A stretch of 64,000 bases of DNA from an uncultured virus (IMG/VR IMGVR_UViG_3300027896_000025) (IMGVR_UViG_3300027896_000025), one strand, 5' to 3'. Positions 1-64,000 are shown, counted from the stretch's first letter. The notes: generated by a model from the sequence alone, not told the origin. Translations and numbers: made by a program.

Positions 1-1146
1 GGACTTTTCGACATTGAGACTACGACTCTCGAGCACAACGAAAAGTCCAAAGTACTAGTCATTGGAAATACTCTCCGAAAAGCTGGGACAATCACACGGA
101 AATTGTTTTGTTATGATCAGTACTCAACACAACGAGAACTAATCGACGATTGGTGCAAATGGGTCAGAGAAGTTGATCCTTCAGTACTGATTGGACACAA
201 CGTAGTCATTTTTGACCTTCCGTATCTTAACTTTATCACGCAACGGGAAGGCGGTCAACTCGAGCTAGGACGAGATAGTTCAATGATCCACGTTGACGAC
301 CGAGAATCGAAGCTTAGGAAAGATGGTTCACAATCGTACACGTACCATAAAATACAAATCTACGGTCGAGAGATCTGCGATACTTTTTTCCTCTCATTAA
401 AATGGGACACTGGTCGAAATTTAGAGAATTATAAACTTAAAAATATTGTAACACAATTAGGATTAGAAATTCCCAATCGTCAATTTTATGATGCAGAAAA
501 GATAAAGGATAATTATCAGAATCCAATTGAGTGGAAAAAAATCCAAGAGTATTGTAAATTCGATTCCGATGATGCTTTAAATATTTATGATGAAATGATT
601 CCAGCTTTTTTTTATATAGCACAGAGTGTTCCGAAACCTTTTACAGAAATTATTCAAAGTGCGAGTGGATCGCAAATTAATGCGATGATGATTCGCGGTT
701 ATTTACAGGAAGGATATTCTCTACCACTAGATTCTGAAACTAAAGATTTCGAGGGGGGGATTAGTTTTGGTAGACCAGGGTTATATAAAAATTGTTGGAA
801 AATTGATATTAAATCTTGTTATCCCAGTGCTATCGTAATTAATAAACTTTATAGCAAACTTAAAGATCCACATGGGAATATGTTAAAACTTTGTCAATTT
901 TTTATGGACAAGAGATTCGAATACAAAGCATTAGTAAAAGAAACCAAAGATCCTTATTACACAGCGCTCGATCAATCGGCGAAGATTTTTATTAATTCAA
1001 TTTTTGGATTTTGTTCGGCCCCAGGATTGTTATTTAACGATCCGATTACAGCGGCCAAAATTACAGAGTACGGACGAGAGTATTTAAATTTAGGAGCTAA
1101 GTGGGCAACTGGAAAAAATTTGGAGTATTGGAAAAATGGCGACTAA
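1..1146 (+). CDS. polB: Family B DNA polymerase, N-terminal part (3'-5' exonuclease plus motifs A and B); 5'-truncated by the window edge
   Basis: The frame is open from base 1 (GLFDIETTT = ExoI). Also GHNVVIFDLPYL (ExoII), YCKFD (ExoIII), DIKSCYPS (motif A) and KIFINSIFG (motif B). Motif C is absent. Confidence 0.93.
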   Translation, partial: GLFDIETTTLEHNEKSKVLVIGNTLRKAGTITRKLFCYDQYSTQRELIDDWCKWVREVDPSVLIGHNVVIFDLPYLNFITQREGGQLELGRDSSMIHVDDRESKLRKDGSQSYTYHKIQIYGREICDTFFLSLKWDTGRNLENYKLKNIVTQLGLEIPNRQFYDAEKIKDNYQNPIEWKKIQEYCKFDSDDALNIYDEMIPAFFYIAQSVPKPFTEIIQSASGSQINAMMIRGYLQEGYSLPLDSETKDFEGGISFGRPGLYKNCWKIDIKSCYPSAIVINKLYSKLKDPHGNMLKLCQFFMDKRFEYKALVKETKDPYYTALDQSAKIFINSIFGFCSAPGLLFNDPITAAKITEYGREYLNLGAKWATGKNLEYWKNGD

Positions 1147-1891
1147 AATTAAAAATATTTCTGGTATTAAAAGAAATCATTTAACTGGCGTCCAATTTGA
1201 TCATGTTGATAAATTTGGACAACATTGGTGGATTTTTCAGTGTGATTGCGGAAAAAAGATCGTTCGACCAAAATCACGTTGGACTGTAGGGGATATTCAA
1301 TCATGCGGATGTCAGCGACACTCCAAATTAATTAAAGATATCACAGGACAGAAGTTTAATCGTTTAACTGCCATAAAACGAATTGGAAGAAAGGGCTCGG
1401 CAACGTTTTGGTTATTTCGATGTGATTGTGGAAATGAGAAAGAAATTAATATGTCTTGTGTTATATCCAATACAACAAAGAGTTGTGGCTGTTTATTCCA
1501 AGAATTTTTAGAAGTTCGTAAAAAAGAAATGACACTAGAGGATAGTGTTTATAAAGTTAATCGTCTTCTTGGCGTCTACAAAGGTGGAGCGAAAAGACGA
1601 GGATTCAAATTTCAATTAACTCGGAGTCAATTTCAAAAATTAATTGAGGGCGATTGTTTTTATTGTAATAAATCACCATCAAGTAAAGTCGCATCAACGA
1701 TCGCTCGTAAACCAATGTTCTATAATGGCATAGATCGAATTAATTCTAGTTTAGGCTATACAATTAACAATTGTGTGTCCTGTTGTCCGATTTGTAATCA
1801 GGCTAAAATGGAACAAAAACAGATAGATTTTATTAATTGGATTCGAAGAATTCATAATAATTTATTAACAAAAGGATTGATCGATGCATAA
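1136..1891 (+). CDS. Free-standing HNH-type homing endonuclease inserted in polB
   Basis: Two CDCG...SCGC repeats, then CFYC...GIDRINSSLGYTINNCVSCCPICNQAK. It overlaps both polymerase halves and is AT-rich. Confidence 0.88.
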   Translation: MATKIKNISGIKRNHLTGVQFDHVDKFGQHWWIFQCDCGKKIVRPKSRWTVGDIQSCGCQRHSKLIKDITGQKFNRLTAIKRIGRKGSATFWLFRCDCGNEKEINMSCVISNTTKSCGCLFQEFLEVRKKEMTLEDSVYKVNRLLGVYKGGAKRRGFKFQLTRSQFQKLIEGDCFYCNKSPSSKVASTIARKPMFYNGIDRINSSLGYTINNCVSCCPICNQAKMEQKQIDFINWIRRIHNNLLTKGLIDA

Positions 1892-2558
1892 TTTTTCAAT
1901 TCTCAATGGCGATACAGATTCGATTACTGTTTACAAATCTGATGGAAAAGAATTTACTTCAACCGAAAGACAAAATCTCCTTCAAGAACTTAATTCTATT
2001 TCTCCAGTAGGATTGACCTGGGAAGACGATGGGTACTTTTCCCACGTTTTAGTAGTTAAAGCCAAGAACTACTACCTTGAAACTCCCACTGGCGAGATCA
2101 AGATTCGTGGCTCAGCTTTAAAGTGTTCTATGAAAGAACCAGCTCTAAAGGAATTTGTCCAGAAGTTTATCCAGACGATCGTCCACGGGACAATTGAAGA
2201 TTCCGTCAATCTGTATCATCAGTACTGCCGGGAGATCATGGGATTGATGGACATTTCGCGCTGGTGCTCCCGTAAAACAGTTACAGCATCCGTTCTTTCG
2301 CCTGAACGAACTAACGAGCAGAAGGTACTCGATGCTATTGGAGATGAGGACGTTCAAGAAGGAGATAAACTCTCAGTGTTCTTCGCTGTTGACGGATCGT
2401 TGAAATTACAGGAGAATTGGGTAGCTGATCACGATCCGTACAAACTGTTAGAGAAACTTTGGAAAACAGTGTCGATCTTTGGCACAGTTATTGACGTGAA
2501 ACTGTTTACGAAGTACCATCTTAAAAAGCAACGGGAACTTCTTGACAAAATCCGTTAG
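1884..2558 (+). CDS. polB: Family B DNA polymerase, C-terminal part (palm motif C, thumb)
   Basis: ILNGDTDS (motif C), KAKNYYL, IKIRGS. It has its own SD (AAAGGA) and ATG overlapping the end of the HNH gene. Confidence 0.92.
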   Translation: MHNFSILNGDTDSITVYKSDGKEFTSTERQNLLQELNSISPVGLTWEDDGYFSHVLVVKAKNYYLETPTGEIKIRGSALKCSMKEPALKEFVQKFIQTIVHGTIEDSVNLYHQYCREIMGLMDISRWCSRKTVTASVLSPERTNEQKVLDAIGDEDVQEGDKLSVFFAVDGSLKLQENWVADHDPYKLLEKLWKTVSIFGTVIDVKLFTKYHLKKQRELLDKIR

Positions 2559-2570
2559 TTGTAGTACACT
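2542..2570 (+). promoter_or_regulatory. sigma70-type promoter
   Basis: TTGACA-17 nt-TACACT; a GTG start follows 6 nt after the -10. Confidence 0.75.
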
Positions 2571-2576
2571 TAAATC

Positions 2577-2763
2577 GTGATTGTAGTAGACGATCTTAGT
2601 AGTTACAATTTAGCAGATTTATTAGGTTCAAAAGTTATTGGTAAAATTTCGAGTGATTTAGCACACATAATTTCATGTAATTTCATGGAAAATTGAATCA
2701 ACAGAATCGGATGAAAGATTACTTAAGATAACAGAAAAATTTTTACAATCGGAAGAGTTATGA
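2577..2763 (+). pseudogene. Small EE[LIV]-terminus ORF frameshifted by a 10-bp tandem duplication
   Basis: taatttcatg occurs twice (2668-2687). Removing one copy restores MIVVDDL...KFLQSEEL*, with the stop overlapping the next ATG. Confidence 0.7.
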
Positions 2764-2921
2764 TAAGTAGACCCTTATGTTATCAAAATCTTTTTTGGCA
2801 ATACGGAACACTTATTGAATTTATGAAATTATACGATAACGGAACCGATTGGGCGTATCTTATTAGGTTGGTACTTGAAGACGAATTACTACACGAGGAC
2901 TATGAACTGTATGAATCTTAA
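2760..2921 (+). CDS. Small hypothetical protein (53 aa; not in ORF track)
   Basis: ATGA overlap with the upstream ORF; MISRPLCYQ...HEDYELYES. Confidence 0.55.
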   Translation: MISRPLCYQNLFWQYGTLIEFMKLYDNGTDWAYLIRLVLEDELLHEDYELYES

Positions 2922-3312
2922 AACTAAATTCCATCACGTCCTTCAACCTCACCGTTCCCGCTGCACAGTTGCAGTTTCAGTACCCAGTAAACAAGATCTC
3001 CTAACGATGATGAACACGCTGTTCGTCGATTGCGAGAACACGGGATTCGCTGGAACGTTGGGAATCGCCAAGACGCATCCGAAAGATAACTACAACCACA
3101 AGGTCGGTCGAGAAACTGCGTTGAAAAACTCGTCTGCAGTATACTATCATTTAATGACAGTTGAGCGTTGTAAATCTGGAACGTTGTTCAAGTTCATGAT
3201 TCATAACTTGGAGAAAACAGTTTCGTTACTGGAAGTTAATTTCTTAGTTCAGGCTGGTAAAGATGTTGTTCATATTCAGTTTATAAACACTGTGAGGATT
3301 AAACGTGTTTAG
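2902..3312 (+). CDS. Hypothetical protein (start probably 2902 or 2911, not 2875)
   Basis: GAGG SD lies before ATG 2902; contains HPKDNYNHKVGRETAL. Confidence 0.65.
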   Translation: MNCMNLKTKFHHVLQPHRSRCTVAVSVPSKQDLLTMMNTLFVDCENTGFAGTLGIAKTHPKDNYNHKVGRETALKNSSAVYYHLMTVERCKSGTLFKFMIHNLEKTVSLLEVNFLVQAGKDVVHIQFINTVRIKRV

Positions 3313-3472
3313 TTCTAAATTAGAACAGATACTTTTTAATAAAATGTATGAATGGAGTTTTGTAGTTAATCCAAATCGAATAGGATTTCAACAGATTTAT
3401 CCACAACTACACTACATGGTTTTAGAACTTCAGGATAATATTTTCAGGCAAATTCGTGGTGAGGAATTGTAA
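3305..3472 (+). CDS. Small EE[LIV]-terminus protein (55 aa)
   Basis: GTG start after GAGG; MFSSKLEQ...QIRGEEL*; TAATG coupling to the next ORF. Confidence 0.65.
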   Translation: MFSSKLEQILFNKMYEWSFVVNPNRIGFQQIYPQLHYMVLELQDNIFRQIRGEEL

Positions 3473-3648
3473 TGGGAGGATTTGACTTTCGGAGTTTCAC
3501 TCAATTACTCGATTGGTTATACGTATGGTCAATAAATAATTTAGAGTACCGAGTATTCAATAAACTGGATCGAAAATTCTCAAAAAATTTTCACGAGGAT
3601 TTAAATGTAGGTATTATAGTGGATTATTTAGGAGATGAGGAACTGTGA
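3472..3648 (+). CDS. Small EE[LIV]-terminus protein (58 aa)
   Basis: MGGFDFRS...YLGDEEL*; coupled at both ends. Confidence 0.65.
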   Translation: MGGFDFRSFTQLLDWLYVWSINNLEYRVFNKLDRKFSKNFHEDLNVGIIVDYLGDEEL

Positions 3649-3800
3649 ATCGTAACAACAAATCAACTTGCACATTCGGAATTGATTTATGGTGCATGTT
3701 TGTAACTCAACCGTACAGGGTGAATTACTTAGTTCGAAGAATGAACAGACGAGCTTGGCGAATGATGCACTTCGCGTACAAAATCTCAGACGATTGTTAA
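3645..3800 (+). CDS. Small hypothetical protein (51 aa)
   Basis: GTGA overlap, SD GAGG, open frame to TAA 3798-3800. Confidence 0.5.
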   Translation: MNRNNKSTCTFGIDLWCMFVTQPYRVNYLVRRMNRRAWRMMHFAYKISDDC

Positions 3801-3809
3801 GGAGAGATC

Positions 3810-4790
3810 ATGGGAAATTTTCGACTTAAAAAAATTACTGATCTCAAGAAAGTGAGTCTTGAAGACATAATCCCTGAATCTGATTACTCATTAGTAACTA
3901 ATCAAGATAAATTTCTCCAATGGGAATTCGTTAAAGATGAAGAGAAGCTTGAGCCGAGAGATGTAAAGCCGGGCATCTGGACAATTACCAAAACATTAGC
4001 AGGACTTTCTTTATCTCCAACTTCATTTACTAAAGAGAACGTGTTAGAAGAGTACTCCGCAACTCGGGATATTTCGGACAGGATTCACAAGTTCTTCAGC
4101 AACACAGAAATGTACAAAAAGTACGGAGTGTTTCCAAAACGAGGAATCTTGTTGTACGGTTCGGCAGGATTAGGAAAATCAGTAGCAATTGGAAAAGTCT
4201 GTAAAGATCTTGAAGCCAATAAAGATACCTGCATCATCGTTTGGAACACCGATAAATTTGACGCAAGCGAGATTAACTCGTTTGTTAAATCGTTTGACTA
4301 TTCGAAGCACAAAGTTAAGAAGTTCGTTCTGGTTGTGGAGGACATAGGCGGATTTGAGATGGATCAGATCAGGATGAAGTCTGACAGTAGTTTACTAGCT
4401 CTCCTTGACAACGTTGAACAGACGTTCAAGATTCCAACCGTTGTGATAGCTACTACGAACTTCATTACAAACTTCCTCGAGAACTTAACAAATCGACCTG
4501 GAAGATTTGACGACAAGATCGAGATTAAGCCGCCATCTCCAACGGCGAGAGCTAAGTTTCTGGAATTCTTTAGTAACTCAGAAGCGACCACCGAAGACTT
4601 GGATGAGATTAAATCAAAAGAATACAATAAATTCAGCATAGCGCACGTCAAGGAAGCGTTTATCCGCTCTAGGATCTACGGAATCAGTCTAGTTGATAGC
4701 ATACGTCAGATTGACTCAGAGATTAGGCTTTACGAGAAGGCTTTCCAGGATAAGATCAAACGTATGGGACTTAGTGGATTGGATGACTAA
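3810..4790 (+). CDS. AAA+ ATPase
   Basis: Walker A GSAGLGKS, Walker B VVEDI, sensor-1 ATTN, second region of homology NRPGRFD. Confidence 0.9.
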   Translation: MGNFRLKKITDLKKVSLEDIIPESDYSLVTNQDKFLQWEFVKDEEKLEPRDVKPGIWTITKTLAGLSLSPTSFTKENVLEEYSATRDISDRIHKFFSNTEMYKKYGVFPKRGILLYGSAGLGKSVAIGKVCKDLEANKDTCIIVWNTDKFDASEINSFVKSFDYSKHKVKKFVLVVEDIGGFEMDQIRMKSDSSLLALLDNVEQTFKIPTVVIATTNFITNFLENLTNRPGRFDDKIEIKPPSPTARAKFLEFFSNSEATTEDLDEIKSKEYNKFSIAHVKEAFIRSRIYGISLVDSIRQIDSEIRLYEKAFQDKIKRMGLSGLDD

Positions 4791-5017
4791 TGGCTGAGAC
4801 GTTTAACATTTCAATCTACAAAATCTCTAAAGCGATGATGAAAGACATCCCAAAACTACTTAATTTACTTGACAAAACACATGAAAACATGTTAGAATTT
4901 AGACAGTACAGTGAGATAAGAAAGCTCATCTCAAAGGTACAGGAGACAAAACAGGAGATGGAACAAGTGCTACTGAACGCCAAGAAAGTCCGAGACATTA
5001 AAGGAAGAATCGAATGA
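4790..5017 (+). CDS. Hypothetical protein
   Basis: Coupled ORF (TAATG start, ATGA end). Confidence 0.65.
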   Translation: MAETFNISIYKISKAMMKDIPKLLNLLDKTHENMLEFRQYSEIRKLISKVQETKQEMEQVLLNAKKVRDIKGRIE

Positions 5018-5805
5018 AGAATAAAAATGGACCGAGAATACTTGTCCTTGATATTGAAACGTCTCCGATTATTTCGTATACCTGGGGGTTGTTCGATCAA
5101 AATATCGCTTTGAATCAAGTTGTACAGGATTCTTACGTTATTGCGTGGGCAGCAAAATGGTTAGGCGATCCTGATTCAAAGATCGTGTACATGGATCAGC
5201 GTAACTCAAAAGATTTCTCAAATGATAAGAAGTTCCTAACTCCAATCTGGGAACTGCTAAACGAAGCCGATGTTCTGTTAACGCAGAACGGTGTTCGTTT
5301 CGATGAGAAGAAACTCAACGCTCGATTTGTTCAACAGGGAATGAAGCCGCCAGCTCCATACAAATCGATTGATACTCTGAAGATCGTGAAGAAGAAGTTC
5401 TCATTCCTTAGTAACAAACTTGAACACATGACTAAGATTCTTTGTAAAAAGCATCAGAAAACTAAGTCAAAGAAGTACCCCGGATTTGAACTTTGGAAAG
5501 AATGTCTCGCTGGAAATAAAGACGCTTGGAATGAGATGAAGGCTTACAACATTAAAGATGTGTTGTCGTTAGAAGATCTGTATCTCCAACTCCAAGCATG
5601 GGACCACACAATCGACTTCAATCTCTTCACTGACGACCCAGAGATTCGTTGCAACTGTGGTGGAACTCATTTTGAGAAACGAGGATTCAACGTTTCAGCT
5701 GCTGGAAGATTCCAACGGTACCAGTGTTTAGACTGTGGTAAATGGACTAGTAGTAAAAAGAACTTGTTGCCAAAAGAAAAGCGTGCATCTCTCCGAAAGG
5801 CGTGA
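5014..5805 (+). CDS. DnaQ/RNase H-like 3'-5' exonuclease with C-terminal Zn ribbon
   Basis: LDIETS, QNGVRFD, YNIKDV (DEDDy); CNCG...CLDCG. Confidence 0.85.
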   Translation: MKNKNGPRILVLDIETSPIISYTWGLFDQNIALNQVVQDSYVIAWAAKWLGDPDSKIVYMDQRNSKDFSNDKKFLTPIWELLNEADVLLTQNGVRFDEKKLNARFVQQGMKPPAPYKSIDTLKIVKKKFSFLSNKLEHMTKILCKKHQKTKSKKYPGFELWKECLAGNKDAWNEMKAYNIKDVLSLEDLYLQLQAWDHTIDFNLFTDDPEIRCNCGGTHFEKRGFNVSAAGRFQRYQCLDCGKWTSSKKNLLPKEKRASLRKA

Positions 5806-5960
5806 TTGTGAAGTTAAGCCTTGAGTTGTACGAACGATTAGACTATCTGAATACTCCTCAAGTTTCAGCTACTGAGTTCTACGGAGATTTGTACTGGTCT
5901 CGAGTTTTTGGTTATTTGTTACTTAACTCCAAAGAAGAACTTAAACTGGAGGAGTTGTGA
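5802..5960 (+). CDS. Small EE[LIV]-terminus protein (about 52 aa)
   Basis: GTGA overlaps at both ends; ends KEELKLEEL*. Confidence 0.6.
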   Translation: MIVKLSLELYERLDYLNTPQVSATEFYGDLYWSRVFGYLLLNSKEELKLEEL

Positions 5961-6262
5961 AACTTTCCGTGTTAGGGTATCCTTGGCAGATTAAACTCCT
6001 TGATCCTGAAGAGTTCAAGGAGAAATTTGGTAAGGGATTAGCTATCACTGATACTGATACGCAAGAGATTCACATCCGATCTGACGAGTTTACTAAACGG
6101 ATTGTTTGCCACGAAATCGCTCATGCGTTTATGCACTATGCTTGTACTGAGGAACTGAATCTTCACGGAGAAAAGGCTGAGGAGTTCTTTTGCGACTTCA
6201 TTGGGATTCATGGCGAAGAGATCATCAGACTTACAAAATTAGTAATGAGGAGACTGAAATGA
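5957..6262 (+). CDS. Small zincin-like metallopeptidase-domain protein
   Basis: HEIAH (HExxH) followed by EEFFCD. Confidence 0.7.
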   Translation: MKLSVLGYPWQIKLLDPEEFKEKFGKGLAITDTDTQEIHIRSDEFTKRIVCHEIAHAFMHYACTEELNLHGEKAEEFFCDFIGIHGEEIIRLTKLVMRRLK

Positions 6263-6468
6263 AGTTATTTTTTGGAGCGATATACTTAGTGTCAGGATTG
6301 TTTCTCGGTGCGTTTATTTGTAGTTGGTCTTATCAAGATATGAATCAAAAAATGTACATCGCCGGATGTTCTGATACTATGACCCAGATCGCCCGTAAAG
6401 GTAATGTTCAGATTCCTGGCTGGGTTATCAATGAATTCTGTAAAAATGAGTACGCTTTAAGAAAATAG
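6259..6468 (+). CDS. Small membrane protein (start likely ATG 6259)
   Basis: GAGGAG SD, then the hydrophobic N-terminus MKLFFGAIYLVSGLFLGAF. Confidence 0.6.
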   Translation: MKLFFGAIYLVSGLFLGAFICSWSYQDMNQKMYIAGCSDTMTQIARKGNVQIPGWVINEFCKNEYALRK

Positions 6469-6476
6469 GAGATAAC

Positions 6477-6749
6477 ATGCCGTACATAAAACAGTCCGAC
6501 CGAGACGATCTTGGTGAAATTGTTAAAGCGATTAATAAATTCGCACCCGAGAACGCAGGACAACTGAATTACTTGTTCACTGTTATGGCCCGAAGATACT
6601 TACTTGAACGTGGGAAGAACTACCAACACATCAACGATATCGTTGGAGCGTTAGAAGGTTGTAAACTCGAAATGTACCGAACGATTGTTGGGAGTTACGA
6701 AGATCAGAAGATCTTAGAAAATGGCGACGTGGAGACGATTGTTAAATGA
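6477..6749 (+). CDS. Conserved phage protein (MPYIKQ...G.LNY...GALE.CKLE.YR type; DUF6899-like)
   Basis: Recognisable motif pattern; strong SD. Confidence 0.7.
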   Translation: MPYIKQSDRDDLGEIVKAINKFAPENAGQLNYLFTVMARRYLLERGKNYQHINDIVGALEGCKLEMYRTIVGSYEDQKILENGDVETIVK

Positions 6750-7033
6750 CAAAAAGTAAATCTCATCATTCCGAGTTGGATCAACTCAGGGAAGAACTGC
6801 GTGACGCGAAGTCAACGATTAAACGATTGCAACGTGAACTAGCTCAAGCATCTCGTGGACTTTCTAGATTAGATGACTTAGAAGAGTTACTAAAAGATGA
6901 AGGAACAATCGAGATCGGATTAACCGCTAATACTACTAAACGATGTTCCGAATGTAAAGCTGTTGAAGGATTTGTTGGTGGAAAAATGAAGATCATCCAT
7001 CGGGCAGATTGTCCCAATAGAAAGAAACGATGA
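6746..7033 (+). CDS. Coiled-coil protein with C-terminal Zn-binding motif
   Basis: Heptad N-terminus; CSEC...HRADC. Confidence 0.6.
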   Translation: MTKSKSHHSELDQLREELRDAKSTIKRLQRELAQASRGLSRLDDLEELLKDEGTIEIGLTANTTKRCSECKAVEGFVGGKMKIIHRADCPNRKKR

Positions 7034-7629
7034 AACATTGTGCTAACAAGGATTGTAAACAAAACAATCCTCAGCCTTTAGAAAATTTTTGGAATGATAA
7101 GTCGAGAAAGACAGGATTAGCTAGTCGATGTAAATCGTGCAAAAAACTTGAAAGTAAAAGATGGAGAGAATCTCATGTTGAAGAAAGAGCAAAGTACCAA
7201 CTAGAATTTAAAAAGACACATAAAAAATATCTTCAGAATTATTTAGCTGATTATTATCGAGAAAATAAAGAGGAAAGAAAAGATCAAGTTTATCAATGGA
7301 GAAAAAAACACCCAACTTATACAAGTGAATACTACTACGCAAATAAAGAATTAATGTCTAAACAAAATCGAGAATGGCAAATTGCAAACGCTTCTCATTT
7401 GGCAGCTAAAGAAGCTAAACGTAGATCAGATAAACTTCAAGCAACGCCAAAATGGTTAACTTTAGAACAGCTTCAAGAGATTCAAAATATCTACGATCAA
7501 TGTCCAAAAGATTACCATGTTGATCATATTATTCCATTAAAAGGAAAAAGTGTTCGAGGACTTCATGTTCCTTGGAATCTTCAAATTCTTTATAGCATTG
7601 ATAATATCAAGAAATCGAATAAATTATGA
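7030..7629 (+). CDS. HNH homing endonuclease
   Basis: Zn-finger N-terminus; ATPKW...HVDHIIPLKGKSVRGLHVPWNLQIL...N. Confidence 0.9.
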   Translation: MKHCANKDCKQNNPQPLENFWNDKSRKTGLASRCKSCKKLESKRWRESHVEERAKYQLEFKKTHKKYLQNYLADYYRENKEERKDQVYQWRKKHPTYTSEYYYANKELMSKQNREWQIANASHLAAKEAKRRSDKLQATPKWLTLEQLQEIQNIYDQCPKDYHVDHIIPLKGKSVRGLHVPWNLQILYSIDNIKKSNKL

Positions 7630-7967
7630 ATAGAAATGATAGAAACAGTTATCTTCTTAGGACATATGGAATAACTATTAAACAGTATGAAGAGTTATTG
7701 GAAAAACAAGACCATAGATGTGCGATTTGTGGTCGTCACGAATCTGAATTCTCTCGTAGTTTACATGTTGATCACGACCATGCCACTGGAAAAGTCCGTG
7801 GTTTATTAGACTATTATTGTAATCGTAGGGTAGTTGGTAGAAATAATGAAAAAACAGTCAGACAATTAGTAACTTATATTCTACCAGAATTTTCTTTAAT
7901 TTTAACAAAAGAACTTGACGAACTCAAGAAAGTATGCAATAATCGTACTAGAAAGGTTAAGAAATGA
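7626..7967 (+). CDS. Recombination endonuclease VII family protein
   Basis: YGIT...Q..RCAIC...LHVDHDHATGKVRGLL...CN. Confidence 0.9.
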   Translation: MNRNDRNSYLLRTYGITIKQYEELLEKQDHRCAICGRHESEFSRSLHVDHDHATGKVRGLLDYYCNRRVVGRNNEKTVRQLVTYILPEFSLILTKELDELKKVCNNRTRKVKK

Positions 7968-8257
7968 GGTCAACCATTACTACAATTCTCAAAACTCTTA
8001 AAACGCTTGGGCTTCTAAAAGACAACAACAAGATTAGTATCACAAATTTAGTAGTTTATGTGTTTGTGGGTTTAACAGCATTTAAAACCCTGTTCGCTGG
8101 CGCAGATCTAAGTTACGCTCATTTAACCTGGAAAGTTCAACCACTAGATCTTTCATCAACCATGCCGATGCTTTTTTCATTGCTGAACTACGGCCATAAA
8201 CGACAAATCGCTTCTACAACTCCCGCAACTCAAACGGAAGGAACTCCCGATGCTTGA
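7964..8257 (+). CDS. Membrane protein (holin-like)
   Basis: KISITNLVVYVFVGLTAF transmembrane segment and a second hydrophobic segment before YGHKR. Confidence 0.5.
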   Translation: MRSTITTILKTLKTLGLLKDNNKISITNLVVYVFVGLTAFKTLFAGADLSYAHLTWKVQPLDLSSTMPMLFSLLNYGHKRQIASTTPATQTEGTPDA

Positions 8258-9164
8258 AAAGTTACAGAATCTTAGTTTTACAACGATGCTTTCAATTGTA
8301 GTGTTGTTATTCGCGACACTGTTTTTCTGTACGATTGAAGGAAAACACGATCCTATTCCTGCAACTGTTGCAATTACGACGCTTGCGATGACTTCCGGTG
8401 GAACTGGAGTTGTTGTTAAGAGTCATAAATCATACTCAACAATCCTAACCAATTCCCATGTTTGTCGATTGATTGTTAGTAATGGCGGTGGAGTTGTAAC
8501 GACTCAACGAGGCGAGGAACTATTGGTCAACGGTTACAAAATGGACGTAGATCATGATCTGTGTTTAATTAAAGTTAATCACAATCTTGGAATTAATACA
8601 GTAGTAGCATCTCACGCTCCAACTCCGTACTACGAGCACGCTACAATTTCTGGACATCCATCTCTGTATCCAACAGTGCTTACTCAAGGACATTTCTCTG
8701 GATTCGCAATGGTTCCAGTCGCAACAGGAATTGAACCTTGTACTCCAAAAGAGGAACAGGATAACCCATTCGTTTGCTTGTTACTAGGTGGTAAGCCAAT
8801 CATTAAGATCTATGAATCACAACTCGTCAGTGCGACGATCATGGCTGGCTCATCTGGTAGCGCAGTTTACAACGAGCACGGAGAACTTAGTAACTTAGTG
8901 TTCGCTGGCAGCGGTGGACTGAGTTATGCTTGGACAGTTCCGTATTACGCTGTTCGTAGTTTCTTGGATAACTCAGTTAAAAAAGAATGGATCAACATGC
9001 CAGTTCCAAATTTGCAAGCTCCGACTCCAACTTCAGACGATCATAAAGCAGCATTCGATAAACTCCGCGAAGCTTGTAAGAATCCTGTGAACCGTAATAA
9101 ACTTGGTCTTCTGTGCCGAGTTCAATCAGATCTGATTTGGAGAGACAATGACGATAACAACTAA
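8250..9164 (+). CDS. Membrane-anchored trypsin-like serine protease
   Basis: N-terminal TM; catalytic triad TNSHVC / HDLC / GSSGS. Confidence 0.88.
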   Translation: MLEKLQNLSFTTMLSIVVLLFATLFFCTIEGKHDPIPATVAITTLAMTSGGTGVVVKSHKSYSTILTNSHVCRLIVSNGGGVVTTQRGEELLVNGYKMDVDHDLCLIKVNHNLGINTVVASHAPTPYYEHATISGHPSLYPTVLTQGHFSGFAMVPVATGIEPCTPKEEQDNPFVCLLLGGKPIIKIYESQLVSATIMAGSSGSAVYNEHGELSNLVFAGSGGLSYAWTVPYYAVRSFLDNSVKKEWINMPVPNLQAPTPTSDDHKAAFDKLREACKNPVNRNKLGLLCRVQSDLIWRDNDDNN

Positions 9165-9618
9165 AATCATTATTGGAGTTTTCGCTTTAGCTACAGCTTT
9201 TGCAGTTGGTCGTTGGACTGGACCCACCAAGATCAAGACTGAGATCAAAACAGTAACAGTTGAGAAGATTGTTTACAAATCAGTAAGTGATAAAGAAGTT
9301 CATAAAGTAACGACAACCACAACAGTTAAGAAACCCGATGGAACAGTAACTACTACAACAGTGACTCGATACGATTCTGACACTCATACTAACACTGATG
9401 TAACTGATAACACCAACACCAGTTCGACTTCAACGACTGAAATTGAAAAAGGAACATCAAAGACTACAGTTCTTGCATTAGCTGGAATGGATCTGACTAA
9501 AGCTAGTACTCCCGATTGGGGAGGGATGGTTTCAAGATCAGTTCTTGGACCAGTTAGTGTAGGCATTGGCGCTTTCCAATCAGGTAAAGTCTTTGGTGGA
9601 ATTGGACTACAATTTTAA
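9148..9618 (+). CDS. Exported Thr-rich envelope protein (possibly spanin-like)
   Basis: Signal/TM N-terminus, Thr-rich linker, C-terminal amphipathic beta strands ending in Phe. Confidence 0.5.
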   Translation: MTITTKIIIGVFALATAFAVGRWTGPTKIKTEIKTVTVEKIVYKSVSDKEVHKVTTTTTVKKPDGTVTTTTVTRYDSDTHTNTDVTDNTNTSSTSTTEIEKGTSKTTVLALAGMDLTKASTPDWGGMVSRSVLGPVSVGIGAFQSGKVFGGIGLQF

Positions 9619-9621
9619 AAT

Positions 9622-10125
9622 ATGGGAACATTTATCAATTTAACTGGTAAAAGATTTGGACGTTTAGTAGTTCTAAAAAGAGATAGAACTCTTAAGTCTG
9701 GAAGAATATCATTTAAATGCAAATGTAACTGTGGAAATTTTATAGTAGTAACTAGTAATTGTCTTCAAAAGGGAACGACTAAAAGCTGTGGATGTTTACG
9801 AAGATATATAACATCTATTACTAAATGGAAACATGGTCACGCGCAATCAATAGGTTCATCAGTAACGCGAACTTATGGAACATGGGGAGCGATGAAAGCC
9901 CGTTGTCTTAATTCAAAAAACGTGGCATATAAACACTATGGAGGTCGAGGAATTACTGTTTGTGCTCGATGGTTGCATTCATTTGAGAATTTTCTAGAAG
10001 ATATGGGAGAACGTCCAATAGGAAAGACAATTGATCGAATTAATAACAATGGAAACTACACTCCCAGTAATTGTCGATGGGCAACCAAATCAGAACAAAA
10101 TAAAAATCAGAGAAGAAATAAATGA
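9622..10125 (+). CDS. HNH homing endonuclease
   Basis: GKRFGRL...CNCG...SCGC; YGGRGI...FLEDMGERP...IDRINNNGNYTPSNCRWAT. Confidence 0.9.
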   Translation: MGTFINLTGKRFGRLVVLKRDRTLKSGRISFKCKCNCGNFIVVTSNCLQKGTTKSCGCLRRYITSITKWKHGHAQSIGSSVTRTYGTWGAMKARCLNSKNVAYKHYGGRGITVCARWLHSFENFLEDMGERPIGKTIDRINNNGNYTPSNCRWATKSEQNKNQRRNK

Positions 10126-10559
10126 AATCAATTTTTTCAATCGAAGAATTAATTTCTGTTGCTAAAAGTAATGATCCAATAGATACACCAACTGGAATTA
10201 GTAAAAGAGAATTGAAAGATATCGAAACGTTTATTTGTGATATGGGGATTAAAGTTGGACGAAAGACGATTCATAACTTAGTCGTCTTCGATCTGTATAA
10301 ACTCTGGGCCAAGGATACGGCCCTTGAGCTTAAAGAATTTAAGAAAGCGTTCTCGTATTACTTTCCAGTTACTAAAGATGTTCACAGAAACGATGCATAT
10401 AAACTTAGTACTACACACAAACAAGGAAAATTCAACCCTTCAAAAAAACACATTGAAGAACTACGAAACCAATATGGACAAAAAAAATCAAAACAATTAA
10501 AGGGAGAATCGTGTCAAGAAAAGCTTTTAACCGAATTGGGAAAAGATTCGGAAGATTAA
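10122..10559 (+). CDS. Hypothetical protein
   Basis: Coupled ORF lying between two HNH genes. Confidence 0.65.
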   Translation: MKSIFSIEELISVAKSNDPIDTPTGISKRELKDIETFICDMGIKVGRKTIHNLVVFDLYKLWAKDTALELKEFKKAFSYYFPVTKDVHRNDAYKLSTTHKQGKFNPSKKHIEELRNQYGQKKSKQLKGESCQEKLLTELGKDSED

Positions 10560-11011
10560 CCGTTATTTCTCGAGTTGGAAAAACAAATCCAATTAGATAC
10601 AAATGTAAATGTGATTGTGGAAAATCAACTATTGTTTTTCGAGGAAATCTAGTCAGCGAAGGATCGACAAGTTGCGGATGTTGGAATGCAGAAAGATCTA
10701 TAATTGGAAATAGAATTCATGGACATCGCTCAAGATATCAAGCGTCTGGAACTTATAAAACTTGGAGAGGGATGAAAATTCGCTGTTTAGATCCTAACTC
10801 AATAGGTTATAATCGTTATGGTGGACGAGGAATTAAGATTTGTAAAAGATGGATGAAGTTTGAAAATTTTCTAAAAGATATGGGAGAACGTCCAGAAGAT
10901 AAAACTTTAGATCGAATTAATAACGATGGAAACTACACTCCTAGTAATTGTCGATGGGCAACCAAATCAGAACAGGCTAAAAATAGAAGAAAGAGAATCT
11001 CCTGTGAGTAA
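10511..11011 (+). CDS. HNH homing endonuclease (paralog of 9622-10125)
   Basis: Same motif set; near-identical 3' DNA. Confidence 0.9.
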   Translation: MSRKAFNRIGKRFGRLTVISRVGKTNPIRYKCKCDCGKSTIVFRGNLVSEGSTSCGCWNAERSIIGNRIHGHRSRYQASGTYKTWRGMKIRCLDPNSIGYNRYGGRGIKICKRWMKFENFLKDMGERPEDKTLDRINNDGNYTPSNCRWATKSEQAKNRRKRISCE

Positions 11012-11426
11012 ACAGAATAAAAAGAATAAGGGTAAACGGTCAAGATGTAAATATCCTGGACTAAATCCAGCCGTTAATCGTGTGAATATTAGGGACCTTC
11101 TAGATTTTGACTATATTGATCAGTTGTCCGATAAAGAGAAGGAATTTTTAAGTAAATTTGTAACTGAGTACTACACAGCAGGGTTTCATCATGATAAAAC
11201 TCAGTACAAGAATAAACAGCCCCTTCACAAAGGTAAAAAAGCTCGTCGCAAAATTTACAAAAGTAACAATTCTCGCAACTCTGACATTACAGCGTATCTT
11301 GGAAACTACCACCAGATGCTTTCTGTTGAGCAACTTTCCAGTACTGATGAAACATTTCGTAAAATGCAGTCTCCAGAAGATAGTTTGAACCGTATGATCG
11401 ATATAAAACGAAAGGCGAAGAAATGA
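11004..11426 (+). CDS. Conserved basic phage protein (start probably GTG 11004)
   Basis: DFDYIDQLSDKEKEFLSKFVTEYY...YKSNNSRNSD. Confidence 0.65.
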   Translation: MSKQNKKNKGKRSRCKYPGLNPAVNRVNIRDLLDFDYIDQLSDKEKEFLSKFVTEYYTAGFHHDKTQYKNKQPLHKGKKARRKIYKSNNSRNSDITAYLGNYHQMLSVEQLSSTDETFRKMQSPEDSLNRMIDIKRKAKK

Positions 11427-11650
11427 ACGAGTACTGTCCTTGGCAAGAACTTAACATGTCTGAACTTGAGTACATGAAAATGCGATACCTAGAAGCTCGA
11501 GCTGATTTAAAACTTGCAGTTGCCGCATTGAAGTACTACGCTGAAGGTAATGGCGTTGATCCAGAAGACTGTTCAGTGATTGAACGACCGTTGGATTCTT
11601 TTGATTTCCCTGGACTTAAGGCGAGACAAGCGTTGGAGGAGATTCAATGA
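11423..11650 (+). CDS. Hypothetical protein
   Basis: Coupled ORF. Confidence 0.6.
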   Translation: MNEYCPWQELNMSELEYMKMRYLEARADLKLAVAALKYYAEGNGVDPEDCSVIERPLDSFDFPGLKARQALEEIQ

Positions 11651-11862
11651 AACAGTCTAAATTCTCAATAAACGAGGAAGTCCGCTACCCAAGAATCGAT
11701 TCCTACGGTAAAGTTATTGAAATCATTAAGAATCGTTCTTTTCGGTACTACGTCCAGGCGCAAGGCCAAGTTTGGAGCGTTCCAGAATCAGCTTTGAAAA
11801 AGGTCAATAAACGCCAAAAATCGGTCAATGATTCTGATGAGTTAGAAACTCAAGTTTCGTAA
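11647..11862 (+). CDS. Small SH3/KOW-like protein
   Basis: KFSINEEV...GKVIEI...YYV...SVPESAL beta-barrel pattern. Confidence 0.55.
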   Translation: MKQSKFSINEEVRYPRIDSYGKVIEIIKNRSFRYYVQAQGQVWSVPESALKKVNKRQKSVNDSDELETQVS

Positions 11863-11905
11863 TCGCCTCTAGGATCGATTTTGTTGCAACTTCTGTGCCT
11901 AGATA

Positions 11906-12466
11906 TTACTTCGCCTGTAATCGACGTTTAAGCTGCGAGTACATTCCAAACTGGTTTAACTCTCCCGGCTGAGCTACTGATTTCGCAGCTTCTGCAGCAG
12001 GAGCACCTAACCGTAACTCACCAGCTTCACCTAGTCCACGCAACGCCCTGTAAGCTTCTGGAGCCTTCATCGCAGCGCCAACTCCGCCAGCGATCAACAT
12101 TGGATCGGCGAAGTTCAATGCTGTTTCTAATCCAGCTTGAGCAGCTGGAGATTTTAGTCCCGATTGTCTAGTTAAATCTTCTGGCGTAGGAGCCGTTCTT
12201 GGATCAGCTGCGAACTGGGAAGCAGCAGCGTTGACAGCACCTTCGAAGTTAGTAGGATTAGTTTGGAGTTGAGAGATAGCAGATCGTAATGGAGCACCAG
12301 TAACTGAATCAACTGCAGACATTGGAGGTCCGAGTAACTGACCCCAATGCTATTTAAAACGGTCCCAGCTCCACGAGTCATCTGGTTGATCTGGAGTTAC
12401 AATTCCACCGTCATCGTAACTTTGAGCAGGATTCAGCTTATTTTTAAGTTTTCTGAATCTAGACAT
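11906..12466 (-). CDS. Putative internal virion protein interrupted by an in-frame TAG (12350-12352)
   Basis: GAGG SD plus ATG 12466, in frame with ORF 11906-12322; a single amber codon at codon 39. Confidence 0.65.
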
Positions 12467-12477
12467 CAAAACCTCAG

Positions 12478-12774
12478 TTATTTTCCCTGATAAAAGCGAA
12501 TAACCTCAACAACACAGTACACGAATCCAGCTAATCCCCCCAGACACACAGCAATCTTTACTAGCGCGTCAATTAACTGAATCTTCTTCTCAATCGGATT
12601 CAATCGCTCATTCATCTCAGTTTCTTTAAGATCAATGAGTTCGCGTGTTTGCTTTACGCCTTCAATGTGAGTCTTTAGATCTGCAGTGTTTACTGCGACA
12701 TTTTTATCGATCGTCGCCACTTTTTCAGTAAGCGAATCGATTTTGCCTTCGATTTTATCTAGTTGCTGTTTCAC
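12478..12774 (-). CDS. Coiled-coil protein with C-terminal TM (XhlA/holin-like)
   Basis: Heptad N-terminus; IAVCLGGLAGFVYCVV TM. Confidence 0.6.
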   Translation of the reverse strand: MKQQLDKIEGKIDSLTEKVATIDKNVAVNTADLKTHIEGVKQTRELIDLKETEMNERLNPIEKKIQLIDALVKIAVCLGGLAGFVYCVVEVIRFYQGK

Positions 12775-14654
12775 GGTGTTCCTTTGGTTGGTGTGGCTGG
12801 CACGGGGTTGCTTGGAGATTCTGGTACAGAAGTAGTCGGTTCAGTTCCAAAAACTTGACCTAAGATATTTCGGTAGTCTTCATTTTGAGAAACGGCGTAC
12901 AGCAGAGCGGCTCGTTTCTCTTGGGGGGAGTTACCAATTACTTTAAGAATCTGTGTAAGTTTTGGAGTAGCTGTGCTCTTAACTCCTTGGACAGCGTTGA
13001 TAATAGGAGCAAACTCGCCTTTAGTAAGTCCCCATAGATTACCAATCACGCCGCTGGCTCGAGCGGTGTGTGACAACTGGTACGGCGTTCCCGTCTTCAT
13101 TCTGGCAACAGTTTCTGCACCGACGCGGTATTTCTCAGCGAAGTCTTCAAGATGAGATACTAACGCATTAGTTTGTTCAGGCGGCATTGTCTTCTTCAAC
13201 ACGTCTTTGATGTTTTGATACGTCTGTTGAGCGCCTGGTTCAAAAGGTTTATTAATGTGAGCGATTTGTCCCATCAAACTGGGCGCTGGTTGTTTCTCAC
13301 CACTTAATCTATATTCAGGAGTTCCGATGTCTTTACCTTGAACTTCCAGTAATGAAGCTAGTTTGTCTCGGTTAATCTTGAATTGGTCCGCCAATTGTTG
13401 AAGTTGAGTACTTGGATTCTCAACAACTTGGTCTAAGTTCTTAAGTTTATCATTCAAAGAATCAACAAAATCTTTACGGAAACTAACTTCAGCTCGTTCC
13501 TGCATTCCCATAGATTTAAATTCTTGTGGAGAAGGAAGATTTTCCCTCAAACGTCTAACTTGGGAGTTGATTTCTGTTGGAAGCATTTCAGGAGGAGTTC
13601 CTGCAACCATCTTTACAAGGTTGTTGTACTGATCCTTAGAGATATCTCCTCGATTGTATAAATCTAGTAACTCTTGAGATGTCACTCGTTTCTCAGGAAG
13701 AACACTAATTTTACCAGTTTCTTTGTCTAATCCACGGAGTAACACTTCTTGCTTAACTCCATGTGATGAAGTAAGATCGTCTAAGGTCTTCTGAAGATTT
13801 CCAGCTTCTTCTTGCATTTCCTGTGTGTACTTCTGAGCAGTGGATTTACGGATGATATTCTCACCTTCCATACCCATTTGCTCACCAGTTTTGAAAGTAC
13901 TACCTAGTTCGGTATCGCCCATTACATTACGTAACGCACCTAACGCCGAAGCTCCAGTTTCTAAAGCTCCACCAGTCAACGCACCAATCGCAGCACCAGT
14001 TGCTCCAGCTTTAGCTCCCTGCTCTAAATTTTCTCCAAGATCTTTACCTGTGTACTCATGACCAGCAACTTCAGCACCACCACCAATTGCTCCACCAGCT
14101 TTCATCGCTGTACGCAAACGTTGTAAATAATTCGAACCAGGACCTGCAATTCCAACACCAGCTTTGGCTAATGCTCCACCAGTCAACGCTCCACCGGCTA
14201 AGTTACCAGTTAAGTACGCTCCAGGAGATTCAGCCTGGGCTTGTGCGTACTCATTTCGTTGAGAGTTCTTCGCTTGTTCGTAAATATCTGAAGTACTAGT
14301 TGGTCCAACGTCTCCAGTAAATCCAGCAGCTTTCATTTGAGCGCCAATTTCATCTGGAGTCATTCCTGGACGAATCCCAAGTTCTCTCATGTTCTGAGGA
14401 ACGGACTGAACTCCACCGACACCGGCCATGCTTAATCCTGCTTGCTCGAGACCTGCTAGTTTTGGAGCTGTTCCGAAGGTTACACCTTGCTCCGCACCTT
14501 TTTCTGCGACGTGTAGTTTCTTAAGAAGATCTTTCCAAAGATCAGATCCTGTAGGATACGAAGCCGAAAGATCCAGTGGGACTTCTTGGAAGCCTTCATC
14601 TAAAGCATGAGCAGTAACTGGGATTTCTTCAAAGCCTTTGTCTAAATCAGCCAT
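12771..14654 (-). CDS. Putative internal virion/ejection protein
   Basis: Gly/Ala-rich segments and GFEEIP/GFQEVP N-terminal repeats; position after the nozzle as in podoviruses. Confidence 0.65.
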   Translation of the reverse strand: MADLDKGFEEIPVTAHALDEGFQEVPLDLSASYPTGSDLWKDLLKKLHVAEKGAEQGVTFGTAPKLAGLEQAGLSMAGVGGVQSVPQNMRELGIRPGMTPDEIGAQMKAAGFTGDVGPTSTSDIYEQAKNSQRNEYAQAQAESPGAYLTGNLAGGALTGGALAKAGVGIAGPGSNYLQRLRTAMKAGGAIGGGAEVAGHEYTGKDLGENLEQGAKAGATGAAIGALTGGALETGASALGALRNVMGDTELGSTFKTGEQMGMEGENIIRKSTAQKYTQEMQEEAGNLQKTLDDLTSSHGVKQEVLLRGLDKETGKISVLPEKRVTSQELLDLYNRGDISKDQYNNLVKMVAGTPPEMLPTEINSQVRRLRENLPSPQEFKSMGMQERAEVSFRKDFVDSLNDKLKNLDQVVENPSTQLQQLADQFKINRDKLASLLEVQGKDIGTPEYRLSGEKQPAPSLMGQIAHINKPFEPGAQQTYQNIKDVLKKTMPPEQTNALVSHLEDFAEKYRVGAETVARMKTGTPYQLSHTARASGVIGNLWGLTKGEFAPIINAVQGVKSTATPKLTQILKVIGNSPQEKRAALLYAVSQNEDYRNILGQVFGTEPTTSVPESPSNPVPATPTKGTP

Positions 14655-16117
14655 TATTGTCTTCCAGGAACAATTTCTTTAGTTCCATCTGAGTAAATCA
14701 GTTGTGTTTGATTCGTCTTAGAGTTGTACCCTTTTTTAACAACAGTTCGTTGACCTGAAGATTGAGTACCTTGTGAGCCTTGAGCAGTTTGAGTAGATTC
14801 AGCTGGAACTCCAAATCGTCCCATGTACTGATCATGATACGATTTGTAATCTTCTGGAGCCATTTTATCTTTGTTGCTTTCAAGAATTCGTCCGTAACGC
14901 TCGGTGATGTTCTTTCTAGCGTTCGTTTGAATGTCGTGAGCATAATCAAAGTACTGTTGTAAGAATCCTCTAGCTTTACCAGCTTGAGATTCATTCAGTA
15001 CTTTACCAGAGTTATTAGCTATCCAAGTTTGTACAGAATTTGGCATCATTCGTTCGAGTTCCTGTTTATCTGGAACTCCGCCTTTTGCGACCTTAGCAAC
15101 TTCACCAATAACTACGGGAAGCATATTTACTGGAATTTTATTAAGATCTCCGTACTTCTGTCTAATAGCCTCGATTTTTTGAGTGTTGTAAGCATCAGCT
15201 TCTTGTAACTGAGCGCCAGGAGTTCTAGCACCAAGTAACTGAGTTCCAACTCTTGAAGCAACTGCAGCTTCAGCTTTAGTTTTAGTTTGACCCATTAAAG
15301 CTTGACGCATCAGTAACTGATTCTCACGTTGAGCTTTGAACTGTTCCCATTTCTCAACATGACCGAGTTTATTTTCAACATCAGCTTCAGACACAGAATC
15401 TGGTAACGTTTTACCAGTAAATTCTTTGTAAGTATCTCGAGCTAATTTAGATCGTTGACTATCAGGATTAGTAGTTTCTAGTGCCTGTTTGTACTTAGCT
15501 AACTGTTCTTGAGTGGTTAGTCCTTGTAAAGCTTGTTGACGATTCATTAATTCAGACTGAATTGGCATCTGAGCTTGCTGCTGCATCGCTTGAATCCCAC
15601 TACGATTCAGTTCTCTTCGTCCACCAGCTTCAGCCATTGTAGTAAATGCGTTACTAAGATTAGCATTCAAAGCCATCTGGTTACTAATCTGTTGAGCGTC
15701 TCTCATTCGTTGAGGATTATTAGCTTCTTGGATTTGTTTCAATAACTGTTGGTACTGATCAACTTTACTAGGTTCAGCTGGCGCAGCTGCAGCTTGAGAA
15801 GTTTCAATTTTGTCTTCTTTTCCAGCAGGTTCACGAGTTTCAGGTTCCTCATCTTCAGAATCATCAGATTCTTTACCTTTTTCTAACTGAGGAGCTACAG
15901 GTTTGCTCATGTCAATGTCTTGAACAGTTTCATCAGAACTGTCTGATTGATCAGAACTGGCATCAGGAGTTACTGAAGTCTTAAGTCCTAAGAACTTGTT
16001 TACTAGATCTCGTTTATCAGGAGCGATAGCTTGTGCGGCTTCAGAAGGACCGTTTCCAGCATCTGGAGCGTCAGTATCTAGTTCTTCGTCTGTCAACGGA
16101 TTCTTATACTTTGGCAT
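14654..16117 (-). CDS. Putative internal virion/ejection protein
   Basis: Acidic disordered N-terminus, Q-rich helical core; synteny. Confidence 0.65.
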   Translation of the reverse strand: MPKYKNPLTDEELDTDAPDAGNGPSEAAQAIAPDKRDLVNKFLGLKTSVTPDASSDQSDSSDETVQDIDMSKPVAPQLEKGKESDDSEDEEPETREPAGKEDKIETSQAAAAPAEPSKVDQYQQLLKQIQEANNPQRMRDAQQISNQMALNANLSNAFTTMAEAGGRRELNRSGIQAMQQQAQMPIQSELMNRQQALQGLTTQEQLAKYKQALETTNPDSQRSKLARDTYKEFTGKTLPDSVSEADVENKLGHVEKWEQFKAQRENQLLMRQALMGQTKTKAEAAVASRVGTQLLGARTPGAQLQEADAYNTQKIEAIRQKYGDLNKIPVNMLPVVIGEVAKVAKGGVPDKQELERMMPNSVQTWIANNSGKVLNESQAGKARGFLQQYFDYAHDIQTNARKNITERYGRILESNKDKMAPEDYKSYHDQYMGRFGVPAESTQTAQGSQGTQSSGQRTVVKKGYNSKTNQTQLIYSDGTKEIVPGRQ

Positions 16118-17465
16118 GTTTTCTCGCTTTCACAGCTGCGTGACCTTTTAACAATCCTTCAAGAAACGCTCGAGCGTGATCAGGATTTTGCATGTACGAT
16201 CTTGGAATCACAGCTTCACCGGGAGAAAGTTTAGCATCAACTGTGTCGTTTTCTGGAGAATCACCGGGAACTTGAGCTTCACCGGGGACTTCTCCACCGT
16301 TAAGCATTCCAGGAATCATCCCTCCGCCGTACTGTTGCAACGGATTACTGGGAACATGATCTTCAGAAACTTCTCTACCTTCAACCATTCCGCCTTCCCA
16401 TTTAGAATAAGGATTAGTTGCCCAGTATCCAGTATCTGTGCTAGGAACTTCGGGTACAGTTCCAGTACCTTTTGATCCGAGACTACTTAAATAGTTGTTC
16501 ATCATTCCGTAGTTAGCCGCCGAACTTGCAGCTTGCCCGAGACCCGCACCCATACCAGAATACAGGTTAGCTTGTTGTTGACCACCCTGCATCAATACGT
16601 TAGCAGTTTGAGTTCCATATCCAGCCATTCCCATAGCTTTTTGCATCTGATCGGAATACGCTTGCTGTTTCGCAGCGGCGTTAGCTTGCTGCTGTTGATT
16701 GTAAATTCCAACATTCTGATTCATGATATTTTGTTTATTAGCAAGATTCTGTTGTTGAGTTTGATTTTGCAATTGGGTGTTGTAACCCGCAACTTGCTGA
16801 GCATTCTGAGCATTGAATTGATTAATAGCGTTTTGTGCTTGAGCGATCTGAGCTTGCTGTCCAAACTGTTGAGAGTTCATCTGACCAGCCACTTGTCCAC
16901 TTTGGAGTTGAGCGTTCAAAGCGTTACGAGTAGCAGTGTCTCCAATTTGTAATCCAGCAGCTTGAGCATTTTGCATTCCACTTTGAGATGCCGCTAATCT
17001 AGCCGCAAGTTCTGTCCCACTACCGCCCATTCCTCGAGCGGCCATATTTTGCATAATCGCACCTTGATCCGCTTTATTCTGCTGTTGCATCGTTCCTTGA
17101 GCTTGAGCCAATGCGGCGCGATCTGTAGCAGTTAATCCAGTTTTTGCTAGTTCTTGTAACGATTGTAACGATTGTTTCTGAGCGTCAATAGTTGCTTGAT
17201 CAACCTTGACGTTGTTCATTACTGAAGTTTTTTGTTGGAGAGTTTGTTCTAATTCAGGAGTTAATACACCTGCGCTCTGAAGTTGTTTATAAACAACAGA
17301 CATTTCTTCAGCAGTAGGTACAGTGACTCCACCAATGATATCTCTTGCCTGTGATAATGCTTGTTGTGCAGCTTCCGTTGCATCGCCTTGTGCTCCAGCT
17401 GCTAGTAATCCGCCGCCAATACTAGCGGCAGCTCCTGCTCCAACTGCTGCAATTATTCCTGACAT
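16104..17465 (-). CDS. Putative ejection (pilot) protein
   Basis: Hydrophobic Gly/Ala N-terminus, Q/A-rich coil, C-terminal GGEVPG...GDSPENDTV.AKLSPGEAVIP module. Confidence 0.7.
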   Translation of the reverse strand: MSGIIAAVGAGAAASIGGGLLAAGAQGDATEAAQQALSQARDIIGGVTVPTAEEMSVVYKQLQSAGVLTPELEQTLQQKTSVMNNVKVDQATIDAQKQSLQSLQELAKTGLTATDRAALAQAQGTMQQQNKADQGAIMQNMAARGMGGSGTELAARLAASQSGMQNAQAAGLQIGDTATRNALNAQLQSGQVAGQMNSQQFGQQAQIAQAQNAINQFNAQNAQQVAGYNTQLQNQTQQQNLANKQNIMNQNVGIYNQQQQANAAAKQQAYSDQMQKAMGMAGYGTQTANVLMQGGQQQANLYSGMGAGLGQAASSAANYGMMNNYLSSLGSKGTGTVPEVPSTDTGYWATNPYSKWEGGMVEGREVSEDHVPSNPLQQYGGGMIPGMLNGGEVPGEAQVPGDSPENDTVDAKLSPGEAVIPRSYMQNPDHARAFLEGLLKGHAAVKARKHAKV

Positions 17466-18061
17466 AATTTTGTTCCTTCTGTAAGTTTTTTAATCTCGTT
17501 CCATTGAATTGGCATTTCTAAAAGTAACTCGATAGCTCGGTCTTCGGAAATTGTGTACGTTCTATCAAAAATTTCATCTTCGACTTTACTAACATCAGTT
17601 TCTGAAACTGCGTGAATAGTTGTCCAAACTGTATCTTCATGAGCGTAAGCTACTCGCTTCACTTGATTTGTCGAAACAAATGCAAACGGAGCTTTAATTC
17701 TTTTAGTTCCAGTTCCATCATCGGACAGAACTGAAATATCACCTTTACTAACAATCGTCATGTACCCTGATGTATGAATCTCGCCTGTTAACAGTGTTCC
17801 CTTTGGAACAGTAACTTCTCTGGAATACAATCCGTTAGTAAATCGGTGAACTGGAGGAATTTCGATCTGAGGAAGTTTCAACAACAACATCTCTAATGCC
17901 AACATTTTATCACGTAATACTGGGAGAGGAATATTTTTATCTTCAATGATTGTTAACGGTTGATCTGAATTCTGATAAGCTTCAAATGGAGAGTTAACTG
18001 GAACGATCTGTTTCCTCAGTAACTTACGACAGAATTTCTGAATACGTTGTAACAGTTTCAT
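17453..18061 (-). CDS. Cupin-fold protein
   Basis: HRFTNGLYSREVTVPKGTLLTGEIH...KRVAYAHEDTVWTTIH. Confidence 0.75.
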   Translation of the reverse strand: MKLLQRIQKFCRKLLRKQIVPVNSPFEAYQNSDQPLTIIEDKNIPLPVLRDKMLALEMLLLKLPQIEIPPVHRFTNGLYSREVTVPKGTLLTGEIHTSGYMTIVSKGDISVLSDDGTGTKRIKAPFAFVSTNQVKRVAYAHEDTVWTTIHAVSETDVSKVEDEIFDRTYTISEDRAIELLLEMPIQWNEIKKLTEGTKLCQE

Positions 18062-19920
18062 TACGATGTCGATCCTGTTGGTAACACACCAGTATCTGCC
18101 GCTTGTCTTAAGAATTGGAAAGCTCCCATTTGGGCTTCACGATTCTGAAGGTACTGTTCAGCTGAAGTGATGTCGCCTTGATACATCTGCTGTCCAGCTT
18201 GTTTAGCAGCTTGTATTGCATCACTGGTTATAGGATTTCCTTGAGAATCAACTAAAACGTCACCATAACGATTATCTCCAGCTCCCATGTTAGCATTTCG
18301 TGGATCTGCTTTCCAACTAATTCCTCCTAAATTATTTAATGCCGCTTGTGCGCCAGAATCAAACATTCCATGACCTTGCGATCCCATCGCTTGACTGTGA
18401 GCCTGATTAATCCAATCCTGGACACCAGATGCAGAATTAAGTTCTTGTAACGCTTGATTAGCATTATGGAGTTCACCACCATACACCTGAGCATATGGAT
18501 CGGTTACTGCTCGTTGTTGACCGAGATTCACAGCCTGTTGGAAAGGATTTTGTTGATACTGAATACCATTAATAGTCTGTGTTCCATCAGCATTTTGAAT
18601 CACTTTACCAGTTGTATCATAAGTTCCAGCTAGATTAGAATTATTCAAAACTGTCGCTTGTTCTCCACCTAATTTCATCAGAGCTTGATAATTAGCGTAA
18701 TCTTGAGCATTAGCTAGTGTTTGAAGATTAACTTGTTGACCTTCGGTAATAAAATCTAAAGGATTAACGTTATACAATGCCTGAGAGTAATTTCCAGATG
18801 TTGGTAAGTTAGCTGCTGTGGTTTGAGTAACACCTTTCTGCATGTACGGACTTGTACTGTTAACAAATGCTGAGTTATCAAAAGAACTAGGTAGATCTGG
18901 ATTATAATAAATCTTACCACCCCAGTTTGGATTCTGAGAAGGATCTGTTGTGTAGTTGCTTAAATCTCCTTGTTGAAGATTTAATCCTTGAGTAACAGCT
19001 TTGTAAGTATTAGCGTCTAGCGTCCCAGTTGGAACTTGATTTTGGATACTCCCGTACAACTGTTGCTGTGCTTGCTGAGCAGCATTCACTTGATCTTGTA
19101 ACGATCTTATGTTGGTAGCACTCTGATCGTCGATAGCTTTTTGTGTCTGCTGATTAGTTTTCTGAGCTTCAGTTTGGTACTGTTGAGCTTGTTGTTGTGC
19201 TTGCTGACGTTGAGTTGAGTACTGATTCTGCGCTTGATTTGAGTACTGTTGGGCTTGATTCAAGTACTGATTCTGTGTTGGATTACTCTGAAGGATCAAG
19301 TTATCCAGAGTTTGTTGCCCAGTGTTGTATCCAGGAGTATTGAACATATTTTTCAGTAATGCGAATCTTCCAGGCTCAGTTTGAGTTAAAGCTGTTTGTT
19401 GTTGAAGATTCTGAAGATTATTCTGGATTTGAGTAGAATTTTGAAGATCCTGTGGACCTTGATATCCGCCGGTTCGCATCTGTTGGATCTGATTAAACGT
19501 CAACTGATTTCCAGCTGCATCAACTGGATTCTGAACAGCTTGCTGAACGGCTTGCTGATTGTACTGATTTCTTCCAGATTGAGACGCTTGTTGAAACTGA
19601 TTAGCAGCTTGAGTTGTTTGTCCTTCAATTCCTTGAGCCTGATTCTGGAATTGCTGCCCCATTTGCTGCCCAAGATTTGAACCTTGATTAGCTTGGAGGT
19701 AGTTTCGAAGATTCGTAAATAATCCAGAAGTTGTCGGACGAGTTTGATTCTGAGTTGTTCCACCAGCAATTGGAGCGCCAGTACCACCAGTAGCGCCAGT
19801 GGTGATAGTACTCCCCGCTCCAGCCGAACCTGTAGGAATCTGCTGAGTTACACCAGCACCTTGCTGTTGCTGCTGATTTTGCTGTTGGTCTTGTTGGTTT
19901 GGATCTGTTACGTAGGCCAC
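18061..19920 (-). CDS. Gln-rich putative internal virion protein
   Basis: Q/N-rich; GTG start with SD and late-promoter motif upstream. Confidence 0.65.
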   Translation of the reverse strand: MAYVTDPNQQDQQQNQQQQQGAGVTQQIPTGSAGAGSTITTGATGGTGAPIAGGTTQNQTRPTTSGLFTNLRNYLQANQGSNLGQQMGQQFQNQAQGIEGQTTQAANQFQQASQSGRNQYNQQAVQQAVQNPVDAAGNQLTFNQIQQMRTGGYQGPQDLQNSTQIQNNLQNLQQQTALTQTEPGRFALLKNMFNTPGYNTGQQTLDNLILQSNPTQNQYLNQAQQYSNQAQNQYSTQRQQAQQQAQQYQTEAQKTNQQTQKAIDDQSATNIRSLQDQVNAAQQAQQQLYGSIQNQVPTGTLDANTYKAVTQGLNLQQGDLSNYTTDPSQNPNWGGKIYYNPDLPSSFDNSAFVNSTSPYMQKGVTQTTAANLPTSGNYSQALYNVNPLDFITEGQQVNLQTLANAQDYANYQALMKLGGEQATVLNNSNLAGTYDTTGKVIQNADGTQTINGIQYQQNPFQQAVNLGQQRAVTDPYAQVYGGELHNANQALQELNSASGVQDWINQAHSQAMGSQGHGMFDSGAQAALNNLGGISWKADPRNANMGAGDNRYGDVLVDSQGNPITSDAIQAAKQAGQQMYQGDITSAEQYLQNREAQMGAFQFLRQAADTGVLPTGSTS

Positions 19921-19935
19921 TAAAACCTCATACCT

Positions 19936-19945
19936 TTAAGTTGTT
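19936..19945 (-). promoter_or_regulatory. Late-promoter motif AACAACTTAA
   Basis: One of 10 co-oriented copies upstream of virion genes. Confidence 0.7.
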
Positions 19946-19959
19946 TACGAAGCATAGGG

Positions 19960-20376
19960 TTAGGTTCCTGTAATTCTTAAGGTCAGAACAAAGTTGTTGT
20001 TTGCTGGAAGACCTAAAACTTTATTAATTGTAATTGAAGTTCCAGAAGTTTGGGTAAATACAACCAATGGACAAGCTGTTGGGAAAACAGATGAATTTGA
20101 AGAATTTGTAGCTCCAATCACTGAAATTCCTTGGCATTTTCCAGTCAGAGAGTATTTAAAAGAAATAGCAGAGTTTGGAGTTCCTGTTGAATCAACATTA
20201 ACCGTGATTTGTTGAATAGTCTCATTAAGGTTATCTCCAACAGTAACTTGTTTATTCATAATAGTAACTAATTGTTCAAAAACTGTATTAATTATGAATC
20301 CCAGTTTAGAGATAGTATCCTGATCTGATTTATTAAAATCTTCGACAATAATGCGTTTAACGTTGCCTAATTTCAT
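19960..20376 (-). CDS. Putative tail structural protein
   Basis: Follows the nozzle gene; beta-rich C-terminus. Confidence 0.6.
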   Translation of the reverse strand: MKLGNVKRIIVEDFNKSDQDTISKLGFIINTVFEQLVTIMNKQVTVGDNLNETIQQITVNVDSTGTPNSAISFKYSLTGKCQGISVIGATNSSNSSVFPTACPLVVFTQTSGTSITINKVLGLPANNNFVLTLRITGT

Positions 20377-20384
20377 ATTACAGA

Positions 20385-23300
20385 CTATCTCTCGTAAGCT
20401 CGCTCAGAGTACATTGTGTAGAACATTGAATACCCAATTAACGACATTTTTTCTCTTGCAACTTTATGTTGAATCATTGGACGGATGAATCGACAACGTT
20501 GTTTGTTACGAGGAACAATTGTACGAAATGGTGTTTTATCTGCATTTCCACCGAAATTCGTTTCACCAAATACTTGAAGACCAAATGCTCCATTTCCTTG
20601 TTTTTCAAACTGGTACTCTTCAAATGCAGGGCAAAGATCTGTTGCATATGATACTGTTGCAGTTGTAAAGTTACTTCGATCAAAAATGAATTTTGTTTCA
20701 GAAATTTGTTTAAAGTACTCAGAGTCCGTGAAAAATTGAGGATTAAATTCAACACTAAATGGAATTGCTTGAAAACTTAAACTTGTTCCTTGCATTAATG
20801 GTAAATCAATATCAAGAGTAACACTGTTTCGAGTAAGATTAATTTCAGTAACATGAGCTTCGTACTTTACAGTGTTTAGAGATACTTTGTAGTTTTTAAA
20901 TTGAAGATTTGAGTTTAAATTTAGTTTACTAATAATCACATTGAATGCTAACTGAAGATCAGGAAAACTCCCCGTAAAACTTGAAATTGCAGCAACGTAC
21001 GTAGGATCAGCAATCCCAGTGTCTGAATCTATCATTGCTGCTAAACTTTGTAACGAGTCAAACATACTGTTACCATCAATAAATGTTAAAACTGTTTCAT
21101 AAGTTTTAAGATCTGTTCCAGCATCTAAATCAAGTTTCATTAGAAGCTGATTAAATTGATACGCAGTTAAGTACTGTTCTTGATACAGAACATCTCCAAT
21201 TGAAATATCACTAACTGAGTTTAAAAATGCAATTTCTGAAAAGTCATTAAATCCTAAAATTTGTTTAGTAAATTCTCGATCTGCGTAATCTGTTCTATCA
21301 AAGTTCTTACGTTCGATTTCAGTGAAATTAGTATCCCCAGCTCCAAGATACAACAGTTCCTGAACAACTAATCCACAAGTTTTAGAAATGTTCCAAGTTG
21401 TCCAGGCTTGAGTAAACGTGTTGTAGCGAAAACATTGGGTTGAAACTGTATCAGTAATTAATGTTGGCGTCCAAAGCATGTAACTACGATCAGATTCATA
21501 AGTAACCCCGAATGTTGCAGCAGTAAAATTAGGCTGAAGCAACAAAGGAAGAATCTGGTCTTCAATTGGTCTAGAAACAACACTAACTCCAGTATCTGTA
21601 ACTAATGCAACTCCTAAGTTACTAACCATAAAGATTTGGTTATTTAGAATTGCTGCCGAATCTGGAGCAACAATCCTTGATGAACTATCAAATGGAGTCA
21701 CAGTAAATCCAGATAACGCATCCAATCCGGTTAATCGATACACGCCATCTTCTTTAAGGATAAAAAGACTATCTCTTAGTGGAAGAATTCGATAAATTTG
21801 TTTATCTTTGGGTCCAACATCAAAGTAATTAGTCAATGGAACTGCTTCTGGTTGCTGGTATTTACTAAAGTACACTCGATTTGGTGAAACATTGTTATCA
21901 GAAATAACTGCATTTTCTTCTAATGCCCAGCTTCCGGATGTTCCTGCAATAGTAACGGCAACTTCAATTGAAAACTGATTGGCATTTATATAAGTTATTG
22001 TTCTGATTCCGTCGATACTAGGAGTTGAATTTGAATCAACGATAGTAATTTGTTGTCCAGTACTCAAACCATGTCCAGCTGATGTTACAACAGTTGGATC
22101 AGCGATACTGATTACCGTAATTGTATTAGCAGGACTAAGATTTGGACTAAACTCAGATCCAGTAGCCGTACTATCTGCTAGTACTTGGAATGGTATGTTA
22201 TTCATCGAACGAGATTCAAATTCCATTAAACCTGGAACATCTGTTGGTCCAGACAAATAAAACGCATAAATCGTCTCGTTAGGATTTCTATTAATTACAG
22301 TTACTAAATTTCTTGCCGTTTGATCAACTTGTTGCGCTGGAGTTGGTAATGTTGAAATTCCCACTTCTAAAGTTGTAGGATTAGTCCCAGCTCCAGGAGT
22401 AGTAACTGATGAGGCAAAACTTCCACTTGTAACATGAGAAACAATTGGTGAAGAAATTCCAGTGGTCTGATTAGTAATACTCAAAGAGTTTGTTATTGGA
22501 TACACCATTACAAATGCATTGTACACATTTAAAGCATCATAAATTTTTTGAGCAACCTGAATGTCAGTTTCGATTCCTGTTAAATCAACTTCAACTAACT
22601 GAATCTCGGGACCGCCAGTAGGAGGAGTTACTGAACCAACATTGAACCAAACTCGGTATGTTGTTGTATCGTTAGTTGAGAATGCATCAAAATAATCGGC
22701 TGTTCCAACTACAACAAATGATCCACCAGGAATTGTATTTATTGCTTGAACTTGAGCAACTTCAGCTACAAATCTGTATGTGTTAACAGTCGTTCCACTA
22801 ATTGTGCTAATTGTTGAAACTCCAGGGACTAAGTTACTTATCCCCAACATTGAGATATTAATTTCGTGTTTAGTAGCAGTATTTGCATAAAATACGCTAC
22901 TTCGAAACAACGCTATGTCTTTTGACAATGGCGGAACTTCATTAGCTTGAAGAATACCTTCCTCACTTTGAGGATCTGTGTACAAATTCGCTCCACGGAA
23001 ACTATCAGGAACAATGTCCTGGTAATTAATGTATCCATTAAGAAGATCCTGAGCTGTAGGATTACCTTCGAATACTAATTTTTCTTCATCTCCTGGATTA
23101 AGATCAGCTAATTGTTCTACTCCTGATGCAATCATGAGATCTGTTCTATAAATCTGATAAAAATTACTAAGAGTAACACTTTGTGGAATTGAGAATTGAA
23201 GATCGGCAATTGCTGATTGTGTAGAATTTTGAAAATTTCCAGCTAACTGCGCCGCTGTGGTAATTACTGTGATTGGTTCATTAATTAATGCTGTAACCAT

Positions 23301-25148
23301 TTCATCATACAATTTTTGAACACTTAGTAACTCTGCACTTGTTGGAGTTGCAGAAGGAATCGTGTATCCGGCAACAATACTTTGGAATGCCGTTCCGGGG
23401 ACTTTAACTTCTAGCAGTGTTTGATTAATTGCAGATGGAGCAGTTACTGTTCCTGTATTAAACCAAATACGATACGTTATCAAGTTTTGAGCACTTGGAA
23501 TATCAAAATAATCAGCTGGACCAGATAACGTGTAATCGTTTCCAGGAATAACATTAATTGTATCTGTCTGATCTACTCCAGAAGTTGGAGTTGTAACTAA
23601 AAATCCTACATTAGCAACAAAAGAACCAGCGTTGGTGGTTACGCCTTGTAAAACGTTAGTTGCTGTTACAACTGCACTTGCTGGGAGAGGAACACTGAAT
23701 TTTCCAGTTGAAGCTAACGCATTTTGAATCAGTACAGCAACTTGAGGAGCAGTTTCAGTTCCTAGTAATGAAATTTGGATAAGATTTACTCCAGCACCAC
23801 TAGGAGCGGATGAAGTTCCTAATTGAAAATACACTCTATATTGATCTACGTTTCCCGCTGAATAAATGTCAAAATAATCAGATGTTCCAGTATTTACATA
23901 ACTATACGTCACTGTAAACGCTGAAAATGAAATTGTTGAGTCACCCGTTCCAGAGACTATACTTAGAGTTCCAGAAGCTAATGGAGCTGTTCCTGAGCCA
24001 GTACAGGTCAGAGTTGTTCCTCCAGAGATTGTAGTGACAACTGTGAAGTTCTGGGAGTTATTAGTGTATACAGCACCTGCTGTAGCATTAGCAGCGCTTA
24101 CAGTAAAAATGTAATGATCTGTAGTTGGCAACGCTGTAATCTGTGTAATTTGAGAAACCGCACCACCCGAGATACTAGTAGTAAACAAAGTATCTACAAC
24201 ACTAGAACTTGGAGCATCAGAGATTCCAGCTTTGCTTAATGTTGGATATAAAATTCCACCAATAGGAGTTGGAGTTGTAAAATCTCCAGTTGAATCTAAC
24301 TGAGTTTTGATTAACAATGCGATATCTTGAGCTGTTGAAGTTCCATATGTATTAGCATCTAATTCAATAGCTAAATTACTTAAAGCTGTGTAAATTTGAG
24401 CAGCAGTTGCGTTAGCTGGGAGTTTAAGAAGTTGAAGATACCCAGTACCCGTTAGTAATCCACCAAGATTAGCAGCAACAGCAGCGTCTAATGAATGTAG
24501 TAATTGATTAAAATCGCCAATTAGTAGTCCAGAAATAGGATTACTTAGTACTAATCTAGCAGAGGGAACTCCTAATACTAAATTCTTATTGGCATCTTTG
24601 ATTCCCCAGACTTGTCGATACGCGACCATTGAATCCTGAAGAAACCATCCAGATTGAGTGTAATCTACGTTACCATTTAGATCTAATGCCTTTACTCCAC
24701 CAGCTTGAGTTATATAACCAGGAGAAGAATTAAATTCTGATGGATCAAATGTTGAGATTTTTTTAACTCCATCTAATGCTGTAAAATACAGATTACCATT
24801 ACTTTCAACTGATCGTATTCTGAGACCAGGAGAAACCTCAGAGTACGTGCCAGAAAATGTAGAAAATACTCCGTTGCCATTATCAAACTCAAGAGTTGTT
24901 CCTGATCCTATACCGTAATGACGAAGAATCCTATTTTTATAGGAAAGGAGCTGCTTCGCAATGTCAACAGTTCCACCAGTCCCCATTGAGTTGCCGTAGA
25001 TTTTGAATCCTCTACGAGTTTCAGCTACGTTGTTACGATTAATAACAATATTGTTACAAGTACGTAGGGCGTCAGGTTGGTTCTGAGTTAAATCAGAGTC
25101 GTATGTTGACAGGCCGCGAATTCTAATCTGCGAAAAATTGCCTGACAT
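20385..25148 (-). CDS. Tail nozzle / tubular-protein-B-like stabilisation protein with inserted repeat domains
   Basis: Beta-propeller-like termini (NRVYFSKYQQPEAVP, LRDSLFILKEDGVYRL); three internal DYFD..S.....YR.WF repeats; follows the adaptor gene. Confidence 0.72.
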   Translation of the reverse strand: MSGNFSQIRIRGLSTYDSDLTQNQPDALRTCNNIVINRNNVAETRRGFKIYGNSMGTGGTVDIAKQLLSYKNRILRHYGIGSGTTLEFDNGNGVFSTFSGTYSEVSPGLRIRSVESNGNLYFTALDGVKKISTFDPSEFNSSPGYITQAGGVKALDLNGNVDYTQSGWFLQDSMVAYRQVWGIKDANKNLVLGVPSARLVLSNPISGLLIGDFNQLLHSLDAAVAANLGGLLTGTGYLQLLKLPANATAAQIYTALSNLAIELDANTYGTSTAQDIALLIKTQLDSTGDFTTPTPIGGILYPTLSKAGISDAPSSSVVDTLFTTSISGGAVSQITQITALPTTDHYIFTVSAANATAGAVYTNNSQNFTVVTTISGGTTLTCTGSGTAPLASGTLSIVSGTGDSTISFSAFTVTYSYVNTGTSDYFDIYSAGNVDQYRVYFQLGTSSAPSGAGVNLIQISLLGTETAPQVAVLIQNALASTGKFSVPLPASAVVTATNVLQGVTTNAGSFVANVGFLVTTPTSGVDQTDTINVIPGNDYTLSGPADYFDIPSAQNLITYRIWFNTGTVTAPSAINQTLLEVKVPGTAFQSIVAGYTIPSATPTSAELLSVQKLYDEMVTALINEPITVITTAAQLAGNFQNSTQSAIADLQFSIPQSVTLSNFYQIYRTDLMIASGVEQLADLNPGDEEKLVFEGNPTAQDLLNGYINYQDIVPDSFRGANLYTDPQSEEGILQANEVPPLSKDIALFRSSVFYANTATKHEINISMLGISNLVPGVSTISTISGTTVNTYRFVAEVAQVQAINTIPGGSFVVVGTADYFDAFSTNDTTTYRVWFNVGSVTPPTGGPEIQLVEVDLTGIETDIQVAQKIYDALNVYNAFVMVYPITNSLSITNQTTGISSPIVSHVTSGSFASSVTTPGAGTNPTTLEVGISTLPTPAQQVDQTARNLVTVINRNPNETIYAFYLSGPTDVPGLMEFESRSMNNIPFQVLADSTATGSEFSPNLSPANTITVISIADPTVVTSAGHGLSTGQQITIVDSNSTPSIDGIRTITYINANQFSIEVAVTIAGTSGSWALEENAVISDNNVSPNRVYFSKYQQPEAVPLTNYFDVGPKDKQIYRILPLRDSLFILKEDGVYRLTGLDALSGFTVTPFDSSSRIVAPDSAAILNNQIFMVSNLGVALVTDTGVSVVSRPIEDQILPLLLQPNFTAATFGVTYESDRSYMLWTPTLITDTVSTQCFRYNTFTQAWTTWNISKTCGLVVQELLYLGAGDTNFTEIERKNFDRTDYADREFTKQILGFNDFSEIAFLNSVSDISIGDVLYQEQYLTAYQFNQLLMKLDLDAGTDLKTYETVLTFIDGNSMFDSLQSLAAMIDSDTGIADPTYVAAISSFTGSFPDLQLAFNVIISKLNLNSNLQFKNYKVSLNTVKYEAHVTEINLTRNSVTLDIDLPLMQGTSLSFQAIPFSVEFNPQFFTDSEYFKQISETKFIFDRSNFTTATVSYATDLCPAFEEYQFEKQGNGAFGLQVFGETNFGGNADKTPFRTIVPRNKQRCRFIRPMIQHKVAREKMSLIGYSMFYTMYSERAYER

Positions 25149-25159
25149 TTATTGCCTCT

Positions 25160-26131
25160 CTAGAAAAAGAATCTGCGTCTTGAAATTTTACTCGCTCGGA
25201 GAAGACTGTTTAAGTTATTAAGTTTCTGAGGTTCGCCTTCGCTTCGATTATCAATCAATGATCCAGATTTTAGTTCTAGTTCCTGAATTTTTTTATCAGA
25301 GTTATTAAGATTTTCAGTATGGCCTAACGAAGCTAAACAGCGTGCGCACCCGCGCTCAGCTAACAACGAATGAAGTTCAGATGGAATTTGAACTACTGGA
25401 GATTCACCAGCTGTTGCTACGAAGTCTTGAATCTGTGGCATGTCAGGCTGATTAAATGGTTCCGTTAATTCAGCTGGATCAATGGTAATCGTTTTAAGAA
25501 CTGGATCAACTGCGATTATTGGAATATCGTAGTTGATCAGTTTGTTACCAGGCAAGTACTTAATAAAATCAACGTTACTTCCTAAAGTGAAGTTTGTTGG
25601 AAATTTAGTTAATCCAATTACTCCAGTTGTGGTATCAAATGATGTAATTTGGGCAGTTCGATTTTCTAGAACTAACTGATTAGGTCTTAACCAGTAAATG
25701 TAGTACAAATGACCTCTAGGTGTTTCGCCAACTCCAGGAGCTAGAATTAGTTCATCACCTTGGAAGTAAAATGCTTTATACGGATTAAACCCAGTCTCTT
25801 GAAAATACGATCGATCTTCTGGAAGAATTCTTGTCATGTTGTACACGTTGTTTTGATCATCCATGTACTTCACGTCACGAAGTTTTCGTCCAACTGCGCG
25901 ATACGGTATTTTGTAGTTGTTCTGGTTAGTAGCCAATGGTACAGTTTCTACATATGTTAAGTACTCTTCATGAAACTGCATAATCAGTGGTAACACTGAA
26001 TCATACATTTCTTCATTCAAGAATGCTAGTATGTCTTGATCTGTTAACGTTTCTTGAGCGTCGGGTAAAAATGCTCGACGTTTAACAGCCTCGATTAACT
26101 CGGATGTAAACTTAACACCAAAAACTGACAT
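25160..26131 (-). CDS. Head-tail adaptor (tail tubular protein A-like)
   Basis: Helical N-terminus (LTDQDILAFLNEEM), IPSELHSLLAER C-terminal helix; synteny. Confidence 0.68.
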   Translation of the reverse strand: MSVFGVKFTSELIEAVKRRAFLPDAQETLTDQDILAFLNEEMYDSVLPLIMQFHEEYLTYVETVPLATNQNNYKIPYRAVGRKLRDVKYMDDQNNVYNMTRILPEDRSYFQETGFNPYKAFYFQGDELILAPGVGETPRGHLYYIYWLRPNQLVLENRTAQITSFDTTTGVIGLTKFPTNFTLGSNVDFIKYLPGNKLINYDIPIIAVDPVLKTITIDPAELTEPFNQPDMPQIQDFVATAGESPVVQIPSELHSLLAERGCARCLASLGHTENLNNSDKKIQELELKSGSLIDNRSEGEPQKLNNLNSLLRASKISRRRFFF

Positions 26132-26151
26132 CGTGATTCCTTACGAACTAC

Positions 26152-26592
26152 TTATGCTAAACGACCACTCATCATCTGATTCTTAAGAGCTAACAATTCG
26201 TCCAACTTGCGATTAATGTCTTCAAGTTTTTGTTCCTCAGACATCTCGTGCTGTTGCAACTCACCCTGAATTCCAGAGTGTTCTTCGCTCATTTGCTCAG
26301 CGGGTTCTTCGGAAGCTTCTTCAGAAGGAGTTTCAGCTGACTCTTCAGAATCTGAACCTTCAGGAAGTTGGTCAACAACGCCTTTAGCAACTTCTAAACC
26401 ATGTTGAATCGCTTCTGGTGAATCACCAGCAACGCTAACTTGTTTCAAGTTCTTCAGTGGCTCAGCTGCCATTCCGCTCATTTCATGGGACAAGTTGCGA
26501 AGAGTGCTTCTCTTGGCATCCATGTACTCAGGGGACATCTTCGATTCACCGCGCTTGTCTTTCAAACGCTGTATCATTTTATCTCGTAACAT
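26152..26592 (-). CDS. Acidic hypothetical late protein
   Basis: Basic N-terminus and E-rich C-terminus. Confidence 0.6.
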   Translation of the reverse strand: MLRDKMIQRLKDKRGESKMSPEYMDAKRSTLRNLSHEMSGMAAEPLKNLKQVSVAGDSPEAIQHGLEVAKGVVDQLPEGSDSEESAETPSEEASEEPAEQMSEEHSGIQGELQQHEMSEEQKLEDINRKLDELLALKNQMMSGRLA

Positions 26593-26615
26593 TTTAGTAC
26601 TAGCTCCTTATTTTA

Positions 26616-27068
26616 CTAACGTAGTAGTTTTGAAAGTAGCATGATGATCAATAATGCACTTTCGGTTGTCATTACATAAATCGCCCAAGTAGGCAACTTA
26701 AACTTTACAGAAATTTTTTCAACTAACTGTTCTACAGGTTTTTCTACTTCCCGAACAACTTCTCGGATAACTTCAATTGGTTTCTCAACTTCATGAATAA
26801 TATGTTTTTCAATTTCAACAATCTTTTCAATAATTGTTTCAACGGGAACTTCAACTCGCACTTCAACTAGTTTTTCAACTTCTTTAATAACTTCAACTGG
26901 ACGATCGATATACATAATTTTAGTTGGCTTTAATACAATCTTTTCTACAACGCGATCGACATATACAGTATTTGAATCCGAAGAATCTGATGTAATAGAT
27001 AAAGAAGCGTCTCTTGTTATTCGTCTTGAAATTAATGAATCTGTTGGACCTAAATGAAGTTTGCCCAT
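26616..27068 (-). CDS. V/E/K-repeat protein with C-terminal TM
   Basis: VEKxVE repeats, then a hydrophobic tail. Confidence 0.65.
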   Translation of the reverse strand: MGKLHLGPTDSLISRRITRDASLSITSDSSDSNTVYVDRVVEKIVLKPTKIMYIDRPVEVIKEVEKLVEVRVEVPVETIIEKIVEIEKHIIHEVEKPIEVIREVVREVEKPVEQLVEKISVKFKLPTWAIYVMTTESALLIIMLLSKLLR

Positions 27069-27080
27069 TCTAGTAGTACC

Positions 27081-27563
27081 TTAAATCGTTGTTGCAATGT
27101 AATACAGATCAAATGTTCCAGAAGTAATCGATGTTGCCATTACTAATTTTGCCCGTTTAGCGATAAAACTTACTTCTGCTTCTATAACAACTCCAGTTGT
27201 TAGATCTGGAGTAATACCATTTCCAGTATCATACCAAACATCGTCAGTATCGCTTGGAGAAACCCAAACTTCTATCGGTTGGGCATCAGTAATAGTTGAA
27301 GTTGTATTAGTATACAAAGTGATTCGTTGCTCACCAAACACCGAAATTGGAGCAACAATATCTCCAATACTTGTTGAAGTTAAACTAACTTTTCCAGAAG
27401 TTTGCTGAGATACGAATATTACACTGTCGCCATCAGCTGCGCTTAATGAGATATCAAATTGAGTTCCACTGGATGGAACAATTCTGATTGCGCCATCGGC
27501 TTCATCAAATACGTGTTTAGCAATCTGACCTGGACCTAATAAACTTGCTTGGGGAGCTGCCAT
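27081..27563 (-). CDS. Putative virion decoration protein
   Basis: N-terminal LGPGQIAKHVFDEADGAIRI motif shared with 32500-32760 and 48472-48984. Confidence 0.55.
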   Translation of the reverse strand: MAAPQASLLGPGQIAKHVFDEADGAIRIVPSSGTQFDISLSAADGDSVIFVSQQTSGKVSLTSTSIGDIVAPISVFGEQRITLYTNTTSTITDAQPIEVWVSPSDTDDVWYDTGNGITPDLTTGVVIEAEVSFIAKRAKLVMATSITSGTFDLYYIATTI

Positions 27564-27579
27564 TGTAATTCCTCTACTT

Positions 27580-27589
27580 TAAAGTTGTT
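27580..27589 (-). promoter_or_regulatory. Late-promoter motif AACAACTTTA
   Basis: Intergenic, directly before the SD of 27563. Confidence 0.68.
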
Positions 27590-27603
27590 AATTTTATTAT
27601 GTT

Positions 27604-28695
27604 TTAAAATCCGTAAGCTGCTTTGGTCTGATTAAAATTGGTAGTAATATCGCTTGGTGACAATGACGAGCTGTAAGCATGAACATCACCAAATTGTCCA
27701 ATCGCTCCGTATGTTCCTAACTGCTCAGGATTAGCATCTAAATGACCATTACCACCAATGTAGTCAAAATATGCAGTAGTAACACCAGAGGACGACCCTA
27801 CTAGCACAGAGTCAATATACACTTTGACTCCATTAGTAACATCGCTAATAAACACAATGTAATGCCAATTACCATCAATTGGATTTGCTGAAATTGTGAC
27901 GTCAATATAGTCACTATAGAATGCTAGTTGATGGTCATTCGTAAGTAATCCTTGAACCCAGCCGTATGCGTTGTATTGAGACCCCATTAGTCTTTGATAA
28001 TCTGATGGTGAATTCGTCTTGTACCAAATACCAACTGTTAGAGGACGGCTAAGGCTAATCTGTGATGCTAGTTGAATACCTAATTGATTTCTTGCCGTCT
28101 TATTAAACACATAAGGACTACCATTAGTCCCAGTTCCGGCCCACTGGGAGCCTGTCGTATTATATGCGTTTACAGTATCTACCGCCAGCGTTACATGAGA
28201 TGGTCCTGAGTCGTATAGTGATTGTCCGGCAGTAGCTGCGCCCGGAGAAAACGGTCCTGTTCCTCCATTGACTTTATCTAGAGCAAGATGAAACACGAGA
28301 TTACTAGTTAGAATGTTCGATCCTGTGTATACAAGGGGAGTACTTGATACATAAATATCAAACTCTGCTGGAGTTGGAAATGAACTTCGATTAATTACAA
28401 ATGAATCTCCATCAAAATCGTATAAAGTAATAGTTTTACATGTCCAAGTATTTTGGCGAGCAGTTGAAGAAACATTAAATACTGATGTATTTGTTGGTAA
28501 ATTAAATCTTAGTAAAGATCCTTGATGATTTGTGTTATCCTTATAATTAAATACTGCACAATTCCAATTCGAACTTACACTCCAATACGCATCAACAATA
28601 CTCATCTCAGTAATTAAACTACTTGGAGAAAATGTAATTATTGCGCTAGGAGTTCCTGGAACGACTGAAGCCGGAAGATTTGTTAAAGTTGACAT
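27604..28695 (-). CDS. Virion protein with C-terminal LamG/concanavalin A-like lectin domain
   Basis: LTVGIWYK...DGNWHYIVF...KVYIDSVL...GQFGDVHAYSSSLS. Confidence 0.75.
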   Translation of the reverse strand: MSTLTNLPASVVPGTPSAIITFSPSSLITEMSIVDAYWSVSSNWNCAVFNYKDNTNHQGSLLRFNLPTNTSVFNVSSTARQNTWTCKTITLYDFDGDSFVINRSSFPTPAEFDIYVSSTPLVYTGSNILTSNLVFHLALDKVNGGTGPFSPGAATAGQSLYDSGPSHVTLAVDTVNAYNTTGSQWAGTGTNGSPYVFNKTARNQLGIQLASQISLSRPLTVGIWYKTNSPSDYQRLMGSQYNAYGWVQGLLTNDHQLAFYSDYIDVTISANPIDGNWHYIVFISDVTNGVKVYIDSVLVGSSSGVTTAYFDYIGGNGHLDANPEQLGTYGAIGQFGDVHAYSSSLSPSDITTNFNQTKAAYGF

Positions 28696-28762
28696 ACATT
28701 AATCCTTATAGCTGAACAATGGTCCAGGTGATTGCAGCAGACCCAGCCGCAGATCCATTTTC
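28691..28762. repeat. 72-bp exact direct repeat (copy 1; copy 2 at 33527-33598)
   Basis: Identical sequence covering the fibre 3' end, stop, SD and next ATG. Confidence 0.9.
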
Positions 28763-30907
28763 GATGCTTACTGAAGAATTAGTAGCATCAGCTGATTGAA
28801 CTTTAATTGTAGTGGCACTGGCCCCAGCAGTATAAATACCCTGCAAGAAAACGCTTCCACGATTGCCAGTTGCGGAGGCCCTGCTTGCACTAGGAACAAA
28901 AGCCGTTGTCCCATCAGTAAGTCTAAAAGTGGTTGATCCACCGCTACCGGCCTCGGTAGTCACACTAGCCGATATCATGTAATCACCAGTGGCTGGAAAT
29001 GTGAGAGTTATTCCTGGCAAGCTACTTCCAGCCGTGCTTACAGTTCCCATTCCGCTATTTATCTGTTCAGTTAGGACTACAGTATTTCCAGAAGATGGAT
29101 CAGCAAACGTTGAAGATGCCGTGCTCCACCCGCTTGCTACCGTATGATAACCGCTCCAATGGGATTTTGTTCCGCCAGATGGAGTTGACCATTGTGGTAA
29201 TGATGCGGGACCTTGGGAGGTTAAAACTTGACCCAATGAGCCTAAAGTTGCAACATTTTGTAACGCTGAAGTTGTTGTCGTTCCACCACAAACCACAGAA
29301 TACGCAATTTGTGAGGAGTTTCCAGTTCCACCAACCGCAACAGGCGTAACGTTTAAATCTAAATCATGAAGGGCTTGTTGAACGTTGGTATCAAGACTTG
29401 TTAGTCTTTGGGTAAACGATGCAGTATTAACCGTAACACTAGTTGCAGCAATTGATGTTCCTGTTGAGACACTAGATAGACTTTGATTTACTCTAGCAAC
29501 AGCCAAAAGTCTAATATTTCCAGGAGAACCGTACCCTCCATTTCTTCCGTATGTCATTTGATAACAAATAACACCTTCTGCTGTAAATAATCCAATATTT
29601 CCCATTTCATTTGAGAATGTAGCAGCTTGAGCTAAAGCTTGAGATGCGTAGGTGGTTTGACCCATTAACACTACAGTCTGTGGAGAACTGTACGATGTAG
29701 TAGCTAATATCCAGTAATTAACAAATGCATTAGATGTCATTGGAGTTAACTGCCAACTTCCACCTGTTAACTGATTGTAGTAACAGTTGGTACCGTTGCT
29801 ATAAATCCCACCTTCTGCATCATCGATCCAGTTCCATACAGGAGCAGCAGAAGTTCCAGTTTGCCATAAAATTCGGTAAGTATTAGCTCCACCTTGGAGT
29901 TGTGTAGTAGTATTTAGAATTAAATCTTCATCAGCAACTTGACCTGCACTAATAGCGTAACTAGTATTTGCAAGTCCGTTTGTATTGAGAGTGTATCCAG
30001 AAGGGACAACTCCAGATAGCAGCTGTGTTCCTCTCGTAAGATGTAAATTTTTATGAACAGCATTATCCATTCCTTGGACGCCAGCGTGAAGTTCATAAGA
30101 AAGAATACCAGAGGCAGCTCCACCGTTATTTGAAGTAGTATAATAAACTGTGGCAACAGGGGCAGTTTGTAATAAATCCCAAAATACTTGGCTTGATACC
30201 AATGTTCCACTAGAATTGTAGTAAAAATACCAAAGCCCATTTGTTGCAGTATGAGTAACGCTAGTAGTAGTTGCTCCTGGAATGTATCGAACTCCATTTA
30301 CTGTAAATGCAGCACTAGCTGTTGTAGTAACCGCAACGGTCCTTGTACTTGCTGTATACGTAACAGAAGTAAATTGAGTTGCATCCTCAATTCCATTAAA
30401 TACAGTTTCAATACCTAATGATTGCCTAGCTGTAGTTACTGTATTCGCATTAGTTCCACCCGAAGCGATGGGAAGAACTGATGTTACTGTTGGTACACCC
30501 AACATTGTTTGAACTTGTGCAACAGTTAAATCAGAAATATTTCCAGTGACTACTCCATTATTACCCTTAAGGGTTAATCCTGAAGCTTGTGCTAACATTG
30601 AGTTTGTTACAATATTAGTTGAAATGACGGTCGCAAAGGACCCAGTTCCTGATCCAGTAACATTTCCAGTTAAAGTAATAGTCTGATCTCCAGTATTCGT
30701 ACCAGAAATATTTGAAGCCGATACGCTACCAGAAAAGTTAGCAGAACTACCAATTACAGTTCCTGTTAATGTTGGATTAGAAGAAAGCACAACATTACCA
30801 GTTCCAGTTGTATTTAAATCAGTAGGATTAGTAAGTGATGCAGTGTTATTTCCTTTAACGGTGTATGCTGGCATCTCAGCTAAGAACTTATTTTTAACTT
30901 TGCTCAT
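28706..30907 (-). CDS. Tail/head fibre-like protein
   Basis: G/S/T-rich, KGNN modules, V..GGTG repeats; C-terminal domain paralogous to 33542-34891. Confidence 0.72.
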   Translation of the reverse strand: MSKVKNKFLAEMPAYTVKGNNTASLTNPTDLNTTGTGNVVLSSNPTLTGTVIGSSANFSGSVSASNISGTNTGDQTITLTGNVTGSGTGSFATVISTNIVTNSMLAQASGLTLKGNNGVVTGNISDLTVAQVQTMLGVPTVTSVLPIASGGTNANTVTTARQSLGIETVFNGIEDATQFTSVTYTASTRTVAVTTTASAAFTVNGVRYIPGATTTSVTHTATNGLWYFYYNSSGTLVSSQVFWDLLQTAPVATVYYTTSNNGGAASGILSYELHAGVQGMDNAVHKNLHLTRGTQLLSGVVPSGYTLNTNGLANTSYAISAGQVADEDLILNTTTQLQGGANTYRILWQTGTSAAPVWNWIDDAEGGIYSNGTNCYYNQLTGGSWQLTPMTSNAFVNYWILATTSYSSPQTVVLMGQTTYASQALAQAATFSNEMGNIGLFTAEGVICYQMTYGRNGGYGSPGNIRLLAVARVNQSLSSVSTGTSIAATSVTVNTASFTQRLTSLDTNVQQALHDLDLNVTPVAVGGTGNSSQIAYSVVCGGTTTTSALQNVATLGSLGQVLTSQGPASLPQWSTPSGGTKSHWSGYHTVASGWSTASSTFADPSSGNTVVLTEQINSGMGTVSTAGSSLPGITLTFPATGDYMISASVTTEAGSGGSTTFRLTDGTTAFVPSASRASATGNRGSVFLQGIYTAGASATTIKVQSADATNSSVSIENGSAAGSAAITWTIVQL
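29030..29091. repeat. 62-bp exact direct repeat (copy 1; copy 2 at 33872-33933)
   Basis: agccgtgctt...agtatttccag is identical in both fibre genes. Confidence 0.9.
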
Positions 30908-30909
30908 GA

Positions 30910-30978
30910 TTTTCCTTTGTCTTTCGACAGTCCATCCGGACCAGCTTCGGGAGGAATTTCACCTCCCGGTATGGAAAA
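30910..30978 (-). ncRNA. Putative structured cis-regulatory RNA (4-way junction) over the SD of the 733-aa fibre gene
   Basis: UUUUCC/GGAAAA closing stem; CGGGAGG/CCUCCCG, GUCC/GGAC and UGUC-GAAA-GACA hairpins. Confidence 0.55.
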
Positions 30979-30990
30979 CTTATTATACAA

Positions 30991-32193
30991 TTAATACGTA
31001 TATTTTACCATTAAAATATCACCAGCAACTAATGCGGCAGCACCAGCTGTTGCGAGATCGCCAGCAAATGTGATCCTGGTAACACCAGCAACTCCGCCAG
31101 CTAACGAAACTGTATAATCTACAGCTTTAAGCTGTTCTGGACCGCCAGCAACACTCAATGAAATTGAGTTTACTGAAGCAGAACTTCCTGTAGCGGTATG
31201 TGCAAGATCTTTGAACTGTGCTGTGATATCAGCAAGTATCAATGTAATCATTTCCTCAGTCGCTGTTGGAGCTGAAGGTATAGATGCCCATGTCCCATCA
31301 GCTCTAAGGAAGTTGCTCGTTCCACCACCTGAAGCAGTTACTACGCCAGGATGCGTACTATCAAAAGGCTGGAGATTTAGTATTTGACCTGTTAACGTCG
31401 CGGCGTTGGCATTTGGAGAACTACCAACAGCGGCTAATGTAACATCCCCTGAGTTCGTTCCTGATAAACTCAACATTGTTTTAACATCGGATACTGTCAA
31501 GTCAGAAGCGTTAGCAGTTAATCCGGTGTTATTACCTTTTATAGTTAAAGTTGCCATTTGTGCGGCTTTAGCATTTGTAACCGCGTTATTAGCAATCGTT
31601 GCCGCTAAAGATTGTGATCCAGAAGCAGCTGAAGTTGTGACATCACTAGTTAATTGATTAATTGCATTAACTGTAACTGCACCAACTGCGCTATTAACAG
31701 AAATAACTCCATCTGAAAGTGGAGATCTTTCCCATGCTGCTCCGTTGTAAATTGCAAAATCTCCAGCATAAAACTGAGTTCCAGTTACAGCGCCGTTACC
31801 AGCAACTGCAACTCCATCAACCGATGCGCGATACGTATCCCCTGCTAATGGAGTAGCATCAAGAACTGTTAATGGACTACCAACGCTTAACGGACTCCAC
31901 GCACCCTTGTACGTCATCAACGCACTAGGTAACTGTGCATAAGCTACTTTACCACCACCATCCAACTGGGGATATCCACCAGCCGAATTTGCAGAACCAG
32001 TAGTAACAAATACTCCAGATTTAACTTCTAGGGTATCACCAATATTAATTTGAATTGTTGTACCATCAGTTTTAACTGCTAATTTAGTACCACTGCCGCC
32101 GTCTAATGCACCAGTAACTGATACTGCCGATGATGCTAATTTATTTTCATCAATTGCTGCATCAGCAATAAATTTTCTTTTAATTTGACTCAT
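30991..32193 (-). CDS. Fibre/decoration protein
   Basis: YKGAW, VISVN..VGAV, KGNNT module, NFLRADGTWA. Confidence 0.7.
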   Translation of the reverse strand: MSQIKRKFIADAAIDENKLASSAVSVTGALDGGSGTKLAVKTDGTTIQINIGDTLEVKSGVFVTTGSANSAGGYPQLDGGGKVAYAQLPSALMTYKGAWSPLSVGSPLTVLDATPLAGDTYRASVDGVAVAGNGAVTGTQFYAGDFAIYNGAAWERSPLSDGVISVNSAVGAVTVNAINQLTSDVTTSAASGSQSLAATIANNAVTNAKAAQMATLTIKGNNTGLTANASDLTVSDVKTMLSLSGTNSGDVTLAAVGSSPNANAATLTGQILNLQPFDSTHPGVVTASGGGTSNFLRADGTWASIPSAPTATEEMITLILADITAQFKDLAHTATGSSASVNSISLSVAGGPEQLKAVDYTVSLAGGVAGVTRITFAGDLATAGAAALVAGDILMVKYTY

Positions 32194-32203
32194 AACTTAC
32201 TCC

Positions 32204-32500
32204 TTAAATATAATACACAGTGAGTTTATCACCGAAAGATAAAATTCCATCTAATCCTAGAACATTCCAGGTCAAATGATTACCACTAATCGAAAAATCG
32301 TCACCGTAAAACATATTTCCGGCATCTTTAACTAACAACATGGTATCGGCTGGTATGGTAGGGGCAGACGATAACATAACAAACTTATTTGAAATATCTG
32401 TTAAACTTAAAACAAATTGCTCGACATGGGCGATAGTTCCGCTACCACCAGAACCTACTAAATCAAGCTGTCCTGTAGTGGGATTAAATTTAAACGGCAT
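32204..32500 (-). CDS. Small virion protein
   Basis: FKFNPTTGQLDLV N-terminus; C-terminal domain resembles that of 30991-32193. Confidence 0.6.
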   Translation of the reverse strand: MPFKFNPTTGQLDLVGSGGSGTIAHVEQFVLSLTDISNKFVMLSSAPTIPADTMLLVKDAGNMFYGDDFSISGNHLTWNVLGLDGILSFGDKLTVYYI

Positions 32501-32760
32501 TAGGTCCTACTTACATTTAAAAGATTATTCTTAGTTCCATCTGTGTAATTCACAGTAACTGTAGCAACTAACGTTCCAAGCAATCCACCAACGAAATAAC
32601 TGTAGATTTCTTGGGTTGCTACTGGGTAAGTAACCGAAATTGAATCATACGATTCAGTAACTAATGTTCCAGCAACTGGAGTTACCCGCAAAGCGTCAGT
32701 ACCTGGATCAAACTCAGATTGAGAGATTTGTGTACTACTTAAATCTGTTCTTCGAGTCAT
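32500..32760 (-). CDS. Small virion/decoration protein
   Basis: LSSTQISQSEFDPGTDALRV shared motif. Confidence 0.55.
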   Translation of the reverse strand: MTRRTDLSSTQISQSEFDPGTDALRVTPVAGTLVTESYDSISVTYPVATQEIYSYFVGGLLGTLVATVTVNYTDGTKNNLLNVSRT

Positions 32761-33191
32761 TTTTTAATCCTTTGTTTAATCTTGTACACTCTTGATTTAG
32801 CTTGATTGCCAAATTCTGAAATTAACTGTTTATCTGATTCAGAACACTCTGGAGATTTACAAAGATTCTCAACTTCAAGTAGTAACTGTTGTTCCATCTG
32901 GAGACCGTAGTTAAAAAGATCGGAGTTGTCTTTTGCTGTGTTACTTGGACACATTTGAAGTTTTGGAGTTACTAAACTCATAAGAACTTGAAGATTCAAT
33001 GCATCTTGTCCGTAGTTTCCAATTAATCGTTCAGCTGCTGAGTCGTATTGATCATCTAATTCCTGATAAAAATCAGAAAATGCCCCATGATCGCTAAAAA
33101 AGGCAACTCGAGATGAATGATGATGTGCCGAATGGTAATACAACTGCATCGCTCGTAAATGTGCTGTGAGTTTTAGTAACAAGTCTTTCAT
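32757..33191 (-). CDS. Ferritin/Dps-like four-helix protein
   Basis: QLYYHSAHH...DH..F..FY..LDDQYD.AAER ferritin-like pattern. Confidence 0.7.
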   Translation of the reverse strand: MKDLLLKLTAHLRAMQLYYHSAHHHSSRVAFFSDHGAFSDFYQELDDQYDSAAERLIGNYGQDALNLQVLMSLVTPKLQMCPSNTAKDNSDLFNYGLQMEQQLLLEVENLCKSPECSESDKQLISEFGNQAKSRVYKIKQRIKK

Positions 33192-33346
33192 TTCTTACCC
33201 AATCGTTCTTTAAGTTTCTTCCAACGAGATTTATCCATTCCAGAAGTCCAGTCTTTAGCTTTTTCTGGACTGAGACCAGGAGCTTTTACTGCTCCTGATT
33301 CAACAGCTTTCATAAATCTGAATTGAGCTTTAGACTTTGCTGGCAT
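33188..33346 (-). CDS. Small basic late protein (52 aa; not in ORF track)
   Basis: MPAKSKAQFRFM...SRWKKLKERLGKK; coupled at both ends. Confidence 0.7.
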   Translation of the reverse strand: MPAKSKAQFRFMKAVESGAVKAPGLSPEKAKDWTSGMDKSRWKKLKERLGKK

Positions 33347-33531
33347 TACTTAAGTCCTTTGTTACCTTTTTTTGGAGCTGTATGAGCCAAAGATGTTCCA
33401 GCAGTTGCGTGTTTCTGATACATTTCTTTTCCAAATTTTGCACGACCGATGCTCGCCGCCAACGCATCAGGATTCTTGGCTCCAGATTTTTTGAGATGCT
33501 CGCGAAGTTTTTTAAATCCCATATAAGACAT
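33346..33531 (-). CDS. Small basic late protein
   Basis: GFKKL...GAKNPDALAASIGRAKFG pattern. Confidence 0.7.
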   Translation of the reverse strand: MSYMGFKKLREHLKKSGAKNPDALAASIGRAKFGKEMYQKHATAGTSLAHTAPKKGNKGLK

Positions 33532-33541
33532 ACATTAATCC

Positions 33542-34891
33542 TTATAGCTGAACAATGGTCCAGGTGATTGCAGCAGACCCAGCCGCAGATCCATTTTCAA
33601 TACTAGCAGAAGTTCCGGTTGCATCTGCAATCTGAACTTTAATTGTGGTGGAACCAGCACCAGCCGTGTAAATTCCACTTAAGAATGTGCTTCCTCTCTG
33701 TCCACCACCAGCAATTCCTGGTTTACTAGCACTCGGAACAAAAGCTGTTGTTCCATCTGTGAGCCTAAGGGTCACAGTTCCACCGCCTCCAGCTTCAGAC
33801 GTAACGCTAGCTTCAATTTTATATTGACCGATATCTGGAAAAGTAAGAGTGATTCCAGGTAAATCACCACTAGCCGTGCTTACAGTTCCCATTCCGCTAT
33901 TTATCTGTTCAGTTAGGACTACAGTATTTCCAGCAGACGGGTCGGCAAACGTTGAAGATGACGTGCTCCATCCACTTGATACTGTATGGTATCCGCTCCA
34001 AACCGCTTTAGCTGCTGATGGATTTATTTGAAATGTAGGAAGAGATCCAGGACCGTTAGAAGTTAAGACATACGAAGCATTTCCTAATCCAGAAATACTC
34101 TGTAATGCTCCACTAGAAGTAGTTCCTCCTGTAATTACAGCATATGGAGTGAAACTTGATACTCCAGTTCCGCCATTTCCAACCACAACAGTTCCAGTAA
34201 TATTACTAGCTGTTCCTGTAGTATTATTAGAAAGTGTAGTTAAAGAAGCATCAATGAGTTGATTACTAATGTTAGTTCCGACTATTGTAGCTGAGGCGGG
34301 AATTGACGCTCCATTAACTTTACTGACTGAAGTTGCTAGTTGTGTTCCTGTTACATCTCCTGATAAACTTCCTGTAAAATCAGTTGCAGATGTTGCAGTT
34401 AACGCGTTTCCATTTAAATCAGCTGAAATTATTCCAGCTGAAAAGTTTCCAGATGAATCACGCTTAACAATTGTAGATGGAGTACTATTTGAAGTTGAAG
34501 CGATGATATCAAGATCTGAAGAATGAAGTGAACTTGCCGATGAACCACCAACTGAAGATACTGTTGTAACTCCAGCGTCAGTAATTGTAACATCTCCACT
34601 CATTAAAACTGGAGAAGAAGTCCCAGATGAATTTCCAATAATAATTAGACCATCAGCTAACAACAAACTAGTTGATGGAATATTCAAGATTGTATTATTA
34701 TTAAAATCTACAGTTTTATTCGTTAAAGTTGCAGCATGATCTTCGGTAACGATTGGAGAAGCAGATATTCCGTTGTGAAGAGTAGTTTTATTAAGATCAC
34801 TGCGAGCTTGAAAATCTCCAAGTTGAGACGATGAACCAGTACTCTCAGGTCTCAGTCTAATTCCCATCCATATTTTCTTAAAAACGTTCAT
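33542..34891 (-). CDS. Tail/head fibre-like protein
   Basis: TLTNKT, SGDVT, IVKRD..GNFSAG, GGTG repeats; C-terminal domain paralogous to 28706-30907. Confidence 0.72.
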   Translation of the reverse strand: MNVFKKIWMGIRLRPESTGSSSQLGDFQARSDLNKTTLHNGISASPIVTEDHAATLTNKTVDFNNNTILNIPSTSLLLADGLIIIGNSSGTSSPVLMSGDVTITDAGVTTVSSVGGSSASSLHSSDLDIIASTSNSTPSTIVKRDSSGNFSAGIISADLNGNALTATSATDFTGSLSGDVTGTQLATSVSKVNGASIPASATIVGTNISNQLIDASLTTLSNNTTGTASNITGTVVVGNGGTGVSSFTPYAVITGGTTSSGALQSISGLGNASYVLTSNGPGSLPTFQINPSAAKAVWSGYHTVSSGWSTSSSTFADPSAGNTVVLTEQINSGMGTVSTASGDLPGITLTFPDIGQYKIEASVTSEAGGGGTVTLRLTDGTTAFVPSASKPGIAGGGQRGSTFLSGIYTAGAGSTTIKVQIADATGTSASIENGSAAGSAAITWTIVQL

Positions 34892-34899
34892 TGTTTCGC

Positions 34900-35394
34900 C
34901 TAACTTTGTAACAACGCTGTCGCTGAAAATTTCATAAGTCCAACGTATGAAGATCCTGCCATGTTATCTGAAGTATAACTAATCACTCCAGCATCACTAA
35001 CAGAGAATTCAACTCCACCATCACCCTCGGCTTCTCTAACAACACGCCATTTACTTCCAATAGAAGCGGTTGCATCGTACAACATAGTTAGTTGTCCTGC
35101 TTCTGCGTGAGTTGTTGAAGTTGTTGTTCTATACACAGAGTACTTCACAAATGCAGCACGAACTGTTCCAGAATCAAATGATAATCCCAGAACTGCAGTA
35201 GGAGAACTCTGGTTATTAATAATATTAGCAGCAGATTCTCCAATGTCGGAAGGTCCAACTAACGTTCCAAATGCATTACCTAAAGCTTTTAGATAATCAT
35301 TGAGTTGTTCACCCCAGGCTGGATTTGCATCAGATTTTGGAATTAAGTAAGTTGTGCCTTGTAGAACGACGGTATCAAAGTCAGTTTGGGCCAT
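34900..35394 (-). CDS. Virion structural protein
   Basis: First gene after a late motif; IP.....WG N-terminus, beta-rich. Confidence 0.6.
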   Translation of the reverse strand: MAQTDFDTVVLQGTTYLIPKSDANPAWGEQLNDYLKALGNAFGTLVGPSDIGESAANIINNQSSPTAVLGLSFDSGTVRAAFVKYSVYRTTTSTTHAEAGQLTMLYDATASIGSKWRVVREAEGDGGVEFSVSDAGVISYTSDNMAGSSYVGLMKFSATALLQS

Positions 35395-35426
35395 ATTAGT
35401 CCTTTAAAGGAAAAGAGTTCTCTTAT

Positions 35427-35436
35427 TTAAGTTGTT
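35427..35436 (-). promoter_or_regulatory. Late-promoter motif AACAACTTAA
   Basis: Intergenic and co-oriented. Confidence 0.7.
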
Positions 35437-35458
35437 GATTGAGCACTGGGAACTGAGG

Positions 35459-35614
35459 TTATTTCTCTGTACTAGGATTAAATCCACAAGAAGTACACTG
35501 AAGTTGACCATCGATGTATTTCCATTTATGGATACTGCATCGTTCGATCTTAGGTTTAGTATACGAACAGAACAACACGTACATTAATGGGATTAAAAGA
35601 AGTACCAGTATCAT
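35459..35614 (-). CDS. Small membrane protein with CxxH/CxxC motif (51 aa)
   Basis: ATGA overlap with the endolysin stop; MILVLLLIPLMYVLF...CSIHKW...CTSCG. Confidence 0.55.
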   Translation of the reverse strand: MILVLLLIPLMYVLFCSYTKPKIERCSIHKWKYIDGQLQCTSCGFNPSTEK

Positions 35615-35979
35615 GGTAAAAACCAACGATTACCTGATCCTGGAGGAAAAATCTGGAAATGGACCCAGTTCGCGTTGCCTTCTTCACACCAAAGTTCAGC
35701 AGTTACTAACCTTTCTGAGTTGTTTTCTTTAAGCCAAGCGGTTAAACTGAGATCAGGATCGTACACGTCAACCGCTGCTCCAATTAAATGTTTAGAATGA
35801 GTCGCTTTAGGATTGATTCTAGCTTGGTCAGCTTGACTTCTCAGGCCAGAAGTCACTGTCATTGGCTTTCCCCAAGCAGTTCTAATCAAATTAACTCGAA
35901 TTAGTAAAGTTTGGAGATTCTGATCAATCTCAAGAGTTGTCGGATACTGATGCGGATTAAGCTCTTGTAAGGAAATCAT
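35611..35979 (-). CDS. Peptidase M15-family endolysin
   Basis: VTSGLRS...SKHLIGAAVD...WVH Zn-peptidase signature. Confidence 0.85.
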   Translation of the reverse strand: MISLQELNPHQYPTTLEIDQNLQTLLIRVNLIRTAWGKPMTVTSGLRSQADQARINPKATHSKHLIGAAVDVYDPDLSLTAWLKENNSERLVTAELWCEEGNANWVHFQIFPPGSGNRWFLP

Positions 35980-35980
35980 G

Positions 35981-36151
35981 TCACAATTTTAGGGTAGTTT
36001 TTGTGACATTAAGTATTGCTGTTACAATAAACTTAATCTCAGGTTTAAAGAAATAACCAACCGCGATTCCACAAGGAAATGGCGCTAAACCGATTAGTTT
36101 GATTCCAACTGTTTTAAAATGATTAAGAATACTTAGTACTTTTTCTAACAT
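35981..36151 (-). CDS. Small membrane protein next to the endolysin (holin candidate, 56 aa)
   Basis: GGAG SD; hydrophobic LIGLAPFPCGIAVGYFF. Confidence 0.5.
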   Translation of the reverse strand: MLEKVLSILNHFKTVGIKLIGLAPFPCGIAVGYFFKPEIKFIVTAILNVTKTTLKL

Positions 36152-36159
36152 ACTTTCTC

Positions 36160-36525
36160 CTAATTGACTAGTTTACTAGGGGATTCCATTGAGTCAAGTT
36201 CATCAACAACTCCGATTCCAACTGCTTTATACGCATCTTCACCCCAACACACTTCACCCGAATCGTTAACATAAAATGGTTCAGCTAACTCAATTTTACA
36301 GATGTTGATTAATCGTAGTAACACTTCACATGCAGAAAAAACATCTGGACAATCAACTGCTACAGAATAACAAACTGAACCGTCTTCTTCTATGATTACA
36401 AGTGCAAAATGAGCTTCGCCTTCGTTAAATGAAATTGCTATTGCGTTGTCCAAAAACGGATCGACGTGGTACGTCTTATTCAAAGATTTAGTAATCTTCT
36501 TTAACATCAACTCTGATTCATCCAT
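36160..36525 (-). CDS. Hypothetical protein
   Basis: SD, coupled ORF. Confidence 0.6.
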   Translation of the reverse strand: MDESELMLKKITKSLNKTYHVDPFLDNAIAISFNEGEAHFALVIIEEDGSVCYSVAVDCPDVFSACEVLLRLINICKIELAEPFYVNDSGEVCWGEDAYKAVGIGVVDELDSMESPSKLVN

Positions 36526-37171
36526 TTGAACCTCGCTTTTTTAAGTACTCTTCAAGATCAACTTCACAAATCTCACCTGTTTTAAATTTATCCCCAAGCA
36601 CTGTACTTGTGTCAACTGAGAAATCAGAAGGGTATCCTTGTTCTTTCCAACCGTCGTACGTGATTAAATTTCTAAAGTGACAAACAACAAACACAGTTTT
36701 ACCTTCTGAGATTGCCTGTTGCATTATTCTCTCAAGATACGATAAGTACCGTGTTCTAAATCTTTTAAATGATTCTCCACCGCCAGGAGCTGGAGTTGTG
36801 TCTGATTCTACGAGTTTCTTCATCTCAGGAAGAACATCTTTCGTCTGCTTACCTTGAAAATCGCCTAATCCCCACGGACGGAGATCTGTGGACTTTTGAA
36901 TTGGAGAATGAAATCTTCGATCAATGATCTCAGCTGTTTCAACAGCGCGTTCCAGATCTGAGGTATAAATTACTGAAGGATGTTCTTTGGACAGTTTTTC
37001 GCCAGCTTTATCGGCGTCTAATCTGCCCTTGTTGTTCAAAGGAACGTCAATCCAGCCGCGAACGCGATCTGAGGAGTTTGTATCTCCATTTAGTAAAGTT
37101 GCGCCGTGGCGACAAAGGAAGACCTTGCCTATTTTTTGATCTGATAATTTAGATTTCAAAGATTTAAACAT
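36518..37171 (-). CDS. Histidine phosphatase (phosphoglycerate mutase family)
   Basis: LCRHG...G..D.PL...YTSDLERAVETA...GES...VVCH. Confidence 0.9.
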   Translation of the reverse strand: MFKSLKSKLSDQKIGKVFLCRHGATLLNGDTNSSDRVRGWIDVPLNNKGRLDADKAGEKLSKEHPSVIYTSDLERAVETAEIIDRRFHSPIQKSTDLRPWGLGDFQGKQTKDVLPEMKKLVESDTTPAPGGGESFKRFRTRYLSYLERIMQQAISEGKTVFVVCHFRNLITYDGWKEQGYPSDFSVDTSTVLGDKFKTGEICEVDLEEYLKKRGSNG

Positions 37172-37673
37172 CTTTCTTTTTTCTTAAATACTCCGTCATT
37201 CCATACCATTCTTCATAAGTAAACTTTGAACCTTTGGCATTATTACATCTCCAACAACAAACAACTAGATTGTCTTTTAAATATCCTAATTCATTATTTT
37301 TACGATCAAGTTTATAATTATGCCCATTTCTATCAACTTTACCTTTTCTTCTTGTATATGGATGTCTAGCTACTTCAGCATGGCAATAATGACAAGTCTT
37401 AATCTCCATGAATTTTAAAAAATCATCATAAATAAGATCTGTGGCAAATCCTCGTCTTTTAATTTGTTTCAGAAAAATATTAAACATTGCTTCAAATGGA
37501 CGTTTTCGAACTGCACATCCAGTACAATATCCTGTCGCATATTTCATATAACCACTTTGGATATGTAAAATATGTTGACAATCAGGATTTTTACATTTAA
37601 AGTAATAAATGCATACTTTGCTGTTCGATTCTCTAGAATGAATCGTTTTTATTGCGTCTTTTTTATCTAACAT
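37164..37673 (-). CDS. HNH-type homing endonuclease
   Basis: CHYC...LDRKNNELGYLKDNLVVCCWRCNNAK; same subfamily as the polB insert. Confidence 0.85.
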   Translation of the reverse strand: MLDKKDAIKTIHSRESNSKVCIYYFKCKNPDCQHILHIQSGYMKYATGYCTGCAVRKRPFEAMFNIFLKQIKRRGFATDLIYDDFLKFMEIKTCHYCHAEVARHPYTRRKGKVDRNGHNYKLDRKNNELGYLKDNLVVCCWRCNNAKGSKFTYEEWYGMTEYLRKKKDV

Positions 37674-37734
37674 TCGAGTTCCTAATGGATTTTAATAAAG
37701 AAAATAGAACTTCATAGAATTAAAGTCTCTACTA

Positions 37735-37744
37735 TTAAGTTGTT
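37735..37744 (-). promoter_or_regulatory. Late-promoter motif AACAACTTAA
   Basis: Intergenic and co-oriented. Confidence 0.7.
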
Positions 37745-37758
37745 GATTGGAAGGAGTG

Positions 37759-38424
37759 TTAAAGCTTCTCTAGCTTTTGGTACATGTCTTCTCGAACACA
37801 GACGAGATTAGCCCCAAATCGGAGGATTAATGGGTACATCGGCCAAAGCAACTGTCTGAATTTCTGTGAATCTTCTTGTCTGACTTCAACGCAAATGATC
37901 TTTGGTGACGATTTTGAGTACTCAAGATCCATTTGTTTAAGGATATCGTAATCTAATCCTTCAACATCCATACTTAGAAAATCTGGGTACTCGTTGTTAG
38001 GACATCGTTTCAAGATTTCTTTGATTGGAAAACACTGGACGTTAATAACCTTTTGAATTTTGAACTGGGGGTACTCAGTAACGAATTTCTCCGCTTCTTG
38101 TTTACTAAATGTGTTACGACCAGAATGCTCGTCAATCATGTAAAACGGTAACGATTCAGTCGATAACGCAACTCCGATGTTCAGATTCAAGTCGTCAGGT
38201 CGGTGAGTTTTGAATTCTTGGATGAGATTAGGATTTGCTTCGACGTTGACGCCACGGGAGCCACGAGAATACAGAAGCGCGGTATTGGAAATGTTGGACG
38301 GATGATGAGCGCCAAGATCGAGGTACGATGGTTTAGAAATTCCCAGTAATGTGAAGAAATTCAAGATCGCGAGATCTTCTCCGTGTTGGGAGTACGTTTT
38401 ATCTCCGAACCATTGATCTGTCAC
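37759..38424 (-). CDS. FkbM-family SAM-dependent methyltransferase
   Basis: YSQHGED, YLDLGAHHP...SNT, VEANP, DFLSMDVEG. Confidence 0.9.
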   Translation of the reverse strand: MTDQWFGDKTYSQHGEDLAILNFFTLLGISKPSYLDLGAHHPSNISNTALLYSRGSRGVNVEANPNLIQEFKTHRPDDLNLNIGVALSTESLPFYMIDEHSGRNTFSKQEAEKFVTEYPQFKIQKVINVQCFPIKEILKRCPNNEYPDFLSMDVEGLDYDILKQMDLEYSKSSPKIICVEVRQEDSQKFRQLLWPMYPLILRFGANLVCVREDMYQKLEKL

Positions 38425-38846
38425 AGTTCGTCCTGTTGGAGTTCGATGTTTAGTTTATTGATTAAATCGGATGTGTATTGTTCGTTGAGTTTTTGAAACA
38501 ACATTTCGGGAAGGTACTCAGGTTTCAGAGCTTCGTTTAACCGTTTGTGGAGGATAACGGAAAATGTGTCAGCAGGGGCGTACTGCTGCCAACCACCCGT
38601 AGTCAAGTATCCTTGTGGAAGAGTAAAAGTTGATCCAGATTGATACTGTTGGTAGTACTGACCGTTATAAAATCCTTGAGTTGGAGTAGTGTACGTGACA
38701 TTTCCAGATATGTTTGTCGATGCACCAGCTGAGGTTAACGAAGTACCCGAGGTTGTTGTTCCTGAAATACTAGTACTTTGACCGGCGGCGGATTGGTCGG
38801 TTAAAATACCTGAAGCTGAACCCAAGATACCAGAAAGAAAGTTCAT
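38421..38846 (-). CDS. S/T/G-rich hypothetical protein
   Basis: Preceded by a sigma70-like promoter; coupled to the FkbM gene. Confidence 0.6.
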   Translation of the reverse strand: MNFLSGILGSASGILTDQSAAGQSTSISGTTTSGTSLTSAGASTNISGNVTYTTPTQGFYNGQYYQQYQSGSTFTLPQGYLTTGGWQQYAPADTFSVILHKRLNEALKPEYLPEMLFQKLNEQYTSDLINKLNIELQQDEL

Positions 38847-38852
38847 ACGGTA

Positions 38853-38881
38853 ATCATCTCATGATTTTGGGGAAAAGTCAA
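38853..38881 (-). promoter_or_regulatory. sigma70-type promoter (extended -10), leaderless geometry
   Basis: TTGACT-17-GATGAT preceded by TG; ATG 6 nt after the -10. Confidence 0.6.
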
Positions 38882-39879
38882 TAAAATTCTTTTAATAGAT
38901 CCTTGAAGTACTTAGATTCCATTAATGACTTAACTTGCTCGTCCGATAAACCCATTTCTTTCTGCATCTCAGCTAATTCGGCCATAAGAACGCCCTTAGC
39001 GTTCATTGAAATAACGTCACATACTAAACGAAGTTCAATTTCAGCATTAGGACTGTCTTTAGCAAAACGATAACCCTTATACACGCTTTCATCTTTAATA
39101 GCCGTACTAATTCTTGTCGGCTGGAAACCGTCAATTTTAGCATCTTTAGCTGAAGCGTACCGTTTAATTTCTCGAGTATTAATATTAATACAGATAATTG
39201 GTTGAGCTGCCATTTGTTTCCTTCTTTCTGAGGTTAGTTTAGAGTTCATTTGTTCACATTTTTGACGACCTAGTTCAGCAAGTTCAGAATCTGTTAACTT
39301 TCGTTGATATTTCTTATAATTTCGACGCTGTTTAGTATCACATTCCTTGCATTTATACTGTAATCCGTCCCACATACAACGATTTTTAGAAAAATATTGT
39401 AATTCAAGCCAAGATGTACAAATTCGACATTGTTTTAATTCTTTTTCATTATCATACATATGGAGTCTTTTCTTAGCCGGAATAACTCCATATTGTTTTC
39501 GAACTTCATCGTAATGTTCTGTTCGTTTTTTAGACATTTTTTGTTTAGTAGAATCTTTGTTCTTTCGTCCTAAACTTCCTTTACCACCATTATCAGAATT
39601 AGTAAGATTACAACCCATACTTTTATGAAATTCAATGCTTTTTTGTTCAGCAACGTCAAGTTCATCGGCTGAACTGTATTCTTGTAGTACTAAGATCTCA
39701 GGTTTAGTACCTTTATCAATAAGAGATTTAATCCAATGAACTTTATGAGTGTCATACTTCAATTCACTAGGTTTACTGTGATCTCGAGGACGTTTGAGTC
39801 CAGAACAAGACTTTCCAATGTACCGAATCTCCTTTGTGAAGGGATCAACTAGGGCGTAGATGAGATATTTACTGTTCAT
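38878..39879 (-). CDS. GIY-YIG homing endonuclease with NUMOD-like and Zn-finger domains
   Basis: LIYALVDP...IRYIGKS...R..H; LTN...GG.G; KQKMS; CRIC...CKEC; C-terminal YASAKDA...YKGYRF. Confidence 0.88.
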   Translation of the reverse strand: MNSKYLIYALVDPFTKEIRYIGKSCSGLKRPRDHSKPSELKYDTHKVHWIKSLIDKGTKPEILVLQEYSSADELDVAEQKSIEFHKSMGCNLTNSDNGGKGSLGRKNKDSTKQKMSKKRTEHYDEVRKQYGVIPAKKRLHMYDNEKELKQCRICTSWLELQYFSKNRCMWDGLQYKCKECDTKQRRNYKKYQRKLTDSELAELGRQKCEQMNSKLTSERRKQMAAQPIICININTREIKRYASAKDAKIDGFQPTRISTAIKDESVYKGYRFAKDSPNAEIELRLVCDVISMNAKGVLMAELAEMQKEMGLSDEQVKSLMESKYFKDLLKEFY

Positions 39880-39885
39880 AATTAT

Positions 39886-39914
39886 ATCCTATCATATTTA
39901 AGTTGTTAAGTCAA
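39886..39914 (-). promoter_or_regulatory. Composite promoter: sigma70 TTGACT-17-TAGGAT with the late motif AACAACTTAA inside the spacer
   Basis: Motif at 39898-39907 nested between the -35 and -10. Confidence 0.62.
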
Positions 39915-39935
39915 GTAAATAATTCTCAATTAGAT

Positions 39936-39975
39936 AAAAAAAAATGGCCCCGCTCCAGTTAAGGAACGAGGCCAT
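39936..39975 (-). terminator. Rho-independent terminator after the major capsid gene
   Basis: AUGGCCUCGUUCC/GGAGCGGGGCCAU stem followed by a long U-tract. Confidence 0.85.
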
Positions 39976-40026
39976 CTAAACTTTAGACACCTTTTAGTGA
40001 TGTCTATTCAATTTACAGAAAACAGC

Positions 40027-41244
40027 TTAACTTAGCGTAATGCCAGAGATAAGCACGTTATGACCGGGGTATGGAGTGAACAAAGCTTGGTCAGTCCACA
40101 ACCTCATCTCATATGCCGCGCTATTCTCAACATCGCGGAAGAATTCGCCTTCTGCCGCAGGACGTTTGAACGTCACATCGCTTGAGCCGATACGCACGAA
40201 CTCTTTGATCTCGGTCAAGTAGGCATAGCCTTCTTTAACGTGGATCGAGGGCTCGATCGTGATCAAACCGTTCATGGCGTGGAATTTCAACTGTGAAAAA
40301 CCATTTTCGCCATCTTGCGGCTTGTACGAGGTATCATAGTGACGAAGGGCCGCTTCATCGCTAACAAGCACGCCGAAGACCTTGGGATTGACGAGACAAA
40401 TCACGTCAGATTCCAAGCCCTTTTCAACGGCTTGCGCCACAGCTAGTTCCACTTTCTCAAGTGAAAGCACGCCAGCGGCGGGATACACGTTACCAGTCCA
40501 CAGCGAGAACTGTGAAGCGTCGATGTTAAACAGCACGCCAGTGTTACTGATGATCTTGTGGATACCAGCAAACTCGTTGCCATAAGCACCTTTGAACCAA
40601 ATCACATCAGTTGGAGCAGTCAAAGCAGGAACTGCATCAAGAGACAGAATCCTGGTTGCCATATCAACATCAGTGATATTTGCGCCGCCGCGAAGTGCGC
40701 CAGCTGAAGTTCGGATTTCGATTGGCATGTTCTCTGCACCTGCCCAAATCCCAGGAGCCCATTCAGCTTCTAGAACTGTGACACTCGAACCGCCTACTGC
40801 AGAAACGACACCAAGGCCGCTTCCACCGTAGATCAACTCGATCTCAAGGCGTTTGTGCATTGATCGAAGCATGTTAGCAACCAAGAACTTGGTTGCGTCT
40901 TCGAACGCTTTTGTTCCGCCGCCAGCAGCGCGTGACGCTGAGGTGTAGCCGAGCAATGAACGCATGACTTTCGGATTGCCTTTAACTTCTGCGTTTCGGA
41001 TCTGACCAGCAACCGGGGGGTTGAGGTTAAACGCATCGTCATCAGCACCACCATAAGTAATTCCGTGTTCTTGTCCAAGAATCACGGGCTGATTGTACTT
41101 ATTACCAATCATTTTTTCTCTACTCGAGAACGAAACCATTTTATACAGCTTTACGCCATCTGGAATCAACTGCTCCAGCTTATCGGCATAAACTTGCTTA
41201 AAAAGGCCGTTCAAGGTAGCAAGGGTATTTGCATTTGCACTCAT
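40027..41244 (-). CDS. Major capsid protein
   Basis: 405 aa, downstream of portal and scaffold, followed by a strong terminator; LNGLFKQVY N-terminus. Confidence 0.8.
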   Translation of the reverse strand: MSANANTLATLNGLFKQVYADKLEQLIPDGVKLYKMVSFSSREKMIGNKYNQPVILGQEHGITYGGADDDAFNLNPPVAGQIRNAEVKGNPKVMRSLLGYTSASRAAGGGTKAFEDATKFLVANMLRSMHKRLEIELIYGGSGLGVVSAVGGSSVTVLEAEWAPGIWAGAENMPIEIRTSAGALRGGANITDVDMATRILSLDAVPALTAPTDVIWFKGAYGNEFAGIHKIISNTGVLFNIDASQFSLWTGNVYPAAGVLSLEKVELAVAQAVEKGLESDVICLVNPKVFGVLVSDEAALRHYDTSYKPQDGENGFSQLKFHAMNGLITIEPSIHVKEGYAYLTEIKEFVRIGSSDVTFKRPAAEGEFFRDVENSAAYEMRLWTDQALFTPYPGHNVLISGITLS

Positions 41245-41266
41245 TTGAGTACTCCTTAGTTAATAG

Positions 41267-41752
41267 TTATAACCCAGTTCCCTGTCCAGGAATCTCTTGG
41301 TCAATTTGACACTCTAACGTGACTCTGAGAGTCACTGTTTGAGATGCGAAATCTGCCGTAGATCCTGCGACTGTGAACGCCAGGTTCTTTTTGGTCGTCA
41401 ACCCACTTGTGCTGTCTCCAGCCTTTGTTACAGTTAACGTTCCAGCAACTGAAGTCACTTCAGCAACGCTGAGTGAAAACAGTTTATCAATCTCCCCGCC
41501 GAGGGCTTTTGGGCCATCAACGAGAACGCCGAGAACTGCAGGGGGGCTATCCTGGATGCCAACGAAATTACAATCGCTGTCATCAGCAGTACAGTCATCA
41601 TGACCCGCAGTCTGCAAGAAAATTGCACCCGGAGCATCGCTTGAATGTCTGACTGCCGATGAAGGGCTTTCACCCTGAACCGTCACATCAAAAATCACTC
41701 GACGCTGACGAAGCAACATATCTTGACCGGCTGAAGTTGTCGGTAAAAACAT
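41267..41752 (-). CDS. Putative capsid decoration/cement protein
   Basis: Beta-rich; co-transcribed with the MCP; strong SD. Confidence 0.5.
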   Translation of the reverse strand: MFLPTTSAGQDMLLRQRRVIFDVTVQGESPSSAVRHSSDAPGAIFLQTAGHDDCTADDSDCNFVGIQDSPPAVLGVLVDGPKALGGEIDKLFSLSVAEVTSVAGTLTVTKAGDSTSGLTTKKNLAFTVAGSTADFASQTVTLRVTLECQIDQEIPGQGTGL

Positions 41753-41915
41753 ATTATCTCCTTAAGATAATGTTAATGATTTGTAACACTACGTCACAAA
41801 TCGGTTTGTGTTTCTTGGATTGCGTTCATCATTCAGCCCTGGAGGATCTTTCTGGCAAATGCTTGAGAAAGATTTCCATTTGTGAAGACCAAACGTTCAC
41901 ATAGAACTTCTAGTA
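41753..41915 (-). ncRNA. Structured 5' leader of the capsid operon
   Basis: Hairpins at 41846-41873 and 41778-41802, and one at 41753-41771 containing the SD. Confidence 0.5.
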
Positions 41916-41925
41916 TTAAGTTGTT
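41916..41925 (-). promoter_or_regulatory. Late-promoter motif AACAACTTAA
   Basis: Heads the capsid operon leader. Confidence 0.72.
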
Positions 41926-41943
41926 AATTGGTTACTAAAACAA

Positions 41944-42942
41944 TTAACCTCGAAGCAAATCGTTCAATCTTAACGTCTTTTTTACAGGCTTTTTCTCAGC
42001 ATCCGCTTTAATTTCTGCATCTTTACCTGTTTGTTTGATAGAACTTGCTGATTCTGCTGCCTTTTTAATCGCAGCAACTTGCTTCTTTCGCATTCCGCTC
42101 AATCGTTCTTTACCTAGTAAATTCTCAATTGCCTCATCTGGCAATGCTGAGATGTACTCGTCCATATCAGCTTTCAGCTCAGCTTTAAGAATCGGAATTG
42201 CATCCTGGGGCGTAATATCAATACCGTTATCCAAAGCGGTAAGCATAATCTCAGCTAATCGCTTGACAACGATAGGTTTCTGTTGTAGTCCAGAAGTATC
42301 CAAAGCTCCAATAATGCCGTCTTCGATTTTACGTTCTTGTTCCTGCTGAAGTCTGCTACGTTCATTCTGTTGGCGATTCTCTTCAGCTTGTTTTTGAGCA
42401 GCTCTAAGTTCTTCTAGTTCTTTTTGAAGCTTTTCTTTTTCTCGAAGCTCAGGAGATTTCTGTTCCTCTTCGATTTTCTTCTGTAGTACTTTAACAGCGA
42501 AGTCTTCAACATTCATTCCAAGCTGGCTGAGAGCTTTCTCAGGATCAGCATTCATCATCTGGAAGAATGCACCAAGTTGCTTCTGAAGTTCAGCAGTTTC
42601 CTGCATTCTCTTCTGGGCAACTTTTGACATTTGAACGTGACGGGCAAGACCTTCCTCGTCATCAAGATTCAACTCTTCCTCAACATCTTTTCCATCGATC
42701 TTAAGCTTCAACTTTTTGATGTTAGCTTTTTTAGCAGCTTCAGTCTTTGGAGTTGATTTCTCTTTCTTGGAATCTTTAGATTCTTTAGTATCTGCTTTAG
42801 CTTCAGTTGAATCCTTGGATTCAGAAGTCTCTGCAGTTTCAGAAGTCTCTTGACTTTCAGCAACTGGTATGGTACTCTCTGTAGTAGGATTGGGGGTAGA
42901 TTCTGGGGCAGCAGCTGGAGCTGCTGTAGTGGTATCTGACAT
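41944..42942 (-). CDS. Capsid scaffolding protein
   Basis: Acidic disordered N-terminus, LKLKIDGKDVE, long coiled coil; upstream of the MCP. Confidence 0.78.
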   Translation of the reverse strand: MSDTTTAAPAAAPESTPNPTTESTIPVAESQETSETAETSESKDSTEAKADTKESKDSKKEKSTPKTEAAKKANIKKLKLKIDGKDVEEELNLDDEEGLARHVQMSKVAQKRMQETAELQKQLGAFFQMMNADPEKALSQLGMNVEDFAVKVLQKKIEEEQKSPELREKEKLQKELEELRAAQKQAEENRQQNERSRLQQEQERKIEDGIIGALDTSGLQQKPIVVKRLAEIMLTALDNGIDITPQDAIPILKAELKADMDEYISALPDEAIENLLGKERLSGMRKKQVAAIKKAAESASSIKQTGKDAEIKADAEKKPVKKTLRLNDLLRG

Positions 42943-43010
42943 ATGTTCTCCTTTGCGTCTGTTACGATAGCAAAAAATTAAGCCATCCGAAATTGGGTAG
43001 GCTTCAATAC

Positions 43011-43020
43011 TAAAGTTGTT
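43011..43020 (-). promoter_or_regulatory. Late-promoter motif AACAACTTTA
   Basis: Upstream of the scaffold gene. Confidence 0.68.
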
Positions 43021-43023
43021 TAA

Positions 43024-43155
43024 TTACTTAGACAACAATTTCTTAAGAGGAATTTGTTTACCATCACCAGGAAGTTTTGGAAGCATCTTTGATGTATCTG
43101 TTTTCTTGGAAGGGGGTTGTACTTGGGGCATTGGCTTTTTTTCTGGCTTGTTCAT
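43024..43155 (-). CDS. Small basic Pro-rich late protein (43 aa; not in ORF track)
   Basis: MNKPEKK...IPLKKLLSK. Confidence 0.55.
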   Translation of the reverse strand: MNKPEKKPMPQVQPPSKKTDTSKMLPKLPGDGKQIPLKKLLSK

Positions 43156-43156
43156 A

Positions 43157-43441
43157 TTAAAATCCACCTAATCTTTTTCGGAGTTTTGGAAATCGTGAAG
43201 GACCCGGGAGAGTCGGTCCTGTTAATACTGAGGACGCAGGAGCAAGTTTTGGTAATTGTGGCATATGAGTTGCTTGATTTTGACCAGGCATTGGTTTGTA
43301 ACCTGCCATCTTTATACTTGGCTCACTAGGAAAAGGCTGATTCATATGCATTGTTTCAGTATGAGCTGAAGATTTATCAAGACCGCGTTGCTTGTCTCTC
43401 TCATCTAACATTTTAGCTAACTGTTGTTTTGAAAGTGCCAT
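43157..43441 (-). CDS. Small disordered late protein
   Basis: Ends SRFPKLRKRLGGF. Confidence 0.65.
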   Translation of the reverse strand: MALSKQQLAKMLDERDKQRGLDKSSAHTETMHMNQPFPSEPSIKMAGYKPMPGQNQATHMPQLPKLAPASSVLTGPTLPGPSRFPKLRKRLGGF

Positions 43442-43445
43442 GTTA

Positions 43446-43748
43446 CTATTGTCCTTGATTTATCATTTTTTGCATGACTCGTTTAAACATTTCTGAACGT
43501 TGATCAGGAGTCATCTGTTCATACGTCAGCGGAGGTTGATTTGGATTACTTTCTGCTTGACTTCTTGTAACAGCAGCATCGGCAGCTGCCATTGCTGACG
43601 GATCAATTTGTGGAGAATTCAGAATTGGATGTAACTGTTGAGTACCCTGAGCTGCTCGTTCTGCGGCTAATCTTTTAGCCAATGCTTGGATTGTTAAATC
43701 ACTAGCTTGTGCTCCTTGGGAAAAATCAGAATAATCTCGGCTAGACAT
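43446..43748 (-). CDS. Small late protein
   Basis: GAGG SD directly after a late motif. Confidence 0.65.
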   Translation of the reverse strand: MSSRDYSDFSQGAQASDLTIQALAKRLAAERAAQGTQQLHPILNSPQIDPSAMAAADAAVTRSQAESNPNQPPLTYEQMTPDQRSEMFKRVMQKMINQGQ

Positions 43749-43762
43749 ACTACCTCTAATAT

Positions 43763-43772
43763 TTAAGTTGTT
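43763..43772 (-). promoter_or_regulatory. Late-promoter motif AACAACTTAA
   Basis: Directly before the SD of 43748. Confidence 0.7.
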
Positions 43773-43924
43773 TACTTGAACTTAAGAACTGTCAAAAGAA
43801 CTAACAGTAATGAAATATTACAACATACACTGATTAGTAACCAACACTTTAATCCTCTGTACTGTGACCGAAGATGAAGTTTATTACCCGTTGCGTTTTT
43901 TGGATGAAAAGATAAAGTTCCCAT
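43772..43924 (-). CDS. Small protein with C-terminal TM (50 aa; not in ORF track)
   Basis: MGTLSFHP...WLLISVCCNISLLLVLLTVLKFK. Confidence 0.5.
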   Translation of the reverse strand: MGTLSFHPKNATGNKLHLRSQYRGLKCWLLISVCCNISLLLVLLTVLKFK

Positions 43925-43932
43925 AACTAAAT

Positions 43933-45657
43933 TTACGGTATTGCTACTCCGCCATTCAGTGTTTTAAGTAAAGTTGACATTCTATCAATAGCTTGTTGAG
44001 ATGTTGTTGGAGCTGTTCCTGCCCAGTTACTTGGAGTTCCTGCCGAATATCCTATACCTTTAGAATCATTAAGGTATGCAATAGTTGGAGTGTTAGTAAC
44101 CCAGGAACTGGAAGTATTTAAAAATGAAGTTAATGTTACTCCATCCATACGAACAGTTTGTCCAGCAGATAGCACAGTGAATGGAACCGCTGAATTAAAT
44201 CGACAGTCCATAAATCCCATATCATCAGTAGAATACGTAAATGTATTAACTGAGAATGTTCCAGAGAATGAACAATTATTCATACCAGCAATCGAGCTTA
44301 CTGCATTATTTCCGGCTATTGTTGTGTCTTCAAATCGTTGACATGTAATACCAGCTCCAGTTATTCCAGTAAAGAATCTAGAGTTAATCGAATACAACAC
44401 CTCACCACCGGCAGTAATAGCTCCACTATTAACTACCCCATCATCACATGTGTATGCGCCTTGCATGTACGTATCGATAAATCCGGCATCATGTGTTAAT
44501 CCCGATGCTCCAGCAGAATCAGATTCAAAAAATGCTCCAGAAGTTTCAATTCCAGTATTAGCGTTAGTGCCAGATACCCTAGTAGCAATAAAAGTAGTAC
44601 TGTTTATTTTGGATGTAATATCATATTTTTCGTTGTAATTAGTAGTTCCTGTTATAGATATACGGATATATGGTTCAGCTGGATATGTCGTGGGTATTGT
44701 AATTGGATACGTAAATTGTCCTGGAGCAACATGAACGGTGATATGATTAACACCATCTCCCTGAATTGAATCTAACGTTCGCCTCAAGATTGATGTTCGA
44801 CAAGTTCCTCCAACATGGAATCCTAGCCGTAATCTTGGATGAGAATCTCTAGTATTTTCTACACCATCAAATGTAAGAGTTGCACGAAATTCTGACGATG
44901 TCGCTCCAAATCTTCTAGAAGAGGAGTATTCTTTTAGAATATTACCAACTCCAGTAGTAACTCCAGCACTTCCAATTTTAACTCCAGCCCCATACATTGT
45001 AATCCATCTAGTAGGAACAGTTAAATTTTCTTCATAACATCCTGTAAATGTTTGGGGTGAAAATCCTGAAATACTTGATGCAGTATCAGAAATAAAAATA
45101 CCAATATGTCGCATTGCGTCTGCTCTGGTGATAGGTTGTCCTAAATAATTCAAACACGCTTGGATAGTTTTAAATGGTTTAGTCATTGTTCCATTAGCAG
45201 TAGTGTCATTTCCCTGATCACCATCAACATAGAATTTATCTGTTTCAGAAATTGATGAAACTGCTACCCAAGATCCATTAGCATTAAGAAATTTATTAGC
45301 ATTAGCATCTCCAGCTGCTGGAGCGGGAACTAGTCCTTTTATTCCACCACTTCCAGAATCTCCAACTACAGGATTTAACATTGCGGTAGCTTGAGTTACT
45401 GTTAGATCCTCTGGACTATCAGTGCTTCCTGTATTGTTGCCTTTAATAGTATTTGCTGGCATTGGTGCCAGTTTTCCATTCGTAACATGACCAAGCACAG
45501 TAATCCAAGAATTTGATTCAGAATCGTATGCATACAAGGTGTCTGTGTCCTGAGCAATAACTAAATCGTTGTTATTAGCTGAACTTGGAAAATTTAATAC
45601 ACTTGGATAACTAGGAACTCCAAATGGATACGAAATTTGATTAAATTGTGAAGACAT
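43933..45657 (-). CDS. Tailspike/fibre protein with probable beta-helix
   Basis: KGNNT module, GLVPAP, FYVDG..GND...GT..KPFKTIQA (pectate-lyase-like start). Confidence 0.72.
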   Translation of the reverse strand: MSSQFNQISYPFGVPSYPSVLNFPSSANNNDLVIAQDTDTLYAYDSESNSWITVLGHVTNGKLAPMPANTIKGNNTGSTDSPEDLTVTQATAMLNPVVGDSGSGGIKGLVPAPAAGDANANKFLNANGSWVAVSSISETDKFYVDGDQGNDTTANGTMTKPFKTIQACLNYLGQPITRADAMRHIGIFISDTASSISGFSPQTFTGCYEENLTVPTRWITMYGAGVKIGSAGVTTGVGNILKEYSSSRRFGATSSEFRATLTFDGVENTRDSHPRLRLGFHVGGTCRTSILRRTLDSIQGDGVNHITVHVAPGQFTYPITIPTTYPAEPYIRISITGTTNYNEKYDITSKINSTTFIATRVSGTNANTGIETSGAFFESDSAGASGLTHDAGFIDTYMQGAYTCDDGVVNSGAITAGGEVLYSINSRFFTGITGAGITCQRFEDTTIAGNNAVSSIAGMNNCSFSGTFSVNTFTYSTDDMGFMDCRFNSAVPFTVLSAGQTVRMDGVTLTSFLNTSSSWVTNTPTIAYLNDSKGIGYSAGTPSNWAGTAPTTSQQAIDRMSTLLKTLNGGVAIP

Positions 45658-45696
45658 AACTACCTTTCCGACTTTTACTAATACTTTTTCTAGATA

Positions 45697-46251
45697 TTAC
45701 CATTTAATCTCTCGAATACAGTTAATACAATCAGCTGTATCGATATTATTGAATATTTCCCATTTTTTCTGATACTGGGATAATCCAAATGAAATCATAT
45801 CTAATATAAGTTGTTTTAATTGATCTTCGGTAACTTCATGAATAACTCCATCAGAATCCGCTATTGACGTTGATTGCTGGGAATTGCTTTGCATAAAAAG
45901 TAATAAATTTTCAAAATTTAGTAAATCACTTCTTTTTGAATCAACTGTAAATCCTAAAGAAACAGCTACACCATTGGAACATTCATCATTAAATGCCTGA
46001 TCAATTTCTTGTTTCTTTTTGTCTTTTTCGTCTTGAAATTGTTTAGCTGTAGTAGTATAAGGTTCAAATACATAAACTGCAGAATTATCGACAATACTTC
46101 GAGATTTAATTCGATTCATCAATGGATCAAAAGTATGAAAATTAGAACACGGAATCATCTGGTAATTTGAAATTTGAGGATCTGTTGGTTCTAGCAACTG
46201 TGGAGATCCCACGATCTTTCCATTAAATGTTTTAACGTAGTATTGCTTCAT
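45697..46251 (-). CDS. Tail-fibre-associated protein (DUF4376-like); start likely ATG 46251
   Basis: AAGGA SD before MKQYYV; K..KK.EI...DS....N...YQKKW pattern. Confidence 0.65.
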   Translation of the reverse strand: MKQYYVKTFNGKIVGSPQLLEPTDPQISNYQMIPCSNFHTFDPLMNRIKSRSIVDNSAVYVFEPYTTTAKQFQDEKDKKKQEIDQAFNDECSNGVAVSLGFTVDSKRSDLLNFENLLLFMQSNSQQSTSIADSDGVIHEVTEDQLKQLILDMISFGLSQYQKKWEIFNNIDTADCINCIREIKW

Positions 46252-46279
46252 AGTTTTCCTTAGTCTTTGAGCAAAGTAA

Positions 46280-46358
46280 AAAATAACAGACAACCGGGGT
46301 TGCCCTAAACAGCGGCCCGTGGGTCGCCTAAATCGCTGCTCGAGGACGGCGAACTTTA
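46280..46358 (-). other. GC-rich triple-hairpin element with U-tract (terminator or structured RNA)
   Basis: Three adjacent stems starting at the stop codon of the 643-aa fibre gene. Confidence 0.5.
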
Positions 46359-48287
46359 AAATTTGTATCGAACGTATACTGCCTTCGTTTTGTCTCCTAC
46401 TGATACAGTGTTGCGTGGGCGGAATCCTTTTTTAATTTCAATATGAATCGGAAGCCAGTCGCTTACTGAATTAGTAACCATATTACGAATTCTAAAATGA
46501 ATTTCAGCGTAGTTACTTCGACGACCTATACTAAAAATACAAGAGGTAGTCCGCATTAAATTAGTGGTCCAGTATGCCATGTAATTAAATTTTCCAAATG
46601 GAGTCGATCGTTCTGTAGAGTTATGTCGACGATTTCTAGGAAATTGAAACGCTTCAATTCGAAAATTTTGTATGCTGTAATCAAAATTCAGTGGGTTGGA
46701 TTGATCAATCAATACATTTGGAATTAAAAATCGAATTTCTTGATTAGTAGTTCCATTAATTAGGTACGTCGTTGGAAGATAACTTGGAGTATCTATTTGA
46801 ATCTGGACTTCATCGATACTTTGTAGAACAGCATTTCCTCCCTGTTGTTCGACTGGGATAGCAATACTATAAATCTCTTGAGGATTAGGATTCGTTTGCC
46901 AATCGGTTCCAGTTCCTCCGTAGTACGTGTTATTCGTAAAATCCCATCCTGCAGGGACTAAATTGGTTCGGTATTCAAAATTTTGACCTTCTGTGTATAC
47001 AACTCGAATTGTATTCCCAGCGGTAACTCCGCTTCCAGGAAGAAATGATATGAGATTTACTAAATAACTCGGATCTGAATCAACAACACCGTCAGCCATC
47101 CGTTGACGGGTAGAGTCAAGAGTATTAACGCCTTGACAATCAGCAAAAGGAATTTGAACAAAATGAGGCAATTGATATATTTGAACAAAATTTGGTGACC
47201 AATTCATCCAAGTTCCCAAACTAACTTGAACGTCGTGTGTTGAAGTATGCGTTGCTGTGTATGAAAGTGTAGAGGTTGTAAATGTATCAGCAGTTGCCCA
47301 GGTGCCATCTGCACGGAGAAAGTTATTAGTTCCTTTACCGGAAGCGGGGACTACACCCGGAAACGTTTGATTAAATTGTTCAAGTGTTAGTACTTGCCCG
47401 ATTAGAGTTGCTGCATTAGCGTTTGATGCTGTCGCTACTGGCGCTAACGTTACATCTCCAGAGTTACTTCCAGAAAGATTCAACATTGTTTTAACTTGGG
47501 ATACTGTTAAATCTGTGGCATTAGCAGTTGATCCTGTGTTGTTTCCTTTGAGAGTATTACTAGGCATCTGAGAAAGATTTGTATTAGTAACTACATTAGT
47601 CCCAGAAACGCTTCCCGCTGACGCCGTTGTCGCCTGATTCAAAGTCGGAACATCACTTGCTTGAATTCCAGACATTACAACGTTGGTTCCATTACCACGT
47701 AAGTACTGAGCCGAAGTAACAGTTCCCGCTAAAGCGTTCAATGCTGTCTGTTGAGTTATTTGTCCTGTTCCACCGTGGACAATAGCAATAGTTCCTGTTA
47801 CATTAGCTGAGTTACCTGAAATATTTCCAGAAACTTGAGATCCTGGTAAAGTTAACGATGGTAATGTTGTGAGTGTTGAGTTTGAAGTAGCTGTAATATT
47901 CCCAGCAATTGTTGCAGTAGCAGCATTTCCATTAAGAGTTGCTGTAATTGTTCCAGATGAGAAGTTTCCGAAAGTATCACGTTTGACAATCACTGAAGGG
48001 GTGTTACTAGAAGTTGCCGCATTGGTAGCTAACTCCGCCGAATGAATATCTGCAGCTAATGAACCATCAACACTTACGACTGTAGCAATTTGACTTCCAG
48101 TTCCCGGTCCCGCAGTAACTTCTCCAGTGAGTTGATTAATTCCTGCGGTCGTTCCTTCAGCAATTTGAACTTCATTTCCTGAAGAATCTTCTTTATAAAG
48201 ATGTCCATCTGATTTGGGGTACACAGATATTTTTGTCGATGCAGGAGGAGTTGGAGTTGTTTGTGAGGTAAGAATTAATTGACTCAT
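46356..48287 (-). CDS. Fibre protein with Arg-rich C-terminal domain
   Basis: GINQLTGEVTAGPG, IVKRD.FGNFS, KGNNT, FLRADGTWA modules; basic C-terminus. Confidence 0.72.
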   Translation of the reverse strand: MSQLILTSQTTPTPPASTKISVYPKSDGHLYKEDSSGNEVQIAEGTTAGINQLTGEVTAGPGTGSQIATVVSVDGSLAADIHSAELATNAATSSNTPSVIVKRDTFGNFSSGTITATLNGNAATATIAGNITATSNSTLTTLPSLTLPGSQVSGNISGNSANVTGTIAIVHGGTGQITQQTALNALAGTVTSAQYLRGNGTNVVMSGIQASDVPTLNQATTASAGSVSGTNVVTNTNLSQMPSNTLKGNNTGSTANATDLTVSQVKTMLNLSGSNSGDVTLAPVATASNANAATLIGQVLTLEQFNQTFPGVVPASGKGTNNFLRADGTWATADTFTTSTLSYTATHTSTHDVQVSLGTWMNWSPNFVQIYQLPHFVQIPFADCQGVNTLDSTRQRMADGVVDSDPSYLVNLISFLPGSGVTAGNTIRVVYTEGQNFEYRTNLVPAGWDFTNNTYYGGTGTDWQTNPNPQEIYSIAIPVEQQGGNAVLQSIDEVQIQIDTPSYLPTTYLINGTTNQEIRFLIPNVLIDQSNPLNFDYSIQNFRIEAFQFPRNRRHNSTERSTPFGKFNYMAYWTTNLMRTTSCIFSIGRRSNYAEIHFRIRNMVTNSVSDWLPIHIEIKKGFRPRNTVSVGDKTKAVYVRYKF

Positions 48288-48472
48288 TAATTGATCTCCA
48301 AAATTGAAGTTGAATCTACTGTAAAATTAAATCCATTTAAATCCAGTGTACTAAAAATCCGTAACCATCCTGAGCTTAATTCCCAATCTTGAGATAACAC
48401 TTGAGAATTTATCTGAGCATACGGAGTCAACGTTCCTGATGATTTTGGTGATGAAGTTGTAATTCTAGACAT
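48287..48472 (-). CDS. Small virion protein (start likely ATG 48472)
   Basis: TAATG coupling with 48472-48984; SD GGTGGA. Confidence 0.55.
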   Translation of the reverse strand: MSRITTSSPKSSGTLTPYAQINSQVLSQDWELSSGWLRIFSTLDLNGFNFTVDSTSILEIN

Positions 48473-48984
48473 TATCCACCAATTTCTAATACAGCAACAC
48501 TTTGCCCTACAATAGAAGCTATACACCAAATCTGATGTGCTGCAGTTAAATCTAATGAAATAGCGTCACCTGGACTTAAGAAAAATCCTGTCGAAGTTGT
48601 AACTCCAGAAGTATTCCCAATATATACAATTCCAATATTATTTAACGACGATTTAATACTAATCCCACTACGATTTGTAAGTGGAGAAGGTGTTAATTGT
48701 GACGAACTTAATCCGATTATGTACTGAGATGTTTGAAATGAAGGTAATCCGAGTAACGAAATATCAACTCCAACTTGAGAACCAACCGTTGTTGTCGTTA
48801 CTAAATTACCAGACGTATCTCCAAGAGTAACTGAATCATGAACCGAATCAATGGCAACTTCAACATCTCCTTCGATATTTGTAACAATATTGGCTTTAAC
48901 TTTTAAAGAATCAGTGGGATCATCATAAACTTTTTGGAGAATCTGATTCCCTGATAAGTTACTTCTAGGCGTTCCAGCTGCCAT
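48472..48984 (-). CDS. Putative virion decoration protein
   Basis: LSGNQILQKVYDDPTDSLKV shared motif; N.GIVYIG....VT..TGF.L.PG jelly-roll pattern. Confidence 0.6.
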   Translation of the reverse strand: MAAGTPRSNLSGNQILQKVYDDPTDSLKVKANIVTNIEGDVEVAIDSVHDSVTLGDTSGNLVTTTTVGSQVGVDISLLGLPSFQTSQYIIGLSSSQLTPSPLTNRSGISIKSSLNNIGIVYIGNTSGVTTSTGFFLSPGDAISLDLTAAHQIWCIASIVGQSVAVLEIGG

Positions 48985-48991
48985 AATTTAC

Positions 48992-51118
48992 CTATTTAGT
49001 GTTAGGAAGACCTGTCGGCATTCCTTGGAATGGCTTTGGGGGTTTTGGAACATTAGGTAGCGTCTGTGGACGTTGCATTCCAGGTCCCATAATTTTCGGT
49101 GGTAATGCACCATTAGTCCCCGGAGGAGCTGCTTGCATTGGAACTGGCATCTGAGCATTAGGCATTGCTTTACTACCGACTGGAGGTTTTGGTCCTTGTG
49201 GTCCAGGAGGCATTTGTGGTCCACCGGGGCCGGGAGCGCCAGGACCAGGCATCCCTGGTTGCTGTGGAGGAGACAACGGTTGCTCACCAAACAACATCAA
49301 CTCTTGAGGATTAGTAGTTTGTAATAGATTGAGATGTTCTTGAATATGACCCGTTACTCGTTGGATGAGACCTGGATCTTCTCTGAGTTCAGGATCACAC
49401 AACACGTTTTGATGATGAGAGATGTGTTTAGCATGAGCATCAGTGAAGATTGCTTTAACAAATCCACCAGAAACCAATCGTTCGTTCTCACCTTGAATTA
49501 AGAACAGTTGCTTTTGTAGATCTTCAGTTGCGACTTCAAGTTTACCAGTGTTAATGATTGTTAAGTATTCTTGTGGATCTTTAATCCCGCCGTACTGAAG
49601 GAGCGATTCCGCCATCTGGAGTTTGCCAGAAGTTGTTCTAGCCAAAGGATTACCAACGTCAACGACAACTCGGGAGATATTTGAAAGATCGTCGCTGTTG
49701 AATTCCTTGATAAAGGCGCGATTCGACTTGCCAGAAATCAAAGTTACTGATCGTTTTGCTAACGCGAAATCTTGTAACAAATGGATCATCTGAGTTCCAA
49801 GACTTTCAATACACTGGATGTACGCTGCTTGGAGACTCGACGCAAACTGCAGAGCCAGAGATTGGACTAGAGCCAAAGCCGCACCAGATCGTAAAGACGC
49901 TTCAGGATTACCTCTAGCAACACTGTTAACTCCTGACAGCGTTTCCATGTCACGGATCAACATGTTCAAGAAGTCAAAGATCTCTTTAGGAGTTGAGGTA
50001 AGATTAAGTGGAACTGGAGGACCAGCCTGAGAATTTCCTTCAACCAGATTCAGTCCACCTTGTAACGCATGGACTGAGATGTCGGACCCTCGGGGAACGT
50101 ACACGTTTTGAACGCCGAATGCTGCTTGGTTACTAAGGATGGTTGAGTACAACGAATTAATAGCTTCTTGCAATGGCAATAGATCAAACATTGGAGTGTA
50201 ACCGTAAGGTGATCCTAAGAAGTCTGATGGAGCAACTCGAATCACTGGGATGTCTCTATACGGCATTGGACCATCGTACAGAGAGATGTCTCTCGAGAGA
50301 TACAGAATGTACCGACCTTGGGGAAGTGCCTCAGACTTTTTGTGATAAAACTCGTACACTGGAACATCGTCAGTAGTTTCTTGGAATGAACTGCCAGAGA
50401 ACTTCAACATCATCATGTCTGATTTAGTTTGAAGATTAACGATCTCAGTTTCTAACTCGGGGTACTTTGCTGCGATATCGTACTTGTTTTTAAATGTTCT
50501 AACAACGATCCATTCGTTCTCACTTGGATTCTCTTTGGTTGGATCAAATACAACATCTAGTGGTGACAAGTTTCTAAACTCAATGTCGCCTTCATAAATT
50601 GGTTTGGTAGGATCTTCTTCGTTAGTCTCAGGATCGATCTCGTAGTCATAAATCTCACCTGCGTTGGAGTTCCATTCCATTTTAATATGACCAGCACCGA
50701 AGACCAAAGCCATCTCAACAGCTTTTTTAATATAGTCTTCGATTTTTTTCTCACGCATGTAGTAATCTAAGATTCCATTGGCAAGATACGTCTGAACTAA
50801 TGATTTGTAATCTGTATTAGTACTACGAGCATCCATAGCAGGACGACTAGAAGTCGTCATAACTAACATGTGTTGAGCAATGTTACGGAAATGATTCACT
50901 GGAAGTTGGGCGTATTCGCCTTGTTCACCACCGAACGAAACAGTGTGTCCCCAAGAAAAGTTCTCGTAGTAACTGCCATGATACGCGCGGTACGAAGCTT
51001 GAATTTTCTGATACAGTCCCGAAGATGATTGTAACGAAAACCAATACGCACATTTGTCATTAACGATTTGAATTGCATCATGCGTCGGTTTAGCTGCAAA
51101 GTATGTGTCTTTACCCAT
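48992..51118 (-). CDS. Portal protein (podovirus/P22-like) with Pro-rich tail
   Basis: 708 aa directly after terL; LLPLQEAINSL, METLSGVNSVARG...SGAAL. Confidence 0.85.
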   Translation of the reverse strand: MGKDTYFAAKPTHDAIQIVNDKCAYWFSLQSSSGLYQKIQASYRAYHGSYYENFSWGHTVSFGGEQGEYAQLPVNHFRNIAQHMLVMTTSSRPAMDARSTNTDYKSLVQTYLANGILDYYMREKKIEDYIKKAVEMALVFGAGHIKMEWNSNAGEIYDYEIDPETNEEDPTKPIYEGDIEFRNLSPLDVVFDPTKENPSENEWIVVRTFKNKYDIAAKYPELETEIVNLQTKSDMMMLKFSGSSFQETTDDVPVYEFYHKKSEALPQGRYILYLSRDISLYDGPMPYRDIPVIRVAPSDFLGSPYGYTPMFDLLPLQEAINSLYSTILSNQAAFGVQNVYVPRGSDISVHALQGGLNLVEGNSQAGPPVPLNLTSTPKEIFDFLNMLIRDMETLSGVNSVARGNPEASLRSGAALALVQSLALQFASSLQAAYIQCIESLGTQMIHLLQDFALAKRSVTLISGKSNRAFIKEFNSDDLSNISRVVVDVGNPLARTTSGKLQMAESLLQYGGIKDPQEYLTIINTGKLEVATEDLQKQLFLIQGENERLVSGGFVKAIFTDAHAKHISHHQNVLCDPELREDPGLIQRVTGHIQEHLNLLQTTNPQELMLFGEQPLSPPQQPGMPGPGAPGPGGPQMPPGPQGPKPPVGSKAMPNAQMPVPMQAAPPGTNGALPPKIMGPGMQRPQTLPNVPKPPKPFQGMPTGLPNTK

Positions 51119-51133
51119 AATTAATCACTACCT

Positions 51134-52663
51134 TTATCGGAATCCTGATTTCTTCGGTTTGAAGTTCCTATTATTTAAGTTGTTTACTGGAGGTTCTTCC
51201 ATGAAGCTTCTTTTCGGTTTAAACTGAGCAGCAAGCTTCTCGTACTCAGGATTTACTTTAGTTGACTCTTTATAAGTGAATCTTGTCTCAGATGATGGCA
51301 TGTTGTAGTCTCTTGGATACGGATTTCGGCTGTACAACACGTTTCTTGCCAAGTAAATCAAAGCATCAATCGCATCGAAGTGCCCGTTATCAGAAGATCT
51401 TTCGAAATCTCGAGTTTTTCCTGTGGAACTCTTTTTCCAAGTGCCATTTTCAAGGTGTCTAATCAAAGTTACACATCTTGGGTTGATAATCAGCTTACGA
51501 TTGTTTACTAACATACGAACTTGGTTAATTGCTGCATCTTTGTTGTCTTTTGACGTTGGTAAAAAATTTAATCCATGAAGTTTTTGAAGATCATTGATAA
51601 CAATCAAATTATTATCGCTAACTCTTAAGAATGGAGTGAGTTGTTCGTTAGTTTGGATGTTAAATAATAAACTTCGTTCTTTGTTTTTGATTCCATCGGC
51701 TAATGTCGATGTTAACATTTTATGAAGTACTAATTCGTCTTCAACTACTAGTTTATCCGATCTAAAATCGTAGTACGCAAATAACACAACAGTAAAGTCT
51801 TTAAATCCAATGTCCGCTGCCTCGTAATAATCGAAAAATGGAGGTCTCGGCCAATCTTTCACACAATCAAGCTTCGCCGCTTCAGTAAATTCAGGAATAA
51901 TCATGTCATTCAGTGCATTAGAAGTCTCACAAAGGTACTCACGACGGAATTCTGGATCTTCAATACCTCCATGAGCAGCAATAATCGCTTGAACTTCCGA
52001 AGGAGGAAGAATTTTGTTGTCAAAAATTGTTTTTTTAATAAAACAACCCTTTTCCTTGGCTTGTTCCATGAATTTAAAGAACTCATGACCTGGAAGTTTC
52101 GGAGGAGTCGTTGAAAGTATGATTTTTCCTCGAGTAATTGCTGTAGTCGGAAGCATAATTGATCTGACGTTGTATCCTAGATCAGTACAGAACCCAGCTT
52201 CATCAACAATGCACAGATGGGAGTTACCACCTCGAAGACTTTCAGCTCGTCCAGCGTCGTTTCCTGCGATTTGGATCTCAGAACCATTAGGAAATACGAA
52301 TTTTCCATCGTTTTTAAGGTATTCTGGGCGCAAACTCTTAGGACAATCCTCTAAAATTGTATTAAAGATAGGAATTATGTTAGTTTTTGCTTGTTTTGCA
52401 TCAGGACAGAGGTATTTTACTATTGAACCTTTGGTTTTAATACAAGTTTCAATTGCTAGTACAGATAACGTAAAGGATTTTCCAATTCTTCGACCGGCTA
52501 ACCAGACAATAATTCGTTCATGACTTGCAAACACCAAATCATACATCTGTTTTTGTGGCTCGTTTAATTTCCACCAAAGCACGCCCTTTTTCCAAAGAGC
52601 AGCGATTGCTTCCCGTTTAGTAGGGAGTTCTACAGGTTCTGGTGGTTTTTGATCATCGGTCAT
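51134..52663 (-). CDS. terL: Terminase large subunit
   Basis: Walker A AGRRIGKS, Walker B IVDEAG, motif III STTP, FRREYLC, nuclease DIGFKD...HFDAIDA. Confidence 0.93.
   Translation of the reverse strand: MTDDQKPPEPVELPTKREAIAALWKKGVLWWKLNEPQKQMYDLVFASHERIIVWLAGRRIGKSFTLSVLAIETCIKTKGSIVKYLCPDAKQAKTNIIPIFNTILEDCPKSLRPEYLKNDGKFVFPNGSEIQIAGNDAGRAESLRGGNSHLCIVDEAGFCTDLGYNVRSIMLPTTAITRGKIILSTTPPKLPGHEFFKFMEQAKEKGCFIKKTIFDNKILPPSEVQAIIAAHGGIEDPEFRREYLCETSNALNDMIIPEFTEAAKLDCVKDWPRPPFFDYYEAADIGFKDFTVVLFAYYDFRSDKLVVEDELVLHKMLTSTLADGIKNKERSLLFNIQTNEQLTPFLRVSDNNLIVINDLQKLHGLNFLPTSKDNKDAAINQVRMLVNNRKLIINPRCVTLIRHLENGTWKKSSTGKTRDFERSSDNGHFDAIDALIYLARNVLYSRNPYPRDYNMPSSETRFTYKESTKVNPEYEKLAAQFKPKRSFMEEPPVNNLNNRNFKPKKSGFR
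51175..51184 (-). promoter_or_regulatory. Late-promoter motif AACAACTTAA inside the terL 3' end, serving the portal gene
   Basis: About 57 nt upstream of the portal ATG. Confidence 0.62.
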
Positions 52664-53124
52664 TAAGAATCTTTTTTGTCTTCTTTTGCCAAAGAAATTA
52701 ACTCAGCTTCGTCCATTTCTTCAGCGTCTTTAAGACGTTTGAATTTACCTTTAAGGACGGTCGTGGGTTTGCCAGTTGCTAAATACAAATTCTTTAAAAG
52801 TAAATCAAATTTTTTTGTCTCATCCAAAGTTAGTTGCCGTTCTAATGAGATCTCTTTTAAGTACTTAAGTTGAATTTCTGCAATCTCCTGTTCAACGGAG
52901 ACTTCAAACTTAGGAGGTTCAGTTCCTTTAATCATAGGAACCGCGTTGGTTAAGAGTTCTTTAAGATGTTTGTTTTCAAGTTCAAGTTTTTGTACGTTCT
53001 CAGTCATTGCTTTTAACTTCAAAAAAAGCTGTTGAGCGTACTGTTGCATTTCGGCACGATTCTTGAATGAAGTCCCAAGGCTTGTGATTGAAATGACTTT
53101 TTGATCGTCTTTTTCGTCACTCAT
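52663..53124 (-). CDS. Possible terminase small subunit
   Basis: Helical protein directly upstream of and coupled to terL; call is by position only. Confidence 0.4.
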   Translation of the reverse strand: MSDEKDDQKVISITSLGTSFKNRAEMQQYAQQLFLKLKAMTENVQKLELENKHLKELLTNAVPMIKGTEPPKFEVSVEQEIAEIQLKYLKEISLERQLTLDETKKFDLLLKNLYLATGKPTTVLKGKFKRLKDAEEMDEAELISLAKEDKKDS

Positions 53125-53125
53125 A

Positions 53126-53389
53126 CTAGAACCTAAATGGTTGATTTGATTGCGGATTACGTTGTTGAGACAGTAAAAGTTTACTAACGTCTGATTTAAT
53201 CTTATCTAACTCATTTTTAATTTCTTGATTAATATCAGGTTGTTTCTTGAGAAATAACCATTCCATATAACCACATAGTCCAGATAATGCTGTAATTGCA
53301 ATAGCTTCTCCTGGATTTGCGCCAATAATAATAGTTTTAATTACAAGAGAGAATAAAAGAAAATGAGATAAGTATTTGATTTGATTCAT
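53126..53389 (-). CDS. Membrane protein
   Basis: Two hydrophobic segments and a coiled tail. Confidence 0.62.
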   Translation of the reverse strand: MNQIKYLSHFLLFSLVIKTIIIGANPGEAIAITALSGLCGYMEWLFLKKQPDINQEIKNELDKIKSDVSKLLLSQQRNPQSNQPFRF

Positions 53390-53533
53390 GATATCTCCAG
53401 GATCTGATCAATTGGTACAGATCTTGTTATCCGCTCCTAATGGAGTAGGAAAGATTTAAAGGCGTGATGAGCATTATCGAGGCATTGCCTCATTGTGTTT
53501 ATAACACAGTCTCCATTGCCTTACCATCTACTT
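53390..53533 (-). ncRNA. Structured 5' leader of the packaging operon
   Basis: AAGGC/GCCUU stem enclosing UGUGUU/AACACA and GAGGC/GCCUC hairpins; further CUCC/GGAG and GAUCUG/CAGAUC stems. Confidence 0.45.
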
Positions 53534-53543
53534 TTAAGTTGTT
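53534..53543 (-). promoter_or_regulatory. Late-promoter motif AACAACTTAA at the head of the virion block
   Basis: Back-to-back with a rightward sigma70-like promoter. Confidence 0.72.
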
Positions 53544-53555
53544 GAAAGAACCATG

Positions 53556-53584
53556 TTGACAACTTGAGAAAACTATGAGATGAT
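53556..53584 (+). promoter_or_regulatory. sigma70-type promoter
   Basis: TTGACA-17-GATGAT; same ATGAGATGATTAC context as the promoter at 38853-38881. Confidence 0.6.
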
Positions 53585-53602
53585 TACTTCAAGGAGAAAC
53601 AC

Positions 53603-53827
53603 ATGAAATTCTATTCGATCCTGTTTCGTACATTAGCAATTGAATTTGTTCTTGCTTTAGGTTTAAGTTTGTTGTTCAAAAATAACTTCATTCTGAATTA
53701 CTTGATCATCGAGTTACTTCTTCAGAAGTTCGCTTGCACAGAAAATGCAAGACGAGAAGAGATTGCACTTCAGCAGTACCAGAACATCGTTGAATCTATG
53801 ACCAAAATGAAGGCACAACAGAAATGA
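53603..53827 (+). CDS. Membrane protein
   Basis: AAGGAG SD; hydrophobic N-terminus. Confidence 0.65.
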   Translation: MKFYSILFRTLAIEFVLALGLSLLFKNNFILNYLIIELLLQKFACTENARREEIALQQYQNIVESMTKMKAQQK

Positions 53828-54060
53828 AAAAGAAACAAGAAATTCTTACCCTCCCAATTTTTTTGGACGATAAAGAGAAACGTACTCTGAATCAATTCCG
53901 AACTGAGATTGTTGACGGAGTTGAAACTCAATTAGAGAATCGTCCGTTGTGCGATCAAAACGACGAACAATTTTTTCATCCTGTCAATCGAAAAACAAAA
54001 CGGTACTTCGCAGCTCATAAACGTAGGAAGTACGTGGAGCCAACTAAAAGGTCAAGATGA
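53824..54060 (+). CDS. Hypothetical protein
   Basis: Coupled ORF. Confidence 0.6.
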   Translation: MKKKQEILTLPIFLDDKEKRTLNQFRTEIVDGVETQLENRPLCDQNDEQFFHPVNRKTKRYFAAHKRRKYVEPTKRSR

Positions 54061-54230
54061 CGTTGTACTTGAAACGCGACACAACACCTAAGAACTGGAT
54101 CATTACTAATAAAGATGGAAACGTAGTTTCCGGCCCGAAATTTTTTTTAACAAAAGCTGAGGCAGAAGCCTGGGCGAGACAGTTTATTAGTAGTTGGTCT
54201 GGAGCAAAACTGCGGATTGAAAAAGGTTGA
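54057..54230 (+). CDS. Small hypothetical protein (57 aa; not in ORF track)
   Basis: ATGA overlap; F.TKAEAEAWA motif. Confidence 0.55.
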   Translation: MTLYLKRDTTPKNWIITNKDGNVVSGPKFFLTKAEAEAWARQFISSWSGAKLRIEKG

Positions 54231-54255
54231 CAAATCTTACGAAAGGAGGTACAAT
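54227..54255 (+). promoter_or_regulatory. sigma70-type promoter
   Basis: TTGACA-17-TACAAT; ATG 6 nt after the -10. Confidence 0.8.
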
Positions 54256-54261
54256 CTAAGT

Positions 54262-54375
54262 ATGAAGTACATAATTATTATGTTTTTATTGACAATGTTG
54301 TTCGGATGCACCACAACTAACAAGAAGAAAGCTCATCATGATTTTGGCGCTGATAGAGTTGAACTAGGAAGGTAA
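54262..54375 (+). CDS. Small lipoprotein (37 aa)
   Basis: MKYIIIMFLLTMLFGC lipobox. Confidence 0.55.
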   Translation: MKYIIIMFLLTMLFGCTTTNKKKAHHDFGADRVELGR

Positions 54376-54376
54376 T

Positions 54377-54562
54377 ATGGAGTTTACTAAGGAAGATGTT
54401 AAATTAATGGTAGATGATCTAAAATTCATTGGTTATATTCACGATTTCAGTGGACAATTAGTAAGTTATGAAATTGCAAATGAATCGTTAGTAGAACTAG
54501 TAAATAAAGTCTACGAACTTGGATTTGCAACTGGAGAAATGTGTGGAATCCGCCATGAATAA
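54377..54562 (+). CDS. Hypothetical protein
   Basis: ORF track, with SD. Confidence 0.55.
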   Translation: MEFTKEDVKLMVDDLKFIGYIHDFSGQLVSYEIANESLVELVNKVYELGFATGEMCGIRHE

Positions 54563-54917
54563 CGTCTCTCAACTAAGATTTCATAACGATATAGAAACTC
54601 AGCTAGAACTGGCCGAGGAGTTGGAGGATTGTTTCATATCTCCTGAGAAACTATTCACTCCTCGGTTTCCAGTTTTGTTGGATTATTTTATTGAACACGG
54701 AGATGAAAAAGTAAAGGAAGTGTGTCTTGAGTACAAAAAAATTCTCAATTCTTAGAGTAGTAGTGATTTTAGCGTTAGTACTTAGTAGTTCGTACTGTGC
54801 ATTTGAATACGGACAAACCAAAGGATACGCAGATGGACTAGGTTTGTGTGAACAACCTATGATGATGTGTGTTAAATTACTAGGTGGACGAATTACAAAG
54901 AACGGAGTTCCTCAGTA

Positions 54918-55169
54918 ATGGGTGAATACTTTAATATCTCACATATTAGTCAAGTATTTAAAGACATGTATGATGAGTATTATTTAGATATTCTATTTGG
55001 CCCCCATTCAAAATTTAGAAAAAAATTTGAAATAAAACTTCAAAATCTTCCTAAGTACCTCAAATCACCTAAATCAAAATTAGATGGTATTAGTAAAAAA
55101 TTGTATTACCAATTGTATAAAGAAACTACAGAACAAATTTTAGAACAACTACAACAGGAGGAAATATGA
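54918..55169 (+). CDS. Small EE[LIV]-terminus protein
   Basis: Ends QILEQLQQEEI. Confidence 0.6.
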   Translation: MGEYFNISHISQVFKDMYDEYYLDILFGPHSKFRKKFEIKLQNLPKYLKSPKSKLDGISKKLYYQLYKETTEQILEQLQQEEI

Positions 55170-55657
55170 AACAAATTTCCTTATCTCAAGGACTATATAC
55201 ATCAATTGATACACAAGATTTTAAAAGAGTAAATCAATTTAAATGGTATGCCCATCGACCAAAGGGATCAAATTGTTATTATGCTGCAAGAAGTTATCGA
55301 AATACAAAGGGTAAGCGGGGTCTTCTTTACTTACATAGATTTATTTTAAATATATCTAACTCTAAAATTCAAGTTGATCATAAAGATCAAAACGGATTAA
55401 ATAATACAAGAAAAAATCTTAGAACTGCAACCAAACAACAAAATATGCGAAATAGATCAGTAACTAAAACTAATAAATCTGGATTTAAGGGAGTAGATTT
55501 TCATAAAGGAGAACAGAAGTATCGGGCAGCTTTAACTATCGATAGAAAACAAAAACATTTAGGATATTTTAATACAGCTAAAGAGGCATCTCAATGCTAT
55601 GAGAAAAAGGCTAAACAAATATTTGGTAAATTTTATAAAAAATTAGAAAGGAAATAA
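55166..55657 (+). CDS. HNH-AP2 homing endonuclease
   Basis: LHRFIL...VDHKDQNGLNN...NLR; SGFKGV...HLGYF.TAKEA (AP2). Confidence 0.9.
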   Translation: MKQISLSQGLYTSIDTQDFKRVNQFKWYAHRPKGSNCYYAARSYRNTKGKRGLLYLHRFILNISNSKIQVDHKDQNGLNNTRKNLRTATKQQNMRNRSVTKTNKSGFKGVDFHKGEQKYRAALTIDRKQKHLGYFNTAKEASQCYEKKAKQIFGKFYKKLERK

Positions 55658-55948
55658 AATGGATAAAGATCTTAAAAAATCTGAAAATACGTGGTGTGGT
55701 AGAAGTTTAAAGAACTACCTAGCGATGCAACGAAAGGTCGCCGAGGAACGTGGATGTTTGGCTAGATTCCTCGCCTCCAAGACACTAACAGAAGCAAGGA
55801 AAGTCCTTTCCGGTCAGATTAAGAAGTGATGTATGAAAAATTTAAAAGCATTTGCCATCACATTTTATGTAGTAACAGTAGTTATAACAATGTTAATTCT
55901 AGCTTCGCTTTGTATTAATAATGTTGTTGAGTTTATGCGGGGATTCGT

Positions 55949-56242
55949 ATGAAGTACTTATCTGGGCATGAGATTTATCTCCAGTACATCAGTAACAAGT
56001 CAATAGATGTTCCGCCGTTAGCCGCCGCTGATGAAATGGAAATTCAGACTTCGATTTCTCAACTGACTACCCTCGCGTTTGATTTGAATGCGACTCCTGG
56101 AGTTTTTCAATGGTTTATGTTTGGAAAGAAACGAGAGTACCAAAGAGTTTACAACAGTTTCATGGATTGTTTAAGATTCTGGACTTTTAAACGAGGAGTT
56201 AACAAATCTCCATTAGTCTTGAGTAAAGCTGGCAAGGCATAA
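55949..56242 (+). CDS. Hypothetical protein
   Basis: ORF track, coupled. Confidence 0.55.
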   Translation: MKYLSGHEIYLQYISNKSIDVPPLAAADEMEIQTSISQLTTLAFDLNATPGVFQWFMFGKKREYQRVYNSFMDCLRFWTFKRGVNKSPLVLSKAGKA

Positions 56243-56436
56243 TGAAACCTATTAGTAATGAGTTGTATTTTCATTTAAAGTGTTTCATGGAAGATGACAT
56301 GGGAATGTTAGGTCACAACTTAATGATTGATTTTTTTAATTATCGACATAGACAACAGAATTCAGATGAGATTCATAGATTGGATTACTTTTTAGAGAGT
56401 GTAATGACACAGCAACTTCAAAATGAAGAACTTTAA
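56242..56436 (+). CDS. Small EE[LIV]-terminus protein
   Basis: Ends QQLQNEEL. Confidence 0.6.
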   Translation: MKPISNELYFHLKCFMEDDMGMLGHNLMIDFFNYRHRQQNSDEIHRLDYFLESVMTQQLQNEEL

Positions 56437-56617
56437 AGATCAGAAATGTTTAGGACTTGATTCTATTGTAGATTACAAACTGGATCGAATGTTAGGACAG
56501 AGTATTGATGATTTTATTTATATTGATGTGTATCTGAAACTACGTGAAATGAAAGTTATTATGTTACGAAATGAAATAACTGAACAATTACATAATGAGG
56601 AACTAAATGAAGACTAA
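56423..56617 (+). CDS. Small EE[LIV]-terminus protein
   Basis: Ends EQLHNEELNED; MLG....DF..Y is shared with the upstream ORF. Confidence 0.6.
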   Translation: MKNFKDQKCLGLDSIVDYKLDRMLGQSIDDFIYIDVYLKLREMKVIMLRNEITEQLHNEELNED

Positions 56618-56960
56618 AGGTCGTGGTTTAAAATATGATTTTGGAAAACCTCGTATGGATCTTCTGCCTTACGATGCACTTAAAGAAGTTGCAAACGTTC
56701 TAGGATTCGGAAGTAAAAAATATACCGATGGTAACTGGGCAAAAGGAATAGAGATTTCTCGTTCAATCGCTGCAACTCTGCGACACGTTGGAGAATTTAC
56801 TGAAGGTAGAGACATAGACGAAGAATCAGGTCTGAACCATCTAGCACACGCAGCATGTGATTTACTAATGACATTATGGACTTTGAAACATCATCCTGAG
56901 TTAGACGATCGATGGATTAAACAGGTACAGAAAGAACTTGACAACCAAGAAGAAAAGTAG
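56607..56960 (+). CDS. dATP/dGTP diphosphohydrolase-like protein (DUF5664)
   Basis: GLKYDFGKPRMDLLP...FGSKKY...NW.KG...RH...DEESGLNHLAHAAC. Confidence 0.85.
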   Translation: MKTKGRGLKYDFGKPRMDLLPYDALKEVANVLGFGSKKYTDGNWAKGIEISRSIAATLRHVGEFTEGRDIDEESGLNHLAHAACDLLMTLWTLKHHPELDDRWIKQVQKELDNQEEK

Positions 56961-56966
56961 TACAAT
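56938..56966 (+). promoter_or_regulatory. sigma70-type promoter
   Basis: TTGACA-17-TACAAT. Confidence 0.8.
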
Positions 56967-57236
56967 GTACTCAAGAAGGTGATAAGTATGCAGCACGAAA
57001 GTATGTGGCTCTGGTTTTTTGTGATACTATCTTCAGATCTTGTTGCTGGGGCTTTATTATGGGGAGCACAGATACTGTATACTAAACATGTTAAGAAGAG
57101 TAAGCGTCGCCGTGCTAAAGTTGTGTTACTAAAAAGGAATGCAGAATGAATGTATTTGTCGCAGCAGCGTTGTGGTGTTTTTTGTGGTACAACTTGGGTA
57201 AAAAGCATGGACGAGAAGATCTGTTAAAGGAACAGA

Positions 57237-57668
57237 ATGAAATCAGTAAAAAATGATAAATTACTGTACGTCGATTGCGATGATTCACTAATTCTGTGGA
57301 ATCTATCGAAATATCCAAAGTTCCCTAAAGTAACAATTAATACTGTTAAAGGTCCGTGTATTTTAGCCGTCCATAAAAAGAACATCAACTTGTTAATCAA
57401 GTTTGCAAAGCTTGGATACGGGATTGTGTTGTGGTCAGGTAGCGGATACCGATGGGCTGAGAAAGTTGCTAAGGCTGTAGGAATTGACCAGTACGTTGAT
57501 ATATATCTTTGTAAACCGCAGTACTACTTAGATGACTTCCCATGCCAGTACTGGATGGGGACAAGGATTTACCGCGATCCTGTTACCGGAATCGATGCCT
57601 ACAACAAAGTCCAAGGTGAACTTGAAACCGAATCACTACCTGAAAAACTAAAGAAGAAAAAGAAATGA
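57237..57668 (+). CDS. HAD-superfamily phosphatase-like protein
   Basis: VDCDDSL (DxD), LWSGSG, KP...LDD. Confidence 0.78.
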   Translation: MKSVKNDKLLYVDCDDSLILWNLSKYPKFPKVTINTVKGPCILAVHKKNINLLIKFAKLGYGIVLWSGSGYRWAEKVAKAVGIDQYVDIYLCKPQYYLDDFPCQYWMGTRIYRDPVTGIDAYNKVQGELETESLPEKLKKKKK

Positions 57669-58006
57669 TGATCGCTGTCGGAGATGTATTCGAAGTTCAC
57701 CAAGCAGGGGTTCCTCCGTTTACTGTTAAGGTAGGTCAGATTTGGCCGGGAGCCGCTGGAAAACTACATTACTTGTTTGAACAATCTCTTCCAAATGGAT
57801 ACTCTAGTTGGTCGTTGACTGAAGATGAGATACAAGAACGAATCAATGATGGAAGATACAAGTTCCTAAGTTCTGGCACTGGACCAGGATACTTGTCATT
57901 TGGAACTCCTAGTGGTACGGGTTGTGAATGTGGAGCTTATAGTTGTGGACATAATACACCATCACCAAGACATTCGTTGTGGTGCCCAATGTACAGAAAG
58001 ACTTAA
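57665..58006 (+). CDS. Hypothetical protein with C-terminal CECG...HS.WCP Zn motif
   Basis: Motif visible in translation. Confidence 0.62.
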   Translation: MMIAVGDVFEVHQAGVPPFTVKVGQIWPGAAGKLHYLFEQSLPNGYSSWSLTEDEIQERINDGRYKFLSSGTGPGYLSFGTPSGTGCECGAYSCGHNTPSPRHSLWCPMYRKT

Positions 58007-58008
58007 TA

Positions 58009-58569
58009 ATGATCTGGTTTACTAGTGACCTTCACATCGGTCATGAAGCAATCATTAAGTACTGCAATCGTCCTTTTGCTTCAGTCCAAGAGATGAATGA
58101 CACGATTGTTAAACGCTGGAACCAACGAGTCCAGCCCCACGACACCGTCTGGGTGTTAGGTGATCTTACGTTGATGCCATACCAACAGGCTTGGCCGATA
58201 CTATCACAACTCAATGGAAAGAAATACCTCATTAAAGGAAACCATGATAAATTCAGTACAGCCCAGTACGAGAAATTAGGATTCACTGTTTTACTCGAAG
58301 TAAAACTCAAACTGTTTGGAAAAGTATTTCGATTATCCCATTATCCTTATAAACCTTCATGGTTGAGAAAATGGTTCTGCTTCCCTTCTGAGTTACGGTT
58401 CTTAGAGCACCGACCTTCAAAGATCAAGGGGGAATGGTTACTACATGGGCATACCCACAGTCCAAATACTAAGTACAAAAATAGTATCCACGTTGGAGTA
58501 GACGCTCATGAGTTTTATCCTGTATCGATTAAAAAGTTAGAGTCATTAGTAAACAGTTCTAAGGAGTAG
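58009..58569 (+). CDS. Calcineurin-like metallophosphoesterase (start likely ATG 58009)
   Basis: SDLH, LGD, GNHD, SHYP, HGHTH, HVGVD. Confidence 0.9.
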   Translation: MIWFTSDLHIGHEAIIKYCNRPFASVQEMNDTIVKRWNQRVQPHDTVWVLGDLTLMPYQQAWPILSQLNGKKYLIKGNHDKFSTAQYEKLGFTVLLEVKLKLFGKVFRLSHYPYKPSWLRKWFCFPSELRFLEHRPSKIKGEWLLHGHTHSPNTKYKNSIHVGVDAHEFYPVSIKKLESLVNSSKE

Positions 58570-58580
58570 TTTTTTAAAAA

Positions 58581-58763
58581 ATGGACCTAGGACAACGAGT
58601 ATACTTAAAATACGATCTAGATGATAAATTAGATAAGTACTTGTGGAAAGAACTCGCGTTTCCTCAGCGGGCGAAGTGGAGAGATAAGTTTAAGAGTAAC
58701 TACGATTGTATGTGTGAGATTGAGTACGAGATGTATATTCAGCTTAAAGAAGAGGAAGTGTGA
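58581..58763 (+). CDS. Small EE[LIV]-terminus protein
   Basis: FPQRAKWRDK...IQLKEEEV. Confidence 0.62.
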   Translation: MDLGQRVYLKYDLDDKLDKYLWKELAFPQRAKWRDKFKSNYDCMCEIEYEMYIQLKEEEV

Positions 58764-58939
58764 AACGTTTGCAACCGATTGAGTTAAATCTTACCGGAAT
58801 ACTAGTACAACAGTACTACGATACCATAGAGTATCCCCAACGTGTAAACTGGGGAGACAAACTCGGTCATTTTTCTGATAATAGATATAATCTTATGACG
58901 TTATTACGACTTCAACTTAGACAGACTGAGGAGGTATAA
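58760..58939 (+). CDS. Small EE[LIV]-terminus protein, paralog of 58581-58763 (59 aa; not in ORF track)
   Basis: YPQRVNWGDK...LQLRQTEEV. Confidence 0.62.
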   Translation: MKRLQPIELNLTGILVQQYYDTIEYPQRVNWGDKLGHFSDNRYNLMTLLRLQLRQTEEV

Positions 58940-59033
58940 GAACAAGAAGTAATACACAACTTTAAAAATACGTTTGGCGGGTGAGAGGGGTATAGCCCAA
59001 TTTCACCGCAGAGATACACCCCCTACCCCCCCC

Positions 59034-59318
59034 TTGCACGTTCCATGCCATGATTGTTAAGGACAGTTAACAGTTGCATTGGCATGATCATTGTCTATGC
59101 CACAATTGTTAAGACCGATGTCGGCACGGATCTTGCTACGGATCTTGCTATTGCAACCCAAAGCCCAAACCCGATTGGCATGATAGTTGCATGGACAACG
59201 GTGCCCAAAAACGGTGCCCAAAATTGTCGCATAACTTTTAGACACTGTCGAATCCTTAGACACACCTGAATCGAACGGACACCGATTCATTAGTCTTTAA
59301 GTCGGCATGATCGATGCA
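59034..59318. promoter_or_regulatory. Cluster of sigma54 (-24/-12) promoter motifs
   Basis: GG-N10-GC sites at 59034-59050(-), 59122-59137(+), 59176-59191(+) and 59303-59318(+), plus near-misses at 59080-59095(+) and 59088-59102(-). Confidence 0.7.
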
Positions 59319-59330
59319 CTAACTATACTC

Positions 59331-59423
59331 ATGCTGTTCTTAATTCTAATAATAGTCGGACTAATAACGCACCCAATACTAACGATCGCTCTATTAATTG
59401 TCGCGTTAATGTTCGGCGTCTAG
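59331..59423 (+). CDS. 30-aa hydrophobic micro-protein
   Basis: MLFLILIIVGLITHPILTIALLIVALMFGV; ATG 14 nt after the -12 C of a sigma54 motif. Confidence 0.5.
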   Translation: MLFLILIIVGLITHPILTIALLIVALMFGV

Positions 59424-59446
59424 AAACGTCTGAAAAGAGGTATACA

Positions 59447-59701
59447 ATGAAATTTCAATATAAGTCTGAAGTGAATGAATGGATTGAAAATAATAACGTC
59501 AATTGTCACACAATTAGCTTTTACAGTGATCTAGATGGGAATGAAGTATCAGACTGTGAATTCACAACCTGTGACGTGACGGGTGAACAGGGGAATTGTG
59601 CTCAATGCTGTGCGCTCGACAATGACGGGAATGTGTTCGAATTTTACGCTCTAGACGCTGTTATTGGTGACTATTTGGGTAAAATCGCGGGTGCATTTTA
59701 A
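59447..59701 (+). CDS. Acidic Cys-containing early protein
   Basis: GAGG SD; ORF track. Confidence 0.6.
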   Translation: MKFQYKSEVNEWIENNNVNCHTISFYSDLDGNEVSDCEFTTCDVTGEQGNCAQCCALDNDGNVFEFYALDAVIGDYLGKIAGAF

Positions 59702-60218
59702 ATACTTGATTGTGAGGATGTTATGAGACAATACTATAGGTTTTTAATTAATTGGCTGGATGTTCACGGTCGACGTTCTAATATGAGTCGGCATGTGTCG
59801 CTGAAACGTCTGTTAACGATCGGAGTCTAATAGTTAAGAAATCTTAACAATCGCACTAACAGTTTCAAGGAGTCGTTATGTATAATACAATCAATTCAGA
59901 CTATTGGTATGATCAAGTCGGTGAACAGTATATAGTGTATTGCTGTCTTTACCCTATAGCAACGGTCGATACTGAACAGCAAGCGTTGAACATTGTCAGA
60001 ACCAAGTATTTGACTGAAGATTTTGAGGAATAATATATAACGTGTCTTAAGGTCAGCATTCTACGTTCTACCCGCCTTACCTTACCATTTTGTCCCAATG
60101 CCTTGACTTGACTCCTCAATCGGTTATTAATACCCGTGATTCAGGTCTACAGGTCGAGTTTACGGTCAACTTCTAATAGTCGAGCTATTAGAGCGTTATA
60201 CGTTCGGTTTACAGTCGA

Positions 60219-60355
60219 GTATCGGTGTATAATTTAATACCGATTTACTGTATTCTACGGTATTCCTTTTTTTGTTTCTTGATTTAGTACTTGTATTCTT
60301 TATTTGTTAACATCCTAAATTTTAGTACCGATTCTGTGTAAATTTTAATACCGAT
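60219..60355. repeat. Iteron-like repeats (AATTT(T)ARTACCGAT x3) around a T-rich tract; candidate origin or operator
   Basis: Copies at 60231-60244, 60317-60332 and 60340-60355; inverted half-site ATCGGT at 60221. Confidence 0.5.
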
Positions 60356-60393
60356 CGTGTGTGCAACGGTACTGTTATTTACACTGATTTTAA

Positions 60394-60422
60394 TTGACTT
60401 GACTTAAATCGTATGATACACT
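60394..60422 (+). promoter_or_regulatory. sigma70-type promoter
   Basis: TTGACT-17-TACACT with extended TG. Confidence 0.68.
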
Positions 60423-60440
60423 AGTATTGAGGTTTAGGTT

Positions 60441-60800
60441 ATGCTGAATAAATCTAAAATGAGTCAAATCAATACTGGATACTTTAAAACCCCTAATGCG
60501 GTTTTTAGTCTTGATTTACCTTTGGTATGTATTGGAATGTATTGTTATTTTTTATCATGTGGCGAAGACTTCAATCCAAGTATTCCTATTATATGCAAGG
60601 TCTTAGGTATTAATAAAAATACTTGTTACAAGTACTTGAACATCTTAATTCAGTGTAACTTGATACGTGTTGTATCATCGGGACACCGTAAACTTGACGG
60701 TAAACCCAGTGTATCGGCGGTTTACTCTTTAGTCGGTCCTAAGTTATGGACTAAACACATTAAGACAAAAAACGTCGGCGTGTCAGATAAGACACCTTGA
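60441..60800 (+). CDS. Winged-helix DNA-binding protein (replication-initiator N-domain-like)
   Basis: YFKTPNAVF...GMYCYFLS...PSIPIICKVLGINKNTCYKYLNILIQCNLI. Confidence 0.72.
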   Translation: MLNKSKMSQINTGYFKTPNAVFSLDLPLVCIGMYCYFLSCGEDFNPSIPIICKVLGINKNTCYKYLNILIQCNLIRVVSSGHRKLDGKPSVSAVYSLVGPKLWTKHIKTKNVGVSDKTP

Positions 60801-60934
60801 TTTTATTGGGGATAAGTACCGTTTAGGTTCTTTACACATGATCAATCCTTAGACACTGTAACTCATTCGAATTATTATAACTTTTAAAACCTTTTAAAAC
60901 AGACTATAATTATTGAATTTATTAGTCTTTTACT

Positions 60935-60950
60935 TGGCATTAGCGTTGCA
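60935..60950 (+). promoter_or_regulatory. sigma54 (-24/-12) promoter motif
   Basis: TGGCATTAGCGTTGCA; shares upstream elements and spacing with the 59303 site. Confidence 0.72.
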
Positions 60951-60962
60951 TTGAATAGTAGT

Positions 60963-61058
60963 ATGAAGGTTGTTACAAAGGTTATCAAGGTAACTAGAAT
61001 TAGTCTTAAAGAGTTTAGACGGTTACTTGATTTAGGTTACACAATCGTTTTTAAATGA
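60963..61058 (+). CDS. 31-aa micro-protein
   Basis: MKVVTKVIKVTRISLKEFRRLLDLGYTIVFK; ATG 14 nt after the -12 C; no SD. Confidence 0.5.
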   Translation: MKVVTKVIKVTRISLKEFRRLLDLGYTIVFK

Positions 61059-61261
61059 AAGGTGATAACATGATTAATAAAATTAAGTTACCTAAATTTG
61101 AATTAACAGACCTTGAAGATTTAATCCGTCAACTAGAATTTATGTATCTAATTTTGTCTCAAGATAAGACGGGTAAAAAAAATCCCGGTTGAATTGTCTC
61201 AAAACATGGTCAAGTTATATAAATCTTTAAAGAACTATACAATCTAATGAGAGGTGAAGTT

Positions 61262-61507
61262 ATGCGAGTAATTAAAGTTGTTCCTAGCAAACGGTATCAA
61301 CATAAATTAACAGGTAAACAGGTTTCAATTTATGGTGCACATCCGGCATCGTCGCCGAATGAATACAATGATTGGGAAGTTGTCACGGTTGGATGGACGT
61401 GGGAATTAGACAATGGCACGATTGGATTATGTAGACAACCTGCTAAAACGGAAGCTGAAGCTATCGAAATAATGAATCAATTTAATAACAGATTGGATGT
61501 AACATGA
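61262..61507 (+). CDS. Early hypothetical protein (start likely ATG 61262)
   Basis: GAGGTG SD before MRVIKV. Confidence 0.6.
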   Translation: MRVIKVVPSKRYQHKLTGKQVSIYGAHPASSPNEYNDWEVVTVGWTWELDNGTIGLCRQPAKTEAEAIEIMNQFNNRLDVT

Positions 61508-61824
61508 GTACTAAACTGACTAAAAACATCACAGTAACTCTTTTATCAGGTCGAACCGTCACCGCTGAAGTAACTGCGACGATTGTTCACGATCCGTCAT
61601 ACGGTGCTGACGCTGACGGTAATCGTGGGGTATCGATGGATTTTGTTGACGTGATTGAATTTGACCCACCTATGTACAATGACTACGACGAACCCTTGAC
61701 GCTAGACGAAAGAAACGAAGCAGACGAATTGTTATGCGACGCCGCTGAATCGGACGATTGGGAAGAGGATAACAGCCCAAATTACGATTGGGACAACTAC
61801 TATAACCAAGAATGGGATAACTAA
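61504..61824 (+). CDS. Acidic early protein
   Basis: YGADADGNRG motif; very D/E-rich. Confidence 0.65.
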   Translation: MSTKLTKNITVTLLSGRTVTAEVTATIVHDPSYGADADGNRGVSMDFVDVIEFDPPMYNDYDEPLTLDERNEADELLCDAAESDDWEEDNSPNYDWDNYYNQEWDN

Positions 61825-61843
61825 TTGAAAGGAAACGTGATTT

Positions 61844-62083
61844 ATGAAAGTTAGGATTAGGCTTGATCATCTTTACGACGTGACCGAACACGGTTCAACA
61901 AGGTATCGTCTTGAACTTAAGGAAATGATATCGATGCTTAAAAGGTATGGCATACCGAAGTCTGAGTTAGATGTTGCGTTCAAGTCGATGAATCCAGACG
62001 ATAACTGTATTCACTTCGGGATTAACAGGACGTTTATGTTTAGTAACCAAGAACCTGAAACCGCACTTTACGGTAACGCTTGA
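61844..62083 (+). CDS. Early hypothetical protein
   Basis: SD plus ORF. Confidence 0.6.
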   Translation: MKVRIRLDHLYDVTEHGSTRYRLELKEMISMLKRYGIPKSELDVAFKSMNPDDNCIHFGINRTFMFSNQEPETALYGNA

Positions 62084-62094
62084 AAGGTTGAAGT

Positions 62095-62373
62095 ATGGTT
62101 TACTACGTGACGATTGGTGGAATAGACTACGCTTGGTGTTACACTTTGAAACAGGCTAAGTCAGTAGTTAGTAGGTTGGGTAAAATCAAGACAGGTTCGA
62201 AACATAACCCCCGAATTTCAATTGATGCGTACAACGGGACGCAACACGGCGACGGTGGAGCATTTCGGTATCTTTTAGACTTTGATAAAAAGAAGTTTAA
62301 AAAAGTACCTTACGACGATGCAAGAGCTAGGTTATGGGTTTTAAATGATATGTATATTGAAAGGATTGTATGA
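62095..62373 (+). CDS. Early hypothetical protein
   Basis: SD plus ORF. Confidence 0.6.
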   Translation: MVYYVTIGGIDYAWCYTLKQAKSVVSRLGKIKTGSKHNPRISIDAYNGTQHGDGGAFRYLLDFDKKKFKKVPYDDARARLWVLNDMYIERIV

Positions 62374-62555
62374 GTCACTTAACCGGGTACTGTAAACATT
62401 CCGAAACCGATTGGTGTGAACATTGCAAAGAAGGTTGTAACGATTGTGGTTCGCTTGAAGACTTGAACGACGACGGGTATTGTGAGAGATGTTCGTTCGA
62501 AAGGGCGTGTTGCGCCGCTGACGCAATCCATGACCGAATGAAAGACGGTGATTAG
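62370..62555 (+). CDS. Cys-rich Zn-binding early protein
   Basis: CEHC, CNDC and CERC pairs. Confidence 0.6.
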   Translation: MSHLTGYCKHSETDWCEHCKEGCNDCGSLEDLNDDGYCERCSFERACCAADAIHDRMKDGD

Positions 62556-62689
62556 TATGGTTCGTAAAGAACGAATACGAAGGATTCTTTCACTTAAAAA
62601 ACGGATTAAGAAACTTAAGATTAAAGAGTTGAATGAATTAGCTGATTTATTTGCAAAAGAAGTAATGTATCGACTGAAAAGGCGGTAAC

Positions 62690-62887
62690 ATGGAAATTCA
62701 TAGTGATAAACTAATTACGTTGTTAAATGCTATAGACACTTTAACAGGGTATCATGAAAACGGTCCAGTCAATAACTACACGTTAGACGAAATGATTAAT
62801 ATCATTAGGATTGAGGCTGATTTAGTACGTCACGAATTGGAAACGGAGGAGAAAGATGCAAAAACCACGCCAAAAGCCCGAAGTTAA
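62690..62887 (+). CDS. Early hypothetical protein
   Basis: ORF track. Confidence 0.55.
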   Translation: MEIHSDKLITLLNAIDTLTGYHENGPVNNYTLDEMINIIRIEADLVRHELETEEKDAKTTPKARS

Positions 62888-63002
62888 AGAAGAAACACTT
62901 CTTGACATTTCGGACGAAACATGGGATTATTTACAAGAAACCGGATGGGATTCAGGCGACGACGTTAAGATATCGGATCTAAATGAATGGTTGGAGGATT
63001 AA

Positions 63003-63656
63003 ATGAAGAAACTAATTTTAGTTGTTAATATTTTGAATACTGTAATTTTGATCGGAATGATAACGGTTTTGTTAACCGGATGTGGACAGACGACTAACAT
63101 AACATCGTCAACGGTTAACCAAAACACAGTATCACATATGACAACGGTTCAAGCTATTGTTAGTAACGAGAATCAGTATCGTGAAAGCGTTGGTCAAGAG
63201 TTGTTGATACCCGGACTTAGCTGTTACTTGTACACAGTCCCTACGACTACAACACAGATTGTTGGTGCAACGTTAACAGGAGTTGGTGGATTCGAGTTCT
63301 TAGGAAAGTTTAATCAACCTAATGATTCAGTTAATTCAGGATTGAATATCCTTCCGACCGGACTTAGATCAACGTATCAAAGTTGGTTCATCGTGAGATG
63401 TTATGGAAGTTTGGTTATTGATACTAATAATTGGCATTCGTTTGATTTAACGAGTGACGACGGTTCGAATCTTTATATCGATGGGTTACTGATCAACAAC
63501 GACGGACTTCACGGAGCACAGACTAAATTCGCATCGAAGTACTTGAAATACGGAATTCATTCGTTTGAACTGGATTTCTTTCAAGCCGCTGGAAATCAAG
63601 CGTTGATCTTGAATGAAGACGGTCAGGTTATGGATTCATCAGGATTTTATCACTAG
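63003..63656 (+). CDS. PA14-domain lipoprotein
   Basis: Lipobox LTGC; FDLTSDDGSNLYIDGLLINNDGLHG...GIHSFELDFFQ PA14 signature. Confidence 0.85.
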   Translation: MKKLILVVNILNTVILIGMITVLLTGCGQTTNITSSTVNQNTVSHMTTVQAIVSNENQYRESVGQELLIPGLSCYLYTVPTTTTQIVGATLTGVGGFEFLGKFNQPNDSVNSGLNILPTGLRSTYQSWFIVRCYGSLVIDTNNWHSFDLTSDDGSNLYIDGLLINNDGLHGAQTKFASKYLKYGIHSFELDFFQAAGNQALILNEDGQVMDSSGFYH

Positions 63657-63664
63657 GAGATTGT

Positions 63665-63850
63665 ATGAAATACTTAATTATAGGTCTAGTATTCTTGAGT
63701 GGTTGCGCAACGTTGACCCCTTTAGAACGTAAGCAAGCGAACGTCTTGAATTGTGTTAAAGATTTGAAACAAAATGATTCAGGCACGATGGATTCTTTTG
63801 AGATTTGCCGACAGGTTTACGGACTTCGAAAGGTTAGGGATGATCAATGA
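63665..63850 (+). CDS. Small lipoprotein
   Basis: MKYLIIGLVFLSGC lipobox. Confidence 0.7.
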   Translation: MKYLIIGLVFLSGCATLTPLERKQANVLNCVKDLKQNDSGTMDSFEICRQVYGLRKVRDDQ

Positions 63851-64000
63851 AATCTTTCGAATGGATGGAGTTACTGACTTTGTTAATCGGTACAGCGGTC
63901 GGTTGGTTCTTGACAGCGGTTGTTGCGTTGTTCGTCCTTCACGCTTGCGTTCATAAACCGACTCCTGTTCAAGACCCGGATGCCACGTTGGAGCATCGTA
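63847..64000 (+). CDS. Membrane protein, 3'-truncated
   Basis: ATGA overlap; MKSFEWMELLTLLIGTAVGWFLTAVVALFVL; frame is open to the window end. Confidence 0.5.
   Translation, partial: MKSFEWMELLTLLIGTAVGWFLTAVVALFVLHACVHKPTPVQDPDATLEHR

Follow-up and report, generated by a model that had tools for sequence, protein, structure and literature searches.

The occurrence of several promoter-like elements of the enhancer-dependent type in one short non-coding gap of a phage genome raises the question of which protein reads them and what such a cluster is for. The gap lies at 59.0-59.3 kb of a stretch of 64,000 nucleotides, here called the window, from an uncultured virus (IMG/VR IMGVR_UViG_3300027896_000025). 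In a preliminary description of the window, the GG-N10-GC sites of the gap were read as an array of -24/-12 elements of sigma-54 (RpoN) standing at the start of the early region. Textbook phage transcription relies on host sigma-70, phage sigma factors, or phage polymerases. The sigma-54 form of polymerase is enhancer-dependent and ATP-gated, and it is brought into play by nitrogen, membrane, and other stresses. Cells contain little sigma-54, whose closed complexes need an activator to open.

The window and the anatomy of the gap

The window has a G+C content of about 39% and is part of an uncultured phage. The single public run containing the stretch is a freshwater metagenome, which may be its source. 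No DNA match to the window was found in the phage collection, and the closest named terminase is that of a Silvanigrella phage (31% identity), whose partial genome is without the array. Searches of the window gave 0 Rfam matches and, with ARAGORN, 0 tRNA. The window starts inside a family-B DNA polymerase gene. Its + strand carries the replication module as far as 11.6 kb, the - strand genes of 11.9-53.4 kb are those for terminase, portal, capsid, tail, and lysis, and a run of small ORFs on the + strand extends from 53.6 kb to the window end, with a sigma-70-like promoter (53556-53584) ahead of it. Shine-Dalgarno sites belong to 44 of the 75 window ORFs versus 4 of 75 in the control, and TTGACA/TATAAT-like promoters are present. 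These signals suggest a host with conventional initiation and transcription, and given them we take a Bacteroidota host to be unlikely.

This layout corrects the location first proposed for the array. The + block begins at about 53.6 kb behind the sigma-70-like promoter, and the array lies 5.5 kb into it; what the array heads is thus a second small-gene block and not the early region. Of the sigma-54 array as first interpreted, site type and spacing stand, whereas the early-region position does not. The particulars of the gap were borne out: the four exact sites were all found at the same positions, as were the overlapping near-miss pair, both tandem duplications (recovered by TRF), and CTTAACAAT ahead of both leftward sites, and within the cluster only the last site has an ORF behind it.

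From left to right, the upstream block ends in an ORF with its stop at 58939, and no intrinsic terminator is predicted at the block end. A non-coding spacer (58940..59018, read on the - strand) leads from this stop to the C/G run and is partly conserved with relatives (GGGGTGT..TGC.G.G..TTGGG.TAT ... TTTTTA). The run itself, G8-TA-G5 on the - strand and a C-run on the + strand (59019..59034), lies directly downstream of site 1, TGGCATGGAACGTGCA (59035-59050, - strand, 17.1 bits), which points left into it and is the array member most often kept in relatives. A 20-nt direct repeat of the form TC.ATGCCA..ATTGTTAAG (repeat family D3, + strand, feature row 59053..59113) is present in 2 copies at 59042-59061 and 59094-59113, and these copies supply the CTTAACAAT just upstream of both leftward sites. 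The two near-misses overlap in opposite orientations within 59080..59102: TGGCATGATCATTGTC on the + strand (59080-59095, 13.3 bits, GT for GC) and TGGCATAGACAATGAT on the - strand (59087-59102).

Site 2, CGGCACGGATCTTGCT (59122-59137, + strand, 12.2 bits), has its -12 half repeated by a 12-nt tandem duplication (59126-59150, + strand; TRF period 12, 2.1 copies), and a nearly identical core, GGCACGGATCTTGCA, occurs in the relatives L010 and L146. Site 3, TGGCATGATAGTTGCA (59176-59191, + strand, row 59176..59193), shows 0 mismatches to TGGCAYG-N4-TTGCW and has the top matrix score of the window, 21.2 of 24.6 bits. It is followed by a 13-nt tandem duplication of AACGGTGCCCAAA (59197..59223, + strand; TRF period 13, 2.1 copies) and by AACTTTTAGACA-N11-CTTAGACAC (59232..59263, + strand, repeat family D8), which contains TTAGACA twice, 18 nt apart, and lies 48 nt before the GG of site 4. 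These repeats are candidate sites for an activator or another regulator. The same TTAGACA element was read by eye in L013 at a distance of about 50 nt. Across the terminase family, no clear enrichment was found for TTAGACA and CTTAACA (2.8x and 1.8x versus 1.2x and 2.3x for control words); they are kept between the window and a few lineages.

Site 4, CGGCATGATCGATGCA (59303-59318, + strand, 12.0 bits), belongs to a promoter module formed by ATTAGTCTTTAAGTC and the site itself, GGCATGATCGATGCA (59290..59318, + strand), which recurs at 60922-60950. Behind it lies a 30-codon hydrophobic ORF (59331..59423, + strand) whose ATG stands 13 nt after the -12 C, so that a transcript from this site would be leaderless or nearly so; no family match was found for this ORF, searched as 59307-59423. 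The second module (60848..60950, + strand) consists of CCTTAGACACTGT at 60848, an AT-rich stretch, ATTAGTCTTTTACTT, and site 5, GGCATTAGCGTTGCA (60935-60950, + strand, 14.2 bits), and site 5 heads the next gene-free gap. Sites 4 and 5 share a longer module made of ATTAGTCTTT, 5 nt, and then GGCAT, with a CCTTAGACAC element further upstream of site 5. A 31-codon ORF (60963..61058, + strand) again has its ATG 13 nt after the -12 C, the distance being identical in both window modules. The C-terminal half of this ORF resembles the first ORF behind the array of the relative G001 (33% identity over 27 residues, pairwise E 7e-5).

Between the two modules, 1.1 kb downstream of the array, lies an HTH_36/DnaD-like gene (60441-60800, a weak match). 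Just upstream of this gene is a 23-nt tandem repeat (60316-60362, 2 copies, 87% identity).

The assembly graph of the source run forks inside the array, between 59222 and 59318. A minor variant (depth 5.7 versus 31) joins at 59222 and carries other upstream sequence with another ..GGAAGTTGCA site, so that strains differ in their arrays.

The strength of the sites was assessed with a matrix of hand-tallied counts from 29 intergenic Salmonella sigma-54 sites with experimental evidence of binding (PMC3844500). In keeping with the sigma-54 reading first put forward, the matrix scores of the window cluster above the shuffled background. The bare GG-N10-GC pattern is unremarkable, with 234 matches in the window (3.66 per kb), 6 of them in the gap. 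The stricter GGCAY-N6-TGCW occurs 8 times, including 4 matches in 59035-59318, whereas 100 shuffles gave 0.93 +/- 0.97 and never more than 4. With at most 2 mismatches, TGGCAYG-N4-TTGCW is found 26 times versus 12.2 +/- 3.1, a number that none of 100 shuffles reaches. Matches of at least 12 bits to the Salmonella matrix number 11 in the window versus 2.8 in shuffles (largest 7), and 5 of the 11 lie within the 288-nt stretch 59033-59320. At 16 bits or more, 3 matches in the window compare with a shuffle maximum of 3, and the best shuffle site scored 22.2 bits versus 21.2 for the site at 59176, such strength appearing once in 100 shuffles. A single strong site is not beyond chance, and it is clustering, together with conservation in relatives, that carries the case. 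For two of the four sites the score is no higher than about 12 bits because a C precedes the GG, where all the tallied Salmonella sites have T. The core match also bears a look-elsewhere cost because the region was first picked for its resemblance to sigma-54 sites.

Similar elements are found elsewhere in the window. A strong sigma-54-type site, TGGCATATGAGTTGCTTG (43259-43276, + strand, 17.1 bits), runs antisense to the - strand structural block and falls in the frame 43157-43441. Another element, GGCACAGAAGTTGCA (11885-11900, - strand), is located where the + replication block and the - structural block converge, and it points back into the + block.

The array in relatives and in unrelated phages

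The terminase of the window has many relatives, carried on contigs of 80-90 kb. Through an alignment of the terminases of 23 relatives, 79 metagenome, 11 genome-bin, and 79 viral-contig loci were collected; the phosphoesterase, used as a search query, returned only non-syntenic loci. The MAG and bin labels of the relatives are mixed. An ORF-based intergenic classing was left out of the results, being confounded by spurious ORFs across the arrays. The spacing of the half-sites, which the preliminary description had proposed as a test, is conserved in related phage contigs: over about 2 Mb of related loci, the strict motif with N6 gave 157 matches versus 22-59 for the other spacings from N2 to N10. 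The strict motif reaches a density of 0.13-0.37 per kb in the interval 4-10 kb upstream of the terminase gene, compared with 0-0.07 per kb elsewhere, and phages whose terminases are 40-53% identical have the same arrays at this distance from the gene. Among loci with at least 7 kb of upstream sequence, a site is present in 29 of 60 and two or more sites within 600 nt in 19 of 60, counts that take in the duplicate records L021/L101 and L143/L144. A genome-wide scan of 15 near-complete relatives revealed a cluster in 8 of them, clear in 7 and marginal in 1, with 57 motif matches versus 12 for the reversed pattern. Roughly half of the relatives are without the array. The motif marks a single special locus in a genome rather than promoters in general.

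At the positions left free by the search pattern, the 77 family sites have Y at -2 in 63/77, T at -1 in 61/77, G in 42 and A in 27 of 77 at +5, R at +6 in 54/77, and T at +10 in 58/77; they thereby follow the extended consensus YTGGCACGR-N3-TTGCW. The sigma-54 consensus of Barrios et al. 1999, cited in PMC3844500, is said to match these preferences. In the 29 bound Salmonella sites, as tallied by hand from the available part of PMC3844500, the same positions read T in 29/29, G in 19 and A in 10 of 29, and T in 19/29.

The arrangement of neighbouring sites is also constrained. Convergent pairs are separated by 2 nt in 9/20 cases and by 2-6 nt in 16/20, while divergent pairs have a gap of 8-11 nt in 11/23. 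Units arranged in tandem follow one another every 40-42 nt or so in G013, in L034, and in the unrelated L214, which has six of them. The spacers of paired sites are not complementary, which argues for selection on the motif and not on hairpins. A sigma-54 closed complex covers about -34 to -5. Judged by this footprint, neighbouring sites could not be filled together, and an array would hold about one holoenzyme per 41 nt, in either orientation.

In the terminase family, a further trait accompanies the leftward site. The terminase-side site runs straight into the G-run (TTGCA-GGGGGG) in the window, in L050, L053, L105, L146, L148, and in others, and the G-run spans the region that must melt at this site. 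Among 207 G-runs of the relatives, 18 have a sigma-54-like site ending at most 60 nt upstream on the same strand, and nearly all of the 18 lie in the orientation of the terminase, 3-10 kb upstream of its gene. A G-run right after the site is a trait of the terminase family and is present at only 2 of 80 array loci in viral contigs at large. Several relatives (L148/G001, L034, L149) have two gene arms here, one leading left beyond the G-run and one leading right from the opposite side, so that the array there is a divergent control region. The window differs, as its left-hand genes (53.6-58.9 kb) point towards the array.

Two further readings of the sites were considered and rejected. A small RNA starting from the leftward site was dismissed on three results: the 77-nt stretch folds no more stably than shuffled sequence (z -0.23), folding 4 lineages together yields -3.2 kcal/mol with little covariation, and a hairpin with a T-run is inconsistent over 19 lineages. 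A sigma-70 reading, with TTGGCA as the -35 element, leaves a poor or wrongly spaced -10 and does not explain the fixed TGCA.

In one subgroup of relatives, the motif CTATAGAAAC is found between the G-run and the first leftward gene (L149 at about 380-700, L146, L010, L141, L143), with as many as five copies in L149. It may serve as a further promoter or operator word specific to this lineage.

The pairing of sites is not confined to this family. Face-to-face pairs, that is, two sites 2 nt apart, were found in at least 126 stretches of viral contigs, versus about 4-12 expected by chance on a rough composition estimate. Among the matches listed, the contigs with such pairs span 4-223 kb, and 176 half-sites from face-to-face loci give the same logo as the family sites. 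A terminase profile search of 9 face-to-face records, again among the matches listed, left 7 without a match and gave 2 faint ones (21-34 bits). The recurrence of the motif across unrelated phages argues for a universal host factor, which would explain it more easily than a private phage DNA-binding protein.

The most regular array observed belongs to an unrelated phage. It is carried by L214, a 61-kb viral contig, at 96-332, and is composed of six identical 41-nt tandem units, each of them a face-to-face pair.

Function of the array and competing explanations

Some sites are placed as promoters would be. At sites of G008, G011, G012, L088 (twice), and G002, the -12 element is followed by an AT-rich stretch and, 26-33 nt beyond the C, by a ribosome-binding site and ATG. 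In the window, the sites at 59303 and 60935 face a gene and the other three do not. A ribosome-binding site with an ATG-started ORF lies within 12-70 nt of 15 of the 151 distinct sites, versus a mean of 10.4 and a maximum of 16 in the positional control. Since this proximity to gene starts is no better than the control, most array members are probably not gene promoters.

As regards the activator, no enhancer-binding protein (PF00158) above cut-off was found in 10 viral records, comprising 5 relatives and 5 unrelated array carriers, and the single weak PF00158 match is a dNMP kinase. Neither a sigma-54 gene nor a sigma-70-family gene was found in five complete relatives. The AAA protein of the window (3810-4790) matches PF00004 and not PF00158, is without the GAFTGA loop, and is a classic-clade ATPase in the replication module.

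Taken together, the gap is probably, if by a modest measure, a battery of host sigma-54-dependent promoters and a control hub at the head of the second small-gene block. On sequence grounds, the assignment of the sites to sigma-54 is well supported; we infer the binding of sigma-54, a start about 12 nt after the GC, and the identity of the activator. In the proposed mechanism, sites for the host sigma-54 (RpoN) holoenzyme in the 59.0-59.3 kb gap would act as a hub between two small-gene blocks. The holoenzyme would dock on the -24/-12 elements as a closed complex, and an ATP-driven enhancer-binding protein, perhaps bound at the TTAGACA repeats or acting from solution, would open the promoters. 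This activator, for which the phage has no visible gene, would be a host protein. The sites at 59303-59318 and 60935-60950 would start nearly leaderless transcripts into the block running towards the replication genes. The leftward site (59035-59050) would start in the G-run, as in many relatives, and the interior sites, present in both orientations, would raise holoenzyme occupancy and could not all fire.

The same sites could serve as a trap, a roadblock, or an insulator, with the sigma-54 holoenzyme or free sigma-54 held in non-firing closed complexes. Multiplying phage DNA would then titrate the scarce sigma-54 and silence sigma-54-dependent membrane-stress and RNA-repair responses, while bound complexes would block read-through between the blocks. 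Paired sites would catch the holoenzyme in either orientation, the complex at the G-run site would be locked, and the strategy would have been reached independently by several unrelated phage families. Such a role would account for the dense two-way packing with its preferred gaps of 2 nt and about 9 nt and its tandem units of about 40-42 nt, not all of which can be promoters, and for the confinement to one locus per genome. It would also fit the lack of a phage activator in the searched records, the G-run where the conserved leftward site would have to melt, and the upstream block that ends without a predicted intrinsic terminator. However, some sites are placed exactly as promoters, ahead of a ribosome-binding site and ATG, and the 13-nt distance to the ATG is fixed in both window modules. 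Nor would the sites of a pure sponge have to keep a set place with respect to the terminase gene or the G-run, and the array of the window is loose, having 4 sites mostly in the same direction. A trap is judged unlikely, though not negligibly so.

In relatives, contig ends cluster in or beside the array or G-run (L096, L148, L034, L149, L170), and a break 3.5-13.5 kb upstream of the terminase gene is seen in about half of the long contigs. These breaks can be explained equally by G homopolymers and internal repeats. The ends of G013 overlap by 127 nt and those of G002 by 65 nt, as in circular assemblies; an overlap between start and end of G001 was seen by eye, but the exact-match test did not recover it. 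The assemblies of the window, G001, and G013 continue through the array site. Logan contigs of the source run cross the C-run with no depth doubling on either side, although contigs of this kind do not make molecule ends visible. As a separate observation, three contigs (L069, L135, L170) start exactly at the G-run, which could be a true end or an assembly break at the G homopolymer.

In this setting, a different binding protein could be considered, such as a replication initiator, the small terminase subunit, or a winged-helix regulator acting on the direct repeat TKGCA-N6-TKGCA, which would make the locus an origin or a packaging or terminal site whose likeness to sigma-54 promoters is incidental. 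The single locus per genome with iteron-like repeats and local duplications would suit this explanation, as would the HTH_36/DnaD-like gene (a weak match) 1.1 kb downstream, the many contigs of relatives that end in or beside the array or G-run, and the breaks of about half of the long contigs upstream of the terminase. However, the same motif is found in phages of other families, sizes, and samples, all its free positions follow the sigma-54 consensus, and the non-complementary pair spacers indicate selection on the motif and not on hairpins. The breaks are explicable by G homopolymers and repeats, circular assemblies pass through the locus, and depth does not double, so that this explanation appears rather doubtful. 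The preliminary description had further suggested that the sites load polymerase on first-entering DNA, with the array at the leading genome end and sigma-54 transcription pulling the DNA in. The bias of contig ends near the array and the position at the head of a small-gene block would agree with this proposal, which is nevertheless very improbable: the assemblies of the window, G001, and G013 continue across it, the sites face in both directions, a closed complex dependent on an activator would make a poor motor, and the small + strand genes of the upstream 5.5 kb have a sigma-70-like promoter of their own. Finally, a chance resemblance amplified by local duplication might be invoked, in view of the tandem duplications inside the array and of the one shuffle that yielded a 22-bit site. 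It is hardly credible, as the array is kept in many lineages with different spacers, keeps a strict spacing, and recurs in unrelated phages.

Comparison with known systems and minor features

The A1-A3 promoters of T7 are clustered sigma-70 promoters in one orientation at a mapped genome end and are thought to pull the DNA in. The phage array resembles them as a cluster of several host-polymerase promoters at the head of a small-gene block; it differs in being sigma-54-type, of mixed orientation, and without a mapped end.

The sites are closer in form to bacterial sigma-54 promoters. Those of glnA, pspA, yeaG, and hypA, among others, as given in the available part of PMC3844500, share with them the GG and TGC 10 nt apart and the extended YTGGCAYGR-N3-TTGCW, and the window site TGGCATGATAGTTGCA differs from the core of the yeaG site reported there at 2 of 16 positions. 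Unlike bacterial sigma-54 promoters, the phage packs 4-7 sites into 150-350 nt, in both orientations and often 2 nt apart, and its array is without a visible cognate activator gene, the enhancer being uncertain. The divergent pairs hycA/hypA and zraP/hydH (PMC3844500, available part) likewise have back-to-back sites that serve two gene arms. In those pairs, however, the sites are about 115-170 bp apart with activator sites between them, whereas the phage pairs are 8-11 nt apart back-to-back and 2-6 nt apart face-to-face. A sigma-54 site before a short non-coding stretch, comparable to the leftward site with its G-run, is found at glmY and glmZ in the same portion of that source. Unlike at glmY and glmZ, no conserved RNA fold or consistent terminator was found at the leftward site.

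Sites that bind holoenzyme need not be promoters and may serve other ends, as illustrated by the intragenic and antisense sigma-54 sites of E. coli and Salmonella (available parts of PMC4591121 and PMC3844500). These are scattered singly over the chromosome as far as those parts describe them, whereas the phage has one conserved array per genome. In the literature, as far as the sources were available, no description was found of natural sigma-54 promoters, arrays, or decoys in phages. If the arrays bind sigma-54 holoenzyme, a whole family of phages of 80-90 kb, with members in freshwater, soil, and marine metagenomes, together with unrelated phages, would tie part of their programme to this factor. 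Infection would then be gated by host physiology, or a host stress regulon would be disarmed by DNA sites alone.

Other features of the window deserve mention. The frame of the family-B polymerase ends at 1146 (region 1-2558), and an HNH endonuclease ORF (1136-1891) comes directly after it. A separate exonuclease-subunit gene is located at 5014-5805, and at least 8 HNH or endonuclease VII-type ORFs are dispersed over the window. The family-B polymerase may have been split by a homing element.

A palindrome, GTTAAGAAATCTTAACAAT (59833-59851), lies upstream of the ORF at 59878. It is letter-identical in L013 (about 650-670), whose terminase is 47% identical, and stands there directly before the G-run. 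This palindrome looks like an operator for a conserved regulator.
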